A stretch of DNA of 64,000 bases, taken from NCBI GenBank assembly GCA_964590315.1, contig CAZPVS010000002.1, positions 2,693-66,692 of the forward strand, in the 5' to 3' direction. Numbering within the stretch: the stretch's first letter is position 1; every line of letters begins with the position of its first letter. This stretch comes from an uncultured Candidatus Saccharibacteria bacterium (GTDB lineage: Bacteria; Patescibacteriota; Saccharimonadia; Saccharimonadales; JALRHH01). Shown here one piece after another: positions 1 to 64,000 of this stretch. The notes below the pieces were generated by a model that searched no databases, had not been told where the DNA came from, and saw nothing but the letters and a program-made list of their open reading frames with translations. A program made the translations under genes and the position numbers.

Positions 1-2
1 GG

Positions 3-152
3 GGCAGCCCACCCATTCTCGTAAATGAGCAGGGTATTAATACCGATAATATCACTGCTGTAGCTGTCGCTGTATGTCTAAATGATATCCTTAATACCAT
101 GAGAACGGCTGGCCGTACTTGGGTTAATTTATTTCAGCCGAGATCGAGCTGA
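3..152 (+). CDS. 3' end of an ORF truncated by the left edge; product unknown
   Basis: Own translation of frame 3: GSPPILVNEQGINTDNITAVAVAVCLNDILNTMRTAGRTWVNLFQPRSS, then TGA at 150-152. No recognisable motif. Confidence 0.2.
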   Translation, partial: GSPPILVNEQGINTDNITAVAVAVCLNDILNTMRTAGRTWVNLFQPRSS

Positions 153-213
153 TTAAGCGTTTGATTATATGCGGAAGCTTGATAACGGTGATGTCCACAA
201 GCTCTTATGGCAT

Positions 214-1569
214 TCATCTGCAAAGAGGATATTGCTGTGGCCGTATTGGCGGTAACTCACTCCACCGGCTGACATAGCGGGGGCTCCGTAAATTATATTT
301 AGGTCGCCACGTGGTACCCATCAGCTCGGTGGCGAGCCGAATAGTCCGCTTGCCGTAGCGATTGTTGATATGATCGAACGCTTGCATCCGCTGGCGGGAC
401 TGGTCGTGCTGTCGAATGTTCACATTCCCCATGAGATCTGTCTGGAGTGTGTGATTGGGGACAAAATCGTGTAGCCCCACGCCTGCACGGTGATATGCTA
501 CGCCTGTTCGGTAGAAGGTGGCACATACGCGGGTCGCCTCCTGCAGAAGTATACCGGGATCAGCCGTAGGCTGGGATAAACGAACCTCCTGACGCCAGAC
601 GTTATAGCCTGGTTTGTGTTTGTTGGTCGTGATAAATACGGTTAAGCGAGTAGCAAGTTGATTGCTCCGTCGGAGTTTAAAGCTCGCGGTTGCGATAAAT
701 GTTGCAAGTGCGGCCTCGATGGCGGCACGATTGTTGGTATCCTCGCCGAATGTACGGGTAGCAGCCACGCTCTTCGGTAACTTCCCCTCCAGCTCCAGAG
801 GATAGCAAGCTATACCATTCAACTCTGCAACCAGTTGTCGGCCGTGAATACCCATGAGCTGTTGGGCTCGCTGTGGGCGTAGCTGCGCCATGCCAAGTGC
901 CGTACCAATACCCTCTGCCCGCATCTGAGGAGCCAGACGCCAACCAATCCCCCACACATCTGCGATAGGAGTTTTGGACAGATAGTGCGTCGCGCGGTCT
1001 TGGTCAAAAGCGGTCTGTGAAAACTCTGAATTTTCACGGTTTTCACGACTTTTCACGAATGACAGGACCCCGCCGAGTTCTGGGTTCTTTTTGGCTTGGA
1101 GATTGGCGAGTTTCGCGAGCGTCTTAGTAGGAGCGATACCGATAGAAACCGGGATACCAACCCAGTCAAGAATATGCTTGCGTACCTCCCTGCCCCATGC
1201 TTCGTAGTCGGAAATGGGTAGCTCTGAGAGATCAAGAAATGACTCATCTACTGAATAGATTTCAGTGCGTGGAGTAATAGAAGTCAGTAGTGTGGTGATG
1301 CGTCGCGAGATATTACCGTATAGTTCAAAATTGGCACTGAACTGTGCGACGTGGTGACGCGCAAAGAGCTCACGGTACTTGAAAGCGGGCGCTCCCATAG
1401 GAACGCCAAGCGCTTTAGCTTCATCGCTCCGTGACACAGCACATCCGTCGTTACTACTTAGTACAATAACCGGCCTCCCCTCAAGGTCGGGGCGGAATAA
1501 CCGCTCGCACGAGACGAAGAAATTATTGCAGTCGACGAGGGCGAGGATGGGAGATTTTTCATTTCTCAT
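214..1569 (-). CDS. umuC: Y-family translesion DNA polymerase, UmuC-like
   Basis: 451-aa ORF. The N-terminus ILALVDCNNFFVSCERLFRPDLEGRPVIVLSSNDGCAVSRSDEAKALGV parallels E. coli UmuC (MFALCDVNAFYASCE...VVVLSNNDGC). It lies directly downstream of a UmuD-like gene. Confidence 0.9.
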   Translation of the reverse strand: MRNEKSPILALVDCNNFFVSCERLFRPDLEGRPVIVLSSNDGCAVSRSDEAKALGVPMGAPAFKYRELFARHHVAQFSANFELYGNISRRITTLLTSITPRTEIYSVDESFLDLSELPISDYEAWGREVRKHILDWVGIPVSIGIAPTKTLAKLANLQAKKNPELGGVLSFVKSRENRENSEFSQTAFDQDRATHYLSKTPIADVWGIGWRLAPQMRAEGIGTALGMAQLRPQRAQQLMGIHGRQLVAELNGIACYPLELEGKLPKSVAATRTFGEDTNNRAAIEAALATFIATASFKLRRSNQLATRLTVFITTNKHKPGYNVWRQEVRLSQPTADPGILLQEATRVCATFYRTGVAYHRAGVGLHDFVPNHTLQTDLMGNVNIRQHDQSRQRMQAFDHINNRYGKRTIRLATELMGTTWRPKYNLRSPRYVSRWSELPPIRPQQYPLCR

Positions 1570-1596
1570 AAGTGCTCCAATAGCAAAAGATATATG

Positions 1597-1956
1597 TTAT
1601 TTAAATTGGTGGATGGTCGCGGTGACGACACCCCAATGAGCCGTATTCTTCGGCAGCTGGTGCGCGTACCCAAGGGTAAAAGTATCGTGCTCCCACCACG
1701 CAACCAGGTCATTGCGCTGCGCAGAAAACGCTCGGTCGACGATAACAATGTCATTATCGAGAATCCCCAGGCTTCGCCAGTCATCACCAGTTATGCGCAT
1801 GAGGTAGGTTGCCACTGGGTGATGTACGAGCAGCTGGTTAAGGTCCAGATCTTTGAGTGAGGCATCAATAGCGGGATTTGGGAAGCCGGTATGTATAGAG
1901 ACGCCCACATCCTGCGGAAGCGCATCATGATATATATTTTTTTCAGAAACCTTCAT
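1597..1956 (-). CDS. umuD: UmuD/LexA C-terminal (S24 peptidase fold)-like protein with apparently substituted catalytic dyad
   Basis: 119 aa. GFPNPAIDASLKDLDLNQLLVHHPVATYLMRITGDDW aligns to UmuD [37 protein letters not shown]. The operon order umuD-umuC is kept. Confidence 0.75.
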   Translation of the reverse strand: MKVSEKNIYHDALPQDVGVSIHTGFPNPAIDASLKDLDLNQLLVHHPVATYLMRITGDDWRSLGILDNDIVIVDRAFSAQRNDLVAWWEHDTFTLGYAHQLPKNTAHWGVVTATIHQFK

Positions 1957-2109
1957 AAACTAACTACCTTTCCAAATTTAAAGGGGTAAAAAGTGGGATG
2001 TATTAGAGCCAGTTGTCTGGCTAGAGCCGTTGGATAACGGCGGTAGTTAGAGAAGCTTGTAAGGAGGAACGTGCATACGAGCCCTCACATCGCTGAGTAT
2101 AGTATAGCC

Positions 2110-2517
2110 CTATTTTGGCTCATGTACATTAAGCTGGTCTAGAAATTCGACAAGTTGTCGGGGTGTCATCTCTGCCTTCACAATATAGCCATCGGCCTTT
2201 TGCTCGACGGCTGCTCGTCCTTCTTCGCCCTGTTCAAGATTGGTTGTAATGATAATACGGCTATGGATTTGTGGCGCATCAGGACTCCGGAGACGGTTCA
2301 GGATTTCTGTTCCAGTCAGGTTGGGGATCATGATATCGAGCAGAATGATATCGTATTGATCTGACTGAGCTTCCTTCAGCCCTTCCTCTCCGTCAATGAC
2401 GACTTTTACCTCATAACCTGCTTTAGTGAGGGCTCGCGCGTAGAGTTCGCTAATGAAATGCTCATCTTCGATGCAGAGTACGCGTATACCGTTTGGGGAT
2501 ATCTGCTTGTTATCCAT
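2110..2517 (-). CDS. Single-domain response regulator (receiver only)
   Basis: 135 aa. CheY-like receiver: VLCIEDE, phospho-acceptor context DIILLDIMIPNLTG, conserved K in YIVKAE. No output domain. Confidence 0.85.
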   Translation of the reverse strand: MDNKQISPNGIRVLCIEDEHFISELYARALTKAGYEVKVVIDGEEGLKEAQSDQYDIILLDIMIPNLTGTEILNRLRSPDAPQIHSRIIITTNLEQGEEGRAAVEQKADGYIVKAEMTPRQLVEFLDQLNVHEPK

Positions 2518-2540
2518 ATATGTTCAATCCTACTCTTATG

Positions 2541-4079
2541 TTACCTGCGGTACAAGGAATGGTTCTTTATCCAGCCATGGGCATTGCGGGTTATTTCTTT
2601 GTTGGCACTGTCCTTGATCTCTTGGGCTAGATTGGCGTATGGGATTAAGGTGAATCCGAAAGTACTACCTTCGCCTTCCTTGGAAGAGGCCCAAACCTGG
2701 CCGCCATGTGCCGTTATAATGGCTTTCGTTAGATACAGGCCAAGTCCCGTACCGCTAACCTGAGAACGCGTTCGGTGATTGCGAGAGAATTTCTCGAATA
2801 ACGTCGGAAGACCGCTGGTAGGAATCCCCTGTCCGAAATCCTGAACAGTGGTCTGGACATTGCCTTCTTTGTCGAGCGACGTACTGACGATGATGCGCTT
2901 GGAGTCACCACTATATTTGACAGCATTTTCAAGTAAGTTTGTCAGCACCTCGTAGATACTGACTCGGTCTACGGCGACCTTGGGAAGATCGGACTGAATA
3001 TCGTACTCAATAGTTTTACCGCGCGCCCCTGCCAACACCTCCGCATCAGCAGAAGCACCTTGTAGTACTTCCGGCCAGTTTTCTTCAGTTAGGTGAAATG
3101 ACAGCTGGTTCTGGTCAATTCGCGCAACGTTCAGGATATTGGTGACAATGCTGGAGAGCTGTTTCGCAGACGCCTGCATTTTCAGCATGAATGATTGGAG
3201 CTCAGTATCGAGGCTCGGGCCGATCTCTTCTTCAAAAACTTCTATGTATCCTCTGAGCATCGTAAGTGGCGTGCGGAGTTCGTGCACCGCGAGTGCCACA
3301 AAACTGAGTGATTGATCATCCTGGTTGTAACGTTCCGTGCGGTCAAATAGGGTTACGATGAATTCCGTACCGCTTGGGTTATCACGATTATAATATGCGG
3401 CAATGTCACACTGGCGGATCAGGCTGTTATCGTCTTTTGATAAAACATGAACTCGCTCCCAGTAAGCCGTATCCGTCACTTTGTTGTTCTGGCAATCTTC
3501 GACCCATTGTTCGAGCGTGTGTTCACTTGGGAATTCGAGCCGGAGGTTGTCAAACAGTGACACGCCAAATAACTGCGAGCTCTCTAATTTGCAATACTCC
3601 AGTGAGGCATTACTGGCATTCGTGACAATAAGTTGCTTATTGAATACGAAAAGTGGCAGCGGAAGATGGTTAACGATATTTGCTGCCTGGCTGATTTCTT
3701 TTCGGTGGGCGACGAGATCCTTGCTGTTTTGTTGGCTAGCAAACTGATAGATTTGAAGTGTTAAGTTGGTGACGAGTTCTCGGCCTATCTTCAAATTATT
3801 GAGGTTTGGCGCGGGTGTACCATGGTGATCTGGATCAATGTGTAATATGGCTTGCCAGAGTAGTTTGATAGGTTTGAGTGCCATTGCACTCAAAGAAAAT
3901 GCCAATACCCCAGCACTCGCGATAAGTATGCCACAGGCTATTGCGAGCGCAGTCAGGGTGTTTAGCTCGAGCAGCTCAATAGCGAGCCAGGTGCCGCCAA
4001 GTACAGGAATACCCGCTCCAATAATTCCTAAGAATATGTTTGTTCGTACTTGCTGTTCGAGCTTATGAAAGTGGTCCAC
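2541..4079 (-). CDS. Membrane sensor histidine kinase
   Basis: 512 aa with two N-terminal hydrophobic segments. H-box LAVHELRTPLT, N-box LLENAVKYSG, G-boxes DFGQGIP and GTGLGLYL. Adjacent to the receiver gene. Confidence 0.85.
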   Translation of the reverse strand: MDHFHKLEQQVRTNIFLGIIGAGIPVLGGTWLAIELLELNTLTALAIACGILIASAGVLAFSLSAMALKPIKLLWQAILHIDPDHHGTPAPNLNNLKIGRELVTNLTLQIYQFASQQNSKDLVAHRKEISQAANIVNHLPLPLFVFNKQLIVTNASNASLEYCKLESSQLFGVSLFDNLRLEFPSEHTLEQWVEDCQNNKVTDTAYWERVHVLSKDDNSLIRQCDIAAYYNRDNPSGTEFIVTLFDRTERYNQDDQSLSFVALAVHELRTPLTMLRGYIEVFEEEIGPSLDTELQSFMLKMQASAKQLSSIVTNILNVARIDQNQLSFHLTEENWPEVLQGASADAEVLAGARGKTIEYDIQSDLPKVAVDRVSIYEVLTNLLENAVKYSGDSKRIIVSTSLDKEGNVQTTVQDFGQGIPTSGLPTLFEKFSRNHRTRSQVSGTGLGLYLTKAIITAHGGQVWASSKEGEGSTFGFTLIPYANLAQEIKDSANKEITRNAHGWIKNHSLYRR

Positions 4080-4097
4080 CTATGCCGTACTTTCTTG

Positions 4098-5417
4098 TTA
4101 TGGCCGATATGTCACGTTACTGGGTATGCTGGTAGCAGTGATCCATGTTTGACCTGCATTCAGTTCAAGTGGTTTCCCGGCTGCATCTTTGAGCACGATT
4201 TGTGCTTTACTGCTCGGCTTCTCCCAGCTGCCCTCCGTGGCAATCCCATCCTGGAAGACGTATGTTTTACCTGAGCCAATTGTTTGGTAGGCCGAGTGCA
4301 CGCCATCCGGATGAATACTGTAAGGAACGATCATCACGACTACGACCTTTGGACTGAGTTGTGCCTTGGATCGTTCATCGAGGTGCGGTTTTCCTGCCAG
4401 TACGCGCTTATAGCTATTGGTTGTCGCGTCATAATCGTAGTGCACATTATAGAGGGCTCCTGAGATAGTAATGTCAATCGCATTAGCCGTGATGGATGCA
4501 CTTGGTTTTTCTGCTTTTCTCGGGAAGCCGGTGAATGTACTGGTATTCCACCCCTTTTCCTTGGCGAGCGAGAACAAGCTACCGATATTGGTATACATGT
4601 TGTGAGGGGCATACCGCGTACGGACACGGTTGAACGGTCCCGGGTTTGCGAACTGGTCGAGGTCACGAACACCTTCGTTGCGAATCTTGGCGAGTGCTTC
4701 GCCGCTGCCTCCGACGTGGGCAACTGCCGCATCAAATCCTTGAAGCCAATCAACATAGTATGGTCTAACCGAGCGGACAGGGCCGACATAATCAGGATGT
4801 GCCTCTTGGAATAGCGCGAGGAATCGAGTGATACCGCCTTCTGCGATTGCCTCAAACACCACACCGGCATCTTTGAGCCCTGATTGTGGCCGTGCATCAG
4901 GACTGTTCTCAATCATAACCCCAATGACCGGGTATTCTGATTGCTCCTTACTCACGGGGCTGCCAGTGAGGGGCGAATAGTAGATGGTCGGTTTCGGCGG
5001 CTCTTCTTTCTTTTCTTGCACAACGGGAGCTGGCGCAGGCGCGGGTTCAGGCTTCAGGAAAAGTGCCCAGGCACCCGCTCCCAGAGCAGCAAGCAATACG
5101 GCCACAAGTGCCGTGAACCCAATCTTCTGTTTCTTGCTCAAACCCTTAAACCACGCTACTGGATGGAATTTCAGTATAGTGCTACGACGGCTCGAAGCGC
5201 CTGATGATGCATCGGGAGCCGTGGTCGTTGTGTGCTCTTCTACTGGAGCAGCTATGGACTCCGGCGGTACAAAGGCTGGCTCTGGTTCGTCGGTCGCGGT
5301 AAGATTAAGTTTTGCAGGTGGGCGCGGTTCAAGAGGCCGTTTCGGCGGTTTAATTCCATCAATCATAACCGTTATTGTACGCATTCTGGCTATTGTGAAC
5401 AAGCCTCTTACCGTCAA
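4098..5417 (-). CDS. DUF3048-family membrane-anchored/secreted protein (YerB-like)
   Basis: 439 aa. One TM (IGFTALVAVLLAALGAGAWALFL), a Pro/Ala linker, then PVIGVMIENSPDARPQSGLKDAGVVFEAIAEGGITRFLALF, which is typical of DUF3048. The start is uncertain; internal Met codons at aa 12 and 18 are possible. Confidence 0.7.
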   Translation of the reverse strand: MTVRGLFTIARMRTITVMIDGIKPPKRPLEPRPPAKLNLTATDEPEPAFVPPESIAAPVEEHTTTTAPDASSGASSRRSTILKFHPVAWFKGLSKKQKIGFTALVAVLLAALGAGAWALFLKPEPAPAPAPVVQEKKEEPPKPTIYYSPLTGSPVSKEQSEYPVIGVMIENSPDARPQSGLKDAGVVFEAIAEGGITRFLALFQEAHPDYVGPVRSVRPYYVDWLQGFDAAVAHVGGSGEALAKIRNEGVRDLDQFANPGPFNRVRTRYAPHNMYTNIGSLFSLAKEKGWNTSTFTGFPRKAEKPSASITANAIDITISGALYNVHYDYDATTNSYKRVLAGKPHLDERSKAQLSPKVVVVMIVPYSIHPDGVHSAYQTIGSGKTYVFQDGIATEGSWEKPSSKAQIVLKDAAGKPLELNAGQTWITATSIPSNVTYRP

Positions 5418-5479
5418 ATACAGAAAGCATATCCTTTATATTGTGGTTTACCCCTGTTTAGGCGTATACTATATCGGTA

Positions 5480-8038
5480 ATGATTTTCTCTAAACGACCG
5501 CAAGCTACCCAGGAAACCGACGGTACCGTTCTGTTGCTCCAGGTACCTCGCACCAACGAGAAAAAAGAGCTGGCAGCTGAACAGATGCTCGCCAGTCTTC
5601 ACGGCTTGCTTCTGAGTACACAATCCACGTTTATGGGCCAACGGAGCATCAGGGAACGCCTCAGCTTTGAGATCGCCGTCAAGGCCAAACGTATCGGCTT
5701 CTATGTATGGGTGCCACAGTATCTGAAAAGCTTCGTCGAGGAACAGATTTACGCACAGTATCCTACGGTCCATATTAGTGAGGTGCCTGATTACACTATC
5801 ACCAATGTCATACCGGATGCAGTAGCATTAAGCACCGAACTGAAATTGACAGCGCATGAGGCCCTGCCCATTAAAACGTTTCCGAGTTTTGAAGTTGACC
5901 CCCTTGCCGCAATTACCGCGACATTAGCTCAATTTGATGCGCATGAGGAAGCATGGTTGCAGGTGATTGTTCGCCCGGCCTTAGATAACTGGTACAAAAA
6001 GAGCGAATCGTATGCCGGGAAAATCAGGGGCGGTAAGACCAGTACGACGGGCATGCTCAGTGCACTCTGGGCACCGCCAGAAACAAAATCAGATACCCCC
6101 AAGTTGGCAGAGCATGAATCTGCCCGTGCCAATGCTGCCGAAGAAAAGTCACACAAACTTGCCTATGAAGTAACCGTACGTATCATCTATCGCGGCGCAA
6201 ATGCACCCCAGGCACGGATGCGTATGCAAGCAATTACCGCCAGTTTTAAACAATTTAATACGACATATCTTAATGGGTTCGCGCAGAAGGCATACACCAC
6301 CGGAGAGTATGAGGTTGAACAATATCGAAGCCGTTCGTTCGCCAAACGTGGGTTCGTGCTGAATATCGAAGAAGTTGCCAGTTTGTATCATCTTCCGCAC
6401 ACCAACGTCGAGACCCCGAATATACTGTGGGCAAGTGCCAAGACCGCCGAGCCGCCTGCTACCCTGCCTATTGCCACGCAGGCCAATATGCACGAGGTTA
6501 GCCCCGTGGCGGTGACGAATTTTCGCGGGCATAATACGGTCTTCGGCATGCCACGGACTGATCGTGGACGACACATGTATATCATTGGCCAGACTGGTGT
6601 CGGTAAGTCTGGTATGCTTGAACTCCTGACCATATCCGACATCTATAGCCCGTATGGTTTTGCAGTGATTGATCCACATGGTGATTACGCGCTCAGTATT
6701 TTGAAGCGCATCCCGGAGCATCGTATACAGGACGTCATTTATTTCAATCCGGCAGACGTTGATTTTCCGATTGCTTTTAATCCCATGGAAGTGACTGACG
6801 CGACGCTGAAAACTCATACTGCATCAGAACTCATCGGCGTACTGAAGCGTATGTTTGAATCGTGGGGTCCGCGGCTTGAATACATCCTGCGGTATAGTTT
6901 GCTTGCCCTGCTCGACTATCCGGGCGCAACTATGCTGGATATTACTCGCATATTGACTGAGAAAAAATTTCGGGAAGAAGTTTTATCATATGTGGAAGAT
7001 CCGGTTGTACGGAATTTTTGGACCGTAGAATTTGCCAGCTGGAACGATAAGTTTGCCGCCGAAGCGGTCGCGCCCGTACTGAACAAAGTGGGTGCATTTA
7101 CCGCCAACCCGATTGTCCGTAATATCATTGGTCAGCCGAAAAGCAGTTTTAATATCCGTAAAATTATGGACGAGCGCAAGATACTGATAGTCAACCTGTC
7201 GCGTGGACTCATCGGTGAGGATAATGCCAGCTTACTTGGTGCTTTGCTTGTGACCAAAATCCAGATGGGTGCGATGTCGAGGGCCGATATTCCCCAGGCA
7301 GAGCGTACGCCGTTCTACCTGTATGTGGATGAGTTTCAGAACTTCGCCACCGATTCATTTGCGGTCATTCTGTCGGAAGCTCGTAAATATGCACTAAACC
7401 TCACGGTTGCAAACCAGTATATCGCGCAGATGAGCTTAGGGGTCCGTGACGCGGTGTTTGGCAACGTCGGATCTATCGTTTCTTTCCGGACTAGTGCTGA
7501 TGACGCGCGCGTTATGCTCAAGTATTTTGAGCCAAAGTTTGAGGAAGCAGACATGGTTCATATGCATAATCGCCATTTTGTGGTCAGTATGACCATTGAC
7601 GGTGAAAAGGCACAGGCGTTCTCTGCTACCACCATGCCCATTCCGCCGCCGCCGCCAGACTTTAGCGCATATATCGTGGCACATAGCCGGCAGAATTACT
7701 CGGTTGATCGTGGGCAAATTGAAGAATTCATGCATGACCGCTACCTTGCGCCCGTCAAGCAACAACCCAAACAGCAACCTAAGCAACCAAAACCACGCCC
7801 CGCCGCTGAGCCTAAGCCTGAGACCTATAAGAATATTGAAGAGGTTACTACTGTGGCCGAAGCCCTTTCACCTGTTCAGACGCCTCGAATTGCCGACTCC
7901 CCCGCCCCTGCATCAACACCAGATACTCCTGCTAAGCCAAAGCGAAAGCGCACCCGCCGCCGCAAAAAATCTAATCCCGATTCGACTCCGCAACCCACCG
8001 GTCCAGACGCTGACCCCACCGTCCTCAGAATCCGTTAA
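5480..8038 (+). CDS. HerA/T4CP (TraD/VirD4)-like P-loop ATPase with low-complexity basic/proline C-terminus
   Basis: 852 aa. Walker A GQTGVGKSG, Walker B-like YLYVDEFQNF, ARKYALNLTVANQ motif typical of coupling-protein/HerA ATPases. No N-terminal TM is visible. C-terminal KQQPKQQPKQPKPRP...KPKRKRTRRRKK. Confidence 0.6.
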   Translation: MIFSKRPQATQETDGTVLLLQVPRTNEKKELAAEQMLASLHGLLLSTQSTFMGQRSIRERLSFEIAVKAKRIGFYVWVPQYLKSFVEEQIYAQYPTVHISEVPDYTITNVIPDAVALSTELKLTAHEALPIKTFPSFEVDPLAAITATLAQFDAHEEAWLQVIVRPALDNWYKKSESYAGKIRGGKTSTTGMLSALWAPPETKSDTPKLAEHESARANAAEEKSHKLAYEVTVRIIYRGANAPQARMRMQAITASFKQFNTTYLNGFAQKAYTTGEYEVEQYRSRSFAKRGFVLNIEEVASLYHLPHTNVETPNILWASAKTAEPPATLPIATQANMHEVSPVAVTNFRGHNTVFGMPRTDRGRHMYIIGQTGVGKSGMLELLTISDIYSPYGFAVIDPHGDYALSILKRIPEHRIQDVIYFNPADVDFPIAFNPMEVTDATLKTHTASELIGVLKRMFESWGPRLEYILRYSLLALLDYPGATMLDITRILTEKKFREEVLSYVEDPVVRNFWTVEFASWNDKFAAEAVAPVLNKVGAFTANPIVRNIIGQPKSSFNIRKIMDERKILIVNLSRGLIGEDNASLLGALLVTKIQMGAMSRADIPQAERTPFYLYVDEFQNFATDSFAVILSEARKYALNLTVANQYIAQMSLGVRDAVFGNVGSIVSFRTSADDARVMLKYFEPKFEEADMVHMHNRHFVVSMTIDGEKAQAFSATTMPIPPPPPDFSAYIVAHSRQNYSVDRGQIEEFMHDRYLAPVKQQPKQQPKQPKPRPAAEPKPETYKNIEEVTTVAEALSPVQTPRIADSPAPASTPDTPAKPKRKRTRRRKKSNPDSTPQPTGPDADPTVLRIR

Positions 8039-8180
8039 TAACTTGCAACAGATAACAATTTGTGACATAGTAAGTATGACAATTACAATATGGTGTTGGG
8101 TTGATACAATGTAATCAATTTAGACTGCAAAATTTCTGGTATGCCTAAGACGGTGTCTGAATAAGAAAAGGTATGATGGG

Positions 8181-8369
8181 ATGGAGTTTCAAGGAGAGAT
8201 GTCGCGTAAAGAACGCGTAGCATTACACGAAATTCAGCTGCGTTTGGCGGCTGATAAAATGGAGCAAGTGAGCGATCAGCTTGATGAAGAGACGTTATTT
8301 GCGATGCTGGAGGCTGATGCCTTGCTAGCTAGTGTTACGCAAGCAGTAGAGAGGCTACAGAACAGCTAG
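8181..8369 (+). CDS. Small acidic helical hypothetical protein
   Basis: 62-aa ORF downstream of the ATPase. Its end overlaps the convergent gltX stop. No motif recognised. Confidence 0.3.
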   Translation: MEFQGEMSRKERVALHEIQLRLAADKMEQVSDQLDEETLFAMLEADALLASVTQAVERLQNS

Positions 8370-9782
8370 TTGCTGGTTAATGCGGCGGAGGGTGGTCTCT
8401 CTGCCGAGAACGGCGAGGGTGTCGTTGAGGGCTGGGCTAAAGGCGGCTTGGGTGGTGGCGATGCGGATGAGGCTGAAGAGGGTGCCGGGCTTTTGGCCGG
8501 TGGTTTCCAATAGTTGGTTGAGTGTATTCTGCACCGCTTCTGGAGTATAGTCACTGGCGGAAAGTGCCTCCTTGGCTTGCTCGAGCAGGTGTTTGACTTC
8601 GCTGGCGTCGAGCTTTTTGAGTTGCTTATTACCACTAATCAGGTCTGGATTGACAGGTAAATCCGTAAAGAAGTACTCAGTGAGGAGTGGCAATTCTGCA
8701 AAGAATTTTAGTCGCTCTTGTGCGAGGGAGAGGACCTGTTTTTTGTAATCGTCGGTACTGGCCTGAGCGCTTTCTGGCCAGAACCTACTGCATCGTTGGA
8801 AGAGTTCATCAATCGGCAGTGCGCGAATAAATACACCATTCATCCAGTCGAGCCTCCGTTCGTCAAATCGTGCACCAGAGCGCTGCACACGCTCCAGGGT
8901 AAATTTGGTGATGAGTTCATCACGGGTAAAGATCTCTTGTTCGGTGCCGTCATTCCAGCCCATTGATGCGAGGAAGTTAAGCATGGCCTCTGGTGTATAG
9001 CCTTCGTCTCGGTATTCGAGGACGCTCTTTGCTCCATCGCGCTTACTCAGTTTACGCTTGCCATCAGCAGCCATAATATGCGGAACATGTGCAAGTACCG
9101 GTACGTCGAGGCTTAGTGCTTCGTAGAGATTCAAATACTTCGGTACACTTGCGATATATTCGAGCCCGCGAATCACATGAGTTATTTGCATCTCTGCATC
9201 ATCAACAATGTGGGCAAAGTTGTATGTCGGTAGGCCGTCACTTTTGAGGATGATAAAATCGTCAACCGCCTCCTCCCCTGCCGAGAGGTCGCCCATGACC
9301 GCATCATGCCACTGATATACCTTAGGATCTGACTTGAAACGGAGTGGCATGCCGGGCTGCCACGTTGGCGGGTTTTCGGGACGGTATTCACGCGCGAGAA
9401 ATGGTTTTTTGGCTGCTTTGGCCTGTCCGCGAAGTTCAGCCAATTGTTCGGGTGAGCGGGTGTCAGCATAGGCGCGACCATTCTCTATGAGTTTTTGCGC
9501 CCAGGTATGGTATAGGTCTTTCCGTTCACTTTGTGTGTACGGGCCGTAAGCTCCACCTTTGTCAGGACCTTCATCCCAATCAATGCCGAGCCATGTAAGC
9601 GTCTCGTGCATAATCTCGACTGCACCGGCGACTTCACGTGCCTGGTCGGTATCCTCAACGCGGAGGATGAACGTACCGCCTGCCTGTTTGGCAACGAGCC
9701 ATGGAAATAACGCAGAGCGAACATTACCAACGTGGAGAAAACCAGTCGGACTGGGCGCAAAACGAGTTCTGACTTCTTTCAT
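8355..9782 (-). CDS. gltX: Glutamate--tRNA ligase
   Basis: 475 aa. RFAPSPTGFLHVGNVRSAL (HIGH-type motif), KLSKRDG (KMSKS motif), class I GluRS layout. Confidence 0.92.
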   Translation of the reverse strand: MKEVRTRFAPSPTGFLHVGNVRSALFPWLVAKQAGGTFILRVEDTDQAREVAGAVEIMHETLTWLGIDWDEGPDKGGAYGPYTQSERKDLYHTWAQKLIENGRAYADTRSPEQLAELRGQAKAAKKPFLAREYRPENPPTWQPGMPLRFKSDPKVYQWHDAVMGDLSAGEEAVDDFIILKSDGLPTYNFAHIVDDAEMQITHVIRGLEYIASVPKYLNLYEALSLDVPVLAHVPHIMAADGKRKLSKRDGAKSVLEYRDEGYTPEAMLNFLASMGWNDGTEQEIFTRDELITKFTLERVQRSGARFDERRLDWMNGVFIRALPIDELFQRCSRFWPESAQASTDDYKKQVLSLAQERLKFFAELPLLTEYFFTDLPVNPDLISGNKQLKKLDASEVKHLLEQAKEALSASDYTPEAVQNTLNQLLETTGQKPGTLFSLIRIATTQAAFSPALNDTLAVLGRETTLRRINQQLAVL

Positions 9783-10232
9783 ATCAGATACAGTTTATCA
9801 GAAGCTTATGCGTTCTCATATCTTTCACAATCCATACGTGTAACCTATGAACTCTGGAAGATAGCAGATGTAATATATGAAGTGGGTTGAGGGTGGGGTG
9901 TCGGGTGAACAGTGTGTTAGCGCAGAGCGCCGACAAATCGTTAGCCCCCCACGGGACGATTCATCCACACTGTCCACCCGGGGAGCAACGCGAAACTTCG
10001 CGTATCCCTCCCCGCGAAGGAGAATACCGAACAATAATAGCCAAAAAAGCAGCTACGCGTTAGTATTTCCCTTCTGGAATATCAGTAAGACCTCTCGGAC
10101 ACAGTTCATAAAGGCATGTAAATGCATTTATAGCGAAGAGTGAACGGGTCGGCGGTGGGAGAGCCGCACAAATTACTGATATCAGGTATCTCTATATTAC
10201 ATCTGCAGGTACAAATCTCACACTTGAGACTG
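9783..10232 (-). promoter_or_regulatory. Long structured 5' leader or ncRNA upstream of gltX; class unresolved, T-box-like not confirmed
   Basis: About 450 nt without a credible ORF, lying between a near-consensus promoter and the gltX ATG. Nested helices: 9903-9916 pairs with 9966-9979 (13 of 14), 9980-9985 with 10008-10013, 9989-10002 forms a hairpin, and 10079-10088 pairs with 10173-10182 (10 of 10). Confidence 0.5.
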
Positions 10233-10239
10233 TAATTTA

Positions 10240-10268
10240 ATAATAGTATAAAAGTAACAAAAAGTCAA
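10240..10268 (-). promoter_or_regulatory. Sigma70-type promoter driving the gltX leader
   Basis: Minus strand reads TTGACT (10268-10263), a 17-nt spacer, then TATTAT (10245-10240). Confidence 0.6.
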
Positions 10269-10279
10269 CCCAAATAGCG

Positions 10280-11383
10280 CTAGAGACTGCCGGCAATACG
10301 CAGGAGTTGGTCGCTGTTCAGGTCTGCTTCGCCTTCGATGCTGTACCAGACCCCGCCGTCAACCCACGTTGCTTTGGTCCCATCATAAATATAGATTGTA
10401 CGGCCATTGGCTTGATATGTCTGGTATGGTTGGTTGGTGGTGGTCACGAAGTTTTCGAGTAGAGTCTCACTATTCCATGACGAGTTCTTCTGGATGACAT
10501 TGAATTGCCGTTTGTCACTGTGCGATTTGTAATTGATGGTGACTTGACCGGGAGCGTATTGAATTGGTCCGGCGATACTGAATCCTGATGGTTGATAAGA
10601 TGGCAAATTTGCACGGAGTCCCGCACGAGTTGCAGCCATCTTCATGGTGAGTTCTGGCAAGTTTTGGTATGCAAAGAATCCGCCAACTGCAAGTGCCACA
10701 ACTGTAAAGCCTGCTACGCTGACAATACGAGGGCTTACGTGTAACTTCCGGGCAACCTTGTGATGCGCGCGAACCTTTTTAAGCTTTGGTTGCTGGTGAC
10801 TTGTTGCGTTTTCAAGTGCAGATTGGAAGGGTTCGTGCGCTCTTTGAGGCGCAACAGTTGATGACTGTTGTGCCGTAGGCTTTTTTTGGCTTGGCTGCGG
10901 GAGAGCTGCTGGTGCATGTGAAGGGGCCTGACGTACCGGGAGTACCTCGGTCTTGATACTGGCAGCTTTGGCACCGAATTTACTTATCAGACTACTCTGG
11001 GATATTGCGTTGGCACGCAATACACGCCCCGGTTTGATTGCCTCTACTAATGTTTCGGGATGAGTGTTGTGCTCAGGGGACACAAGCGGTGTGGTGGCAC
11101 TTGTTTTGGCGTGTATTTTGGTTGCGATTGGTTTCTTGACGACCGTTCGCATCAGCGTGTGGGATTTCTCAGTCTTGTGATGTACCTTGGTAGCTCCGGG
11201 ATTGGTGGTGGCACTTCGTGGTCGTCGGGTAAAACCGTCAAGATGCTTTGGAGCCTGAGAAGTTATTCGTGCCGCAGTAGTAGCAGGACTTTTCTTTGGT
11301 GTGACTTCACCGCTGATTGGTTTGCCGGTCAAAGCATCAAATCGCTTCCCGTTTAACTCAATTATATGCTGGCGTTTTGCCAT
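10280..11383 (-). CDS. Membrane-anchored hypothetical protein with DUF4367-like C-terminal domain
   Basis: 367 aa. Basic disordered N-half, one TM (VAGFTVVALAVGGFFAY), a beta-rich C-terminal domain. The family assignment is tentative. Confidence 0.55.
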   Translation of the reverse strand: MAKRQHIIELNGKRFDALTGKPISGEVTPKKSPATTAARITSQAPKHLDGFTRRPRSATTNPGATKVHHKTEKSHTLMRTVVKKPIATKIHAKTSATTPLVSPEHNTHPETLVEAIKPGRVLRANAISQSSLISKFGAKAASIKTEVLPVRQAPSHAPAALPQPSQKKPTAQQSSTVAPQRAHEPFQSALENATSHQQPKLKKVRAHHKVARKLHVSPRIVSVAGFTVVALAVGGFFAYQNLPELTMKMAATRAGLRANLPSYQPSGFSIAGPIQYAPGQVTINYKSHSDKRQFNVIQKNSSWNSETLLENFVTTTNQPYQTYQANGRTIYIYDGTKATWVDGGVWYSIEGEADLNSDQLLRIAGSL

Positions 11384-11543
11384 ATGTTTGCTTTTCCCTA
11401 CCTTAAGCGCTTTAGCGTTGTAAGCATATCTTACTCTGATTCATCCCATGTTTGCAACATCTATTTGGATACTATTTTTATCCAGCCTTCCATATAATTT
11501 GTCATCTAGATTACGGGAGCTGATTTCTGTATGCTATATATAG

Positions 11544-13022
11544 ATGGATTTCTTAGATCCCCGTAAGCGACGGGCGCACAGTATACGACTCATGATTGGC
11601 TATATGCTTATTGCCATAGCATTGCTGCTCGCTGCAACCCTGCTTCTATTTGCATCTTTTGGCTACGGCATTAAGGGCTCGACCGGTGAGGTGATACAGA
11701 ATGGCTTGTTGTTCGTTGATGCGCATCCCGAACAGGCGTCGATTTTTATTAACGGCCAGGATAGAGGCAAAACAGATGGCCGTTATGTCATGGAAGCAGG
11801 AACATACAATGTCGAATTGCGACGGGATGGTTACCGGCCATGGAAGCGAGACTTTACACTGGAAGGTGGAAATATAGTCCGGTTGGTCTACCCCTTCCTG
11901 TTTCCGGATAAGCTTGCCTCAACTGATGTAGTTTCGCTGGATGAAACCCCCGATCTGCTCACGCAGTCTCCTGATCGGCGCTGGCTCATTGTGCATCAGC
12001 CTGCACGCTTTGCCACGTTCCAGGTGCTTGATACCGCATCGGACAAATATGTGGTAACCCAACAGGCACTCCCGGGAACCTTGTTCGCAGGTAAAACGGG
12101 CGTCCAGAAGCTTGAGCTCATGGAATGGTCGACCGACAACAGGCATTTTCTGCTGAAATATAGCTTTGACGGCGGGTTTGACTACCTTATCGTAGATAGG
12201 GAGAAGCCAGAACTGAGCTACAGCGTCAGTCAAACGTTCGGCAAGTCATTTGCAACCGTGACACTCCGTGACAAAAAATTTGATCAATTGTATTTGCTGG
12301 ATGCGCCGGGCGGACAGCTTCAGGCAGGAAACGTTAAAAGTAGATCCATCACAGCTGTAGCGGATGGCGTGCAGGCTTTCTGGCCGTATAAAGAGGATAT
12401 TCTCGTCTATGCCACCACGGTGGATGCACCACAGGGCAAGACCCTCATTAAACTTAAAAACGGTCAAGTAACCTATACAGTCCGTGAAGTGATGACGGCG
12501 CCTGTGTACGTACTGAATTACGCTGAATTTGATGGGGAGGAATACCTGGTGGCAGGGTCAAATGTTGATGGTAAGACATATGTGTATCGAGATGTCATTC
12601 AGCAGCTTGAAGCTGATAAAACAAAACGGCCGATTGTCACAACCCTGCTCCGCGTTGATAACCTTGAGTATCTGAGTTTCTCCTCGAATGCGCGATTTAT
12701 CGCCATCCAGGGGGGCGCTGCGTTTTCGGTGTATGATCTGGAGACAAAGCAACATTATCGCTACGACACGGGTCTGAAACTTGCGTCCAAGCAAAAAGCG
12801 ACATGGATGGATGGCCATCGATTGATGCTCATCAATGCTGATAATAAAATGGTTGTGTTTGATTACGATAATCTAAACAAGCAGACATTAATGACGACAA
12901 ACCTGTCATTTGTTCCAGCGTTTGACCGTGACTATAATCAGATTTTTACTGTTAGCCCGTCGGTGACTAATGCAGGTAAGACAGCGATAGTGAGTACAGA
13001 TCTTAATCTAGGTAAAAATTAA
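11544..13022 (+). CDS. PEGA domain-containing membrane protein
   Basis: 492 aa. N-terminal TM, then a PEGA-like module ASIFINGQDRGKTDGRYVMEAGTYNVELRRDGYRPWKRDFTLEGG, followed by a large beta-rich domain. Confidence 0.7.
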   Translation: MDFLDPRKRRAHSIRLMIGYMLIAIALLLAATLLLFASFGYGIKGSTGEVIQNGLLFVDAHPEQASIFINGQDRGKTDGRYVMEAGTYNVELRRDGYRPWKRDFTLEGGNIVRLVYPFLFPDKLASTDVVSLDETPDLLTQSPDRRWLIVHQPARFATFQVLDTASDKYVVTQQALPGTLFAGKTGVQKLELMEWSTDNRHFLLKYSFDGGFDYLIVDREKPELSYSVSQTFGKSFATVTLRDKKFDQLYLLDAPGGQLQAGNVKSRSITAVADGVQAFWPYKEDILVYATTVDAPQGKTLIKLKNGQVTYTVREVMTAPVYVLNYAEFDGEEYLVAGSNVDGKTYVYRDVIQQLEADKTKRPIVTTLLRVDNLEYLSFSSNARFIAIQGGAAFSVYDLETKQHYRYDTGLKLASKQKATWMDGHRLMLINADNKMVVFDYDNLNKQTLMTTNLSFVPAFDRDYNQIFTVSPSVTNAGKTAIVSTDLNLGKN

Positions 13023-13036
13023 CTGAGGTTGAAACG

Positions 13037-14278
13037 CTAGCTACTGAACCAGCTTTTGATGCGTTGCCAGAGAGTTGGGGAATCGCTTGGCAAAATAGCG
13101 GGATCGGCGGCGATGTTTTTGGCCGTACTTGCAACGTTCCCGGCGGGGTCAGGGCTGATCTGCTCGGCGTATACCACGAGGCGATTGAGACTGGTGCCAG
13201 GCGGGTCACAGGTTATCAATGTAAACGTAGCGGCTTTGTCTGGCCATGAAGCATAGAGCACTTCAACCTCTGTCGGAGCAACAATCTTTTTCTCAAACAC
13301 ACGGTAGACGTATCGTTTGCCGTCCTTTTGGATGTAGAATGTGTCGCCAGCTTCTAGCCGCTTTAAGAGGACAAAGGCAAATTTGTATTTACCCTTGTTG
13401 AGTATGTTGTTGGCTGAGTGGCCAAATATGACACCATTGCCAATCTCACCGGGATTAGACGTTGTCGGGTAATGCACCACGCCCTTCTCAAGCGCACGCT
13501 GTATTGCTGCCTCATCGATAGTCGGCTCGTCATAAATAACCGGCACCTCAACGTTAATCTTAGGGATGACAATCTTGGATTCTGGGCCAACGGCGACACT
13601 ATTAGGATCAATGATAATCGGCGTTGAGCTGACGTTCTTGCTGGGTGTTATAAATGGTGCAATAAACCGCTCATTAAAAAAGCCAAACATAAAAATAAGC
13701 AGAACTATGAATCCTGCACCGAGCCCAAACAACAATGATTGGACGTGCGGATTACGTTGTTTCTTGCTCCTTGTACCGATGGTATCGATCAGCTGTTTTT
13801 TGATATCACTCACTGAGCGCATATCGTGTTTAGGCGATGGTGTTGGACGGGCGTGGTGTGGTGCGGCTGGGGTCGCTACTGCTTTGTTATTGTGGTCACG
13901 GGGTGTATCTGCGGATGAATGGTGGGATGCCGCTTGTGAATGGTTGACATAGAATTCTTGCCAAACTTCGTGTTTTTCTGCGTTCGGTAAATTGACATAG
14001 TAATTGTGCCAGGCTGTCTGTATCTCGGCGAGCGATTTACCGGAATGGCTGAGGTCGTACATGTACTGCTGATGCTTTGATCGGTGGCTGACCTGATCTA
14101 TCTCAGCGATCTCTTCCTTGGCTTTTGGTTCGTCTACATAGAGATCAGCAAGCTTTTGGCGAATAAGATCTGCGGCTGGATTAGCTGACGTATTACCTGG
14201 TTGTACGTTGCCATGCAGTGGCTGGACCACTTTACGTGAACGGGAGGGTAATTGGGGGTAATCATCCTGTGGTTTCAT
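13037..14278 (-). CDS. Sortase-family transpeptidase with long N-terminal region and TM anchor
   Basis: Catalytic motifs GVIFGHSANN (His) and TLITCDPPGT (TLxTC Cys). The track ORF (to 14422) overlaps tRNA-Leu, so the start was moved to the ATG at 14276-14278 (MKPQDDYPQL). Confidence 0.8.
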   Translation of the reverse strand: MKPQDDYPQLPSRSRKVVQPLHGNVQPGNTSANPAADLIRQKLADLYVDEPKAKEEIAEIDQVSHRSKHQQYMYDLSHSGKSLAEIQTAWHNYYVNLPNAEKHEVWQEFYVNHSQAASHHSSADTPRDHNNKAVATPAAPHHARPTPSPKHDMRSVSDIKKQLIDTIGTRSKKQRNPHVQSLLFGLGAGFIVLLIFMFGFFNERFIAPFITPSKNVSSTPIIIDPNSVAVGPESKIVIPKINVEVPVIYDEPTIDEAAIQRALEKGVVHYPTTSNPGEIGNGVIFGHSANNILNKGKYKFAFVLLKRLEAGDTFYIQKDGKRYVYRVFEKKIVAPTEVEVLYASWPDKAATFTLITCDPPGTSLNRLVVYAEQISPDPAGNVASTAKNIAADPAILPSDSPTLWQRIKSWFSS

Positions 14279-14396
14279 CTCATATTTAGTATACCTGATA
14301 CTCCCTCGCTCGTGACAATAACGGCATGCCCTATGGAATAGTTGGTCGATATAGTACAATATTCCCCTGTAATAGCAGTGTTCTTTGAAAATTTGT

Positions 14397-14483
14397 GCCG
14401 CGGTGATGGAATTGGTAGACATGCTAGACTCAAAATCTGGTGAGCATTAGCTCGTGCCGGTTCAAGTCCGGCCCGCGGTACCA
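14397..14483 (+). tRNA. tRNA-Leu (anticodon CAA), CCA encoded
   Basis: Manual fold: acceptor GCCGCGG/CCGCGGT, anticodon arm CTAGA-CTCAAAA-TCTGG, long variable arm, T arm GCCGG-TTCAAGT-CCGGC, discriminator A plus CCA. Confidence 0.9.
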
Positions 14484-14507
14484 ATTTTCAAGGAAAGATT
14501 GAGGTGA

Positions 14508-14613
14508 GAAGTGCCTGTGGCACTTCGCAAGGAAACGTTCCGGCGCAAGCTGTGCTTGCAGCAGTGAACTTTAGCGCCGGCGAAACGCCGGTCGAGTCCC
14601 TCCTCCGGCACCA
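14508..14613 (+). other. Unassigned structured element ending in a tRNA-like 3' terminus
   Basis: Perfect hairpin GAAGTGCC-TGT-GGCACTTC (14508-14526). GC helices CCGGCGC/GCGCCGG. The 3' end GGTCGAGTCCCTCCTCCGGCACCA resembles a T-loop plus acceptor plus ACCA, but no matching 5' acceptor strand exists. Confidence 0.3.
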
Positions 14614-14632
14614 CATACAAAGAACAAAGAGA

Positions 14633-14659
14633 GTCTACATAAATATTTATTATGTAGAC
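14633..14659. terminator. Perfect 10-bp stem-loop, probable bidirectional terminator
   Basis: GTCTACATAA-atattta-TTATGTAGAC. The minus-strand side is followed by a T-rich tract (TCTCTTTGTTCTTTG) downstream of the 14821-15597 gene. Confidence 0.45.
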
Positions 14660-14820
14660 TGTTGGACGGTGAGTATCTTCCAGTGAGGTTTTCGCTCCAT
14701 GAATTCCCTGCCACCGCGGACGGCCGCAAGCATGTCTGTATGAACCGCGTCCAAAATAGATTCTTGCGTTTCGGTCGCACGGCCGTTTATATGATCGATC
14801 ACTGCCCTGGATGTTAGAAA

Positions 14821-15597
14821 TCATCCTTTGCCTCCAGATGGTCTCCAGTGGTGTGATAATGCACTGTTGCCGAGCGCCACACCACCAATGCAAGTCGGAT
14901 CGTTGCGTACGCCCTTAGCCAGCTGCTCATTGCTCTTGACGTGCCGGCGGTATATCACGGGTGTTTTCTGCTCATACCCGTAGAACAATAAGTCGGTATT
15001 GCCTGACCAATCGTCATACGGTAGCGCTGGTAAAGCAACGGCGTTTGCGTTCTGCTTGAGATTAGCGACAGCAAGACTCGTCTCTTCGCTCAGGAGGCCT
15101 ATGAGTATTGAAGCATCTTCACTCTGTCGGAGTACCCGGGCGGAGGCTTCGTATACTGATTCAACTTGTCCGGCGATTATGCCGTACATACCGTCGCGCT
15201 GTATAAGCTTCCGGCGCAAGGCGAGTGATTCATAATCATCAACGTTGGCAGAAAACAGAATAGGAAGGAGTACATGCTGGTCGATAAGTTCTGCATGAAG
15301 CTGTGCCCGATAGTGCAAATCAACAGATGCACTATCATGACAGCGCAATTGCTCAGCTTGAGTATGGACATAGTGCTCAAGACCATCTTTATATGCATCA
15401 AAATACATATCCCAGGCCCCATTGAGAGTACTAGTTCGGGTACGAAGGCGATCCTGGACCAGTTCGATTTCCGAACCGATGCTCACATAGCGCACCTCGG
15501 GAGTATTGCCCGCTCTATAATGCTGCTCGAACAAGGCACGATAGCGAGAGTTCATATCCGGCGTGCGAATTCCATTGTGCAACTGGGGCGTTTCCAT
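14821..15597 (-). CDS. Hypothetical protein
   Basis: 258-aa ORF with no motif I recognise. Confidence 0.5.
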   Translation of the reverse strand: METPQLHNGIRTPDMNSRYRALFEQHYRAGNTPEVRYVSIGSEIELVQDRLRTRTSTLNGAWDMYFDAYKDGLEHYVHTQAEQLRCHDSASVDLHYRAQLHAELIDQHVLLPILFSANVDDYESLALRRKLIQRDGMYGIIAGQVESVYEASARVLRQSEDASILIGLLSEETSLAVANLKQNANAVALPALPYDDWSGNTDLLFYGYEQKTPVIYRRHVKSNEQLAKGVRNDPTCIGGVALGNSALSHHWRPSGGKG

Positions 15598-15631
15598 GGT
15601 CGGATAATAATACCATAATATTGTATAAAAT

Positions 15632-16459
15632 CTAGAGCTCTATCAGAGAGGATGTGATAGCCTCGAATGCTTGCTTCGGGTGCTGCATCCACCATACAGA
15701 AGCATGGGTTGCAGTCATCAGACGCCATACTCCCCTGTCTTCCGACATTTTGGTAGTACTGACACGTCCTTCGCTTGCAACATAGAATGTATTAAGATGC
15801 TTAACCACGATGTGGGCCGGGTGAACCGTTGTAAGCTCATGCAGGGTGTCAACTAATCGCAACATATCCATGTCAAAAGTCAGCGCACGACTAAATTGCG
15901 CATGGGTAGCTAATTTTTGCAACTGAGCAAAGCTTGCAACTATGGTGGTGTTTGGTCGGTCAAGTACTGCCCGAGGGAGTTGGGTGAAGTAGTCGAGTGC
16001 ATCCTTGGTGATGGTCAGTTGGCCTGTATATTTTGTAATAAAAGCTTCAAGAACAATTGCCGTCTCGCTGTTTCTGCCAAAATCGCCAGGCAGCAGGACT
16101 GCATCTGCCCACGCGGCATTATTAAGCCAGGTGTCGAGACTTGGCTGTGCAAAGCTGCCACTTGGTGTGCTGGCGGCAAACTCCGCTTCCGGCAAGAAAC
16201 CACCAACGATTTTTTGAATTGCGGTTGGCAACACGACACGAGTAGCCCCTGCCCCTGCCCGAGTCGCTTCTGTATAGGCGCTTGCCGGTGCTGAAAAGCC
16301 GTGCAGATTACCCCCAATAATTAGCAGCTTGCCGGCGTGTAATTTGTTTTCAGGCTTACTCCATGCGAGCTCAGGAAACAACGGCTGTGAAACAATTTGA
16401 CGGAGCCAGTAGCTGTTTGTCATGGGTATAATTTTATGGTATAAGTTTTGTAATGCCAA
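15632..16459 (-). CDS. YjeF C-terminal/NAD(P)H-hydrate dehydratase-like carbohydrate kinase fold protein (divergent)
   Basis: 275 aa. HAGKLLIIGGNLHGFSAPASAYTEATRAGAGATRVVLP resembles the HKGxxGxxxxIGGSxxYxGAxxLAAxAAxRxGAG motif. The C-terminal GDVLxG motif is not evident. The start may instead be Met13 (16423). Confidence 0.5.
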   Translation of the reverse strand: MALQNLYHKIIPMTNSYWLRQIVSQPLFPELAWSKPENKLHAGKLLIIGGNLHGFSAPASAYTEATRAGAGATRVVLPTAIQKIVGGFLPEAEFAASTPSGSFAQPSLDTWLNNAAWADAVLLPGDFGRNSETAIVLEAFITKYTGQLTITKDALDYFTQLPRAVLDRPNTTIVASFAQLQKLATHAQFSRALTFDMDMLRLVDTLHELTTVHPAHIVVKHLNTFYVASEGRVSTTKMSEDRGVWRLMTATHASVWWMQHPKQAFEAITSSLIEL

Positions 16460-17088
16460 ACAAGAAATATATTACACCAGCGGAGCGGGCACTGAGCTGG
16501 TGGATGCATCAAGAACACGAACAGCAATCTGCTCAAAATTTTCAGATGCGTCAGGGTCACCCGCAGCGGGCATGTAATGATATCTTGTGGGGCGAGTTGC
16601 CACGGCGGTGGACTAGCTATCAGTACTATCAAGGCGTAAGAGAGCACGAACCACAGCCAGATGTTCAGTTAGTCTTGAGGGCTACTCAGCAATTATTAAA
16701 ACTGTGTGCAGCGTCACGGCGTGCTTTTGTTCTGGATGCTCAGCTCCGTGGCGTTGCTGTTGAGCGGGCACATAACGTGAGCTGGGGTATTCTTGACAAT
16801 TATTACGAGAATGTGCATCGTGGAAAAGAGTTCCTCCCAGCATCTAAATTACTGGGAGAAGTAGCGCTTTCTGCTGCTGTGAATAAGTACTATGGTCCAG
16901 ATGCTAAAAAATATGGTGAGCCGTACCCCACATATATTGCCGCCATAGGGTTTGCATTACTTGATTTGGAGCAACAGCCTAAGCCAACAGGTGAGTATGC
17001 AAACTGGTCGAAGCCGCTCCTGCCGGAGCCTGGGCACCTGACTGGCGATATAGTGGCCTGCGTGCTACCGTTAGACATTACGCAATAG
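16453..17088 (+). CDS. Hypothetical protein
   Basis: 211-aa ORF with no recognisable motif. Confidence 0.45.
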   Translation: MPNKKYITPAERALSWWMHQEHEQQSAQNFQMRQGHPQRACNDILWGELPRRWTSYQYYQGVREHEPQPDVQLVLRATQQLLKLCAASRRAFVLDAQLRGVAVERAHNVSWGILDNYYENVHRGKEFLPASKLLGEVALSAAVNKYYGPDAKKYGEPYPTYIAAIGFALLDLEQQPKPTGEYANWSKPLLPEPGHLTGDIVACVLPLDITQ

Positions 17089-17803
17089 TGAGTATGTAAT
17101 CCCCCGCTCGGGGATTGAGCTCATAGACGCAATTTTTGCGTTCAACGACTACTTTCCACTGGTTTGACTTAGCCGCGCTGAGCAGGCCGGCTGTAGGGTT
17201 GAAGACAATAGGCCGCTCAACCATCTCGAACATTGCAATATCACCCTCGCTGTCCCCTACTGCGATACTTCCCTCTGTGGTAGCCCCATGTTTTGCGATC
17301 AAATCATTAAGGATTTCGCCCTTGCGCCCAATGACACCTGTATAGTTACCAGTAAAGTATTCGTTATCGCGCTCGTGTATATTGCCGACATAATCATCAA
17401 ATCCGTAATAATCCGCTAATTTGGCAATGATTTCGTGATGTGAGCCGGATATAGTAAATAGTAGATAGCCTTGTGACTTGAGGCTCGTAATAAGATCGCG
17501 GGTATAGGTATAGACCTGGTCCTTGTACTCCTCAAACACATCATCTACTACTTGCATAAAGTCGCTTACTTTGACGGTATGAAGGGCTTCATAGTAAGCA
17601 TGGACAAGCACCATCTCGTACTCCGCATATGATTCGCTATGCGTGCGACGCTTCCAGGTCATCCGGGCTGCAGAAATCTGTTCTGCGGCGCCCTCAGCCA
17701 GGAGCTGCCGTTTAGCAAGCTCACTAACAATTGAGTGATAGAGCTGCCACCGAATGATGGTTCCATCAATATCAAAGACTGCAAAAGGCTTTTTTCTAGT
17801 CAT
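17078..17803 (-). CDS. HAD-superfamily hydrolase (subfamily IB-like)
   Basis: Motif I FAVFDIDGTII and late motif VGDSEGD. Start moved to MTRKKPFAVFDIDG (ATG 17801-17803), giving a short overlap with the upstream NUDIX stop. Confidence 0.75.
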   Translation of the reverse strand: MTRKKPFAVFDIDGTIIRWQLYHSIVSELAKRQLLAEGAAEQISAARMTWKRRTHSESYAEYEMVLVHAYYEALHTVKVSDFMQVVDDVFEEYKDQVYTYTRDLITSLKSQGYLLFTISGSHHEIIAKLADYYGFDDYVGNIHERDNEYFTGNYTGVIGRKGEILNDLIAKHGATTEGSIAVGDSEGDIAMFEMVERPIVFNPTAGLLSAAKSNQWKVVVERKNCVYELNPRAGDYILTIA

Positions 17804-18290
17804 CAAATCCCTCGACTGTCTGGATCTCGTGCGCAATCATCTTATCGTTTTCGTCAAAGGTAAAGGAGCCCCGCACCCTGTCGCCCGCAAGAACCAAGGG
17901 TAGCCAGTGCTCATCGTCATCCCACATGTCACCATACGGAATGTAATCCAGGGAATACCACGTAGGCTTCATCTCTTCTGATTCAGACGGTTCGCCCGTC
18001 CACTCCTCTGTTATGTAGGCATACACGTACATATGCCAGGGGTCAGTCTCGGCGTCTTGCACGAAGTCCAGCTCAGCAACTTTCTGCCAGTTTTTTGGTG
18101 TGACGTTGATTTCTTCTTGGCATTCTCGAACGAGCGCAGCTTCAATAGTCTCTCCGGCTTCGATTTTACCGCCAACGCCATTCCACTTTCCTGCCCCAAA
18201 ACCACGTTTTTTCATGGCGAGCAGTACCTCGTTATCTTTACGAAGGAAAAGGAGGGTTCTCCGAATATCGGGGTGTGCTTCGCGCGCCAT
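17796..18290 (-). CDS. NUDIX hydrolase (MutT-like)
   Basis: 164 aa. Nudix box GKWNGVGGKIEAGETIEAALVRECQEEINV. Confidence 0.8.
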   Translation of the reverse strand: MAREAHPDIRRTLLFLRKDNEVLLAMKKRGFGAGKWNGVGGKIEAGETIEAALVRECQEEINVTPKNWQKVAELDFVQDAETDPWHMYVYAYITEEWTGEPSESEEMKPTWYSLDYIPYGDMWDDDEHWLPLVLAGDRVRGSFTFDENDKMIAHEIQTVEGFDD

Positions 18291-19088
18291 TTATGTCTCC
18301 AGTCTTATGCTTACGGGGCAGTGATCGGAGCCCATTTGCTCCGCATGGATTTCAGCTGCAGTGACCTTAGGCTTGAGCGTTTGTGAGACTAGGAAATAAT
18401 CAATGCGCCACCCAACATTTCTAGCGCGAGCATTTGCAAAATGGCTCCACCAGGTATAGTGCCCTGCGCCTTGCGTAAATATACGGAATGTATCAACAAA
18501 CCCAGCACTGAGCCAGTTATCAAAGCCGCTGCGCTCTTCTAGTGTGAACCCTTTTTTACCTTTATTGGGCTTGGGGTTTGCCAGGTCATCTTCTGTGTGC
18601 GCCACGTTCATATCTCCGCAGTAAATAACCGGCTTGTGCTCCTGCAATTGTGCGCAATATGCCACCATAGCAGCATCCCATTTTTGCCGCAGCGGAATAC
18701 GAGTCAAATCGTCCTTGGCATTTGGGGTGTAGGCCGTTACCACGTAAAAATCAGTAAACTCAGCGGCGATAACCCTTCCCTCATGGTTGGCACTGCCGTA
18801 ATTGTCTGCCTCCAGCCCGCTTATTGTGGCAATATCTTCTGGAATGTCGTTAATAATTGCGATGGGTTTGTCGCGGGTAAAGATGGCGGTGCCGCTGTAG
18901 CCTTTTTTATTTTGTGATGAGTTCCAGTACTCCTCGTATCCGCTCAGATCGATTTCTGCTTGTCCCTGCTCTGCTTTAGTTTCTTGTAGACATAAGATGT
19001 CCGGGTCATATTTGGCCATGAATTCCTGAAAAGCACCCTTTTTCACCACCGCCCTAATTCCATTGACGTTCCACGAGTATATATTCAT
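18291..19088 (-). CDS. xth: Exodeoxyribonuclease III (AP endonuclease)
   Basis: MNIYSWNVNGIRA...DILCLQETK...DHCPV are Xth/ExoA hallmarks. The start is set at Met9 of the track ORF, 7 nt after a TATACT -10 box. Confidence 0.88.
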   Translation of the reverse strand: MNIYSWNVNGIRAVVKKGAFQEFMAKYDPDILCLQETKAEQGQAEIDLSGYEEYWNSSQNKKGYSGTAIFTRDKPIAIINDIPEDIATISGLEADNYGSANHEGRVIAAEFTDFYVVTAYTPNAKDDLTRIPLRQKWDAAMVAYCAQLQEHKPVIYCGDMNVAHTEDDLANPKPNKGKKGFTLEERSGFDNWLSAGFVDTFRIFTQGAGHYTWWSHFANARARNVGWRIDYFLVSQTLKPKVTAAEIHAEQMGSDHCPVSIRLET

Positions 19089-19136
19089 GCCTGTAAGTAT
19101 AGCGGCCATCACTCCTATCTGCTAGACTAAGGTTTA

Positions 19137-19844
19137 ATGGCATATAAGCGAATTCTTCTAAAACTATCGGGTGAGCAGTTGTCCGGGAAGTACGAAGGTG
19201 GAATTGACCCAGAAGTTGCGGGGTTCTTGGCGGAAGAAGTCAAGAAGGTTGCTGCGACTGGGGTGCAGCTCGTCATAGTGATCGGCGGCGGTAATATCGT
19301 CCGCGGTGCGCAGATTGCCGGACATGGCATTAAGCGTGTGACCGGTGACCATATGGGTATGCTTGCCACTATGATTAACGCGCTTGCTCTGACGGATATA
19401 TTTGAGGAACATGGAGTCAAAACACGGTGCTTGTCTAATATTTTTGCAGAGCAAGTCGCTGAAAAGTTTGTGCATCGTCTTGCGCACAAGCATTTTGAAA
19501 AAGGCCGCGTGGTCATTGTCGCAGGTGGTGCCGGGCGTCCCTACATGACAACTGATACGGCAGCGGTTGTGTTGGCACTTGAAATGGACTGTGACGTCGT
19601 TCTAAAGGCGACCAAGGTAGATGGTGTCTATGATCGAGACCCGATTAAGTTCCCTGATGCCCACAAATTAGATACCTTATCTTATCAGCAAGCAGTCAAT
19701 GACACCGCGATTAATATCATGGATAAAGCAGCGATGGCGCTTGCCATGGATCATGCTATGCCACTGATTATCTTTGATGCGTTGAAAGAAGATAACATCG
19801 TGCACGTCGTGAACGGTGCAGCAGTCGGTACGACTATTAGCTAG
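19137..19844 (+). CDS. pyrH: UMP kinase
   Basis: 235 aa. KRILLKLSGEQL and VIVIGGGNIVRG are amino-acid-kinase fold motifs typical of PyrH. Confidence 0.9.
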   Translation: MAYKRILLKLSGEQLSGKYEGGIDPEVAGFLAEEVKKVAATGVQLVIVIGGGNIVRGAQIAGHGIKRVTGDHMGMLATMINALALTDIFEEHGVKTRCLSNIFAEQVAEKFVHRLAHKHFEKGRVVIVAGGAGRPYMTTDTAAVVLALEMDCDVVLKATKVDGVYDRDPIKFPDAHKLDTLSYQQAVNDTAINIMDKAAMALAMDHAMPLIIFDALKEDNIVHVVNGAAVGTTIS

Positions 19845-20436
19845 TGTGCCGGTACTGTTGTTTTACGAACCGGACTATCTGAAAACTTCCGATCGTAATT
19901 GCATAGGCAATGCCGCCAAAATGGCCCACCACCGGCATGCGGCTATTCCGTACGCCTGCGATCTTGGTTTCTGACACAGGCACAAGCCAGTCAACAAGAG
20001 GATGCATGTTGAGCACACGAGTTTTTTGCACATCGTCGAGTGCGGTAATCGTCCGGGATGAATCACTCACCGCATCATATAACGCTGGGTGCTTATCGCG
20101 GAATCTCTGCCCGATGCGCTCCGGATACTGCGACTTGGCACAGACAAGCACGACGGCATTGATGACATCAGCTCGCTCTCCATACGCCGCCATCACTGCT
20201 GAACCACCAGCGCTAATGCCTACCAATGATACGATTGCGTCCTGCGACCTGTAGTAATCGATCCGCTCAAGTAGTCTGTTTAGTTTTGTCGGCCAGGACT
20301 CTGCTTCGAGCCATTTGACGGCACAGATTTCATGGGTAATACCGTGGATATGCCACAGTTTCAGAGCATTCTGCTGGACTGTCAGATTGTGATCACCAAG
20401 CCCCGGCACGTAGATAATGACATGTTGTCTTTTCAC
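19837..20436 (-). CDS. Alpha/beta-fold hydrolase (esterase-like)
   Basis: 199 aa. VIIYVPGLGDH and nucleophile elbow GISAG. GTG start. Confidence 0.55.
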   Translation of the reverse strand: MKRQHVIIYVPGLGDHNLTVQQNALKLWHIHGITHEICAVKWLEAESWPTKLNRLLERIDYYRSQDAIVSLVGISAGGSAVMAAYGERADVINAVVLVCAKSQYPERIGQRFRDKHPALYDAVSDSSRTITALDDVQKTRVLNMHPLVDWLVPVSETKIAGVRNSRMPVVGHFGGIAYAITIGSFQIVRFVKQQYRHTS

Positions 20437-20468
20437 GAGTTTTCACATCTTTTCACGAGTTTTCACGG
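20429..20468. repeat. Tandem 20-bp direct duplication spanning a gene junction
   Basis: cttttcacgagttttcacat followed by cttttcacgagttttcacgg. On the minus strand one copy encodes the C-terminus (VKTREKM) of the upstream gene. The other provides the spacer plus GTG start of the next gene. Confidence 0.8.
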
Positions 20469-21297
20469 GCAACGGGATAAAGATAGATGTCCGTTGGGCG
20501 TAAGCTTTGAATGCAGGATTATCTGCATAGCGCTTTTCGAGTAATGGCACACCCGAAACTTTGAGGATGAGATACGTAATCGTGAAAGCCCCTAGTATGC
20601 CCCACCATTGACCATATGCACCTGCGACAAGCGCAGCACCCCACCACAGGGTTACTTCGCCAAAGTAATTTGGGTGGCGGCTGTATTCCCAGAGACCAGA
20701 TTGCATAATGCCTTTCTTGCCAGAACGTAAGTACTGACGAAGCTGATAATCTGCCACAGCTTCAAATACTAATCCAAAGACCCATATGAGCAGTCCACCG
20801 TATGCAAGCAGGGTGTATGGTTCTTGCGGTGATTGCATAATTGCTACGACGGGTAGGCTCACAATCAGTAAGAGTATTCCCTGGATGAGAAAGATTTTCA
20901 CATAGGTACGGAGCCAGTCAGCGGCTGAAGATAGCCCCCCCATCTGCTGGTAGCGGTAATCCTCTTTCTTATTCCAGTTACGAATAGTGATGTGCGTGAA
21001 TAACCGAAGCCCCCAAATTGTTACCAGGAGTAAGGTGGCTGTGGCAAAAAATGATTCATTATTACGCAGTGTAAATGCCAGCCATGCGACAAGCACAAAG
21101 CCAAGCCCCCACGCGCTGTCGATGATGTCCCGACGCTTAAGTACGACAGCGAGCGTAAACCAGGCGGTCATATATACGAGGACACTGAGTGCAATTGTGG
21201 TTAAGATATCAGTCAATGAATACATACACTGATAGTAGCAGATTACTGAATCAATCATAAAATCGTACAAATTTATGAGACGAGATTTCATTTGCAT
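20443..21297 (-). CDS. DUF1295 / steroid 5-alpha-reductase-like polytopic membrane protein
   Basis: Multi-TM protein with [22 protein letters not shown] and [15 protein letters not shown] motifs. The track ORF runs over tRNA-Ser, so the start was trimmed to Met68. Met70 and Met92 are also possible starts. Confidence 0.7.
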
Positions 21298-21312
21298 CCC
21301 ACTAAAGCAAGT

Positions 21313-21337
21313 TAAAAACCCAAGTACATGACTTGGG
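21313..21337 (-). terminator. Rho-independent terminator following tRNA-Ser
   Basis: Minus strand reads CCCAAGT-catgt-ACTTGGG followed by TTTTT. Confidence 0.7.
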
Positions 21338-21346
21338 CTCATAGCT

Positions 21347-21434
21347 TGGCGGAGGGAGAGGGATTCGAACCCTCGAGGGCTTGCACCCAACACGCTTTCC
21401 AAGCGTGCGCCATAGGCCACTAGGCGACCCCTCC
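21347..21434 (-). tRNA. tRNA-Ser (anticodon GGA), CCA encoded
   Basis: Reverse complement GGAGGGGTCGCCTAGTGGCCTATGGCGCACGCTTGGAAAGCGTGTTGGGTGCAAGCCCTCGAGGGTTCGAATCCCTCTCCCTCCGCCA. Anticodon loop TTGGAAA, long variable arm, T arm GAGGG-TTCGAAT-CCCTC. Confidence 0.92.
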
Positions 21435-21579
21435 ATGCGCTCTTTGGTGTATAAAGATGTGCGTCAGTAGCACCCGCATGACGGCTTGTGCATACCACCT
21501 TGTTGTTGCACCCGCATAGTATATCGAAATTTTACTAAAATTACACCTTGAAACATCAACCGTATAAGGGGTACACTAA

Positions 21580-22467
21580 ATGACAATGCCTATCATTTTG
21601 TTGGAAGACGTTCATAAGCTATACGGGTTTGGAGATGCGACGACAGTTGCGCTTGACGCGGTTACTCTCTCTGTGGATCGGGGTGAGTTTGTAGCGGTTA
21701 TGGGGCCAAGTGGCTCTGGTAAGACAACACTTATGAATGTGATTGGGTTATTAGATCGCCCAACGTATGGCAAATACGTCCTTGATGGTCGGCATGTTGC
21801 TCGATTACATTCAAGCCAGCGGGCTAAAGTCCGCCGAGACAAAGTAGGATATGTGTTCCAGTCATTTAACTTGCTGCCTCGCCTGACAGTCATCGAAAAC
21901 GTTGCCTTACCACTGGCATATACCGGAATGCTTCAGACCAAGCGACTCAAAAAAGCTGCGGCAATGCTGGAACGCGTCGGGTTGAGTGAGCGCGAGTACT
22001 ACCTCCCTGGTCAGTTGAGCGGTGGTCAGGCCCAGCGCGTGGCAATTGCTCGTGCACTCATCAATGAGCCGCAAATAATTATCGCGGATGAACCAACTGG
22101 TAATCTTGATAGCGAAAGCAGTCGTCTGGTCATGGAACTGCTTGCGGATATCCATAAGGCCGGTAATACCATTTTGATGGTGACCCATAATCCTTCCCTT
22201 ACCCGATATGCAAGCCGAGTTGTGTTCATGCATGATGGTAGTGTGGTTGCTGATGAACAAACGGCGTTGGGTGAGATACCAGATGTCTTACGAAGGAGTA
22301 TGTATTTTATGCCTCGCCGAACAGTTGATGATGACCTAAAGGGCGTCTCTACACTGATGAAGAACATGCCGGATAGTGCTGAAAAGCTAGCTAAGAAGGT
22401 CGTACAAAAGCCTGTACGTAAAAAGTCTGCCTATAAGGCGGCGAAGAAGCCAAGGAAAAAATCATAA
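21580..22467 (+). CDS. ABC transporter ATP-binding protein (MacB/LolD-type) with basic C-terminal tail
   Basis: Walker A GPSGSGKTT, signature LSGGQAQRVAIARAL, Walker B IIIADEPT. About 70 aa of lysine-rich extension. Confidence 0.9.
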   Translation: MTMPIILLEDVHKLYGFGDATTVALDAVTLSVDRGEFVAVMGPSGSGKTTLMNVIGLLDRPTYGKYVLDGRHVARLHSSQRAKVRRDKVGYVFQSFNLLPRLTVIENVALPLAYTGMLQTKRLKKAAAMLERVGLSEREYYLPGQLSGGQAQRVAIARALINEPQIIIADEPTGNLDSESSRLVMELLADIHKAGNTILMVTHNPSLTRYASRVVFMHDGSVVADEQTALGEIPDVLRRSMYFMPRRTVDDDLKGVSTLMKNMPDSAEKLAKKVVQKPVRKKSAYKAAKKPRKKS

Positions 22468-23693
22468 TGGTGACAGGTAATTTCAAAATGGCGCTGGACT
22501 CCATCCGCTCTGCAAAGTGGCGGAGTTTCTTGACGATGCTGGGAATTATCATTGGCGTGGTGAGTGTCGTGACCATTGTGAGCATCGGAGAAGGCATCAA
22601 GAAGCAAATAACCGATCAAATAAATTACCTTGGATCGGATCTTGTGACGATTCGCCCCGGCAAAATTGAATCACGGGATAATGGAGGTTACTTGCCGGGA
22701 GTGAACTTCGTGAACCCACTCGGGACAGGATCTTTATCAGAAAAAGATTTAAAAACCGTACAAGCAACACCGGGGGTGACTGCAACGGTTCCTTTCAGCG
22801 TTGTCACGGGTGTCCCGAAGGCCGATAAGAAAGAATTGAAACAAGCCATGATTCTCGGCACGACAGAGGATCTCCCCCGGGTGCTCAATCAAAAGATTGC
22901 TTATGGCGAATTCTTTGACTCATCTGACACGACACGGCCAGTTGCGGTCATTGGACAACGAGTTGCCGAGGAGCTCTTTGAAGAATCTGTACCTATCGGG
23001 AGGAGCATGCAGATCCGTGGGGAAAACTTCGTGGTGCTCGGCGTATTTGAAGAGTTCAAGAATGTAGCATTGAGCACGAGCTTAGACTATAACGGAGCCA
23101 TATTTATTCCATTTGAAACAGGTAAGCGCATTAGTGGTGGCCAGGCGAACATACAACAGATTCTCACCAAACCCACAGATGTTGAGTACACGGATTCCGT
23201 AGTGAGTGCGCTCAAGCAACGGCTACTGACAGCCCACGCTGGTCAAGATGATTTCTCCGTCCTCCAGCAGGCAGATAACTTGGCAATTGCTAATACAGTG
23301 CTTGATTTACTCACTCGGTTAATAGCTGCTGTTGCGACTGTGTCGTTGATTGTAGGAGGGATCGGCATCATGAATGTCATGCTTGTTGCAGTCACAGAGC
23401 GGACCCAAGAGATTGGCATACGAAAGGCGGTCGGAGCCACCAATAATCAGATACTCAATCAGTTCCTTATCGAATCTGCTGTGATCAGCCTTGTTGGAGG
23501 GATTGTGGGAGTTCTCGTGTCGCTGGTTGCTAATGGTATCATCCGGATCGTGACCGATCTCGAACCCGTTATAACACTCCCAATTATGGGCCTTGCGGTT
23601 GTGGTTGCGCTCGTCGTGGGTATCATATTTGGTGTCGCACCCGCATTAAAGGCGGCCAGCAAAGATCCGATTACTGCACTGCGCCGTATGTAA
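22467..23693 (+). CDS. ABC transporter permease (MacB periplasmic core + FtsX domain)
   Basis: 408 aa. N-terminal TM, a large extracytoplasmic domain, C-terminal FtsX-like TMs with RTQEIGIRKAVGA. Its start overlaps the ATPase stop. Confidence 0.88.
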   Translation: MVTGNFKMALDSIRSAKWRSFLTMLGIIIGVVSVVTIVSIGEGIKKQITDQINYLGSDLVTIRPGKIESRDNGGYLPGVNFVNPLGTGSLSEKDLKTVQATPGVTATVPFSVVTGVPKADKKELKQAMILGTTEDLPRVLNQKIAYGEFFDSSDTTRPVAVIGQRVAEELFEESVPIGRSMQIRGENFVVLGVFEEFKNVALSTSLDYNGAIFIPFETGKRISGGQANIQQILTKPTDVEYTDSVVSALKQRLLTAHAGQDDFSVLQQADNLAIANTVLDLLTRLIAAVATVSLIVGGIGIMNVMLVAVTERTQEIGIRKAVGATNNQILNQFLIESAVISLVGGIVGVLVSLVANGIIRIVTDLEPVITLPIMGLAVVVALVVGIIFGVAPALKAASKDPITALRRM

Positions 23694-23695
23694 AA

Positions 23696-23733
23696 ATAAC
23701 CCGCTATCCAGTTGTAGCGGGTTATTTGTTTTC
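23696..23733 (+). terminator. Rho-independent terminator of the ABC operon
   Basis: ATAACCCGCTA-loop-TAGCGGGTTAT followed by TTGTTTTC. Confidence 0.8.
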
Positions 23734-23754
23734 TCGTTTTCTGCCGGCGCAGGC

Positions 23755-23934
23755 TTACCGTGAGCGTTGTGGTGTTTTGAAGCCTTTTCCTTGAGCCTCT
23801 GATATGCCAATAGCAATAGCCTGTTTCCTACTCGTCACTTTTTTGCCATGAGGGCCACTCTTAAGCTTCCCTTGTCCGTATTCGTGCATAACATCGTGAA
23901 TGGTAGTCTGCGCTTTTGGCCCGTATTTATTCAT
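23755..23934 (-). CDS. Small basic protein, DUF6496-like
   Basis: MHEYGQGKLKSGPHGKKVTSRKQAIAIGISEA motif. Start set at MNKYGPKAQ, preceded by GGAGG 9 nt upstream. Confidence 0.55.
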   Translation of the reverse strand: MNKYGPKAQTTIHDVMHEYGQGKLKSGPHGKKVTSRKQAIAIGISEAQGKGFKTPQRSR

Positions 23935-23956
23935 AGGCTTTGGCCTCCACTTTACA

Positions 23957-24232
23957 TTATCGAGATACATGCGCGCCGTTACCTCGTCCGAGGGCGCGCA
24001 TCAAGAATAATAGTACAACTGCTCCAAGCACTGCTACTAATAAGCTACCGAAGCTAAATCCAGACACGTCTCCTCCTAATAGTCGTACGATGAATCCACC
24101 AATAAACGCACCGATAATACCAACAACGATATTGCCAAGCGCACCCTGCTGGGCGTTAGTCCCCATGATTATTGAGGCGATCCATCCCGCCAATGCTCCA
24201 AAAATAATCCACGCAATTATATCGAGTACCAT
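23957..24232 (-). CDS. GlsB/YeaQ/YmgE-family (transglycosylase-associated) membrane protein
   Basis: 91 aa. [20 protein letters not shown]...[22 protein letters not shown]. Confidence 0.75.
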
Positions 24233-24235
24233 ATA

Positions 24236-24532
24236 TTATTTCCTTTCCTCATTAGAGTCTTTTTTATGTTCTGTGGTCATGTCATTAGCACCATACATTC
24301 CTGCTTGCGGCAACGTAGACTGTTGTACTTCTTCTGCGGTCGATTGCACTACGTACTTTACATCGTCCTTAGCCTTCCGTGTGCGCTGCTGCACTTTTGT
24401 AGCTGCATGGCGGAGCTTATCTCGTGTCTCTCGTCCGCTCTTGGGTGCTAATAAAAGCGCCACGCCCGCGCCCACTATGCCTGCTAAGACAGATGTTTTG
24501 AATAATAGCGCTGGCGTCTGATTTCCTGTCAT
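24236..24532 (-). CDS. YtxH domain-containing protein
   Basis: TM followed by LLAPKSGRETRDKL. Start set at MTGNQ (ATG 24530-24532), preceded by AAAGGAG 6 nt upstream. Confidence 0.6.
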   Translation of the reverse strand: MTGNQTPALLFKTSVLAGIVGAGVALLLAPKSGRETRDKLRHAATKVQQRTRKAKDDVKYVVQSTAEEVQQSTLPQAGMYGANDMTTEHKKDSNEERK

Positions 24533-24638
24533 TTCTACTCCTTTCATTACCTGTTCCATTATAGGAATGAGTTCGTAGCGTAGCTGTAACATATTTCATA
24601 TCATCGAGCGCGCCAGCAGGAGCTGTTACAATGGCCGT

Positions 24639-25100
24639 ATGCAGATCACTATTATTGCAATCGGAAAAGAGTCAGACCCTGCTTATCGCAGTATCATGCG
24701 CGAATATGAGAAGCGGCTTTCCCCACATGCGGCAATTAGGTGGAACTTGTTACCCGCCGTTCAAAGTAAAAACACTGAAGACATAAAAAAGCATGAAAGC
24801 GCGGCAATTCTTACCCGCTGCAGACCAAACGACACGATTATTTTGCTTGATGAACGAGGCACTCAGTTCACGAATACCGTATTTTCTACGAAGTTTACTC
24901 AGCTGGCCGGCGAGCATGGACACGTTGTGTTTGTGATCGGGGGTGCATTCGGGGTTGATGCGACAGTTCGGGAGCGGGCACGATTGGTATGGTCGTTCTC
25001 AGACTTGGTTTTTCCGCATCAGATGATGAGAGTCCTTCTTCTCGAGCAGCTTTACCGGACATTTATGATACTGCGTGGTCATCCGTATCACCACGTTTAG
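24639..25100 (+). CDS. rlmH: 23S rRNA (pseudouridine1915-N3)-methyltransferase RlmH (SPOUT)
   Basis: 153 aa. MQITIIAIGK...VFVIGGAFG...FPHQMMRVLLLEQLYRTFMILRGHPYHH. Confidence 0.88.
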   Translation: MQITIIAIGKESDPAYRSIMREYEKRLSPHAAIRWNLLPAVQSKNTEDIKKHESAAILTRCRPNDTIILLDERGTQFTNTVFSTKFTQLAGEHGHVVFVIGGAFGVDATVRERARLVWSFSDLVFPHQMMRVLLLEQLYRTFMILRGHPYHHV

Positions 25101-25107
25101 CCAGTAT

Positions 25108-25734
25108 CTACGGCCAGGTAATCAGTGCAAGACTTTGTTCGGCACGGACGGTGAGCCCGTGTGCATGAGCCCATGCATCAACGGCTTTACGGGCACCGGG
25201 GAGCGCCTCTGACTGATAATCATCAACTAGCACACGAGCACCGGGGCTGAGATGAGGTGTAATATGGCGGAGGCTGGCCGTGATGGACTGGAAAAAATCT
25301 CCATCCAAAAAAGCGAATGCGATGTCCTGTGGGATATCAGCAGCGGATAGTTCATTAAACCACCCTTTGTGGATGGTGGGGAGTGGCAGCCCCGCCTGTT
25401 TAAAATTTCGAATAAATTGGGTCTTGGTAGCCGTCAATTCACCCTTAACGAACTGCTCGCCTGCAGGACTGGTATCTTCGGGTGATTTATCGGGCAAACC
25501 GGTAAATGAATCGTAGACATGATACGTACGACGGGGGTCTTCTGCCTGAAGTACGCGTTGAATGAATAATGAAGTTGTGCCGTTATAGCAACCAAATTCA
25601 ACGACATCTCCTGGTACGCGGGCAGTGAGTATTCGTTCTAATTCCCGCACAATAACTGTCAGTTCAGCGTAGTCAATTTGGTCACTCACAAGAGGAAACC
25701 GTCGTATATCAATCATACGCAGGTAGTGTAACAA
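25108..25734 (-). CDS. TylF/MycF-family class I SAM-dependent O-methyltransferase
   Basis: GDVVEFGCYNGTTSLF, DSFTGLP and FLDGDFFQSI motifs. Confidence 0.7.
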   Translation of the reverse strand: MLHYLRMIDIRRFPLVSDQIDYAELTVIVRELERILTARVPGDVVEFGCYNGTTSLFIQRVLQAEDPRRTYHVYDSFTGLPDKSPEDTSPAGEQFVKGELTATKTQFIRNFKQAGLPLPTIHKGWFNELSAADIPQDIAFAFLDGDFFQSITASLRHITPHLSPGARVLVDDYQSEALPGARKAVDAWAHAHGLTVRAEQSLALITWP

Positions 25735-25746
25735 ACGACACCAGTG

Positions 25747-25884
25747 CTACATAATGTCGTATTCACCAATTACCGTCGCGCTATGTCTGTTGCGGGTAAT
25801 TGTTTGGAGTTCCTCGTATGTCACGCCATGATTCTCTGGCGTGTGTATCAAGTCGTTTCTCCTCTGGGCATCGCGCTGTACCAT
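25747..25884 (-). CDS. Unannotated 45-aa ORF (MVQRDAQRRNDLIHTPENHGVTYEELQTITRNRHSATVIGEYDIM)
   Basis: Own translation. ATG preceded by GGGAGGTGA with a 6-nt spacer. Lies between two same-strand genes. Below the 60-aa cutoff of the track. Confidence 0.45.
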   Translation of the reverse strand: MVQRDAQRRNDLIHTPENHGVTYEELQTITRNRHSATVIGEYDIM

Positions 25885-25954
25885 GGCTCACCTCCCTCGT
25901 TACCGTATAAGTATTGGGGACTCAACGATCTATTACAATGAGATATCTCGCATT

Positions 25955-26593
25955 CTAGGTATCGTAAGAATAGTGTGATTTCAGAAGTGTTATCCGGAGT
26001 AGCACGGCGGCAATGTGGAGTGTGACCGCGATGCTCAAGAATGCGACGAGTGCGTTGGTGATATGTCCAAGCGACATGAGTCCACTGAATAGTGCCTCAA
26101 ATGAGTCGAGCCATACCGGTGCAAATCCTGTCAGCCAGAACACACTATAAAATACGAGCGCCAGTCCGGCGGTTGCTCGTAAAACAAATCGAGTCACGAT
26201 GGCTAGCCAGAAATCAGAGTTGTGAAATGAACGAGGGTGTGCAAATGATGAGGAGACTTGAATGTCGCGGTTGATGTCGATGATAAATGTGACGAGCGCC
26301 CACGACAATATATACACCACGGTTCCGATCATGAACCAAAATCCGAACAGGAAGAAACGACCCCACTTATCATCTTGGTTAAAATAATCGAATAAGGTGT
26401 CGCGTGCACTGGCCATCGTTGCTAGTAAACTTTGCGAATCTGCCCCGCCCTGTCCCTGAATGGCAACATGGTATAGTGCGAGTCCAAGCATGATGAGTAT
26501 AACTAACGTATACCCAATGAGTTCTTCCGATTCAGGCCGTAGAAAACGCCAAAGTTCTCGGAGCGTGGAGTGATTCTGCATATGCTCTATCAT
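25955..26593 (-). CDS. Polytopic membrane protein, unknown function
   Basis: Several hydrophobic helices. The track start lies inside the upstream kinase gene, so the start was trimmed to MIEHMQNH (26593); 26581 is an alternative. Confidence 0.55.
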   Translation of the reverse strand: MIEHMQNHSTLRELWRFLRPESEELIGYTLVILIMLGLALYHVAIQGQGGADSQSLLATMASARDTLFDYFNQDDKWGRFFLFGFWFMIGTVVYILSWALVTFIIDINRDIQVSSSFAHPRSFHNSDFWLAIVTRFVLRATAGLALVFYSVFWLTGFAPVWLDSFEALFSGLMSLGHITNALVAFLSIAVTLHIAAVLLRITLLKSHYSYDT

Positions 26594-26618
26594 ACCATGA
26601 GAGCACGCTGTATGATGA

Positions 26619-27632
26619 TCAATCTGCCGCTGGTAGGGTGATGGTAAACGTACTCCCCTTCCCAAGTGTGCTGCGGACGTCAATATGGCCATGGTGTCGT
26701 TCTACGATACTTTTTGCAATCGCCAAACCTAAGCCATAACCCTGAATGTCTCGCTTGGAGCGAGAATAATCGGCCCGGTAAAATCTATCAAAAACATGAC
26801 GGATTTCACCGGCCGCTATTCCAGGTCCATCGTCTATCACTGCTATGCTAATGTCCTTCTGTGCTTTGGCAACCTGTATGATGATTTCACTCTTTACGGG
26901 CGAGTATTTAATTGCATTATCAAGAAGTGTCACAAGTGCTTCAGTCATGCTTGTTTGATCAATAAGCACAGCAGGAGTTGATACTATCTTGGGAGTGATG
27001 ATAATATGCCGTTCTTCTGCTCGCGGGAGTACGTGGTCAATCGCAGCCATAACAATAACTTCTGGCTGCACGGGAGTTTTGGGTATGTCACGGTTTTCAA
27101 GACGCGAGAGCTGCAGCAGCCCATCAGCTAAAGCGGTTAATTTATCAAGTTCCTCTATGTTACTGCGTAGTTGCTGCTTTGCATTGGAAAGGGTTAATTT
27201 TGGGTTCATGAGCGCGACTTCGTTCTCGCTCCGCATGACGGTTATAGGTGTTCTCAGTTCATGGCTCGCATCAGCAGTAAACTGACTCTGGGCTTCATGC
27301 GCCTCTTCAATAGGCCGAAGCGTTCTCAGTGCCAGGTAGTAACTGAGGAGCCCACCACCAGTGAGAATGATAACGTTAAGCAGCACCAAACGCGCGACCA
27401 CCCTGCTCTGGGCTTCGTCATATTGTACGGTGCGGGCATGACGAATTTGCTCGCGCAGGGCTCGCGGAATGTTTGCACCATATGGCGTGTCAAGGATGGT
27501 TCCTTGCCGTTCAAAACTGCGGTTTAACTCTGTCATGTACGCTTGGTACAGCGTGGCACTAAAGAAAACGCTGATAACCATGAGGATTCCCAGATAAAAG
27601 GCTGCCAGCTTAATCGATGCCTTGTGAAACAT
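26619..27632 (-). CDS. Sensor histidine kinase
   Basis: 337 aa with two TMs. H-box SHELRTPITVM, LLDNAIKYSP, DDGPGIA, GYGLGLAIAK. Confidence 0.88.
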   Translation of the reverse strand: MFHKASIKLAAFYLGILMVISVFFSATLYQAYMTELNRSFERQGTILDTPYGANIPRALREQIRHARTVQYDEAQSRVVARLVLLNVIILTGGGLLSYYLALRTLRPIEEAHEAQSQFTADASHELRTPITVMRSENEVALMNPKLTLSNAKQQLRSNIEELDKLTALADGLLQLSRLENRDIPKTPVQPEVIVMAAIDHVLPRAEERHIIITPKIVSTPAVLIDQTSMTEALVTLLDNAIKYSPVKSEIIIQVAKAQKDISIAVIDDGPGIAAGEIRHVFDRFYRADYSRSKRDIQGYGLGLAIAKSIVERHHGHIDVRSTLGKGSTFTITLPAAD

Positions 27633-28312
27633 TACTTCCCTGCTCCAAAGTAATAACCAAAACCGCGGCGTGTATGAATGAGGTTTGGTCCCGTAAACGG
27701 CTTATCTATCTTACTCCGAAGATAGCCAACGTATACTTCAACGGTGTTTGGCAGAATATCGGCATCATAATTCCAGACATGTTGTATAAGCGCTTCTTTA
27801 CTCACGATGCGGTCTGGATTGTGCATGAAGTAGTGTAATAGCGCAAATTCTTTAGCGGTCAACGTAATCGGGTGCTTGTCACGCCTCACAAACATATTTT
27901 CTGGATCGAGGACGAGTGTGTCATAGGAGAGCACCGGATTGTGCGCTTGGGGTGCTCGGCGAAGCAAAGCACGGACACGGGCGATTAACTCTACAAAAGC
28001 AAATGGTTTGACAAGATAGTCGTCCGCTCCCGCGTTGAGTCCTTCCGCCCGATCAAGCACCCGGTCTTTTGCGGTCAATAGGAGCACCGGTACATGATTA
28101 CGCAGCTCTCGCATATTCCGGAGGATACCAATGCCATCCACACTGCCTGGTAGCATCCGGTCCAGAATAATCAAATCGTACGGCTCTGTTGTCGCCATTG
28201 CCAGTCCGCTGTCTCCGTCATACGCAACATCGACGGCGTAGGAATGCTGCTCGAGTCCTCGTTTGAGGGCATTCGCTATTTTGTGCTCGTCCTCGACAAT
28301 AAGTATGCGCAT
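27632..28312 (-). CDS. OmpR-family DNA-binding response regulator
   Basis: Receiver (MRILIVEDE, DLIILDRMLPG) plus winged-helix output (LTAKEFALLHYFMHNP...VWN...VEVYVGYLRSKI). Confidence 0.9.
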   Translation of the reverse strand: MRILIVEDEHKIANALKRGLEQHSYAVDVAYDGDSGLAMATTEPYDLIILDRMLPGSVDGIGILRNMRELRNHVPVLLLTAKDRVLDRAEGLNAGADDYLVKPFAFVELIARVRALLRRAPQAHNPVLSYDTLVLDPENMFVRRDKHPITLTAKEFALLHYFMHNPDRIVSKEALIQHVWNYDADILPNTVEVYVGYLRSKIDKPFTGPNLIHTRRGFGYYFGAGK

Positions 28313-28393
28313 ACAAACTATTGTACGCTTTTACCTGAAAAATCACTGAGAGCTTATCGCCGATGCGACCCGAGACATGCCGGAGGCTGTGTT

Positions 28394-28424
28394 ACATAAA
28401 AACCACCGGATATCCGGTGGTTTG
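28394..28424 (-). terminator. Rho-independent terminator
   Basis: Minus strand reads AAACCACCGGATATCCGGTGGTTTTTAT. Confidence 0.8.
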
Positions 28425-28448
28425 TGAAGAGTTAGGGCGCGTAATTGT

Positions 28449-28952
28449 TTACTTGTTGTTCATATGGCGGCCCATGCCGGGTCCACCAAGATCCTTTCCC
28501 TGTCCAGTGACATAGCGGAGGTATTCATCCGCGATATTGTTTTCTTCAGCCCATTTCTCAAGCGCTGTCCGCTGCGCTTCCATTTTTGCTTTTCGCTCAT
28601 CGGCGCTCATATCGTGGAACGTATCGCGGTTGGCTTCGCGTTGTGCTGCAAGCTCAGCCCGTTTGCCGTTGATGGCGTCTGCTTGTGTCTGGGTCAGTTT
28701 GCCGTCAGAAACAAGCTGGGCGACTTTGTCTGTGATCTGTTGGTCACGCTCCGACTTCATTTTCTCATGTTGCTCGTCGAATGCTTTCCCTACCTCATTC
28801 TTGTCCAAGTTGAACCTAGAGGCTATGGCATCTACCATGTTTGCTCTCGGGCTATCGGTACTGTTTGCCGTTGCAGCATGTGCTACTCCGGCACCGATGC
28901 CAGTAATGCCGATAACTGATGCGACACCTGCGGCTAATATATGTTTTTTCAT
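28449..28952 (-). CDS. Secreted helical protein, unknown function
   Basis: Signal-peptide-like MKKHILAAGVASVIGITGIGAGVAHA, then a charged coiled region. Start set at the ATG preceded by GGAGG. Confidence 0.6.
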   Translation of the reverse strand: MKKHILAAGVASVIGITGIGAGVAHAATANSTDSPRANMVDAIASRFNLDKNEVGKAFDEQHEKMKSERDQQITDKVAQLVSDGKLTQTQADAINGKRAELAAQREANRDTFHDMSADERKAKMEAQRTALEKWAEENNIADEYLRYVTGQGKDLGGPGMGRHMNNK

Positions 28953-29039
28953 TCGTATCCTCCGTTTATGTAAATCATCCACTAAGATGACACTACTGAG
29001 GATAGCTGGTCTAGCTGTGAGACTGCTGAAGACCGGAAC

Positions 29040-29438
29040 TTACCAATGTTTGACCAGAAGGTATGTACCCGCGGCCACGGTTGCGGTTAAGAGCGCACCC
29101 CACACCAGATCCACGACGACTAGCTTCGGCGTAAAGCCTTTAATCGTTGCTAAATTAGTCAGGTCATATGTAGCGTAGGCGACAAACCCAAACAACGCTC
29201 CCATACCAGCGGCATAGACGAGTGAACCCTTCTCGATGGCGGGATTGATAACAAACGCCACGATACCGACGATGTAGATAATGTAGAACAAGACGGCAGC
29301 CACCATGTTTGGCTTATCAAGGAGTAGTTGACCAATCTGACTTTTGTAAAATTTGTTGGCAATGACACTGAGCCAGATTGCATCTAGTACACCCATGATG
29401 CCACCCGCCACAAGAACACGTATAAGTATCTCTTTCAT
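29040..29438 (-). CDS. DUF2177-like small membrane protein
   Basis: 132 aa with four hydrophobic helices. GVLDAIWLSVIANKFY motif. The family call is tentative. Confidence 0.5.
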   Translation of the reverse strand: MKEILIRVLVAGGIMGVLDAIWLSVIANKFYKSQIGQLLLDKPNMVAAVLFYIIYIVGIVAFVINPAIEKGSLVYAAGMGALFGFVAYATYDLTNLATIKGFTPKLVVVDLVWGALLTATVAAGTYLLVKHW

Positions 29439-29689
29439 GTCTATAAGTATATGCGTTACAGCTAAAATGTTGAAATGTTTTACTTCAGCACTTTAGTTGT
29501 ACCAGGTTTTTCTCAATCTTACTCTTTCGAGCATGAGAGTACGGACCTGGTGGCCGTGATGGCGAGAAACGCGTTAAGCATTCCTCAAGCCAAACATCCC
29601 TAGGGATCGTGCAGTGGTCCAGGGTTAAGGGTCTCTATCTCGGATGGCTTCCGAGAGAAACACCAGAACCCTAGTCCCACGCATGCACG

Positions 29690-31210
29690 TTAGAAAACGC
29701 GGACTCCTTTCGATTGGAGGAAGCGGATAGGTTCGAGCGAACCTTTACCCCCTGCTCCGCTTCCTTGAACACACAAGCTGATGTCGGTACACACCGTAAA
29801 GTGCAGGTGAGCACCCGTGGAGTAGCCGGTGGAACCGACGCTCCCAAGGGGCTTGCCAGCACTGACAGTGCTACCCTTGCTGATGCCATCAGCAAACGCG
29901 CTCATGTGAGCGTACAGCGTTGCAACGTTACCGTGATCGATGATCACGTAGTTGCCCCAGGCACTGCTGTACTCTGCTCGCTCGATTCTGCCACCGGCTG
30001 CGGCATATATCGGGGTACCAGCAGAGGTGCTCATGTCGGTGCCGTTGTGAAAGCCAGGTGCTCCCGTTACTGGATGGAAACGGAAGCCATAGCTGTCGCT
30101 GAGTCGGTAGCTGAAGTTTTTGAGGGGGGCTTGCCAGGCACCCGTGTACTCTCCGCCACCTGCTTGACTGATGCGTAGGCCGCCCATGAAACCCTGGTTG
30201 TAGTACATGGACTGCACGAGCACATCAGACTTACTGTTCGCCGCATTCAGGAGCTGGTCGTTGCCGAGGTACATCCCGACGTGGTAGATCCCGCTCTGAG
30301 TGCCATCGCTGGACCAGAAGACAAGATCACCGCGCTGGAGCTCCTCCCGGCTGACGTGACTGGTGGTGATACCAGCCTCCCGGTCCCCCGTGTATCCCCA
30401 CTGCTCACGAGAGGTTCGTGGCAACGTGAGACCCGCCTTATCGAACGCCCAGAGCAGGAGTCCCGAGCAGTCGAAACCACCCGGCTCAGTGCCTCCCCAG
30501 ACATAAGGCGTGCCGACGCGTGACTTGGCGAACTCAATGGCTCGTTCCACGATGTCCGACGAACCCTCGCTGCTCACGCAACTCATGTCCGCGGTGATCG
30601 TCTGGGAGGGGCCGCCTGTGTTGGTGAAGTTCAGGCGTCGGGCAATGGCTGCCGCCTCGTCCAGATGAGGGTCATACGCCTCCGGGTGGCCAGAACGCTG
30701 TACTGCCTGCGCCACGTCTCCGTAACCCCGTGTCTGCCAACCTGGTACGGTCAGCATAACGTCGAGGAACTTATTCGTGGCGTAGGTTACGTCCTGCACC
30801 TGTGCGTCCGTACCCCACCCTTGGCTTGGCCGTTGCTGCAACCAGCCCTTGCTATCCCGGTCACCGTAGTCCAGATTTCGAAGTGTCGACTCCTGGATGC
30901 CCGTGATGAGCAAGATGACCAGAACGCGGTACAAGGGTGTGTCCCCGAAATCACCACGGCGGGCATGCACGACTGCGGCAGCCTGACGGACGACTTTCAT
31001 CTGATCCGCCTGGATAACCGCGTCTTTGACTGTTAGGACGCCGGAGCCGACTGAGACGCTCTCCGGGTCGGAGGACACCAGAAGACTGTCGTCAGTCTGG
31101 TCTCCGCACAGCACTTCTGGGGGCGGCGTACTGAACATCATGAGGCCCATGACGAGTGCGAATGGCACGATCAGCACGAGCGACATGATTCCTACTACGG
31201 AACGTCTCAC
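29690..31210 (-). CDS. Secreted multidomain cell-wall hydrolase: unassigned N-domain + NlpC/P60 + M23 peptidase
   Basis: 506 aa with an N-terminal TM/signal. NlpC/P60: GTPYVWGGTEPGGFDCSGLLLWAF...IYHVGMYLG. M23: FHNGTDMSTSAGTPIYAAAGG...GNYVIIDHG...STGYSTGAHLHFTV. Confidence 0.8.
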   Translation of the reverse strand: MRRSVVGIMSLVLIVPFALVMGLMMFSTPPPEVLCGDQTDDSLLVSSDPESVSVGSGVLTVKDAVIQADQMKVVRQAAAVVHARRGDFGDTPLYRVLVILLITGIQESTLRNLDYGDRDSKGWLQQRPSQGWGTDAQVQDVTYATNKFLDVMLTVPGWQTRGYGDVAQAVQRSGHPEAYDPHLDEAAAIARRLNFTNTGGPSQTITADMSCVSSEGSSDIVERAIEFAKSRVGTPYVWGGTEPGGFDCSGLLLWAFDKAGLTLPRTSREQWGYTGDREAGITTSHVSREELQRGDLVFWSSDGTQSGIYHVGMYLGNDQLLNAANSKSDVLVQSMYYNQGFMGGLRISQAGGGEYTGAWQAPLKNFSYRLSDSYGFRFHPVTGAPGFHNGTDMSTSAGTPIYAAAGGRIERAEYSSAWGNYVIIDHGNVATLYAHMSAFADGISKGSTVSAGKPLGSVGSTGYSTGAHLHFTVCTDISLCVQGSGAGGKGSLEPIRFLQSKGVRVF

Positions 31211-31225
31211 GAGAAATCACCTCCT

Positions 31226-31789
31226 TCAGGGTCTCGTGACCTCGTATACGAACCAGTTACCAGCTTCCCGGACCCACACCATCTCGTAGACGGAGCGGTA
31301 AGCTGCCTCACTGGATCCGTCAGGGTAGGACTTGGTCAGCGTGAGGGTTATGGAGCCCTCGGCAGTTTCTGGATCGATTAGTTCCCCCTCGAACCCGTCT
31401 GCTACCTCGGCGCTCCAACTCGCTTCCTCTTGTATGACCTCTGTATCCAGCTCGGGGTCGAACCCAAACTGGCCGGTCTGCAGAAAGTGGTCCGTAGCGA
31501 ACCGGGCTACCTCTGCCATCGCTTCTTCAGCGCTCTCCGCGGTGTCCCGCGAGAAGTACGCTTCAGAGAACGCTTCAGCCCGAAGCTCAAGAGTGTTCTT
31601 GGACTTGGACAGCTCCTCAGGATCCCTCTCCGCACGCGCGGGACTGTTGCTAGCTCCCGCGCGTGCGGTCTCAGAGGGTGAGGCCGGGTCGTCCGAAGGA
31701 CTGCTCTCGGGCCAGAACCACAGGACGACAGCCGTCACGACGAGGAACGCCGTGATCAACGTCCATAGTCGCTTAGGCCACCGCCTCAT
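31226..31789 (-). CDS. Membrane-anchored acidic hypothetical protein of the T4SS cluster
   Basis: 187 aa. N-terminal TM (LWTLITAFLVVTAVVLWFW). Overlaps the upstream ATPase stop by 17 nt. Confidence 0.6.
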   Translation of the reverse strand: MRRWPKRLWTLITAFLVVTAVVLWFWPESSPSDDPASPSETARAGASNSPARAERDPEELSKSKNTLELRAEAFSEAYFSRDTAESAEEAMAEVARFATDHFLQTGQFGFDPELDTEVIQEEASWSAEVADGFEGELIDPETAEGSITLTLTKSYPDGSSEAAYRSVYEMVWVREAGNWFVYEVTRP

Positions 31790-33296
31790 CAGGCTTCACC
31801 TGACCTTTCTGGTATTCCTGCTCAGCGCGCTTGGCACGCGCCCGAACATCGTCCAAGGTGTAGGCGTTGACACGCTCTCGCATGCGTCGAACCACACTGT
31901 TGGTGTCGATGTCCTGCAGGATGGAGGGGGGAATGATGTTCTGCAGCCACAGGACCGGTTGTTCGCCGATCTTGAGCGCGTAACAGCCCTGCTGGAGCCC
32001 CGTCGTCAGGAACGCGTCCTCGTCGGACAACCTGACGGTGTTCACCAGGTAATCCAGTACGTCGGGGTCGTAGGGCTGCCGGAACATCGCTCGGAGGGTC
32101 ACGCCCATGTTGATCGACTTGGCGAGCTGCCGGATTTCGGAATCCGGGTGGCCCACCAGGTTGAGCTGTCGACCGAACTGGGTCAAACCGATGTCGACCA
32201 TGTGGAAGGCCCGGGATTTCCTCGACAGGTTGTCCAGCGCTCGCAGGTAGGCGGCGCTTTCGAAGTCTGCCTGGATTTCCTCAGACACCCGCAGGTGCGG
32301 CACGAGGTCGATCCGGTTGTGAACGAGTGCGAAGGTGAGCCACCCGTTGTAGAAGGTGTCAAACGCCTCTCTGGTCTGGGCCGACATGCGGCTCCGGTCG
32401 ATCAAGACTGCACGACCACTCAACTGCTGGTGCAGCGAGCTTCCACCACCAAAGGCGTTGTCGAACTCCTCACCGGTGAAGCGGGTCATGACCGAAGCCA
32501 TGGTCGCCGCGGCGCGAGCGAACTCGTCCTCGGGCAGGTTCGAGCTCTTGTTGCCCAGTGCCTCCAGTTCGGCGATGAACGCGAGGTCTCCCTCCACGGT
32601 GCCATTGCTGGACTGAGTGAGCATCTCGCGCGCTTGCTCCACGAGCGACGTGTGGCGCTCGGCGTAGAACTCCTCCGCGTCGGACTTGGTGAGACCGTTG
32701 AAGATGTCACCCAACAGCTCCGGCTTGGCCACCCTTCTGAACTTGTGGAACATCAGAGCGGTACCGACCAGAGCCGCCAACGCCTCGTAGCCCTGCGGCT
32801 TCCGCTTGAGGACCAGCTCGGCGATGGTACGGGTCTTGTCGACCATCGAGATGAGGTCGTTGAGCTCCGGGTCGTACGGGTTGATCTTGCGATCTCCCGC
32901 CAGCGGGTCGATGATCTCACCGCCGATTGACTCGAAGACATCCTGCATCTCGGGCCGACCACCTTCAGGCTTGCCGTCGAGGCCAAGTGTTCTCAGCCAA
33001 TGCGGCCGTCCCGTCAGGGGGTCCACACCCGCTTGCTTGCCGGCGGCCATGCGGATCCGGTACTTGACGAAGCTCGACTTGCCACTCTCACGGACACCGT
33101 CGACTCGCCACATAGTGCCGTTGATGATGCCGAGCTCTCGGAGCTCCATCTCGTCACCGCAGTACCAGCACTTGGTCTCCATGTTGAGACCCCACGGCTC
33201 CCCGGTGTCGGTCCCCGGATGCGGAGCACTGACGAAGGGCTGCCACAGAGCTGCTGTCCGTGGGGTACCCTTGAAGGTACGACTCTCCTGGGGCAT
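31773..33296 (-). CDS. VirB4/TraC-type T4SS ATPase, C-terminal (NTPase) half
   Basis: 507 aa. Walker A GVRESGKSSF, late KSRAFHMVDIGLTQ (RK...TQ-type motif), Walker-B position reads HLRVSEE. RBS GGAAAGGAG. Confidence 0.6.
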   Translation of the reverse strand: MPQESRTFKGTPRTAALWQPFVSAPHPGTDTGEPWGLNMETKCWYCGDEMELRELGIINGTMWRVDGVRESGKSSFVKYRIRMAAGKQAGVDPLTGRPHWLRTLGLDGKPEGGRPEMQDVFESIGGEIIDPLAGDRKINPYDPELNDLISMVDKTRTIAELVLKRKPQGYEALAALVGTALMFHKFRRVAKPELLGDIFNGLTKSDAEEFYAERHTSLVEQAREMLTQSSNGTVEGDLAFIAELEALGNKSSNLPEDEFARAAATMASVMTRFTGEEFDNAFGGGSSLHQQLSGRAVLIDRSRMSAQTREAFDTFYNGWLTFALVHNRIDLVPHLRVSEEIQADFESAAYLRALDNLSRKSRAFHMVDIGLTQFGRQLNLVGHPDSEIRQLAKSINMGVTLRAMFRQPYDPDVLDYLVNTVRLSDEDAFLTTGLQQGCYALKIGEQPVLWLQNIIPPSILQDIDTNSVVRRMRERVNAYTLDDVRARAKRAEQEYQKGQVKPDEAVA

Positions 33297-33516
33297 GACA
33301 CACGCTCCTTTCCGGGCGGTATCTCTATCAGATGTGTTTTCCTGTTAGGTTGTTAAGGTACGTGATGCGGTTGTCGCACCTCAGTATTACCATTAAGCGT
33401 AATAACAATACTGAAGTGTGTAACTGCCCCGGAGGATTATGAAAGCTCAGTAAAGAGCCAGCAATATCCTCCGGGGCGAGTCGCACCTCATTCGCTGGAT
33501 TTTGGTCCAGCTACGT

Positions 33517-35085
33517 TTACAACAGGGCTAGGGCGGTGGTAGAGCTCCACAAGGATGGGTACTGGTAGTCCCCGCCCTCGATGAGCTCACCGGAGAGGCC
33601 AAGGCCTTCGACAAAAGCCTCGAGGGCTTCCAGTTCGTCCTCGCAGACATCGTGTGCCGTGACCGTTCGGGTCTTGCCGTCCTCGTCGAGGAGGAGGCGA
33701 TCCGCCGTACGGACTGCAACCAAGATGCTGTAGGACTGACTGAACTGACTCGCAAACAGCGTGTCTCCTCGTTGGTTGAGGCGCTCGCTGCGAGCTGTCG
33801 ACTTCCTGGTCTCCACCAGTCCGAGCCAGTCAACGAATCCCTGAATGAAGTTGCTGCCAACTTCAATCCAGTGAACCTCCCGGTCGCTCCTGACGGCTTC
33901 GCCGACGAGTGCAACACTGGGATAGCTGACGGGCAGGTTCGCCATGAACTCCTCACGGAAAAAGCCTTGCCAGACCCGCTCAGGTGCACCCGTGATGCGG
34001 TACACCTTCGTCACGGTTCCGTCCGTGAGGCTGTCCTTGTCGGAGACGACCATCTTCTCGTCCGGCCAGTGGGACACCACGTCATTCCCGCCGTCCACGT
34101 CCGCCTTGGCGTAGTACTCCTGGATCTTGGCGATGTCCCAGGCGCCTCTGACGAACGCATGCAGGCCGGACTCGTTGAGTGGCTGCGGATTGGAAACCCC
34201 GCACGCGCGCAAGTGTTGCTGAGCGGTCGTAACGATCTTTGCCACCGGAAGTCTCCGGAGGTGCCGTTCGCTGATGAGTCCGCTCTCCTGCGCCTTGGCG
34301 AAGCTGCCTTCCCGCTTGATGGTCAGCACGGTTGCCATCCACGGCTTGCGGCCGTATTCAGGCATGATCTGCCGCATCTCCTCCCATGGCTCAGCCATGT
34401 TCAGAATCGCCCGGTCTTCGTCCGTCAGCTCGTCCTCGTTCTTGAAACGAGCTTCCGGGTGGACCAAGTCGGGATGCAACAGATACCCAAGCGCATTGTG
34501 CAGATGCGTCTCGTCAAAAGGATCTTGACGGAAGACGTACCCAACGCCCAGGCTGTAACCGCGCTGCTTGAGAGCGGCCCGCTTGACCATCGTCTCGAAG
34601 TTGCTGTAGGCACGGTCTTGACCAACGAGTGACTGCGACGGGATAGTTGAACCTCCCCCCTCAATCACCACGCTGAGACTGTTGTCCTGCAGGTTGTAGA
34701 GCACTGCCGTCTCCGGCGTGTTCCTCCCCGCTGGGACGCTCGTCACCCAGAACGGAATGACGGTCTCATTGCCCTTGGCGTCCTTCTTCTTGACGCGGAT
34801 GACCTTCTCCTCGTCGAAGACGATGCCCTTGCGGACACGAACACGGAACCAGCCGCGTAGTCCTCGAACAAAGATCCGGTACATCCGTGCGCGGTTGCGC
34901 CGTACCATCAGACCAAACCAGACAAGTGCCAGTCCAGCCTGGGGCAAACTCCCGTAGAAGTTTCCGACGATGAAGCCGATGGCGATGACCGCAATAGTCA
35001 GTTTCCAGTCGCTTCCGCTAAACCGGAAAAAGCCTACGTCGAGCCGGGACGGATGGAGCTCTTCATGAGCTTCCTGTGTGATCAT
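33517..35085 (-). CDS. VirB3/VirB4 N-terminal-like membrane protein (resembles the actinobacterial SCO6880-type family)
   Basis: 522 aa. Two N-terminal TMs (WKLTIAVIAIGFIVGNFYG, AGLALVWFGLMV), then a large soluble domain. Located immediately upstream of the ATPase half. Confidence 0.5.
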   Translation of the reverse strand: MITQEAHEELHPSRLDVGFFRFSGSDWKLTIAVIAIGFIVGNFYGSLPQAGLALVWFGLMVRRNRARMYRIFVRGLRGWFRVRVRKGIVFDEEKVIRVKKKDAKGNETVIPFWVTSVPAGRNTPETAVLYNLQDNSLSVVIEGGGSTIPSQSLVGQDRAYSNFETMVKRAALKQRGYSLGVGYVFRQDPFDETHLHNALGYLLHPDLVHPEARFKNEDELTDEDRAILNMAEPWEEMRQIMPEYGRKPWMATVLTIKREGSFAKAQESGLISERHLRRLPVAKIVTTAQQHLRACGVSNPQPLNESGLHAFVRGAWDIAKIQEYYAKADVDGGNDVVSHWPDEKMVVSDKDSLTDGTVTKVYRITGAPERVWQGFFREEFMANLPVSYPSVALVGEAVRSDREVHWIEVGSNFIQGFVDWLGLVETRKSTARSERLNQRGDTLFASQFSQSYSILVAVRTADRLLLDEDGKTRTVTAHDVCEDELEALEAFVEGLGLSGELIEGGDYQYPSLWSSTTALALL

Positions 35086-35110
35086 GGGGTTTCACCTCCT
35101 TGGTGATCGA

Positions 35111-36349
35111 TTACCGTCCCGGCTTGTGGGTGGGCGGTAGGGGTTGTGTCTTCTCACGTCCAGGTATGGAGTGAGTGACGGGCAGCTCGGGCTGCTTGGG
35201 CTCTACGGGCGTGTGGATGGGCTTCGCGGCACCATTTGTTGCCGGAGGACTAGCCTGCTTGCTCGGCGGAGACTTGGAAGCCTGCACTTTGCTCGCTACG
35301 GCTGTTCCAGCGGCTGCTGAGGTACCTCCAGTTGCGGCTACCGCCCCAACCTTCAATGCCGTGCCCGTCTTGTCCAGCACCTTCTTACGGATGCGGGACT
35401 TGCCTTCTTCCGTGAGCTTGGAAACCTGAGAGGGCTGCTTGGCGCTGACCCTGCTCTGGTTGACGTTGTTCGCGTCGACCTTGCCTCGGTTGTTGACGGT
35501 GGCGTCCACGTTACCCTTGACGCGCTGCGTGAAGGATCCTCGACCCCCCGTCATCTTGACTGTCTGACGGTAGGTGAACTTGAAGAGGCGTGACTGCAAC
35601 CACAGACCGGCAATGAAACCTGTCATGGTCATGATCACAACCCCGAGTGACGAATCACCCAGTTCGGTATCCCCCAGCATCTCTGCGATGTCAAGGCAGA
35701 GGATCATGAGCGGCCGTCCGAAAATCATCGTGACGAACGCTGCACCGATCATACCGTCGCAGAGGGCTCCGTTCTTGTCGGACAGCGGTCGAAATGCCAC
35801 TATGAGCAGCCCGCCGTACTTGACGGCGAGGTTGTACAGCTCATACGCGAACACCACGACCAGCATGCATCCGCCCAGGAACGCAGTGGGAGCAAACGCT
35901 GCGGCTACGATCAGCGGGTTGTCGCTCGCGACACCCATCGACAGCCAGCTGCGGCTCCCGCCCTCAGCGTCGTAGAAGTCGGCCTTCTCGCTCAGGATGT
36001 CGCCCACCGAGATCATCACATCGATCAGGTAGAACCAGATCGGCCATGCGGCAGTGATGAAAACCCCGATGACGATGGCATCGAAGAACTGGTAGATCCG
36101 GGATGACCGGAACATGACAATGCACGCCAGGATGATTGTCAGCAGGTAGGCGACGAAGCCTGACAAGCCGAGCACCTCACTACCGAAGTAGTCAAGTGCC
36201 GCCATGTTGTCCGCACGAGGCGGGTGCATGGCGAGCTCCTGGAAAGCACCGACGAACTCTCGGTAGGCGTCCTTGACCAAATCAGCGAACATGCTGAACG
36301 GATCTGGAAAATCGCCGGGCCAGAGGTCAATCTTTGGAGCGACGATCAT
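35111..36349 (-). CDS. VirB6/TrbL-like polytopic T4SS membrane protein with Ala/Pro/Lys-rich tail
   Basis: 412 aa with at least 6 hydrophobic helices, then a low-complexity C-terminus (AATGGTSAAAGTAVASKVQASKSPPSKQASPP). Confidence 0.5.
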   Translation of the reverse strand: MIVAPKIDLWPGDFPDPFSMFADLVKDAYREFVGAFQELAMHPPRADNMAALDYFGSEVLGLSGFVAYLLTIILACIVMFRSSRIYQFFDAIVIGVFITAAWPIWFYLIDVMISVGDILSEKADFYDAEGGSRSWLSMGVASDNPLIVAAAFAPTAFLGGCMLVVVFAYELYNLAVKYGGLLIVAFRPLSDKNGALCDGMIGAAFVTMIFGRPLMILCLDIAEMLGDTELGDSSLGVVIMTMTGFIAGLWLQSRLFKFTYRQTVKMTGGRGSFTQRVKGNVDATVNNRGKVDANNVNQSRVSAKQPSQVSKLTEEGKSRIRKKVLDKTGTALKVGAVAATGGTSAAAGTAVASKVQASKSPPSKQASPPATNGAAKPIHTPVEPKQPELPVTHSIPGREKTQPLPPTHKPGR

Positions 36350-36416
36350 GAGAACTCCTTTTGGTCATTCCCCCGTCCAGGACTTTCTTTGCCTGGACGG
36401 GGGCGGGACGATCAGG

Positions 36417-36737
36417 TCAGCAGGGGGAGCTGACCGGGTTGATGCCGCTGTTCAGGATGATGGCGAACACCACGATCCCGATGGCTCCCCCGATCAGGTT
36501 TCCCCTGTGGTTCTTCAGGAGGACAGCACCGAGCGCGAGCGCTGCGATGATGACCACGAAGAACACCTGCCCGAGGGACAGGGACAGGCCGATGAAGTTC
36601 CCGATGGGCTGGTTGAGCTCGCCCATCAGATCCCTGGACCAACCGCATCGGGGCTCGATGTCGGCCTCGAACGGCATGGCCATGGTGATGTAGAAGTGCA
36701 GCATCTGACCCTGGACGTACGTCAGGAGCGTCGTCAT
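36417..36737 (-). CDS. Small two-TM membrane protein (pilin/VirB2-position candidate)
   Basis: 106 aa with a strong SD (AAAGGAGGTG). Two C-terminal helices (LSLSLGQVFFVVIIAALALGAVLL, IGGAIGIVVFAIILN). Chosen over the overlapping alternative-frame ORFs. Confidence 0.45.
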   Translation of the reverse strand: MTTLLTYVQGQMLHFYITMAMPFEADIEPRCGWSRDLMGELNQPIGNFIGLSLSLGQVFFVVIIAALALGAVLLKNHRGNLIGGAIGIVVFAIILNSGINPVSSPC

Positions 36738-36750
36738 GACGCACCTCCTT

Positions 36751-45332: not shown

Positions 45333-45947
45333 CTATCTGAACGATGATTGATCTCTAAGAAGGCCGGTTATGAACTGCCCTGCCGCACTTCTAGCACATG
45401 AGCTATTGTCAACATCGATAACAGGTATACCGTTTTTGTTTCCGAAATCATGCACGAAATCCCGACTACTTTGTATATAGCTGCCTATAGTATCGATTGC
45501 TTGGTCGTCATTCGTGATGTTGGGTGGGAGGAATGAGCGGGAGCGAGATCCAGTCACCTCATCGTGTCGGATTCGTTCTAGTACGACCTCAGGATCTGCT
45601 ATCACGGCAGCGATACCGCTTACTGAACATGCCCAAGCCTGAACGCAAATTTTAACTTTGCCTCGATCAAAGAATAGAAAATGTGTATCTATTAGCGTGT
45701 TTTTTGCATCCCTGCGCTCCCGAAACTCCGCAAGCAGCTCCAGCATACCGTGGTTGAAAGCGGTATCCTTGACGTCGTCTGGGAGTTTGCTTAACTCCTC
45801 ATAACTTGTGACCCCAAGCTTGGCCTTAAGTACGTCAGATCCGCCTACGTGACGAATATTGTCACCCTGATCGGCTGCAATTTCGCGTATTAGTGTTGAT
45901 TTACCTACTCCGTTTGGTCCCACCAAGAGGTATGTTTCGCTCGCCAT
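45333..45947 (-). CDS. P-loop NTPase, adenylate/nucleoside-kinase-like
   Basis: 204 aa. Walker A LLVGPNGVGKSTL. Size and layout match small nucleotide kinases. Confidence 0.55.
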   Translation of the reverse strand: MASETYLLVGPNGVGKSTLIREIAADQGDNIRHVGGSDVLKAKLGVTSYEELSKLPDDVKDTAFNHGMLELLAEFRERRDAKNTLIDTHFLFFDRGKVKICVQAWACSVSGIAAVIADPEVVLERIRHDEVTGSRSRSFLPPNITNDDQAIDTIGSYIQSSRDFVHDFGNKNGIPVIDVDNSSCARSAAGQFITGLLRDQSSFR

Positions 45948-46005
45948 AGTATATGATTCGTCAAATTGAAGATATAATCGCTTATTTTAGCACTAAACGA
46001 CTTTA

Positions 46006-46473
46006 TTACAATGTTGGCACGGTAGGAAATGTGCTGAAGTTCTTTCCTGCCAAGATTGACGTACAGGCTGCTCCAATAAAGTCAACCATGTGAGGTGGTA
46101 GGTTATTTTTCGGAAACCAGCCAATTTCATCATGCAATTCAGGCTCTTTGTTGACCGGACTGCCCCGCCACTGCATTGCCATAAAATAGAAGTCCATTCG
46201 GTCATTCATATTTTCGTCGGCTTTATTTCGCTGGACTACATGAGCCAATACCAGGTCTTCTGGACGCACAGTGATCCCCGTCTCTTCCTCTGTTTCGCGG
46301 ATTGCAGCCAAATGAATTTGTTCTCTAGGATGGACGTGACCGCCCGGCAGACCCCATTTATCATCTTGATAGCCTGTATTAATGCGGTGTATAAGCAGCC
46401 ACTCTTCAGCGTCATTTTCTACAATTAAGTAACAGCTCTGTGCTGCTAGGTATAATTCTTCGCCTCTTGCCAT
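46006..46473 (-). CDS. NUDIX hydrolase
   Basis: 155 aa. Nudix box GLPGGHVHPREQIHLAAIRETEEETGI. Confidence 0.8.
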   Translation of the reverse strand: MARGEELYLAAQSCYLIVENDAEEWLLIHRINTGYQDDKWGLPGGHVHPREQIHLAAIRETEEETGITVRPEDLVLAHVVQRNKADENMNDRMDFYFMAMQWRGSPVNKEPELHDEIGWFPKNNLPPHMVDFIGAACTSILAGKNFSTFPTVPTL

Positions 46474-46530
46474 GGTTCATAGTATAAAGCTATGCAATGT
46501 ATATTCATAGGTAATCTCGGGTTTAATTAG

Positions 46531-47364
46531 TCAGCTTATATATGTGTTGCAGGCGGAAGGACTGGCCGTGTCATAGCCGGTCATGAACCATTTTTGGCGT
46601 TGCTCTGAGGAGCCGTGCGTCCAGTTCTCGGGAGTTACTCGGCCCTCAATGGTCTGTTGAATACGATCATCACCGACGGCCGCAGCTGCATCCATCGCCT
46701 CAGTGATTTCGTTCGGTTCAAGCACACCTGCTTCGGCGACTGATTTGGCCCAGATGCCCGCATAGCAGTCGGCCTGTAGCTCTACTGCAATGGTCGCGTC
46801 TTGATCGCCGGAGCTTGCTTTGTCCAGTACGCCCAACTGGTTTTGAACATGATGCCCTACTTCGTGAGCGATAACATATGCTTCGGCTACATCCCCGCCC
46901 TTTGCGCCAAATTTTTGCGTTAATTCATTAAAGAATGTCTCGTCAAGATAAATGGTTTGATCGGCGGGACAATAATGTGGCCCCACCTGCGACGTCGCCA
47001 GCCCGCACCCTGATGGCGTTGCTTGCCGAAAAAGTACGAGCTTGGGCTGGGTATACGTCTTATTATTTGCTGCAAAGATACCTCGCCACAAGGTATTGCT
47101 CGAGCCGAGCACCTTACCGGCAAAAACTTCATAATTGTCTTCGCCGGCAAATTGACTGGTGTCTTGTGACTGTCCAGTACCCTGTAACTGTTCTAATTGC
47201 GATAATATCTGCTGAAGCGTGGTTGAGTCAGGCGTGTTTCCAGTAAAGAAAGAAAACAGTATAACCCCAAGGGTAATTAAGGAACCAAGGCCGCCCAAAG
47301 CAACTGCCTGACCCCTGCGGTCCTCGATATCACCCCCTCCTGGTAATTTGTCCCAAAATGCCAT
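46531..47364 (-). CDS. YpfJ-family neutral zinc metallopeptidase
   Basis: N-terminal TM. GPHYCPADQTIYLDETFF and AYVIAHEVGHHVQNQLG (HExxH). Confidence 0.8.
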   Translation of the reverse strand: MAFWDKLPGGGDIEDRRGQAVALGGLGSLITLGVILFSFFTGNTPDSTTLQQILSQLEQLQGTGQSQDTSQFAGEDNYEVFAGKVLGSSNTLWRGIFAANNKTYTQPKLVLFRQATPSGCGLATSQVGPHYCPADQTIYLDETFFNELTQKFGAKGGDVAEAYVIAHEVGHHVQNQLGVLDKASSGDQDATIAVELQADCYAGIWAKSVAEAGVLEPNEITEAMDAAAAVGDDRIQQTIEGRVTPENWTHGSSEQRQKWFMTGYDTASPSACNTYIS

Positions 47365-47395
47365 ACCTATAGTATAACGTGCTTACCGCGGGGTA

Positions 47396-48376
47396 TTAAA
47401 GCAGCGGATCGGTTATATGATCAAGCACGGGATCAAGGGGCGTGCTAGGCAGTGGCAACGGGTCTGTTGGGCTGGGTTCAATCGGGGTAGTGTCAGATGG
47501 TTCCGTTGTCGTGCTCGGGCTCGGTGAATCACTTACCGCCGGCGTTGTGGCAGTGCTGTCACCTCCCCCATAGCCGCCAACCGGCAACGGGTTCAGGCTG
47601 GCTGGACTGCTTGCCTGAGGGGTTGGTTGGCTTTCTGCAACGCCTATGGGGACAGCACCCGTGCTCGTCGTACTATCTGCGGGTATTGAAGACGGACTTG
47701 GATTTGAGCTGGAGGAAAATGTGGCATCGGAGCCTACAGAACTCTGGGACCTCTCATTCTGGACGGTACTCGGCGTTGAGCCGGGAGTCGAGGGAGTGCT
47801 GAAGGGAGTGAATACACTCCACAATGCTACAAACGATGCAACGGCCATTGCACCAACCAGCGCAATTCGAGGACGGCTATGCACAGCTTTTGCTCCCCGA
47901 GTTGCATTGTATGTCACGGCAGCCCTGTTTGGCCTTATTCGTCCGATTGTCGCAGCAAGATTCCCACCTGCCTTGTGCATCCATGTGGTGAGGGCTACCG
48001 CTCCCATTGCTACGTATTTTTTCCAACGAGCAAGTTTGGCCGTCAATGTAGAGCGCATGCTCGCAGGAAGATTATGAGCAAGACGAGAGTACTGATAGAC
48101 TTTCACTGGTTGCGCAGGGGGTATGATATCTTGCACGGTGCGAGTCGGCTCGGGTTCGGCTGTTTTCGGCAGATATTTTGCATCTATCATGTAGCTGTTA
48201 AGCGGTTCTGCGTCAGCTTCTCCTCGTACTGCCTGCACTGGTATGTGGCGCTTTCGCCGCCATCCAAACAGACGGTGATGTAACTGCATCGTTGATGTCG
48301 GAAACACGCCATCACTACTCGGCAGTTTTGCATTATAAGGATTTGCAGACGTGTTTGTACTGTGCGCGTGCGCCAT
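47396..48376 (-). CDS. Membrane-anchored protein with Ser/Thr/Pro-rich extracellular tail
   Basis: 326 aa. RBS GGGAGG. One TM (IALVGAMAVASFVALWSVF). The C-terminus is PSTPGSTPST...SPSPSTTTEPSDTTP. Confidence 0.6.
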   Translation of the reverse strand: MAHAHSTNTSANPYNAKLPSSDGVFPTSTMQLHHRLFGWRRKRHIPVQAVRGEADAEPLNSYMIDAKYLPKTAEPEPTRTVQDIIPPAQPVKVYQYSRLAHNLPASMRSTLTAKLARWKKYVAMGAVALTTWMHKAGGNLAATIGRIRPNRAAVTYNATRGAKAVHSRPRIALVGAMAVASFVALWSVFTPFSTPSTPGSTPSTVQNERSQSSVGSDATFSSSSNPSPSSIPADSTTSTGAVPIGVAESQPTPQASSPASLNPLPVGGYGGGDSTATTPAVSDSPSPSTTTEPSDTTPIEPSPTDPLPLPSTPLDPVLDHITDPLL

Positions 48377-48677
48377 CAGGACCTCCCTTGTACTATAGAC
48401 ATATGTGTCGAAATTATTAGTCAGTTGGTTTGTTTACTATAATTTATATCGGAAATGGTATACAGGCAGTCAAATAGTTCACAATCTCAGTGTGGGATAT
48501 ATCTTTTCACGGGTGGGCCTGTACGGAAAGCATAAGAGTAAATACAATCATTCTTTCGTAAGATAGCGACAGGAATTGATACGCTTCGTTAAGCTATCGT
48601 TATACCTCGCATGAACAGTTTCCTGCACTGGGCATAATCTCATTTGCTCCTGCACTCAACCATGCTACGGTAAGACC

Positions 48678-49559
48678 ATGAATCATCGATATGATGCCAT
48701 CACGATAATATTTAATCCCAACAGTACGGGCGATGCAGCTGCAATTGCTCAGACATTGTCCGAAGAGCTTGCAACAGAAAACATTGCGGAGAGTATTACA
48801 CTTACTCCGACTGAGTATGCGGGACATGCCGAGAAGATTGCTCGGGAGGCAGCAGCTTCCACACAGTGCCCCCTTGTAGTGTCGGTTAGTGGGGACGGTG
48901 GGTATCACGAAGTAATTAACGGAGTACTGACGAGTGGTAACAAACAGGCGGTGTGTACCGTGGAGGGCGCCGGAAACGCCAATGACCACTGGCGAATTGT
49001 ACACAATGCAGTTCCCTTGTCGCAGCGGGTCCATAGCGCCCCTGCCCCCATATCAATCTTGAAGTTAACACTGCAAACAAATGATTCCGCTCATGAACGC
49101 TATGCGCACAGTTACATCGGGATCGGGGTGAGCGCCAAAGTGGCGCACGAGCTCAACCAAGAAGAACTCAATGTATTCAATGAAAAGCGCATTTTAATAC
49201 GTGAATTATTTGCCTACCGGGCATTCCGCGCAATTATTTATGGGCGGGAGCGGAAACTCGATAGTATTGTGTGTGCAAATATCAATGAGATGGCAAAGCA
49301 GCTCAAGCTTGACGCTCAGCTCAGACTCGACAGCGCCAAGTTCAAGGTTATCGTGAACGGACACCACGGGCCATGGCGATTAATCCGCCGTATGATTGGG
49401 TCAACGATAACCCCTGATACTGACGGCCAAGTTGTTACTGAATTTGAATGCGGGATTACGACCCGCGCGTGGATTCAGTGCGATGGAGAGCCCGAACATG
49501 TTGCGGCAGGTACCCATGTCCGTATTGCCGGGTTACAAGACGGGCTTTTAACAGTTTAG
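48678..49559 (+). CDS. Diacylglycerol-kinase-family lipid kinase (YegS/DagK-like)
   Basis: ITIIFNPNSTG...VVSVSGDGGYHEVINGV, the DAGK catalytic-domain pattern. Confidence 0.7.
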   Translation: MNHRYDAITIIFNPNSTGDAAAIAQTLSEELATENIAESITLTPTEYAGHAEKIAREAAASTQCPLVVSVSGDGGYHEVINGVLTSGNKQAVCTVEGAGNANDHWRIVHNAVPLSQRVHSAPAPISILKLTLQTNDSAHERYAHSYIGIGVSAKVAHELNQEELNVFNEKRILIRELFAYRAFRAIIYGRERKLDSIVCANINEMAKQLKLDAQLRLDSAKFKVIVNGHHGPWRLIRRMIGSTITPDTDGQVVTEFECGITTRAWIQCDGEPEHVAAGTHVRIAGLQDGLLTV

Positions 49560-49571
49560 GAATAGAGCTAC

Positions 49572-49829
49572 CTACAGGTACTGTTTTGTAACCTGATCTT
49601 TATTAATCCCGTTGATAATATTGGTGAATCCATGTGCACGTAATATATTGCCGGATACTGCAGATCGGCTGCCTGAGCGGCAATAGAGAATCAGCTCTGT
49701 ATCCTTGGGTATGTCGGCAAGCTCAGGTGCTCCGGCCATGAGTTTTTCTGGTGGAATGTTCAGTGCCCCTGCGACATGTCCAGTGGCGTATTCGTATGGT
49801 TCGCGTACATCAATAATTACTCTTTGCAT
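49572..49829 (-). CDS. Single-domain rhodanese-like sulfurtransferase
   Basis: 85 aa. IIDVREPYEYATGHVAGALNIP...LYCRSGSRS (active-site Cys loop). Confidence 0.8.
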   Translation of the reverse strand: MQRVIIDVREPYEYATGHVAGALNIPPEKLMAGAPELADIPKDTELILYCRSGSRSAVSGNILRAHGFTNIINGINKDQVTKQYL

Positions 49830-49896
49830 AAAATCCTTTCTTCAGTAAATGTAAATCGTTTACAATAATCACACTATCATTTATACTCGATATGTC

Positions 49897-50295
49897 ATGA
49901 CAAATGCAACTATTTCAACTCGTCAAACTAAATATTGCCAAGCAATTGAGCGTATTCTCGTGGATCTGGGACATGCGTCTAATGCAGAATTGCTCACGCA
50001 TTTGCGTACGGTATTCCCTGCACTCACCGCCACCACGGTGCATCGTGCAAGCGCCCGTCTCGCAGAGCGAGGAGCTATTGGCATCGCTCCAGCCGGTCTT
50101 GATGGCGCCATGCGCTATGACCACAACACTGCGCCACACGATCATTTCATGTGCTCCTCATGTGGCATACTACGGGATACGCACATCAAGGACAGTATTA
50201 AACCCATTCTTGAAAAAGCAATTGATGGGTGCAGTATCTCCGGACAACTTACCGTTACGGGATTGTGCAGAGCATGCACAAGAAAGGATATATAA
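49897..50295 (+). CDS. Fur-family transcriptional regulator (Zur/PerR-like)
   Basis: 132 aa. wHTH N-domain, HDHFMCSSCG...CRAC metal-binding cysteines. Confidence 0.75.
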   Translation: MTNATISTRQTKYCQAIERILVDLGHASNAELLTHLRTVFPALTATTVHRASARLAERGAIGIAPAGLDGAMRYDHNTAPHDHFMCSSCGILRDTHIKDSIKPILEKAIDGCSISGQLTVTGLCRACTRKDI

Positions 50296-50297
50296 TT

Positions 50298-50696
50298 ATG
50301 AAGTTTTTTATCGGGAGCCTGATTGTTATTGTTGGATTGTTTGCACTGCTTGCGACCAGCAAACCAACACCAAGTACCAACGCAGCAAGCCAGCAGGAAC
50401 GCTCCATGCAGACTATCCAAGCGGATGTGCATGATGGTGCAAAGTTCTATGATGTTCGCACGCCAGAAGAATTCACGGCAGGACATATTGATGGCGCAAT
50501 TAATTTCCCACTCCAAACCATGCAGGCGGGCTCATTGCCCGAAGCAGATAAATCAAAACCGATCTACGTTTACTGTAGAAGCGGCAATCGCTCAGCCGAA
50601 GCAACCACTATTTTAAAGGCTGCTGGATACCAAAATGTCATTAATCTTGGTGGCATGACCGACGTCACGAAAATCGGTGGCGTTGTTAAATCATAA
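50298..50696 (+). CDS. Membrane-anchored rhodanese-like domain protein
   Basis: Start at MKFFIGSLIVIVGLFALLA (ATG 50298). FYDVRTPEEFTAGHIDGAINFP...VYCRSGNRS. Confidence 0.75.
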   Translation: MKFFIGSLIVIVGLFALLATSKPTPSTNAASQQERSMQTIQADVHDGAKFYDVRTPEEFTAGHIDGAINFPLQTMQAGSLPEADKSKPIYVYCRSGNRSAEATTILKAAGYQNVINLGGMTDVTKIGGVVKS

Positions 50697-50706
50697 AGGA
50701 GAACCT

Positions 50707-50952
50707 ATGAAAATAACGGTCTACAGTACAACAACCTGCCCCTACTGCCATATGCTCCAGGGATGGTTACAGGAGAAAAAAGTCTCATTTACTAATTATA
50801 ATGTCGACAAAAATCCTCTCGCAGCGCAGGCTATGGTCACTATGAGCGGCCAGATGGGCGTACCGTTCAGCACTATTGAATTTGACGATGGCCGAACTGA
50901 GAAAATACTTGGCTTTGATCGTCAGCGATTTGAAGCACTGCTTAGCGCGTAG
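50707..50952 (+). CDS. Glutaredoxin-like (NrdH/Grx family) protein
   Basis: Start at MKITVYSTTTCPYCHML (CPYC), preceded by AAAGGAG. GVPFS motif. Confidence 0.8.
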   Translation: MKITVYSTTTCPYCHMLQGWLQEKKVSFTNYNVDKNPLAAQAMVTMSGQMGVPFSTIEFDDGRTEKILGFDRQRFEALLSA

Positions 50953-51478
50953 TATCTTCAATTTTTTGCGCTAATAATAATTCTGGGTGAGCACTGAATA
51001 TGCGCCATCTTCCTGAGCGTTTGAGGCGCAGCGCTTCTTCTTGGGCGGTGTCAAATCTACCATTGCGGACTGCAACAGGGAAAATACTCAAAAAACCGCC
51101 ATATCGTGTAACACGCTCTGCCTCGCCAAAAAACCTCATGACCTCTTGAGGTGTTCGCGCCCAATAAGGCAAACTATAGGTAGCCAGTACTACATCGGCC
51201 GATACGTCTTTTGCTGGTAGCGCATCAAGTCTGGCGCAGCGCCGGACAGTACTGTGTTCAGACAGACGTGGTGTTTTCAATGCTTCTTGACTTGTATCAA
51301 ATCCAGTTACGGCAGCATATATGCCCCGTAGCGCCAGTTCGGCTCCAACATCACTAGATCCGCATCCAAGATCATAGACCGTCGCATTCTCAAATAATGA
51401 GAGCGGCAATGGATGATAACGCAATATCTGTTCAAGAGTGCGCCCTGTCACAGGAATATGGGTGCCAATTTCATGCAT
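50942..51478 (-). CDS. Class I SAM-dependent methyltransferase
   Basis: 178 aa. VYDLGCGSSDVGAELA (motif I) and VVLATYSLPYW. Confidence 0.6.
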   Translation of the reverse strand: MHEIGTHIPVTGRTLEQILRYHPLPLSLFENATVYDLGCGSSDVGAELALRGIYAAVTGFDTSQEALKTPRLSEHSTVRRCARLDALPAKDVSADVVLATYSLPYWARTPQEVMRFFGEAERVTRYGGFLSIFPVAVRNGRFDTAQEEALRLKRSGRWRIFSAHPELLLAQKIEDTTR

Positions 51479-51516
51479 AACTGAACCATACTACAACACT
51501 ATTTATTAAAACAATA

Positions 51517-51545
51517 TTGCAAACAAATACAAAATAGTGTATAAT
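51517..51545 (+). promoter_or_regulatory. Near-consensus sigma70 promoter with flanking 9-bp inverted repeat
   Basis: TTGCAA (51517-51522), a 17-nt spacer, TGTATAAT (-10 at 51540-51545). ACACTATTT and AAATAGTGT bracket the -35 region. Confidence 0.7.
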
Positions 51546-51578
51546 GATCTTTAACATCAACTTATTAAGGATCAAAAC

Positions 51579-51749
51579 ATGAGCATTGAAGGACAAGTTC
51601 TTGGGGCTGCTACTATTGCAGGTGGCACCGGTTCAGCTGCTTCTACACTGGCTAACACTGGAAACCCACTCGTTGTGGGCGTCGTCACTGCCGCTATCGT
51701 ACTCGTTGCACTAGGCATCGTGACACGACTTGTAGCTCGACAGAACTAG
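51579..51749 (+). CDS. 56-aa mini-protein consisting essentially of an LAxTG-type sortase sorting signal
   Basis: Own translation: MSIEGQVLGAATIAGGTGSAASTLANTGNPLVVGVVTAAIVLVALGIVTRLVARQN. LANTG, a hydrophobic helix, then a basic tail. AAGGA RBS. Below the track cutoff. Confidence 0.6.
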   Translation: MSIEGQVLGAATIAGGTGSAASTLANTGNPLVVGVVTAAIVLVALGIVTRLVARQN

Positions 51750-51803
51750 CGCTTTATAGCCGAATTTAACGAGGGTCGCCCTGATGGTCGACCCCTATTA
51801 TTT

Positions 51804-53093
51804 ATGGATAAAAACTCGCTACTCCTGATCCTGATTACTATGGGTATTGTATCGCTCATTGATTACATACCCCGTTTAGTTTTGCTCTCAAAACGACAAA
51901 AGGAAGTTGTAACGGGCTATACCCGAGTGCCTCGGTACTTTATCCTCCCTACCGTGTATGGTGACATTGCCTATCTCCAGAATCTTCAATTCTTAAAAAG
52001 ATATCATAATCGTGTAGTTGTGTGCACTTCACGATACGAGTCACCAGAATTTTACACGGCGCTTAGGAAAGTCTGTAGAACTCATAAATTACGTTATATT
52101 TGCGTTGACGTGCCTCTTGTTAATGGTATTCCCAACAAAAATGCATATACGATTTATAAAGGCGTATTCTCGAATCTGCACAGGATAGGCGCTACCGCCG
52201 ACACACCTTGTCTATTAATCGATGCTGATACCTATGCACCGAAGAACGTTAACAATCTAGTCCGGGCGTTTGGCACACATCAACTAGATATTGCATCCCT
52301 ACGATGCGAGGCTGCTCGCCCGCAAAAACTTATTGAGGTACTGCAAGCCTATGAGTATCGGCTTGCCATGGACAATAGACGAATGGATCCCTGGCTTACA
52401 TCAGGTGCATGCAATATAGCCAAAGCAGGAGTGTATCGAGAAGTCTTTTCCCGTCATTCTAATTTCTTTGCAGGTGGAGATATAGAGATCGGCAAGCTCG
52501 CACAGGTAATGGGCTATAAAATTGCGCACTTAAACTTTACGTTCTATACGGCCGTGCCCGATACCTTTAAGGATTGGTTCAACCAACGTATTGTATGGTT
52601 CGCCGGGGGCGTACGGCATCATGTAGCGAATATTGGCAGTTTTGGCTGGCATCATTTCTTTATATTCTTCTATAATTCGTTGATAGTATATTTGCTATTT
52701 CCTCTGAGGTGGATAGAAGTTACCAATTTTCCGCTCACGCTTGCCGCGCTGGTCGTGCTTTCGTGGTTTTACACCGCCATTCTGACAGTTGGCAAGGGGT
52801 GGAAGGTCAGCTATCTTGTACTCCCTGTATATGCCTTTCTTCAATCAATGATTATTTTGCCATTAGCTGTTATTAGATATGGAAAATATGCCTGGCGACA
52901 AAAAAGTCTTGGCATTTTGAACTATAACCTCTCACGATATTCAGTTAGTACCAGGATCGTGTTTCGAACGTTGAATGTCTCGACAGCGATGCTCGTTATC
53001 GTTACCGCGATGCTATTTACAAAATCACGAATCGATTATTGGTACACCCACGGCACCTTGCTTCAGGATATGTTGAGACTGCCCCTCGGCTAA
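51804..53093 (+). CDS. Membrane-embedded family-2 glycosyltransferase (processive synthase-like)
   Basis: 429 aa. LLIDADTY (DxD), QAYEYRLAM, a QRIVWFAGG (QxxRW-like) motif, and multiple C-terminal TMs. Confidence 0.6.
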   Translation: MDKNSLLLILITMGIVSLIDYIPRLVLLSKRQKEVVTGYTRVPRYFILPTVYGDIAYLQNLQFLKRYHNRVVVCTSRYESPEFYTALRKVCRTHKLRYICVDVPLVNGIPNKNAYTIYKGVFSNLHRIGATADTPCLLIDADTYAPKNVNNLVRAFGTHQLDIASLRCEAARPQKLIEVLQAYEYRLAMDNRRMDPWLTSGACNIAKAGVYREVFSRHSNFFAGGDIEIGKLAQVMGYKIAHLNFTFYTAVPDTFKDWFNQRIVWFAGGVRHHVANIGSFGWHHFFIFFYNSLIVYLLFPLRWIEVTNFPLTLAALVVLSWFYTAILTVGKGWKVSYLVLPVYAFLQSMIILPLAVIRYGKYAWRQKSLGILNYNLSRYSVSTRIVFRTLNVSTAMLVIVTAMLFTKSRIDYWYTHGTLLQDMLRLPLG

Positions 53094-53131
53094 AAATCGA
53101 AGTGGTCGCCGAGGATTGATAACAACTATAG

Positions 53132-55627
53132 CTATACGTATTCGCGAACAATTCTTCGGGTGATCCACTTATGTATTTCTGATCCTACTAAAACAGCGAC
53201 CGCCATAATTAACGAACATATAACAAGAGTGCTTATTGGCACCTGCTGTATATTGAAAACCGGTGCCAGCGGTCCGAACATAACAAGCATTTGCAGACCA
53301 AAAGCAATTATAAATCCGACGAGCATACCATGATTCATATGTTTGATACGACTAAATGAAGACTTATATTCACTCCTCGCATTGAACGCATTCATCCACT
53401 GAGCGGCAATTAGTGCCATGAACGCAACGGTCTGTATGTAAGCTGCATCGTGACCATTCTGCCACAAGGTGTAGACGATGGTCACTGTCACAACTGCCAT
53501 AATCATAGCAACTGTGAACATTCTACTTAGGAGTACTTTATTTAATAAGGAATCTTTAGGGTGGCGGGGCGGTCGCTTCATATGGCCTTCTTCTGCAGGC
53601 TCGAGACCAAGCGGCAGCACCAAGGCGGTATCGGTAACGAGATTGATCCATAAGATTTGAATAGCGGTTACAGGAAGTGGCAACGCAAATAGCAATGCAC
53701 CTATCATGGTTAGTACTTCACCAAGAGATGTTGATAGTAGGTAGAAAAGCATGCGCCGTATATTATCGTATATTTTTCTACCTTCTGCGATTGCTTTAAT
53801 GACCGTAGCAAAGTTATCGTCAAGCAGAACGATACCGCCGGCATCGCGAGCGATATCACTCCCCGATCCCATAGCTATTCCAACATGTGCATTGGCAAGT
53901 GCTGGCACGTCATTGACACCGTCTCCGGTCATTGCGGTAATTTCAGTGCGTTTCAAAGCTCTCAGTATCCTAAATTTATCTTCAGGAAGGATGCGAGCAA
54001 ATACGGTCTTATGTTCAATTAATGAAGCAACTGCTGCCTCATCTTTCGGAAGATCCGTGCCTTGAATAATTTGATCCTGGTGGCTGGCAAGACCTACTTT
54101 TTTACCGATATTAAAGGCTGTCTCGTAATGGTCACCTGTTATCAGCCGTACGCTTATCCCTGCTTCTTGCGCTGCTTTGATTGCGGGGGCGGCCTCTGGC
54201 CGTATCTCATCCGCAAAAGCGACATAACCAACAAAGGACAGTGCATTATCATCAATCTTGCTGAGATCGTCCGGGGCTCTTGAAATATCTGGAAGTACAG
54301 CAAATGCAATGACGCGGTATCCCTGTGAGGCAAAGGAATGCATTGTTGATTCAGCCTGGTGCCGTTCCGTTTGAGTCAGGCGAGATTTGTTGAGAATGTG
54401 TTCGGGTGAACCTTTAATGAATACAGTCTTATTTGCTTGGATATAAGTGCCGCTCATCCGTAAGGCTAAGTCAAACGGATATAACCGTGTAACTGAAGCA
54501 CCATCATCAAGTTGCGTTCCTTCTTTTATTGCTTGATCAAGTGGATCAGCCAGAGTTACTGATCGATCAATAGTTTTGGCAGCGGTAGCTAGTATATTTG
54601 CCTTCCCTATTGACCAACTGTCTACAATAGAAAGGTGGTTCTTTGTCAACGTACCGGTCTTGTCGGTAGCGATAGTAGTAATGAGCCCCACATCCTCGAT
54701 AGCCTTAAATGAGCGGACAAGTGCCTTTTGTTTAGCCATTCGGCGCATGCCGAGTACAAGGATTACCGTCAATGCAACAGGCAGACCTTCTGGCACGGCA
54801 GATACTGTCAACGAAAGGACAAAACGCAGTGCTTCTGCGGAGGGTATACCTTGCACAAGTGCCAATACAAACACGAATGCAGCCGCAATCCCTATGACTT
54901 TCACCAGCAGTTTAATGAGGTTGTCGATTTTTTCCTGCACAGGGCTGCTAGAACTTTTACCGGAGGCAAGTTCTGCTATCTTACCGAATTCTGTACGACT
55001 TCCCGTTTCGACTACTACTGCGCGAGCTGAACCAGAAAGTACATAGGTACCCTGGAAAACCATATTATCTTGTTCGTATATTTGTTTTGCAGTTTCGAGC
55101 GTTGAAGCATGTTTATGGACTGGTACTGACTCGCCTGTCAGGGAGGATTCGTTTGCTTGTAAGCTTTCAGTATGCACGATACGAGCATCTGCAGGGATTC
55201 GTTCCCCTTCGTTCAGTAGTATGATATCACCGGGCACAAGATATGTTGATGAAATTTGCTGCTCTGCACCTTCACGAATCACTGTTGATTGCTGCTGGCT
55301 GTGCTTCTTGAGGCTGCGGAGTACCCGAGTCGTCGCATATTGCTGGGTATAGAAAATGATTGCGTTTACTACAATTATAATAGTAATGATGACAGCATCT
55401 AAAGCGTGGCCACTCAATATACTAATTAGTGCGGCCGCACCAAGAACTGCCACAAAGACGCTTCTGAAAGGCTCAATAATGACCTTCCAGAAGGGCTCTT
55501 TTTTAATGGCTAGTTGATTGGGACCATATTTCTTCAGACGGGAGGCGGTTTCTTTCGAGTCTAGACCTTCGTCTGATGTTTCTAAAATTGTGTATAGGTT
55601 TTGTGTGTTTTCGGTGTACCACTTCAT
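53132..55627 (-). CDS. P-type cation-transporting ATPase (P2-type, Ca2+/Mg2+-like)
   Basis: 831 aa. TGES, DKTGTLT, TGDHYETA and TGDGVNDVPAL motifs with 10-TM topology. Confidence 0.92.
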   Translation of the reverse strand: MKWYTENTQNLYTILETSDEGLDSKETASRLKKYGPNQLAIKKEPFWKVIIEPFRSVFVAVLGAAALISILSGHALDAVIITIIIVVNAIIFYTQQYATTRVLRSLKKHSQQQSTVIREGAEQQISSTYLVPGDIILLNEGERIPADARIVHTESLQANESSLTGESVPVHKHASTLETAKQIYEQDNMVFQGTYVLSGSARAVVVETGSRTEFGKIAELASGKSSSSPVQEKIDNLIKLLVKVIGIAAAFVFVLALVQGIPSAEALRFVLSLTVSAVPEGLPVALTVILVLGMRRMAKQKALVRSFKAIEDVGLITTIATDKTGTLTKNHLSIVDSWSIGKANILATAAKTIDRSVTLADPLDQAIKEGTQLDDGASVTRLYPFDLALRMSGTYIQANKTVFIKGSPEHILNKSRLTQTERHQAESTMHSFASQGYRVIAFAVLPDISRAPDDLSKIDDNALSFVGYVAFADEIRPEAAPAIKAAQEAGISVRLITGDHYETAFNIGKKVGLASHQDQIIQGTDLPKDEAAVASLIEHKTVFARILPEDKFRILRALKRTEITAMTGDGVNDVPALANAHVGIAMGSGSDIARDAGGIVLLDDNFATVIKAIAEGRKIYDNIRRMLFYLLSTSLGEVLTMIGALLFALPLPVTAIQILWINLVTDTALVLPLGLEPAEEGHMKRPPRHPKDSLLNKVLLSRMFTVAMIMAVVTVTIVYTLWQNGHDAAYIQTVAFMALIAAQWMNAFNARSEYKSSFSRIKHMNHGMLVGFIIAFGLQMLVMFGPLAPVFNIQQVPISTLVICSLIMAVAVLVGSEIHKWITRRIVREYV

Positions 55628-55795
55628 CCGTATCCATTATACACACCCACGGGATAAACGAGGTCTCGAGGTATGTTAATTATGATTCGTCATAAATAAT
55701 AATTACGATGTTGCATGTACGGCAAGAACTAGTCCGTGCCCACCTGTCCCTACTGATCAATTACGCAAAATATATAGATACACCCAGGGAGTTTT

Positions 55796-56047
55796 TTACA
55801 CATTCGGGTAGTTGATATGTACTGCATCTAATGCGCATGTGCCGACTCGCCCGACATCAAACTCTGCCAGGATAACCTCCATTGGAGATGAACTGCGGTG
55901 TCCTTCGCGAGCTTCATGGAGACCGGGGGTTTTCCATTCGTTTCGTAGAGATTCCGTTGGTGCGATCTCTTGCACCGTGGCTCCAGGAGATATATCAGAA
56001 GGGGCAAAACCGTATTCGCTTTTTACATGTGGCGAAAAAACACTCAT
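55796..56047 (-). CDS. Small hypothetical protein
   Basis: 83 aa from the internal Met of the track ORF (MSVFSPHVKSEYGF...). No motif; weak RBS. Confidence 0.3.
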   Translation of the reverse strand: MSVFSPHVKSEYGFAPSDISPGATVQEIAPTESLRNEWKTPGLHEAREGHRSSSPMEVILAEFDVGRVGTCALDAVHINYPNV

Positions 56048-56267
56048 CTTGAAATAGCCTTTCTTGCTTCGGAGGCTTGAAACCACCATGAAACCGCCCC
56101 TGGAGGGGCGGCGTATTTTATTTGGGGTAAGTTTGATATTAGGATTGTATCTGACCGGTATAATACACCGTTGCGCGTCCGAGATACCCTCTGTCATAAG
56201 CATACGCTTTACTGCAAAAATGTATGTGATTAGACGCACATTCTGGACAGTATTTCCTGATCGGTAG

Positions 56268-56609
56268 TTAGATCTTGGCTACCGCAAGAATTATTCGTTC
56301 TACCAGATCCATAGGGAGGGGTTCGGTATGCTTGAAATGGAGTGATCCCTTTGTTCCTGTTCCGCGATATGGCGCGACAGCCTCTTCAAGCTCAGGAATA
56401 TCAAATATGGGATACATACCGATATGGTGCGCAAACGAGCTTATATACAGATGATGTCTACCAACTGTAAATGCGGGAATATTGTAACTAATCGATTCTT
56501 CGACATCAGGAACGAGCCGATGAAAGAGGGCGCGTATTACTTCGAGCCGTTCCCTCTGTGTGCCCTCCGTACTGTCGATGTACGCATCAATTGACGTAAA
56601 CTTTGTCAT
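56268..56609 (-). CDS. DUF1801 (YdhG-like) domain protein
   Basis: MTKFTSIDAYIDS...ESISYNIPAFTV...GSLHFKHTEPLP. The start ATG lies 6 nt after a TGTATAAT box, so the transcript looks leaderless. Confidence 0.65.
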   Translation of the reverse strand: MTKFTSIDAYIDSTEGTQRERLEVIRALFHRLVPDVEESISYNIPAFTVGRHHLYISSFAHHIGMYPIFDIPELEEAVAPYRGTGTKGSLHFKHTEPLPMDLVERIILAVAKI

Positions 56610-56680
56610 GTATCTATTATACAGAACCCAAGTATTATCCTGCGTATAGCTGACATGCACGGTGGTGTACACTTAATACT

Positions 56681-56950
56681 ATGACGACAAAACAAATTGC
56701 CGAAGGAGTGGCGCATAAACTACCGGCAGATTTACGTCTGGCACTGAGTACGCATGCAGCCGCCCGCAAAGCCTGGGATGATATTACTCCATTGGCCCGC
56801 AATGAGTGGATCTGTTGGGTAGAATCTGCCAAGTTAATTGAAACACGGTCGCGTCGCGTTGAAAGAGTCCATGCAGAACTGGCTGAGGGTAAACGGCGGC
56901 CCTGCTGCTGGCCAGGGTGCATACACCGCCAAAAGACCGGCAGGCCATAG
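56681..56950 (+). CDS. YdeI/OmpD-associated family protein
   Basis: 89 aa. ARKAWDDITPLARNEWICWVESAKLIETRSRRVERV. Confidence 0.6.
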   Translation: MTTKQIAEGVAHKLPADLRLALSTHAAARKAWDDITPLARNEWICWVESAKLIETRSRRVERVHAELAEGKRRPCCWPGCIHRQKTGRP

Positions 56951-57013
56951 AATGATTTAAAGGGAATGAGCAACAGCGCGGGTAAATACCGCACGGATTG
57001 CTATAATACGTAC

Positions 57014-57523
57014 ATGAAGAATGTAACCATTGTCCTTTTAGTTTGCGCGCTTGGCATCCTAGGATTCTTGCTCTATGCAAACGAAGATCCAGCAACTACA
57101 TCCACCGTATCCACGCCTACTGAATCAGCACCGGCAAAAACAACAGGAAAAGAAGTCAACCTTTCTAACAAGAATTTGGACAAAATCTCAAAAGATATCC
57201 TCGATGATACATCCGTAACTATACTTAATGTGAGCAATAACAACTTGACCGGTTCCCTGCCTGGGGAGATCAGAAAATTGACCAACCTCGAGGTGCTGAT
57301 TGCGTCGGACAATAACATGACTGGAATTCCTGCTGAGATTGGCCAGCTGGGCAAGTTGAAAGTTGCTAATTTTGCGAATAATGACTTGTCTGGCCTGCCT
57401 CTGGAGCTTGGCAACTTACGTAATCTTGAAACGCTTGATTTGCGTGGCAACCCCGATATATCCAAACACGATATAGCGCTTATCCAAAAAGAAATTCCCA
57501 ACGCTCAGATCCTTGTCGATTAG
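57014..57523 (+). CDS. Membrane-anchored leucine-rich-repeat protein
   Basis: TM MKNVTIVLLVCALGILGFLLYA, then 5-6 LRRs (LxxLxLxxNxLxGxLPxEI pattern). Confidence 0.7.
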   Translation: MKNVTIVLLVCALGILGFLLYANEDPATTSTVSTPTESAPAKTTGKEVNLSNKNLDKISKDILDDTSVTILNVSNNNLTGSLPGEIRKLTNLEVLIASDNNMTGIPAEIGQLGKLKVANFANNDLSGLPLELGNLRNLETLDLRGNPDISKHDIALIQKEIPNAQILVD

Positions 57524-57563
57524 GCGAATAGACAAATGTGCCGAAGTATTGTATAATCATGTA

Positions 57564-58034
57564 ATGAAAAAGATTGAGCTACCTTCACTTGTTGTTGGCA
57601 ATAATCCCGTCGCAACGGAACTTAATTTTGATGAATTTAAGGCATCTTGCGAGCGAATGTCACAAGAGCAGGAAGTAACCGTAAATGCCGCGCAATTATG
57701 GATACGTATGGGCAACCAGCGTAATCCACTTTGTGAATCAGGAGATAGACTGGCCTTGTCCAGCACCCCGGATGAGTCGCTCATTGGCCGCAGCGGTATG
57801 AGCCCCCGCATACATGCTCTGGGCCTGGTGACATTGACACAGACCTGGCATGGGAGCCTTGTTAGCTACCAGGAATACCTTAGGAGTATAGACCGAGCGT
57901 GGCCAACTGGAGAGATAGGCCCTGTTATGCCACAAAATATCCCCATTTCAATCGAATTACCTCGTCATTTTGGTGTAAAGGGTTTAGTCGCAGCTACATA
58001 TGCCGTTAACGATTATTTCAGCCAGCGATCGTGA
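57564..58034 (+). CDS. Hypothetical protein
   Basis: 156 aa from MKKIELPSLVV. The ATG lies 6 nt after TGTATAAT (57550-57557). Confidence 0.5.
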   Translation: MKKIELPSLVVGNNPVATELNFDEFKASCERMSQEQEVTVNAAQLWIRMGNQRNPLCESGDRLALSSTPDESLIGRSGMSPRIHALGLVTLTQTWHGSLVSYQEYLRSIDRAWPTGEIGPVMPQNIPISIELPRHFGVKGLVAATYAVNDYFSQRS

Positions 58035-58282
58035 TTGACTTATTCTATACAAACGAGCACGAGCTCCGTACCTACAGACATTAAATAACATAGCTGTAAA
58101 TATCAGTGTATTAATTTATTGAGCGCCTGCTTGGCGACATTGCTAGCTTAGTCAGCACAAATAACGTACAGAAATAAAACGATACTACTACGGGAAATAA
58201 AACCATTAATGCTAGACCCGCGAGTCCCGATCCCTCCGCATTAAATGCTGAGGCTGAGCTCACTGTTACTGCCCGGGTGTTA

Positions 58283-58531
58283 TCAAGTGAGTGCAATTCG
58301 TGCCAGGGATGCGATAGCTATGACGGCCCAGAATAGATTCAGTAGCACCGTCTGACGTACTTTTTTGATCAGTGATATTATTATGATCCCTATCGCTCCG
58401 GTGAGGTTAAGCAGCTGGTACAGACTGCCATCAGCTGCTATCACCTGAAAACTTACCAGAGCGTACGCCCCGACAATTGCAGTAGTCCCATACCACCCCA
58501 CTATCTCCGGGATATTTATTTTTCGTGCCAT
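58283..58531 (-). CDS. Small 3-TM membrane protein (CBU_0592-like)
   Basis: MARKINIPEIVGWYGTTAIVGAYALVSF... The start lies 6 nt after TGCTATACT. Confidence 0.5.
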   Translation of the reverse strand: MARKINIPEIVGWYGTTAIVGAYALVSFQVIAADGSLYQLLNLTGAIGIIIISLIKKVRQTVLLNLFWAVIAIASLARIALT

Positions 58532-58623
58532 ACGTAGAGTATAGCAAAGCAAAACTCTGCTTTTCTCAGGAAGATACCTGCTTGTTTTCGAATTGATTGT
58601 TAAACTCGATTTCATCCAGCGAG

Positions 58624-58971
58624 CTACTGGGGAATCAATCCAGAATCAAAACTAGCAATGATTATCTGAGCAATAATTATCGAAGCAGTATAGACCAGCA
58701 TAAATAATAAAATACCCACGGACATCTTACCTACTCTGCCGTCGTGGACCGTAGAGATAGCCCCGCGACTCTTAGCAAATCCAACAATAGAGATAATCAG
58801 AAACACCGCACTAACTGCGATCAGCGCCTTGGCCTTCAATAACTCATATTCAGGATATCTAGTATATGGTTCTGGATATGCATAAAATTTTGCGACAGCA
58901 GTAACCATTGTCATTAGAAAAACAGGTAAAGAAATAGTGCTTGCGGTAAATACTGTAAGTGGATTTTTCAT
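58624..58971 (-). CDS. Small polytopic membrane protein
   Basis: 115 aa with four hydrophobic helices. Confidence 0.5.
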   Translation of the reverse strand: MKNPLTVFTASTISLPVFLMTMVTAVAKFYAYPEPYTRYPEYELLKAKALIAVSAVFLIISIVGFAKSRGAISTVHDGRVGKMSVGILLFMLVYTASIIIAQIIIASFDSGLIPQ

Positions 58972-59239
58972 AACTTCTAGTGTAGCTCATTTACAAAATA
59001 AATAATAATACCACTTAAAATCTTCTTAATTATGAAGTTTCTGTCCCGTAAAATGTAACGAGATCATACACGACTATAGCCATGCTCGGAATGAATTTCT
59101 GTGCGTGGTTTTGCTTACCTAACCACGAGACCCTGCTCTTTCAGATCAGTCTTAGGCTACATTGACCAGAAAAACAAATAGGAATACCTCGTTGTGAAGC
59201 GTATTCTTATTTGGCCCACACTGGCTGCTGAAGTTCGAA

Positions 59240-59491
59240 CTAGTTCCGAGGGAGTGCGATACCCACCTGCTTTGCAGCAGCAAGAAGCTCTGCATTGAGA
59301 GTAAGTAATTTCTCTTCGAGAGATTTTCTGGCAAAATCTGTATCAGTAATTGTGCCTGATTGTAATTCGGTGAGCATACCGTAGATTTCCTTAATGTCTT
59401 CCCTTAAGGCTTTTAGCTCATTGAACACAGGTTCAAGTTTTGTGTCAAATATAGATGCAATTTGTTGCAAATCTTCTTGCGTTAAACTCAT
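59240..59491 (-). CDS. Small coiled-coil hypothetical protein
   Basis: 83 aa. The ATG lies 6 nt after TGTGCTAAAAT. Confidence 0.5.
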   Translation of the reverse strand: MSLTQEDLQQIASIFDTKLEPVFNELKALREDIKEIYGMLTELQSGTITDTDFARKSLEEKLLTLNAELLAAAKQVGIALPRN

Positions 59492-59589
59492 ACTTCAATT
59501 TTAGCACAGAACAGAAGCGCTCCATTCTTGCAAAGCGCCTTATTAGGCTCTCCCATCCCTGGCGATTATTGAACTAATACACAAGCAGT

Positions 59590-60453
59590 CTACTTTGCCT
59601 GCAGCCGTAACATCTCTTCTTCATACCAGTCGGGAACTTCTGCAATACCGTAATATGGGTTTTCACTCCCAGAAACATACTCAGAAAGCGGATCACCTTT
59701 TCCATAGTGCCAGATTTCTTGTGGGTTTACATACAGACCGGCTTTTTCGGTCATAGCGTAGTACAGAACTCTTCGCCCCAGAACTACTTCACTACCTTCG
59801 GGCTCTACTGGAGTTTGCTCTACTGAATTTATGATATCGCTCTGGCCTTCAATCAAGTGATAACCTTCATGAAAGTCTGGATAAGCTGTGCCCTTTACTG
59901 CCCCGCCCTTGTGGCCTCGGTCAAAAGGCTCGCCCGTTTCTAGATTAATAAGCGCAACGTCAACTGCTCCACCAGTTAAATGAGGCGTAGGTGTCGGACG
60001 ATCGCTTGGACGAGCGCAGTAGTTCGGTACTTCACTTGCAACCTCTTGGTCTGTCATTCCTTGATTCATACTCTTTATCACCATTGGCCAGGCAACCTCA
60101 AAGGCAAACTTTTGCACTTGATAAGGTCGTAGGGCGTCATCAATACGAATATGAGCGGGAGCTCCAAGATACTCACGTACCTCCCTGTCATTCCGTAGAT
60201 AATCGTCCGCAAGTACAAGCCGTCTTGCAACGTCTAGCCGTACAAGTGGCGCATCAGGGACACCCGGTAAGGTCTCTCCCGTCATTCGATTTGGCTTAGA
60301 ATAGTAGCTACTGGCATCTTCAAAACCAAATTCAGATTCTCGAGGGTCAACGAGAGGGTCGTTATGCAAAGGATGCTCAGTATCTATCTCACGCCGAATG
60401 TCGTAACCATCCTTATGCGCCCTTAACGCAGTAAAGTTCGGTACCTGATTCAT
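59590..60453 (-). CDS. M15-family metallopeptidase (VanX-type D-Ala-D-Ala dipeptidase-like)
   Basis: 287 aa. PHLTGGAVDVAL (HxxxxxxD zinc motif) and EIWHYG near the C-terminus. Confidence 0.6.
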   Translation of the reverse strand: MNQVPNFTALRAHKDGYDIRREIDTEHPLHNDPLVDPRESEFGFEDASSYYSKPNRMTGETLPGVPDAPLVRLDVARRLVLADDYLRNDREVREYLGAPAHIRIDDALRPYQVQKFAFEVAWPMVIKSMNQGMTDQEVASEVPNYCARPSDRPTPTPHLTGGAVDVALINLETGEPFDRGHKGGAVKGTAYPDFHEGYHLIEGQSDIINSVEQTPVEPEGSEVVLGRRVLYYAMTEKAGLYVNPQEIWHYGKGDPLSEYVSGSENPYYGIAEVPDWYEEEMLRLQAK

Positions 60454-60509
60454 AAAAAACAGAATACCACATAAATAGCATTTTGTAAAGTATAAGCGTC
60501 TTAGCTTCC

Positions 60510-61190
60510 CTAGCTCACGGGGTTTGCAACTCTTTGTTGGGCGGCTCGGTTAAAAACAGCAATCTGAGTATTCCGAACGAAAGTCGGACCTGTAAGCTGT
60601 TCAATGTCTACTGAATAATCTTGGTACCGGCTTGTAATGTTCAATGCCCAATCCTGAAACTCTGGTACGTCCCATTCGAAATAATGGCCGCGTGCTGCTA
60701 ACTGCTCTTCGTTGAGTCGTTTCGTAGCATCGGGAGTAGAGACAATTACGAGGTCAGGTGTAATATGATTGAAAACTCCATCCTCTATTAGCGATACTTC
60801 ATGCCGAGGGACATGCTCAATTGTCTCTAACATAACTACGGCACCAAGATGACGGAATAGCCCAGGTTTATCTACTACAGTCTCTAGGCCCGTCATTGAA
60901 CCTTCGATAAAGGTAAGCCAGTCTTCTGCACTTGCTAGGTCTGATTCAGCGGTATCTATACGTTCTTGCCACGAGTCGATACCTAAGTATCTTTCAAACC
61001 GTAGGTCGTTACTTATAATCCGTTTCACTAATGCGCCGTCGCCACATCCGAGGTCAATAACTGACTGTATACCATTTACCGTTAATGCGTTAATCACGGC
61101 GTCCATACGTAAGCCATGGTTATAGACTGCGAGTTCAGGAAAAGTTCCCGTAGTATGTAACGCTGGTAGTTCTGATATTGGAGTAGACAT
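60510..61190 (-). CDS. Standalone Hen1-like methyltransferase domain (3'-terminal RNA ribose 2'-O-methyltransferase family)
   Basis: Start at MSTPISELP. RMDAVINAL..VIDLGCGDGALV..YLGIDSW..VVMLETIEHV..VIVSTPDA..HYFEWDVPEFQDWA..YSVDI..TQIAVFNR parallels the Hen1 MTase layout (LDLGCG, EVIEH, TPN, FEWTR.EF..WA, QMAVF.R). Confidence 0.55.
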   Translation of the reverse strand: MSTPISELPALHTTGTFPELAVYNHGLRMDAVINALTVNGIQSVIDLGCGDGALVKRIISNDLRFERYLGIDSWQERIDTAESDLASAEDWLTFIEGSMTGLETVVDKPGLFRHLGAVVMLETIEHVPRHEVSLIEDGVFNHITPDLVIVSTPDATKRLNEEQLAARGHYFEWDVPEFQDWALNITSRYQDYSVDIEQLTGPTFVRNTQIAVFNRAAQQRVANPVS

Positions 61191-61431
61191 AAAAAAACAA
61201 AATACCACATCTCAGGCATTTTGTAAAACATAAGCGTTATGACTCCTGGGGCGAGATTATTGTATATAACCTGCAGCCATGCTCGATGCAGGCATCTGCG
61301 CGGGGCTTTGCTTATCGAACTCGCCTTACGGGCACCGAGTTCGATCTGGCTCAGGGGCAAAAGAAAACACCCCCAAATGGAGGTGCTTTCTATTGGCTCC
61401 CACTAATAAACGACTTCCGAACCAAGAGCCA

Positions 61432-61596
61432 CTAATTAGATCGAATTGAGTGTGCTTGGCGAGAAACTGTTTTTTGGTCGGCGTAAGCACGTTTAATAGC
61501 ACCACTAAGTACGCGAGCAGCAGCTCGTGAAGGTTTTGGTGAGGCAATGTCACTTAAGGTGACCTTAGGGCTGATAATTGATTTAATCTTCATCAT
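61432..61596 (-). CDS. Unannotated 54-aa basic ORF immediately downstream of the zeta-like kinase
   Basis: Own translation: MMKIKSIISPKVTLSDIASPKPSRAAARVLSGAIKRAYADQKTVSRQAHSIRSN. Weak RBS. Below the track cutoff. Confidence 0.3.
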   Translation of the reverse strand: MMKIKSIISPKVTLSDIASPKPSRAAARVLSGAIKRAYADQKTVSRQAHSIRSN

Positions 61597-61606
61597 ATAA
61601 GTACTC

Positions 61607-62275
61607 TCATGTTATCACATTCTCTAATTGTTCTTGTGTAAGAAATTTGGGTAACTCTGCAAAAAGATCAGGAACGTTTTCAACACGTCTACCTTCCCTA
61701 TTATTCTCATCCTTTACAATTAAACTTATTGTAACATCTTTATGCCTATTACACAATTCCCTTAAGTTTGATTCAAGTTTAAGATATGTCTGTATGAACT
61801 CATCTCTATCTATAGCGCGGTGTTCAAGTAATTCCCGGTCTTTCGTAAACTGCCACGCAACTTCTGGAAGTTGAAATATAAAATAAATTTTAACCTTGTA
61901 ACCTCTATGGAGGGCTCTTTCTAAATTCTGAATGGCACGCCCATGAGAAAAAGTACCGTCAAAGACAAAATCAATTCTCTTCTTGATGGTCTCATCGTAT
62001 ATTTTTCCTAAGATTACCCCTGCACCACCACGAAACTTATTTGCTAGTTCTGGTTTATAGTCTTCCATCAATGTGGCAATCTCGTCCATATCAATTCTTA
62101 AAGGCTTATCAGATACATCCTTAAGGAGTTCGACCGTAAATTCTGTTTTTCCAGCACCAGGTAAACCGGCCATAAATATTCCCGTAGGATACTCTTTGCT
62201 TATAAAGTCTGTCTTACGGATAAATTCGCGAGCAATTCGTTTTCTGTTCTTATTTGCCCATTCCATGTAGTCCAT
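61607..62275 (-). CDS. Zeta-toxin-family P-loop kinase
   Basis: 222 aa. GIFMAGLPGAGKTEF (Walker A) and DFVFDGTFSH. Overall layout matches PezT/zeta-like kinases. No upstream epsilon-type antitoxin ORF. Confidence 0.65.
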   Translation of the reverse strand: MDYMEWANKNRKRIAREFIRKTDFISKEYPTGIFMAGLPGAGKTEFTVELLKDVSDKPLRIDMDEIATLMEDYKPELANKFRGGAGVILGKIYDETIKKRIDFVFDGTFSHGRAIQNLERALHRGYKVKIYFIFQLPEVAWQFTKDRELLEHRAIDRDEFIQTYLKLESNLRELCNRHKDVTISLIVKDENNREGRRVENVPDLFAELPKFLTQEQLENVIT

Positions 62276-62372
62276 GGGCTAATTGTAGCAAAACAAAAAC
62301 ACTCTGCTTCTGCAAAGTGCTTATGCTCGGCTCCCCATACCGGTCACGGACCTTTAAGGATATAATGCGATT

Positions 62373-62954
62373 ATGATATCAATATACTTTGCAACTTCAA
62401 ATAAGGAAAAAATACAAATTGCTCAGACCGTATGTGCGGAAGCGAGCTTAACTGTTCAGCCAGTTTCATTAGACATTGACGAAATTCAAGGTGAAGATCC
62501 TGAGGTAATTGTACGTGATAAAGCGCAGCGGGCTTATGAGCAGCTCGGAATGCCTGTTGTGGTTAGTGATGACACGTGGGACATACCGGCACTGAAAGGC
62601 TTCCCTGGCGCTTATATGAAATCGATAAACTACTGGTTTACCCCGGATGATTTTCTAAGACTCATGGAAGGTGTTGATGACAGAAAAATCATTCTGCATC
62701 AGTATCTCGCCTACACAGATGGAAGTGTGACGGAAGTTTTTAAAAATGATATACCAGGCCAAATCATCAAAGAAGCACGTGGCGAAAGCGAAAAATCTCC
62801 AAATATGACAGTCACCGTTCTTGATTTCGACAATGGCAAAACCATTGCTGAAGTATTTGAGCAAGGCGAAGAAGCTGTAGTAGCCCGCTATAAAAACCGT
62901 CCAGATGCATGGCACGGCTTTATTGAATGGTATAAAAAATATCCAGTAGCGTGA
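62373..62954 (+). CDS. Ham1/RdgB-family non-canonical purine NTP pyrophosphatase
   Basis: IYFATSNKEKIQIA and VVSDDTWDIPALKGFPGAYMK. Confidence 0.75.
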   Translation: MISIYFATSNKEKIQIAQTVCAEASLTVQPVSLDIDEIQGEDPEVIVRDKAQRAYEQLGMPVVVSDDTWDIPALKGFPGAYMKSINYWFTPDDFLRLMEGVDDRKIILHQYLAYTDGSVTEVFKNDIPGQIIKEARGESEKSPNMTVTVLDFDNGKTIAEVFEQGEEAVVARYKNRPDAWHGFIEWYKKYPVA

Positions 62955-62988
62955 ATGCTTACTGGATACCCTGTAAAATATATGCTCT

Positions 62989-63057
62989 TGGCTCCGGAGA
63001 CTGGATTCGAACCAAGTGTTTCTACCACCTAATTATTAGGCTCGCCTTACTATAGCT
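62989..63057 (-). pseudogene. tRNA-like fragment: intact T arm + acceptor 3' strand + GCCA, degenerate 5' part
   Basis: Reverse complement ...CTTGG-TTCGAAT-CCAGT-CTCCGGA-G-CCA. Upstream is CCTAA-TAA-TTAGG (3-nt loop). No complementary 5' acceptor strand. Confidence 0.45.

Positions 63058-64000: not shown

Follow-up and report, generated by a model that had tools for sequence, protein, structure and literature searches.

A large structured RNA encoded upstream of gltX in a Saccharibacteria subclade, probably by a gene of its own

Upstream of gltX, the glutamyl-tRNA synthetase gene, a genome of the Saccharibacteria lineage (TM7, candidate phyla radiation) carries a real, structured RNA on the gltX strand. 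We analysed it within a stretch of 64,000 nucleotides (referred to here as the window), to which all coordinates refer unless another locus is named. The structure is conserved and covaries in relatives, its orientation is that of gltX, and it is absent from some closely related lineages. We consider it probable that the sequence is a stand-alone gene (10268-9819, minus strand) for an ornate non-coding RNA (ncRNA) of about 415 nt, which would have its own promoter and belong to a new, clade-restricted family. The initial annotation of this DNA had claimed a structured RNA at the site and had named an independent ncRNA as a fallback to a gltX leader; both are supported by covariation, by strand-asymmetric folding and by promoter conservation in relatives.

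The family is best described as absent from Rfam, clade-restricted and previously undescribed, found upstream of gltX in one Saccharibacteria subclade when gltX loci are searched. The literature on structured and noncoding RNAs, transcription start sites and small RNAs in Saccharibacteria and the candidate phyla radiation yielded nothing on such an RNA.

The gltX locus and the architecture of the RNA

gltX (8355-9782, minus strand) encodes a protein with the Pfam domains tRNA-synt_1c and Anticodon_2, whose closest homologues are GltX proteins of Saccharibacteria. Upstream of it, in the same orientation, is an ORF of 367 amino acids (10280-11383) whose product has a disordered N-terminus and one transmembrane helix; its relatives give a weak DUF4367 match. 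The spacer from the stop of this ORF (10280) to the gltX ATG (9782) measures 497 nt and contains short ORFs only, neither the frame nor the strand of which is conserved among the relatives. The initial impression that the region holds no credible ORF was thus borne out, and the check for a conserved small ORF, a six-frame comparison with the relatives, gave no conserved frame in the spacer. An antisense ORF of 159 amino acids that is called in one relative (L161) matched only itself among 5.8 billion proteins and was judged spurious. Convergent with gltX is a gene for an 852-amino-acid HerA/DUF87-type ATPase (5480-8038, plus strand) with a weak match to the TrwB coupling protein; most relatives keep it in synteny, with the annotation DUF8128 plus DUF87.

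The predicted promoter of the RNA (10240-10268, minus strand) is of the sigma-70 type and consists of the -35 box TTGACT (10268-10263), a 17-nt spacer and the -10 box TATTAT (10245-10240), which places the RNA start near 10233. Its near-consensus character, pointed out in the initial annotation, is confirmed by agreement at 10 of 12 consensus positions. Promoter-like sites scoring at least 9 of 12 are located 8-41 nt upstream of the closing helix P1 (see below) in eight of nine relatives with a type A element. Overlooked until now was a second signal that lies outside the RNA, namely gltX's own extended -10 promoter, TGATAAACT (9800-9792, minus strand), 9 nt before the ATG. The motif CTG(A/T)TA(A/G)ACT is kept 7-9 nt before the gltX ATG in all relatives, including those that lack the RNA element (L081/L170/L171 and L172). 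There is no SD before gltX. Likewise, no intrinsic terminator is found in the spacer or after its last hairpin, H7, in agreement with the earlier remark that a U-tract terminator is missing.

Starts of this kind are common in the window. Among its ORFs of at least 200 amino acids, 29 of 41 have no SD, and many carry a TAnnnT -10-like box 5-10 nt before the start codon (for example at 5455-5479, 11519-11543, 16428-16452 and 55628-55652). This pattern in the sequence suggests that leaderless or near-leaderless mRNAs are widespread in the genome.

The RNA itself, read 5′ to 3′ on the minus strand, is organized in the order H0, P1, H2, H3, an extra H3b, H4, a linker and H7, and spans 343 nt from P1 to P1. 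H0 (10211-10233) is the 5′-terminal hairpin of the minimum free energy (MFE) fold, ACAGUCUCA-AGUG-UGAGAUUUGU; at the same position a hairpin of other sequence was read directly in L001, L161, L165, L167, L168 and L173. P1, a helix that the initial annotation overlooked, closes the whole structured body. Its 5′ strand, GCAGAUGUAAUAUA (10193-10206), and its 3′ strand, UAUAUUACAUCUGC (9864-9877), form a perfect 14-bp inverted repeat, with 10206-10193 pairing to 9864-9877.

Inside P1, the H2 domain (10074-10186) consists of an outer helix, a perfect 10 bp between 10182-10173 and 10088-10079, around sub-hairpins, one of which (H2a, 10167-10151) has the C-rich loop CUCUCCCA. It is followed in the MFE fold by H3 (10017-10073), a long irregular hairpin, AAGGGAAAUAC...GUAUUCUCCUU, and by H3b (9980-10013), the hairpin GGGGAGGGAUACGCGAAGUUUCGCGUUGCUCCCC, which runs from 10013 to 9980 with GGGGAG...CUCCCC as its helix and agrees with the initial description. 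H4 (9903-9979) is a three-way junction, the outer 14-bp helix of which pairs GGGUGGACAGUGUG with CACACUGUUCACCC with one G.U; H4a (9964-9933) and H4b (9931-9919) lie inside it in the MFE fold. Over 15 nt, 9902-9916 is 93% paired with 9966-9980, and the single mismatch is a G.U in the minus-strand RNA. The three helices that had been described by eye, those of H2, H3b and H4, were all recovered by an inverted-repeat search and are present in the MFE fold.

The 3′ part begins with a C/A-rich linker, GACACCCCACCCUCAACCCACUUCA (9878-9902), predicted to be single-stranded; in all relatives, too, the P1 3′ strand comes after a C/A-rich linker. Abutting P1 is the conserved 3′ hairpin H7 (9819-9863), UAUCUUCCAGAGUU...AUUGUGAAAGAUA, which is supported by an alignment of ten sequences (A1), by its covariation and by a covariance model (R1) that joins the P1 3′ strand and H7. 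The modules H5 and H6, found in most relatives, are missing from the window element, where H4 leads straight into the linker. The window copy is a structural variant of what we call type A.

Folding, covariation and distribution in relatives

The strength of the fold was compared with that of dinucleotide shuffles. For a 458-nt stretch, z = -7.07 and none of 100 shuffles is as stable, while the 343-nt core has z = -9.6 in the sense orientation and -5.0 as its reverse complement. All 11 elements of the family behave in this way, with sense z values of -6.4 to -15.9, each stronger than that of its own antisense strand. Five long gltX-upstream spacers from other Saccharibacteria, used as controls, have sense z values of -0.8 to +1.0.

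All 11 elements have a P1 helix built on the core GCAGAYG / CRUCUGC; the window version, GCAGAUG...CAUCUGC, is lengthened to 14 bp. At the sixth pair, the window and L177 have U-A where the others have C-G, and the inner extensions vary in sequence (UAAUAUA, AAAU, UUUU, UAUGUG etc.) yet keep their pairing. For H7, 5 of 14 pairs in the ten-sequence alignment A1 are changed on both sides, and none of 500 shuffles reaches the observed covariation score; 89% of the aligned cells are paired, compared with 26-61% in slid controls. An unsupervised MAFFT alignment of five full-length type A relatives, folded with RNAalifold, gave 103 pairs in 11 helices that are 90% paired (32-41% in slid controls). 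The covariation check on gltX-upstream relatives that the initial annotation had called for came out in favour of the structure: in this five-relative fold, 25 pairs are changed on both sides, against 14.5 ± 2.4 in shuffles (0 of 500). The number of related sequences behind these tests is 5-10, and phylogeny is not taken into account in the shuffle control. H6 and H4 were compared by eye, since their MAFFT alignments across all lineages are structurally inconsistent.

Model R1 scores 58-76 bits in the sense and 21-33 bits in the antisense orientation across members, and 66.2 versus 21 bits in the window, whose own sequence was included in the model. As R1 was built from the same sequences that it scores, these values speak to orientation and copy number, not to membership as an independent test. 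The strict sequence conservation of P1 and of H7 in its lower part hints at a site for protein binding or processing.

To place the element in its lineage, we compared 160 Saccharibacteria gltX loci and 17 loci of closer relatives. The gltX spacer is 17-110 nt long in most Saccharibacteria; in the clade with 75-80% GltX identity to the window it usually measures 480-1030 nt. It is in at least nine related lineages at this level of identity that homologous elements occupy the same position. The two closest relatives by GltX (P0003 and P0004, 80-81% identical) have spacers of 685-690 nt. Sequence similarity is concentrated at the 3′ end of the element. Searches of the spacer against the 160 loci with nhmmer and BLASTN matched the last ~90 nt in L001 and 19 nt in L081, and BLASTN of the window against L164, L165 and L177 gave E values of 3e-8 to 2e-9 in the H7 region; the part of the window element that can be aligned with relatives by sequence is its last 50-90 nt. 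With the match limited in this way, the interior is not alignable by sequence, and its homology rests on architecture and on a short motif at the base of H4.

The common design comprises a promoter, H0, P1, long GC-rich hairpins, H4, mostly H5 and H6, the C/A-rich linker, the P1 3′ strand and H7. Read directly from the sequences, the base of H4 is GGG(N)UG...CA(N)CCC, followed in most members of both types (A and B) by ACC within 0-3 nt. H6 is a small conserved hairpin, GAGCYUUYGCUC-CAAC, that together with H5 is found in most copies, and H7 abuts P1 with the family sequence UAUCUUCCAGAAUU...AUUGUGAAAGAUA. The window element shows the P1 core, an H7 directly 3′ of P1 (UAUCUUCCAGA...UUGUGAAAGAUA), and a promoter and 5′ hairpin before P1, all between the gene for a DUF4367-like membrane protein and gltX.

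Type A elements measure 341-513 nt from P1 to P1. Type B is a second element of 286-288 nt, in tandem with type A, that occurs in two lineages, L164 (318-603) and L165/L166 (2666-2953 of L165). It shares the P1 core and contains a junction resembling H4 and a hairpin resembling H6; its 3′ hairpin differs, however, and its apical loops are G-rich, not C-rich. In L164 and L165, type B sits between type A and gltX and separates them by more than 400 nt.

No element is present at the gltX locus of L081/L170/L171 and L172, in which only 57-58 nt lie between the upstream gene and gltX. On a neighbour-joining tree of GltX these lineages are nested among lineages that have the element, which indicates that it was lost. 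We also searched for copies elsewhere. BLASTN against the 64-kb window returned only the self-match and R1 a single copy, R1 detected no further copy in the other 160 loci nor, across ~1.2 Mb of related loci, anywhere beyond the gltX spacer, and BLASTN of the element against phage and plasmid collections gave no match. Matches of two conserved motifs in viral contigs (9 and 13) were rejected as chance, with R1 scores of at most 17.7 bits and unrelated contexts.

Some of the more distant Saccharibacteria have other features in this spacer. In L003 (2397-3000), L077 (2712-3000) and L004 (2734-3000), whose GltX is 61-69% identical to that of the window, there are strongly folded elements upstream of gltX that are unrelated in sequence (z of about -11, -7 and -5, respectively). 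The layout in L003 resembles that of the family, with an intrinsic terminator of the upstream gene first, a closing helix next and a 3′ hairpin last. These elements could be very distant relatives or independent insertions. L002 (1084-1560; GltX 72% identical) lacks the RNA element and has in its spacer an apparent small ORF on the opposite strand, read by eye as rich in hydrophobic residues; its product may be a membrane peptide.

A gene of its own or a gltX leader

In the stand-alone reading, which we prefer, transcription would start from the RNA's own sigma-70-type promoter, the promoter and both RNA ends being predictions. The RNA would start with the small 5′ hairpin H0, continue into a ~315-nt body in which long hairpins and three-way junctions (H2, H3, H3b and H4) lie under the long-range helix P1, and end in the conserved H7. 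Because H7 abuts P1, both ends of the RNA would be clamped together by H0, P1 and H7, and an end-to-end clamp is typical of stable stand-alone RNAs. Such an RNA would act in trans, likely as a scaffold or regulator, with the clamp and the C-rich apical loops binding protein or G-rich RNA sequences. gltX, for its part, would be expressed from its own near-leaderless promoter; since the gltX AUG has no SD, a long 5′ UTR ending there would make a poor gltX message.

The alternative that survives best, although we judge it unlikely, is a cis-acting leader. Here the promoter at 10268-10240 would read through the fold into gltX, and the fold would control elongation, processing or stability, perhaps by binding tRNA-Glu, glutamate or a protein; this is the initial proposal in a non-T-box form. 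Aminoacyl-tRNA synthetase genes are often controlled by structured leaders, and all copies found lie directly upstream of gltX in its orientation, which partly reflects a search that covered gltX loci. Furthermore, there is no terminator between the element and gltX, so that transcripts may read through, in which case the RNA could belong to a long gltX 5′ UTR. Yet the element is lost as a whole in nested relatives, and the extended -10 box 9 nt from the gltX ATG is kept with or without it. In L164 and L165 a second element intervenes between type A and the gene that it would control. The interior, where a ligand pocket would be expected, is not conserved in sequence. Finally, models of the T-box and other riboswitches give no match, and neither a terminator/antiterminator alternative nor an SD-sequestering pair can be recognised before gltX, a gene that has no SD to sequester. 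Taken as a whole, the element is probably not a gltX leader.

The more specific idea of a T-box or another tRNA-sensing leader, put forward in the initial annotation, found no support, and the element is not a T-box. Rfam models for the T-box (RF00230), RNase P (RF00010), tmRNA (RF00023) and 6S RNA (RF00013), suggested there as a check, were run on both strands without a match, RF00230, a model that includes Stem I (the part with the specifier loop), failing even at E ≤ 10. The 14-nt T-box core, AGGGUGGNACCGCG, with up to three mismatches has four matches in the window, which is the chance level, and none in 9783-10279. The GGGTGG that had been taken as reminiscent of the T-box core is, as GGGUGG at 9979-9974, simply part of the 5′ strand of H4. 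An expression platform, whether a terminator/antiterminator or an SD-sequestering pair, is likewise not evident before gltX. Comparison also speaks against the idea: gltX keeps its own -10 box in all relatives, and L081/L170/L171 and L172 do without the element. Like a T-box, the RNA is structured, directly upstream of an aminoacyl-tRNA synthetase gene and co-oriented with it; unlike a T-box, it is dispensable in close relatives, is two to three times as long, is closed end to end by a helix, and precedes a gene that has a proximal promoter and no SD. A long structured spacer before an aminoacyl-tRNA synthetase gene thus need not be a T-box, least of all in a genome with many SD-less, -10-boxed starts.

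The stand-alone RNA reading was also weighed against an element that acts, or once acted, as DNA: the relic of a mobile element (MITE-like, with the terminal inverted repeats GCAGAYGT...ACRTCTGC) or a palindromic insertion, with no RNA function. We regard this as very unlikely. It would account for terminal inverted repeats of 7-14 bp, for the presence/absence polymorphism at one site and the tandem duplicates, and for a spacer that is variable and has taken up other insertions in L002, L003, L004 and L077. A mobile element would not be expected to be single-copy in the 64-kb window and in ~1.2 Mb of related loci, without a match in phage and plasmid collections and with only chance matches in viral contigs. 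Moreover, the inverted termini (P1) are present, but their inner parts covary as an RNA helix does, the internal helices covary too, folding and model scores are strand-asymmetric, and G.U pairs are formed by the sense strand only. The promoter and the 5′ hairpin are conserved upstream of P1, that is, outside the repeats, and on the GltX tree the element is distributed as expected for vertical descent with loss. Because its flanks cannot be aligned with the empty sites, no target-site duplication is recognisable.

Less probable still is a divergent housekeeping RNA (RNase P RNA, a 6S/Ms1-like RNA, tmRNA or SRP RNA) that the Rfam models miss in a candidate-phyla lineage. At the gathering score, Rfam 15 cmscan of the window returned only two tRNAs, located elsewhere. 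With all 4227 models, both RNase P families (RF00010 and RF00011) included, 9650-10400 gave no match on either strand at E ≤ 10, and eight relatives gave nothing relevant at E ≤ 5, with one chance match across the Rfam scans; ARAGORN found no tmRNA. The element's own promoter, its closing helix from 5′ to 3′ end and a size in the RNase P range would suit such an RNA, but its absence from the gltX locus of nested relatives is unexpected for an essential RNA, and the interior evolves too fast for a catalytic core.

That the region is merely decaying sequence, for example a pseudogene remnant that folds well by chance, is hardly credible: the interior is not conserved in sequence between lineages, as decay would predict, but z is extreme in 11 of 11 copies and near 0 in control spacers, compensatory changes are present, P1, H7 and the promoter are conserved across 20-25% GltX divergence, and there is no protein-coding signal.

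Resemblance to known RNAs and possible functions

Among known RNAs, the element resembles large ornate bacterial RNAs such as OLE, GOLLD, ROOL, HEARO and raiA, whose functions are partly known at best; it matches none of their Rfam models. Like them, it is several hundred nucleotides long, with many GC-rich stems in a less GC-rich genome and covarying multi-helix junctions, has no ORF, occurs in a narrow phylogenetic range and is predicted to be its own transcription unit. It differs from them in that its sequence is conserved only in P1, H7, the base of H4 and H6, the interior being far more variable, and in that no associated protein gene is evident.

A second comparison is with Staphylococcus aureus RNAIII and with RsaE/RoxS. 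The likeness lies in the length, the many hairpins and the closeness of the 5′ and 3′ regions to each other, and, across the family, in several C-rich apical loops (UCCC/CCCC) that could pair with G-rich, SD-like sequences. The element is not homologous to these RNAs and encodes no peptide. In addition, many genes of this genome have no SD, so that classic SD occlusion would at best fit a minority of them. 6S RNA and mycobacterial Ms1, both abundant stand-alone ncRNAs, share with the element a closing stem and, in some bacteria, the occurrence of paralogous pairs; they are rod-like with a central bubble, whereas the element is multi-branched, 290-510 nt in size and without an Rfam match.

The apical loops were examined across the family. 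Hairpin loops with CCCC number 12, compared with 2.8 ± 1.7 in dinucleotide shuffles (maximum 7). This enrichment is a result at the level of the family, as the window alone has one C-rich (CCC) loop where 0.5 is expected. Loops with GGG number 5, compared with 0.6 expected, and include both type B copies as well as the H4a loop of the window (GUGGG), which is complementary to the H2a loop (CCCAC) of the same RNA. By analogy with other ornate RNAs, the complementarity and enrichment are compatible with loop-loop tertiary contacts; they are also compatible with pairing to G-rich targets, as in regulators of the RNAIII or RsaE type.

These features allow us to suggest, tentatively, that this is a first glimpse of a new class of large modular ncRNA specific to an episymbiotic, genome-reduced Saccharibacteria lineage. 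The H0/P1/H7 clamp might serve as a protein-binding or stabilising handle, and the fast-evolving arms, whose loops are C-rich in type A and G-rich in type B, as interchangeable modules for pairing or kissing. If so, the arms might regulate several mRNAs, sequester a protein or form RNA complexes between A and B, in the manner of an RNAIII-like hub in a candidate phylum. To our knowledge, no regulatory RNA has been characterised in this phylum, and we are aware of almost nothing on RNA-based regulation in the candidate phyla radiation. Saccharibacteria are ultra-small and have genomes of ~0.8-1 Mb with very little non-coding DNA; to keep 0.4-1 kb of it for a structured RNA suggests a real function. 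A family that is supported by covariation and absent from Rfam offers metatranscriptomics and structure probing a concrete target. With a conserved end clamp, rapidly diverging arms, tandem paralogues and loss in some lineages, it lends itself to comparison.

Elsewhere in the window, a block at 29690-38115 stands out by its GC content (~60% versus ~48% elsewhere). Of its five large ORFs, four have SD-like sites (mostly GGAGG), in contrast to the majority of the window's genes. The first ORF encodes a cell-wall hydrolase with NlpC/P60 and Peptidase_M23 domains, and the other four have no Pfam match. The block has the appearance of an island acquired horizontally, with a high-GC host as a possible source, or of a chimeric assembly.
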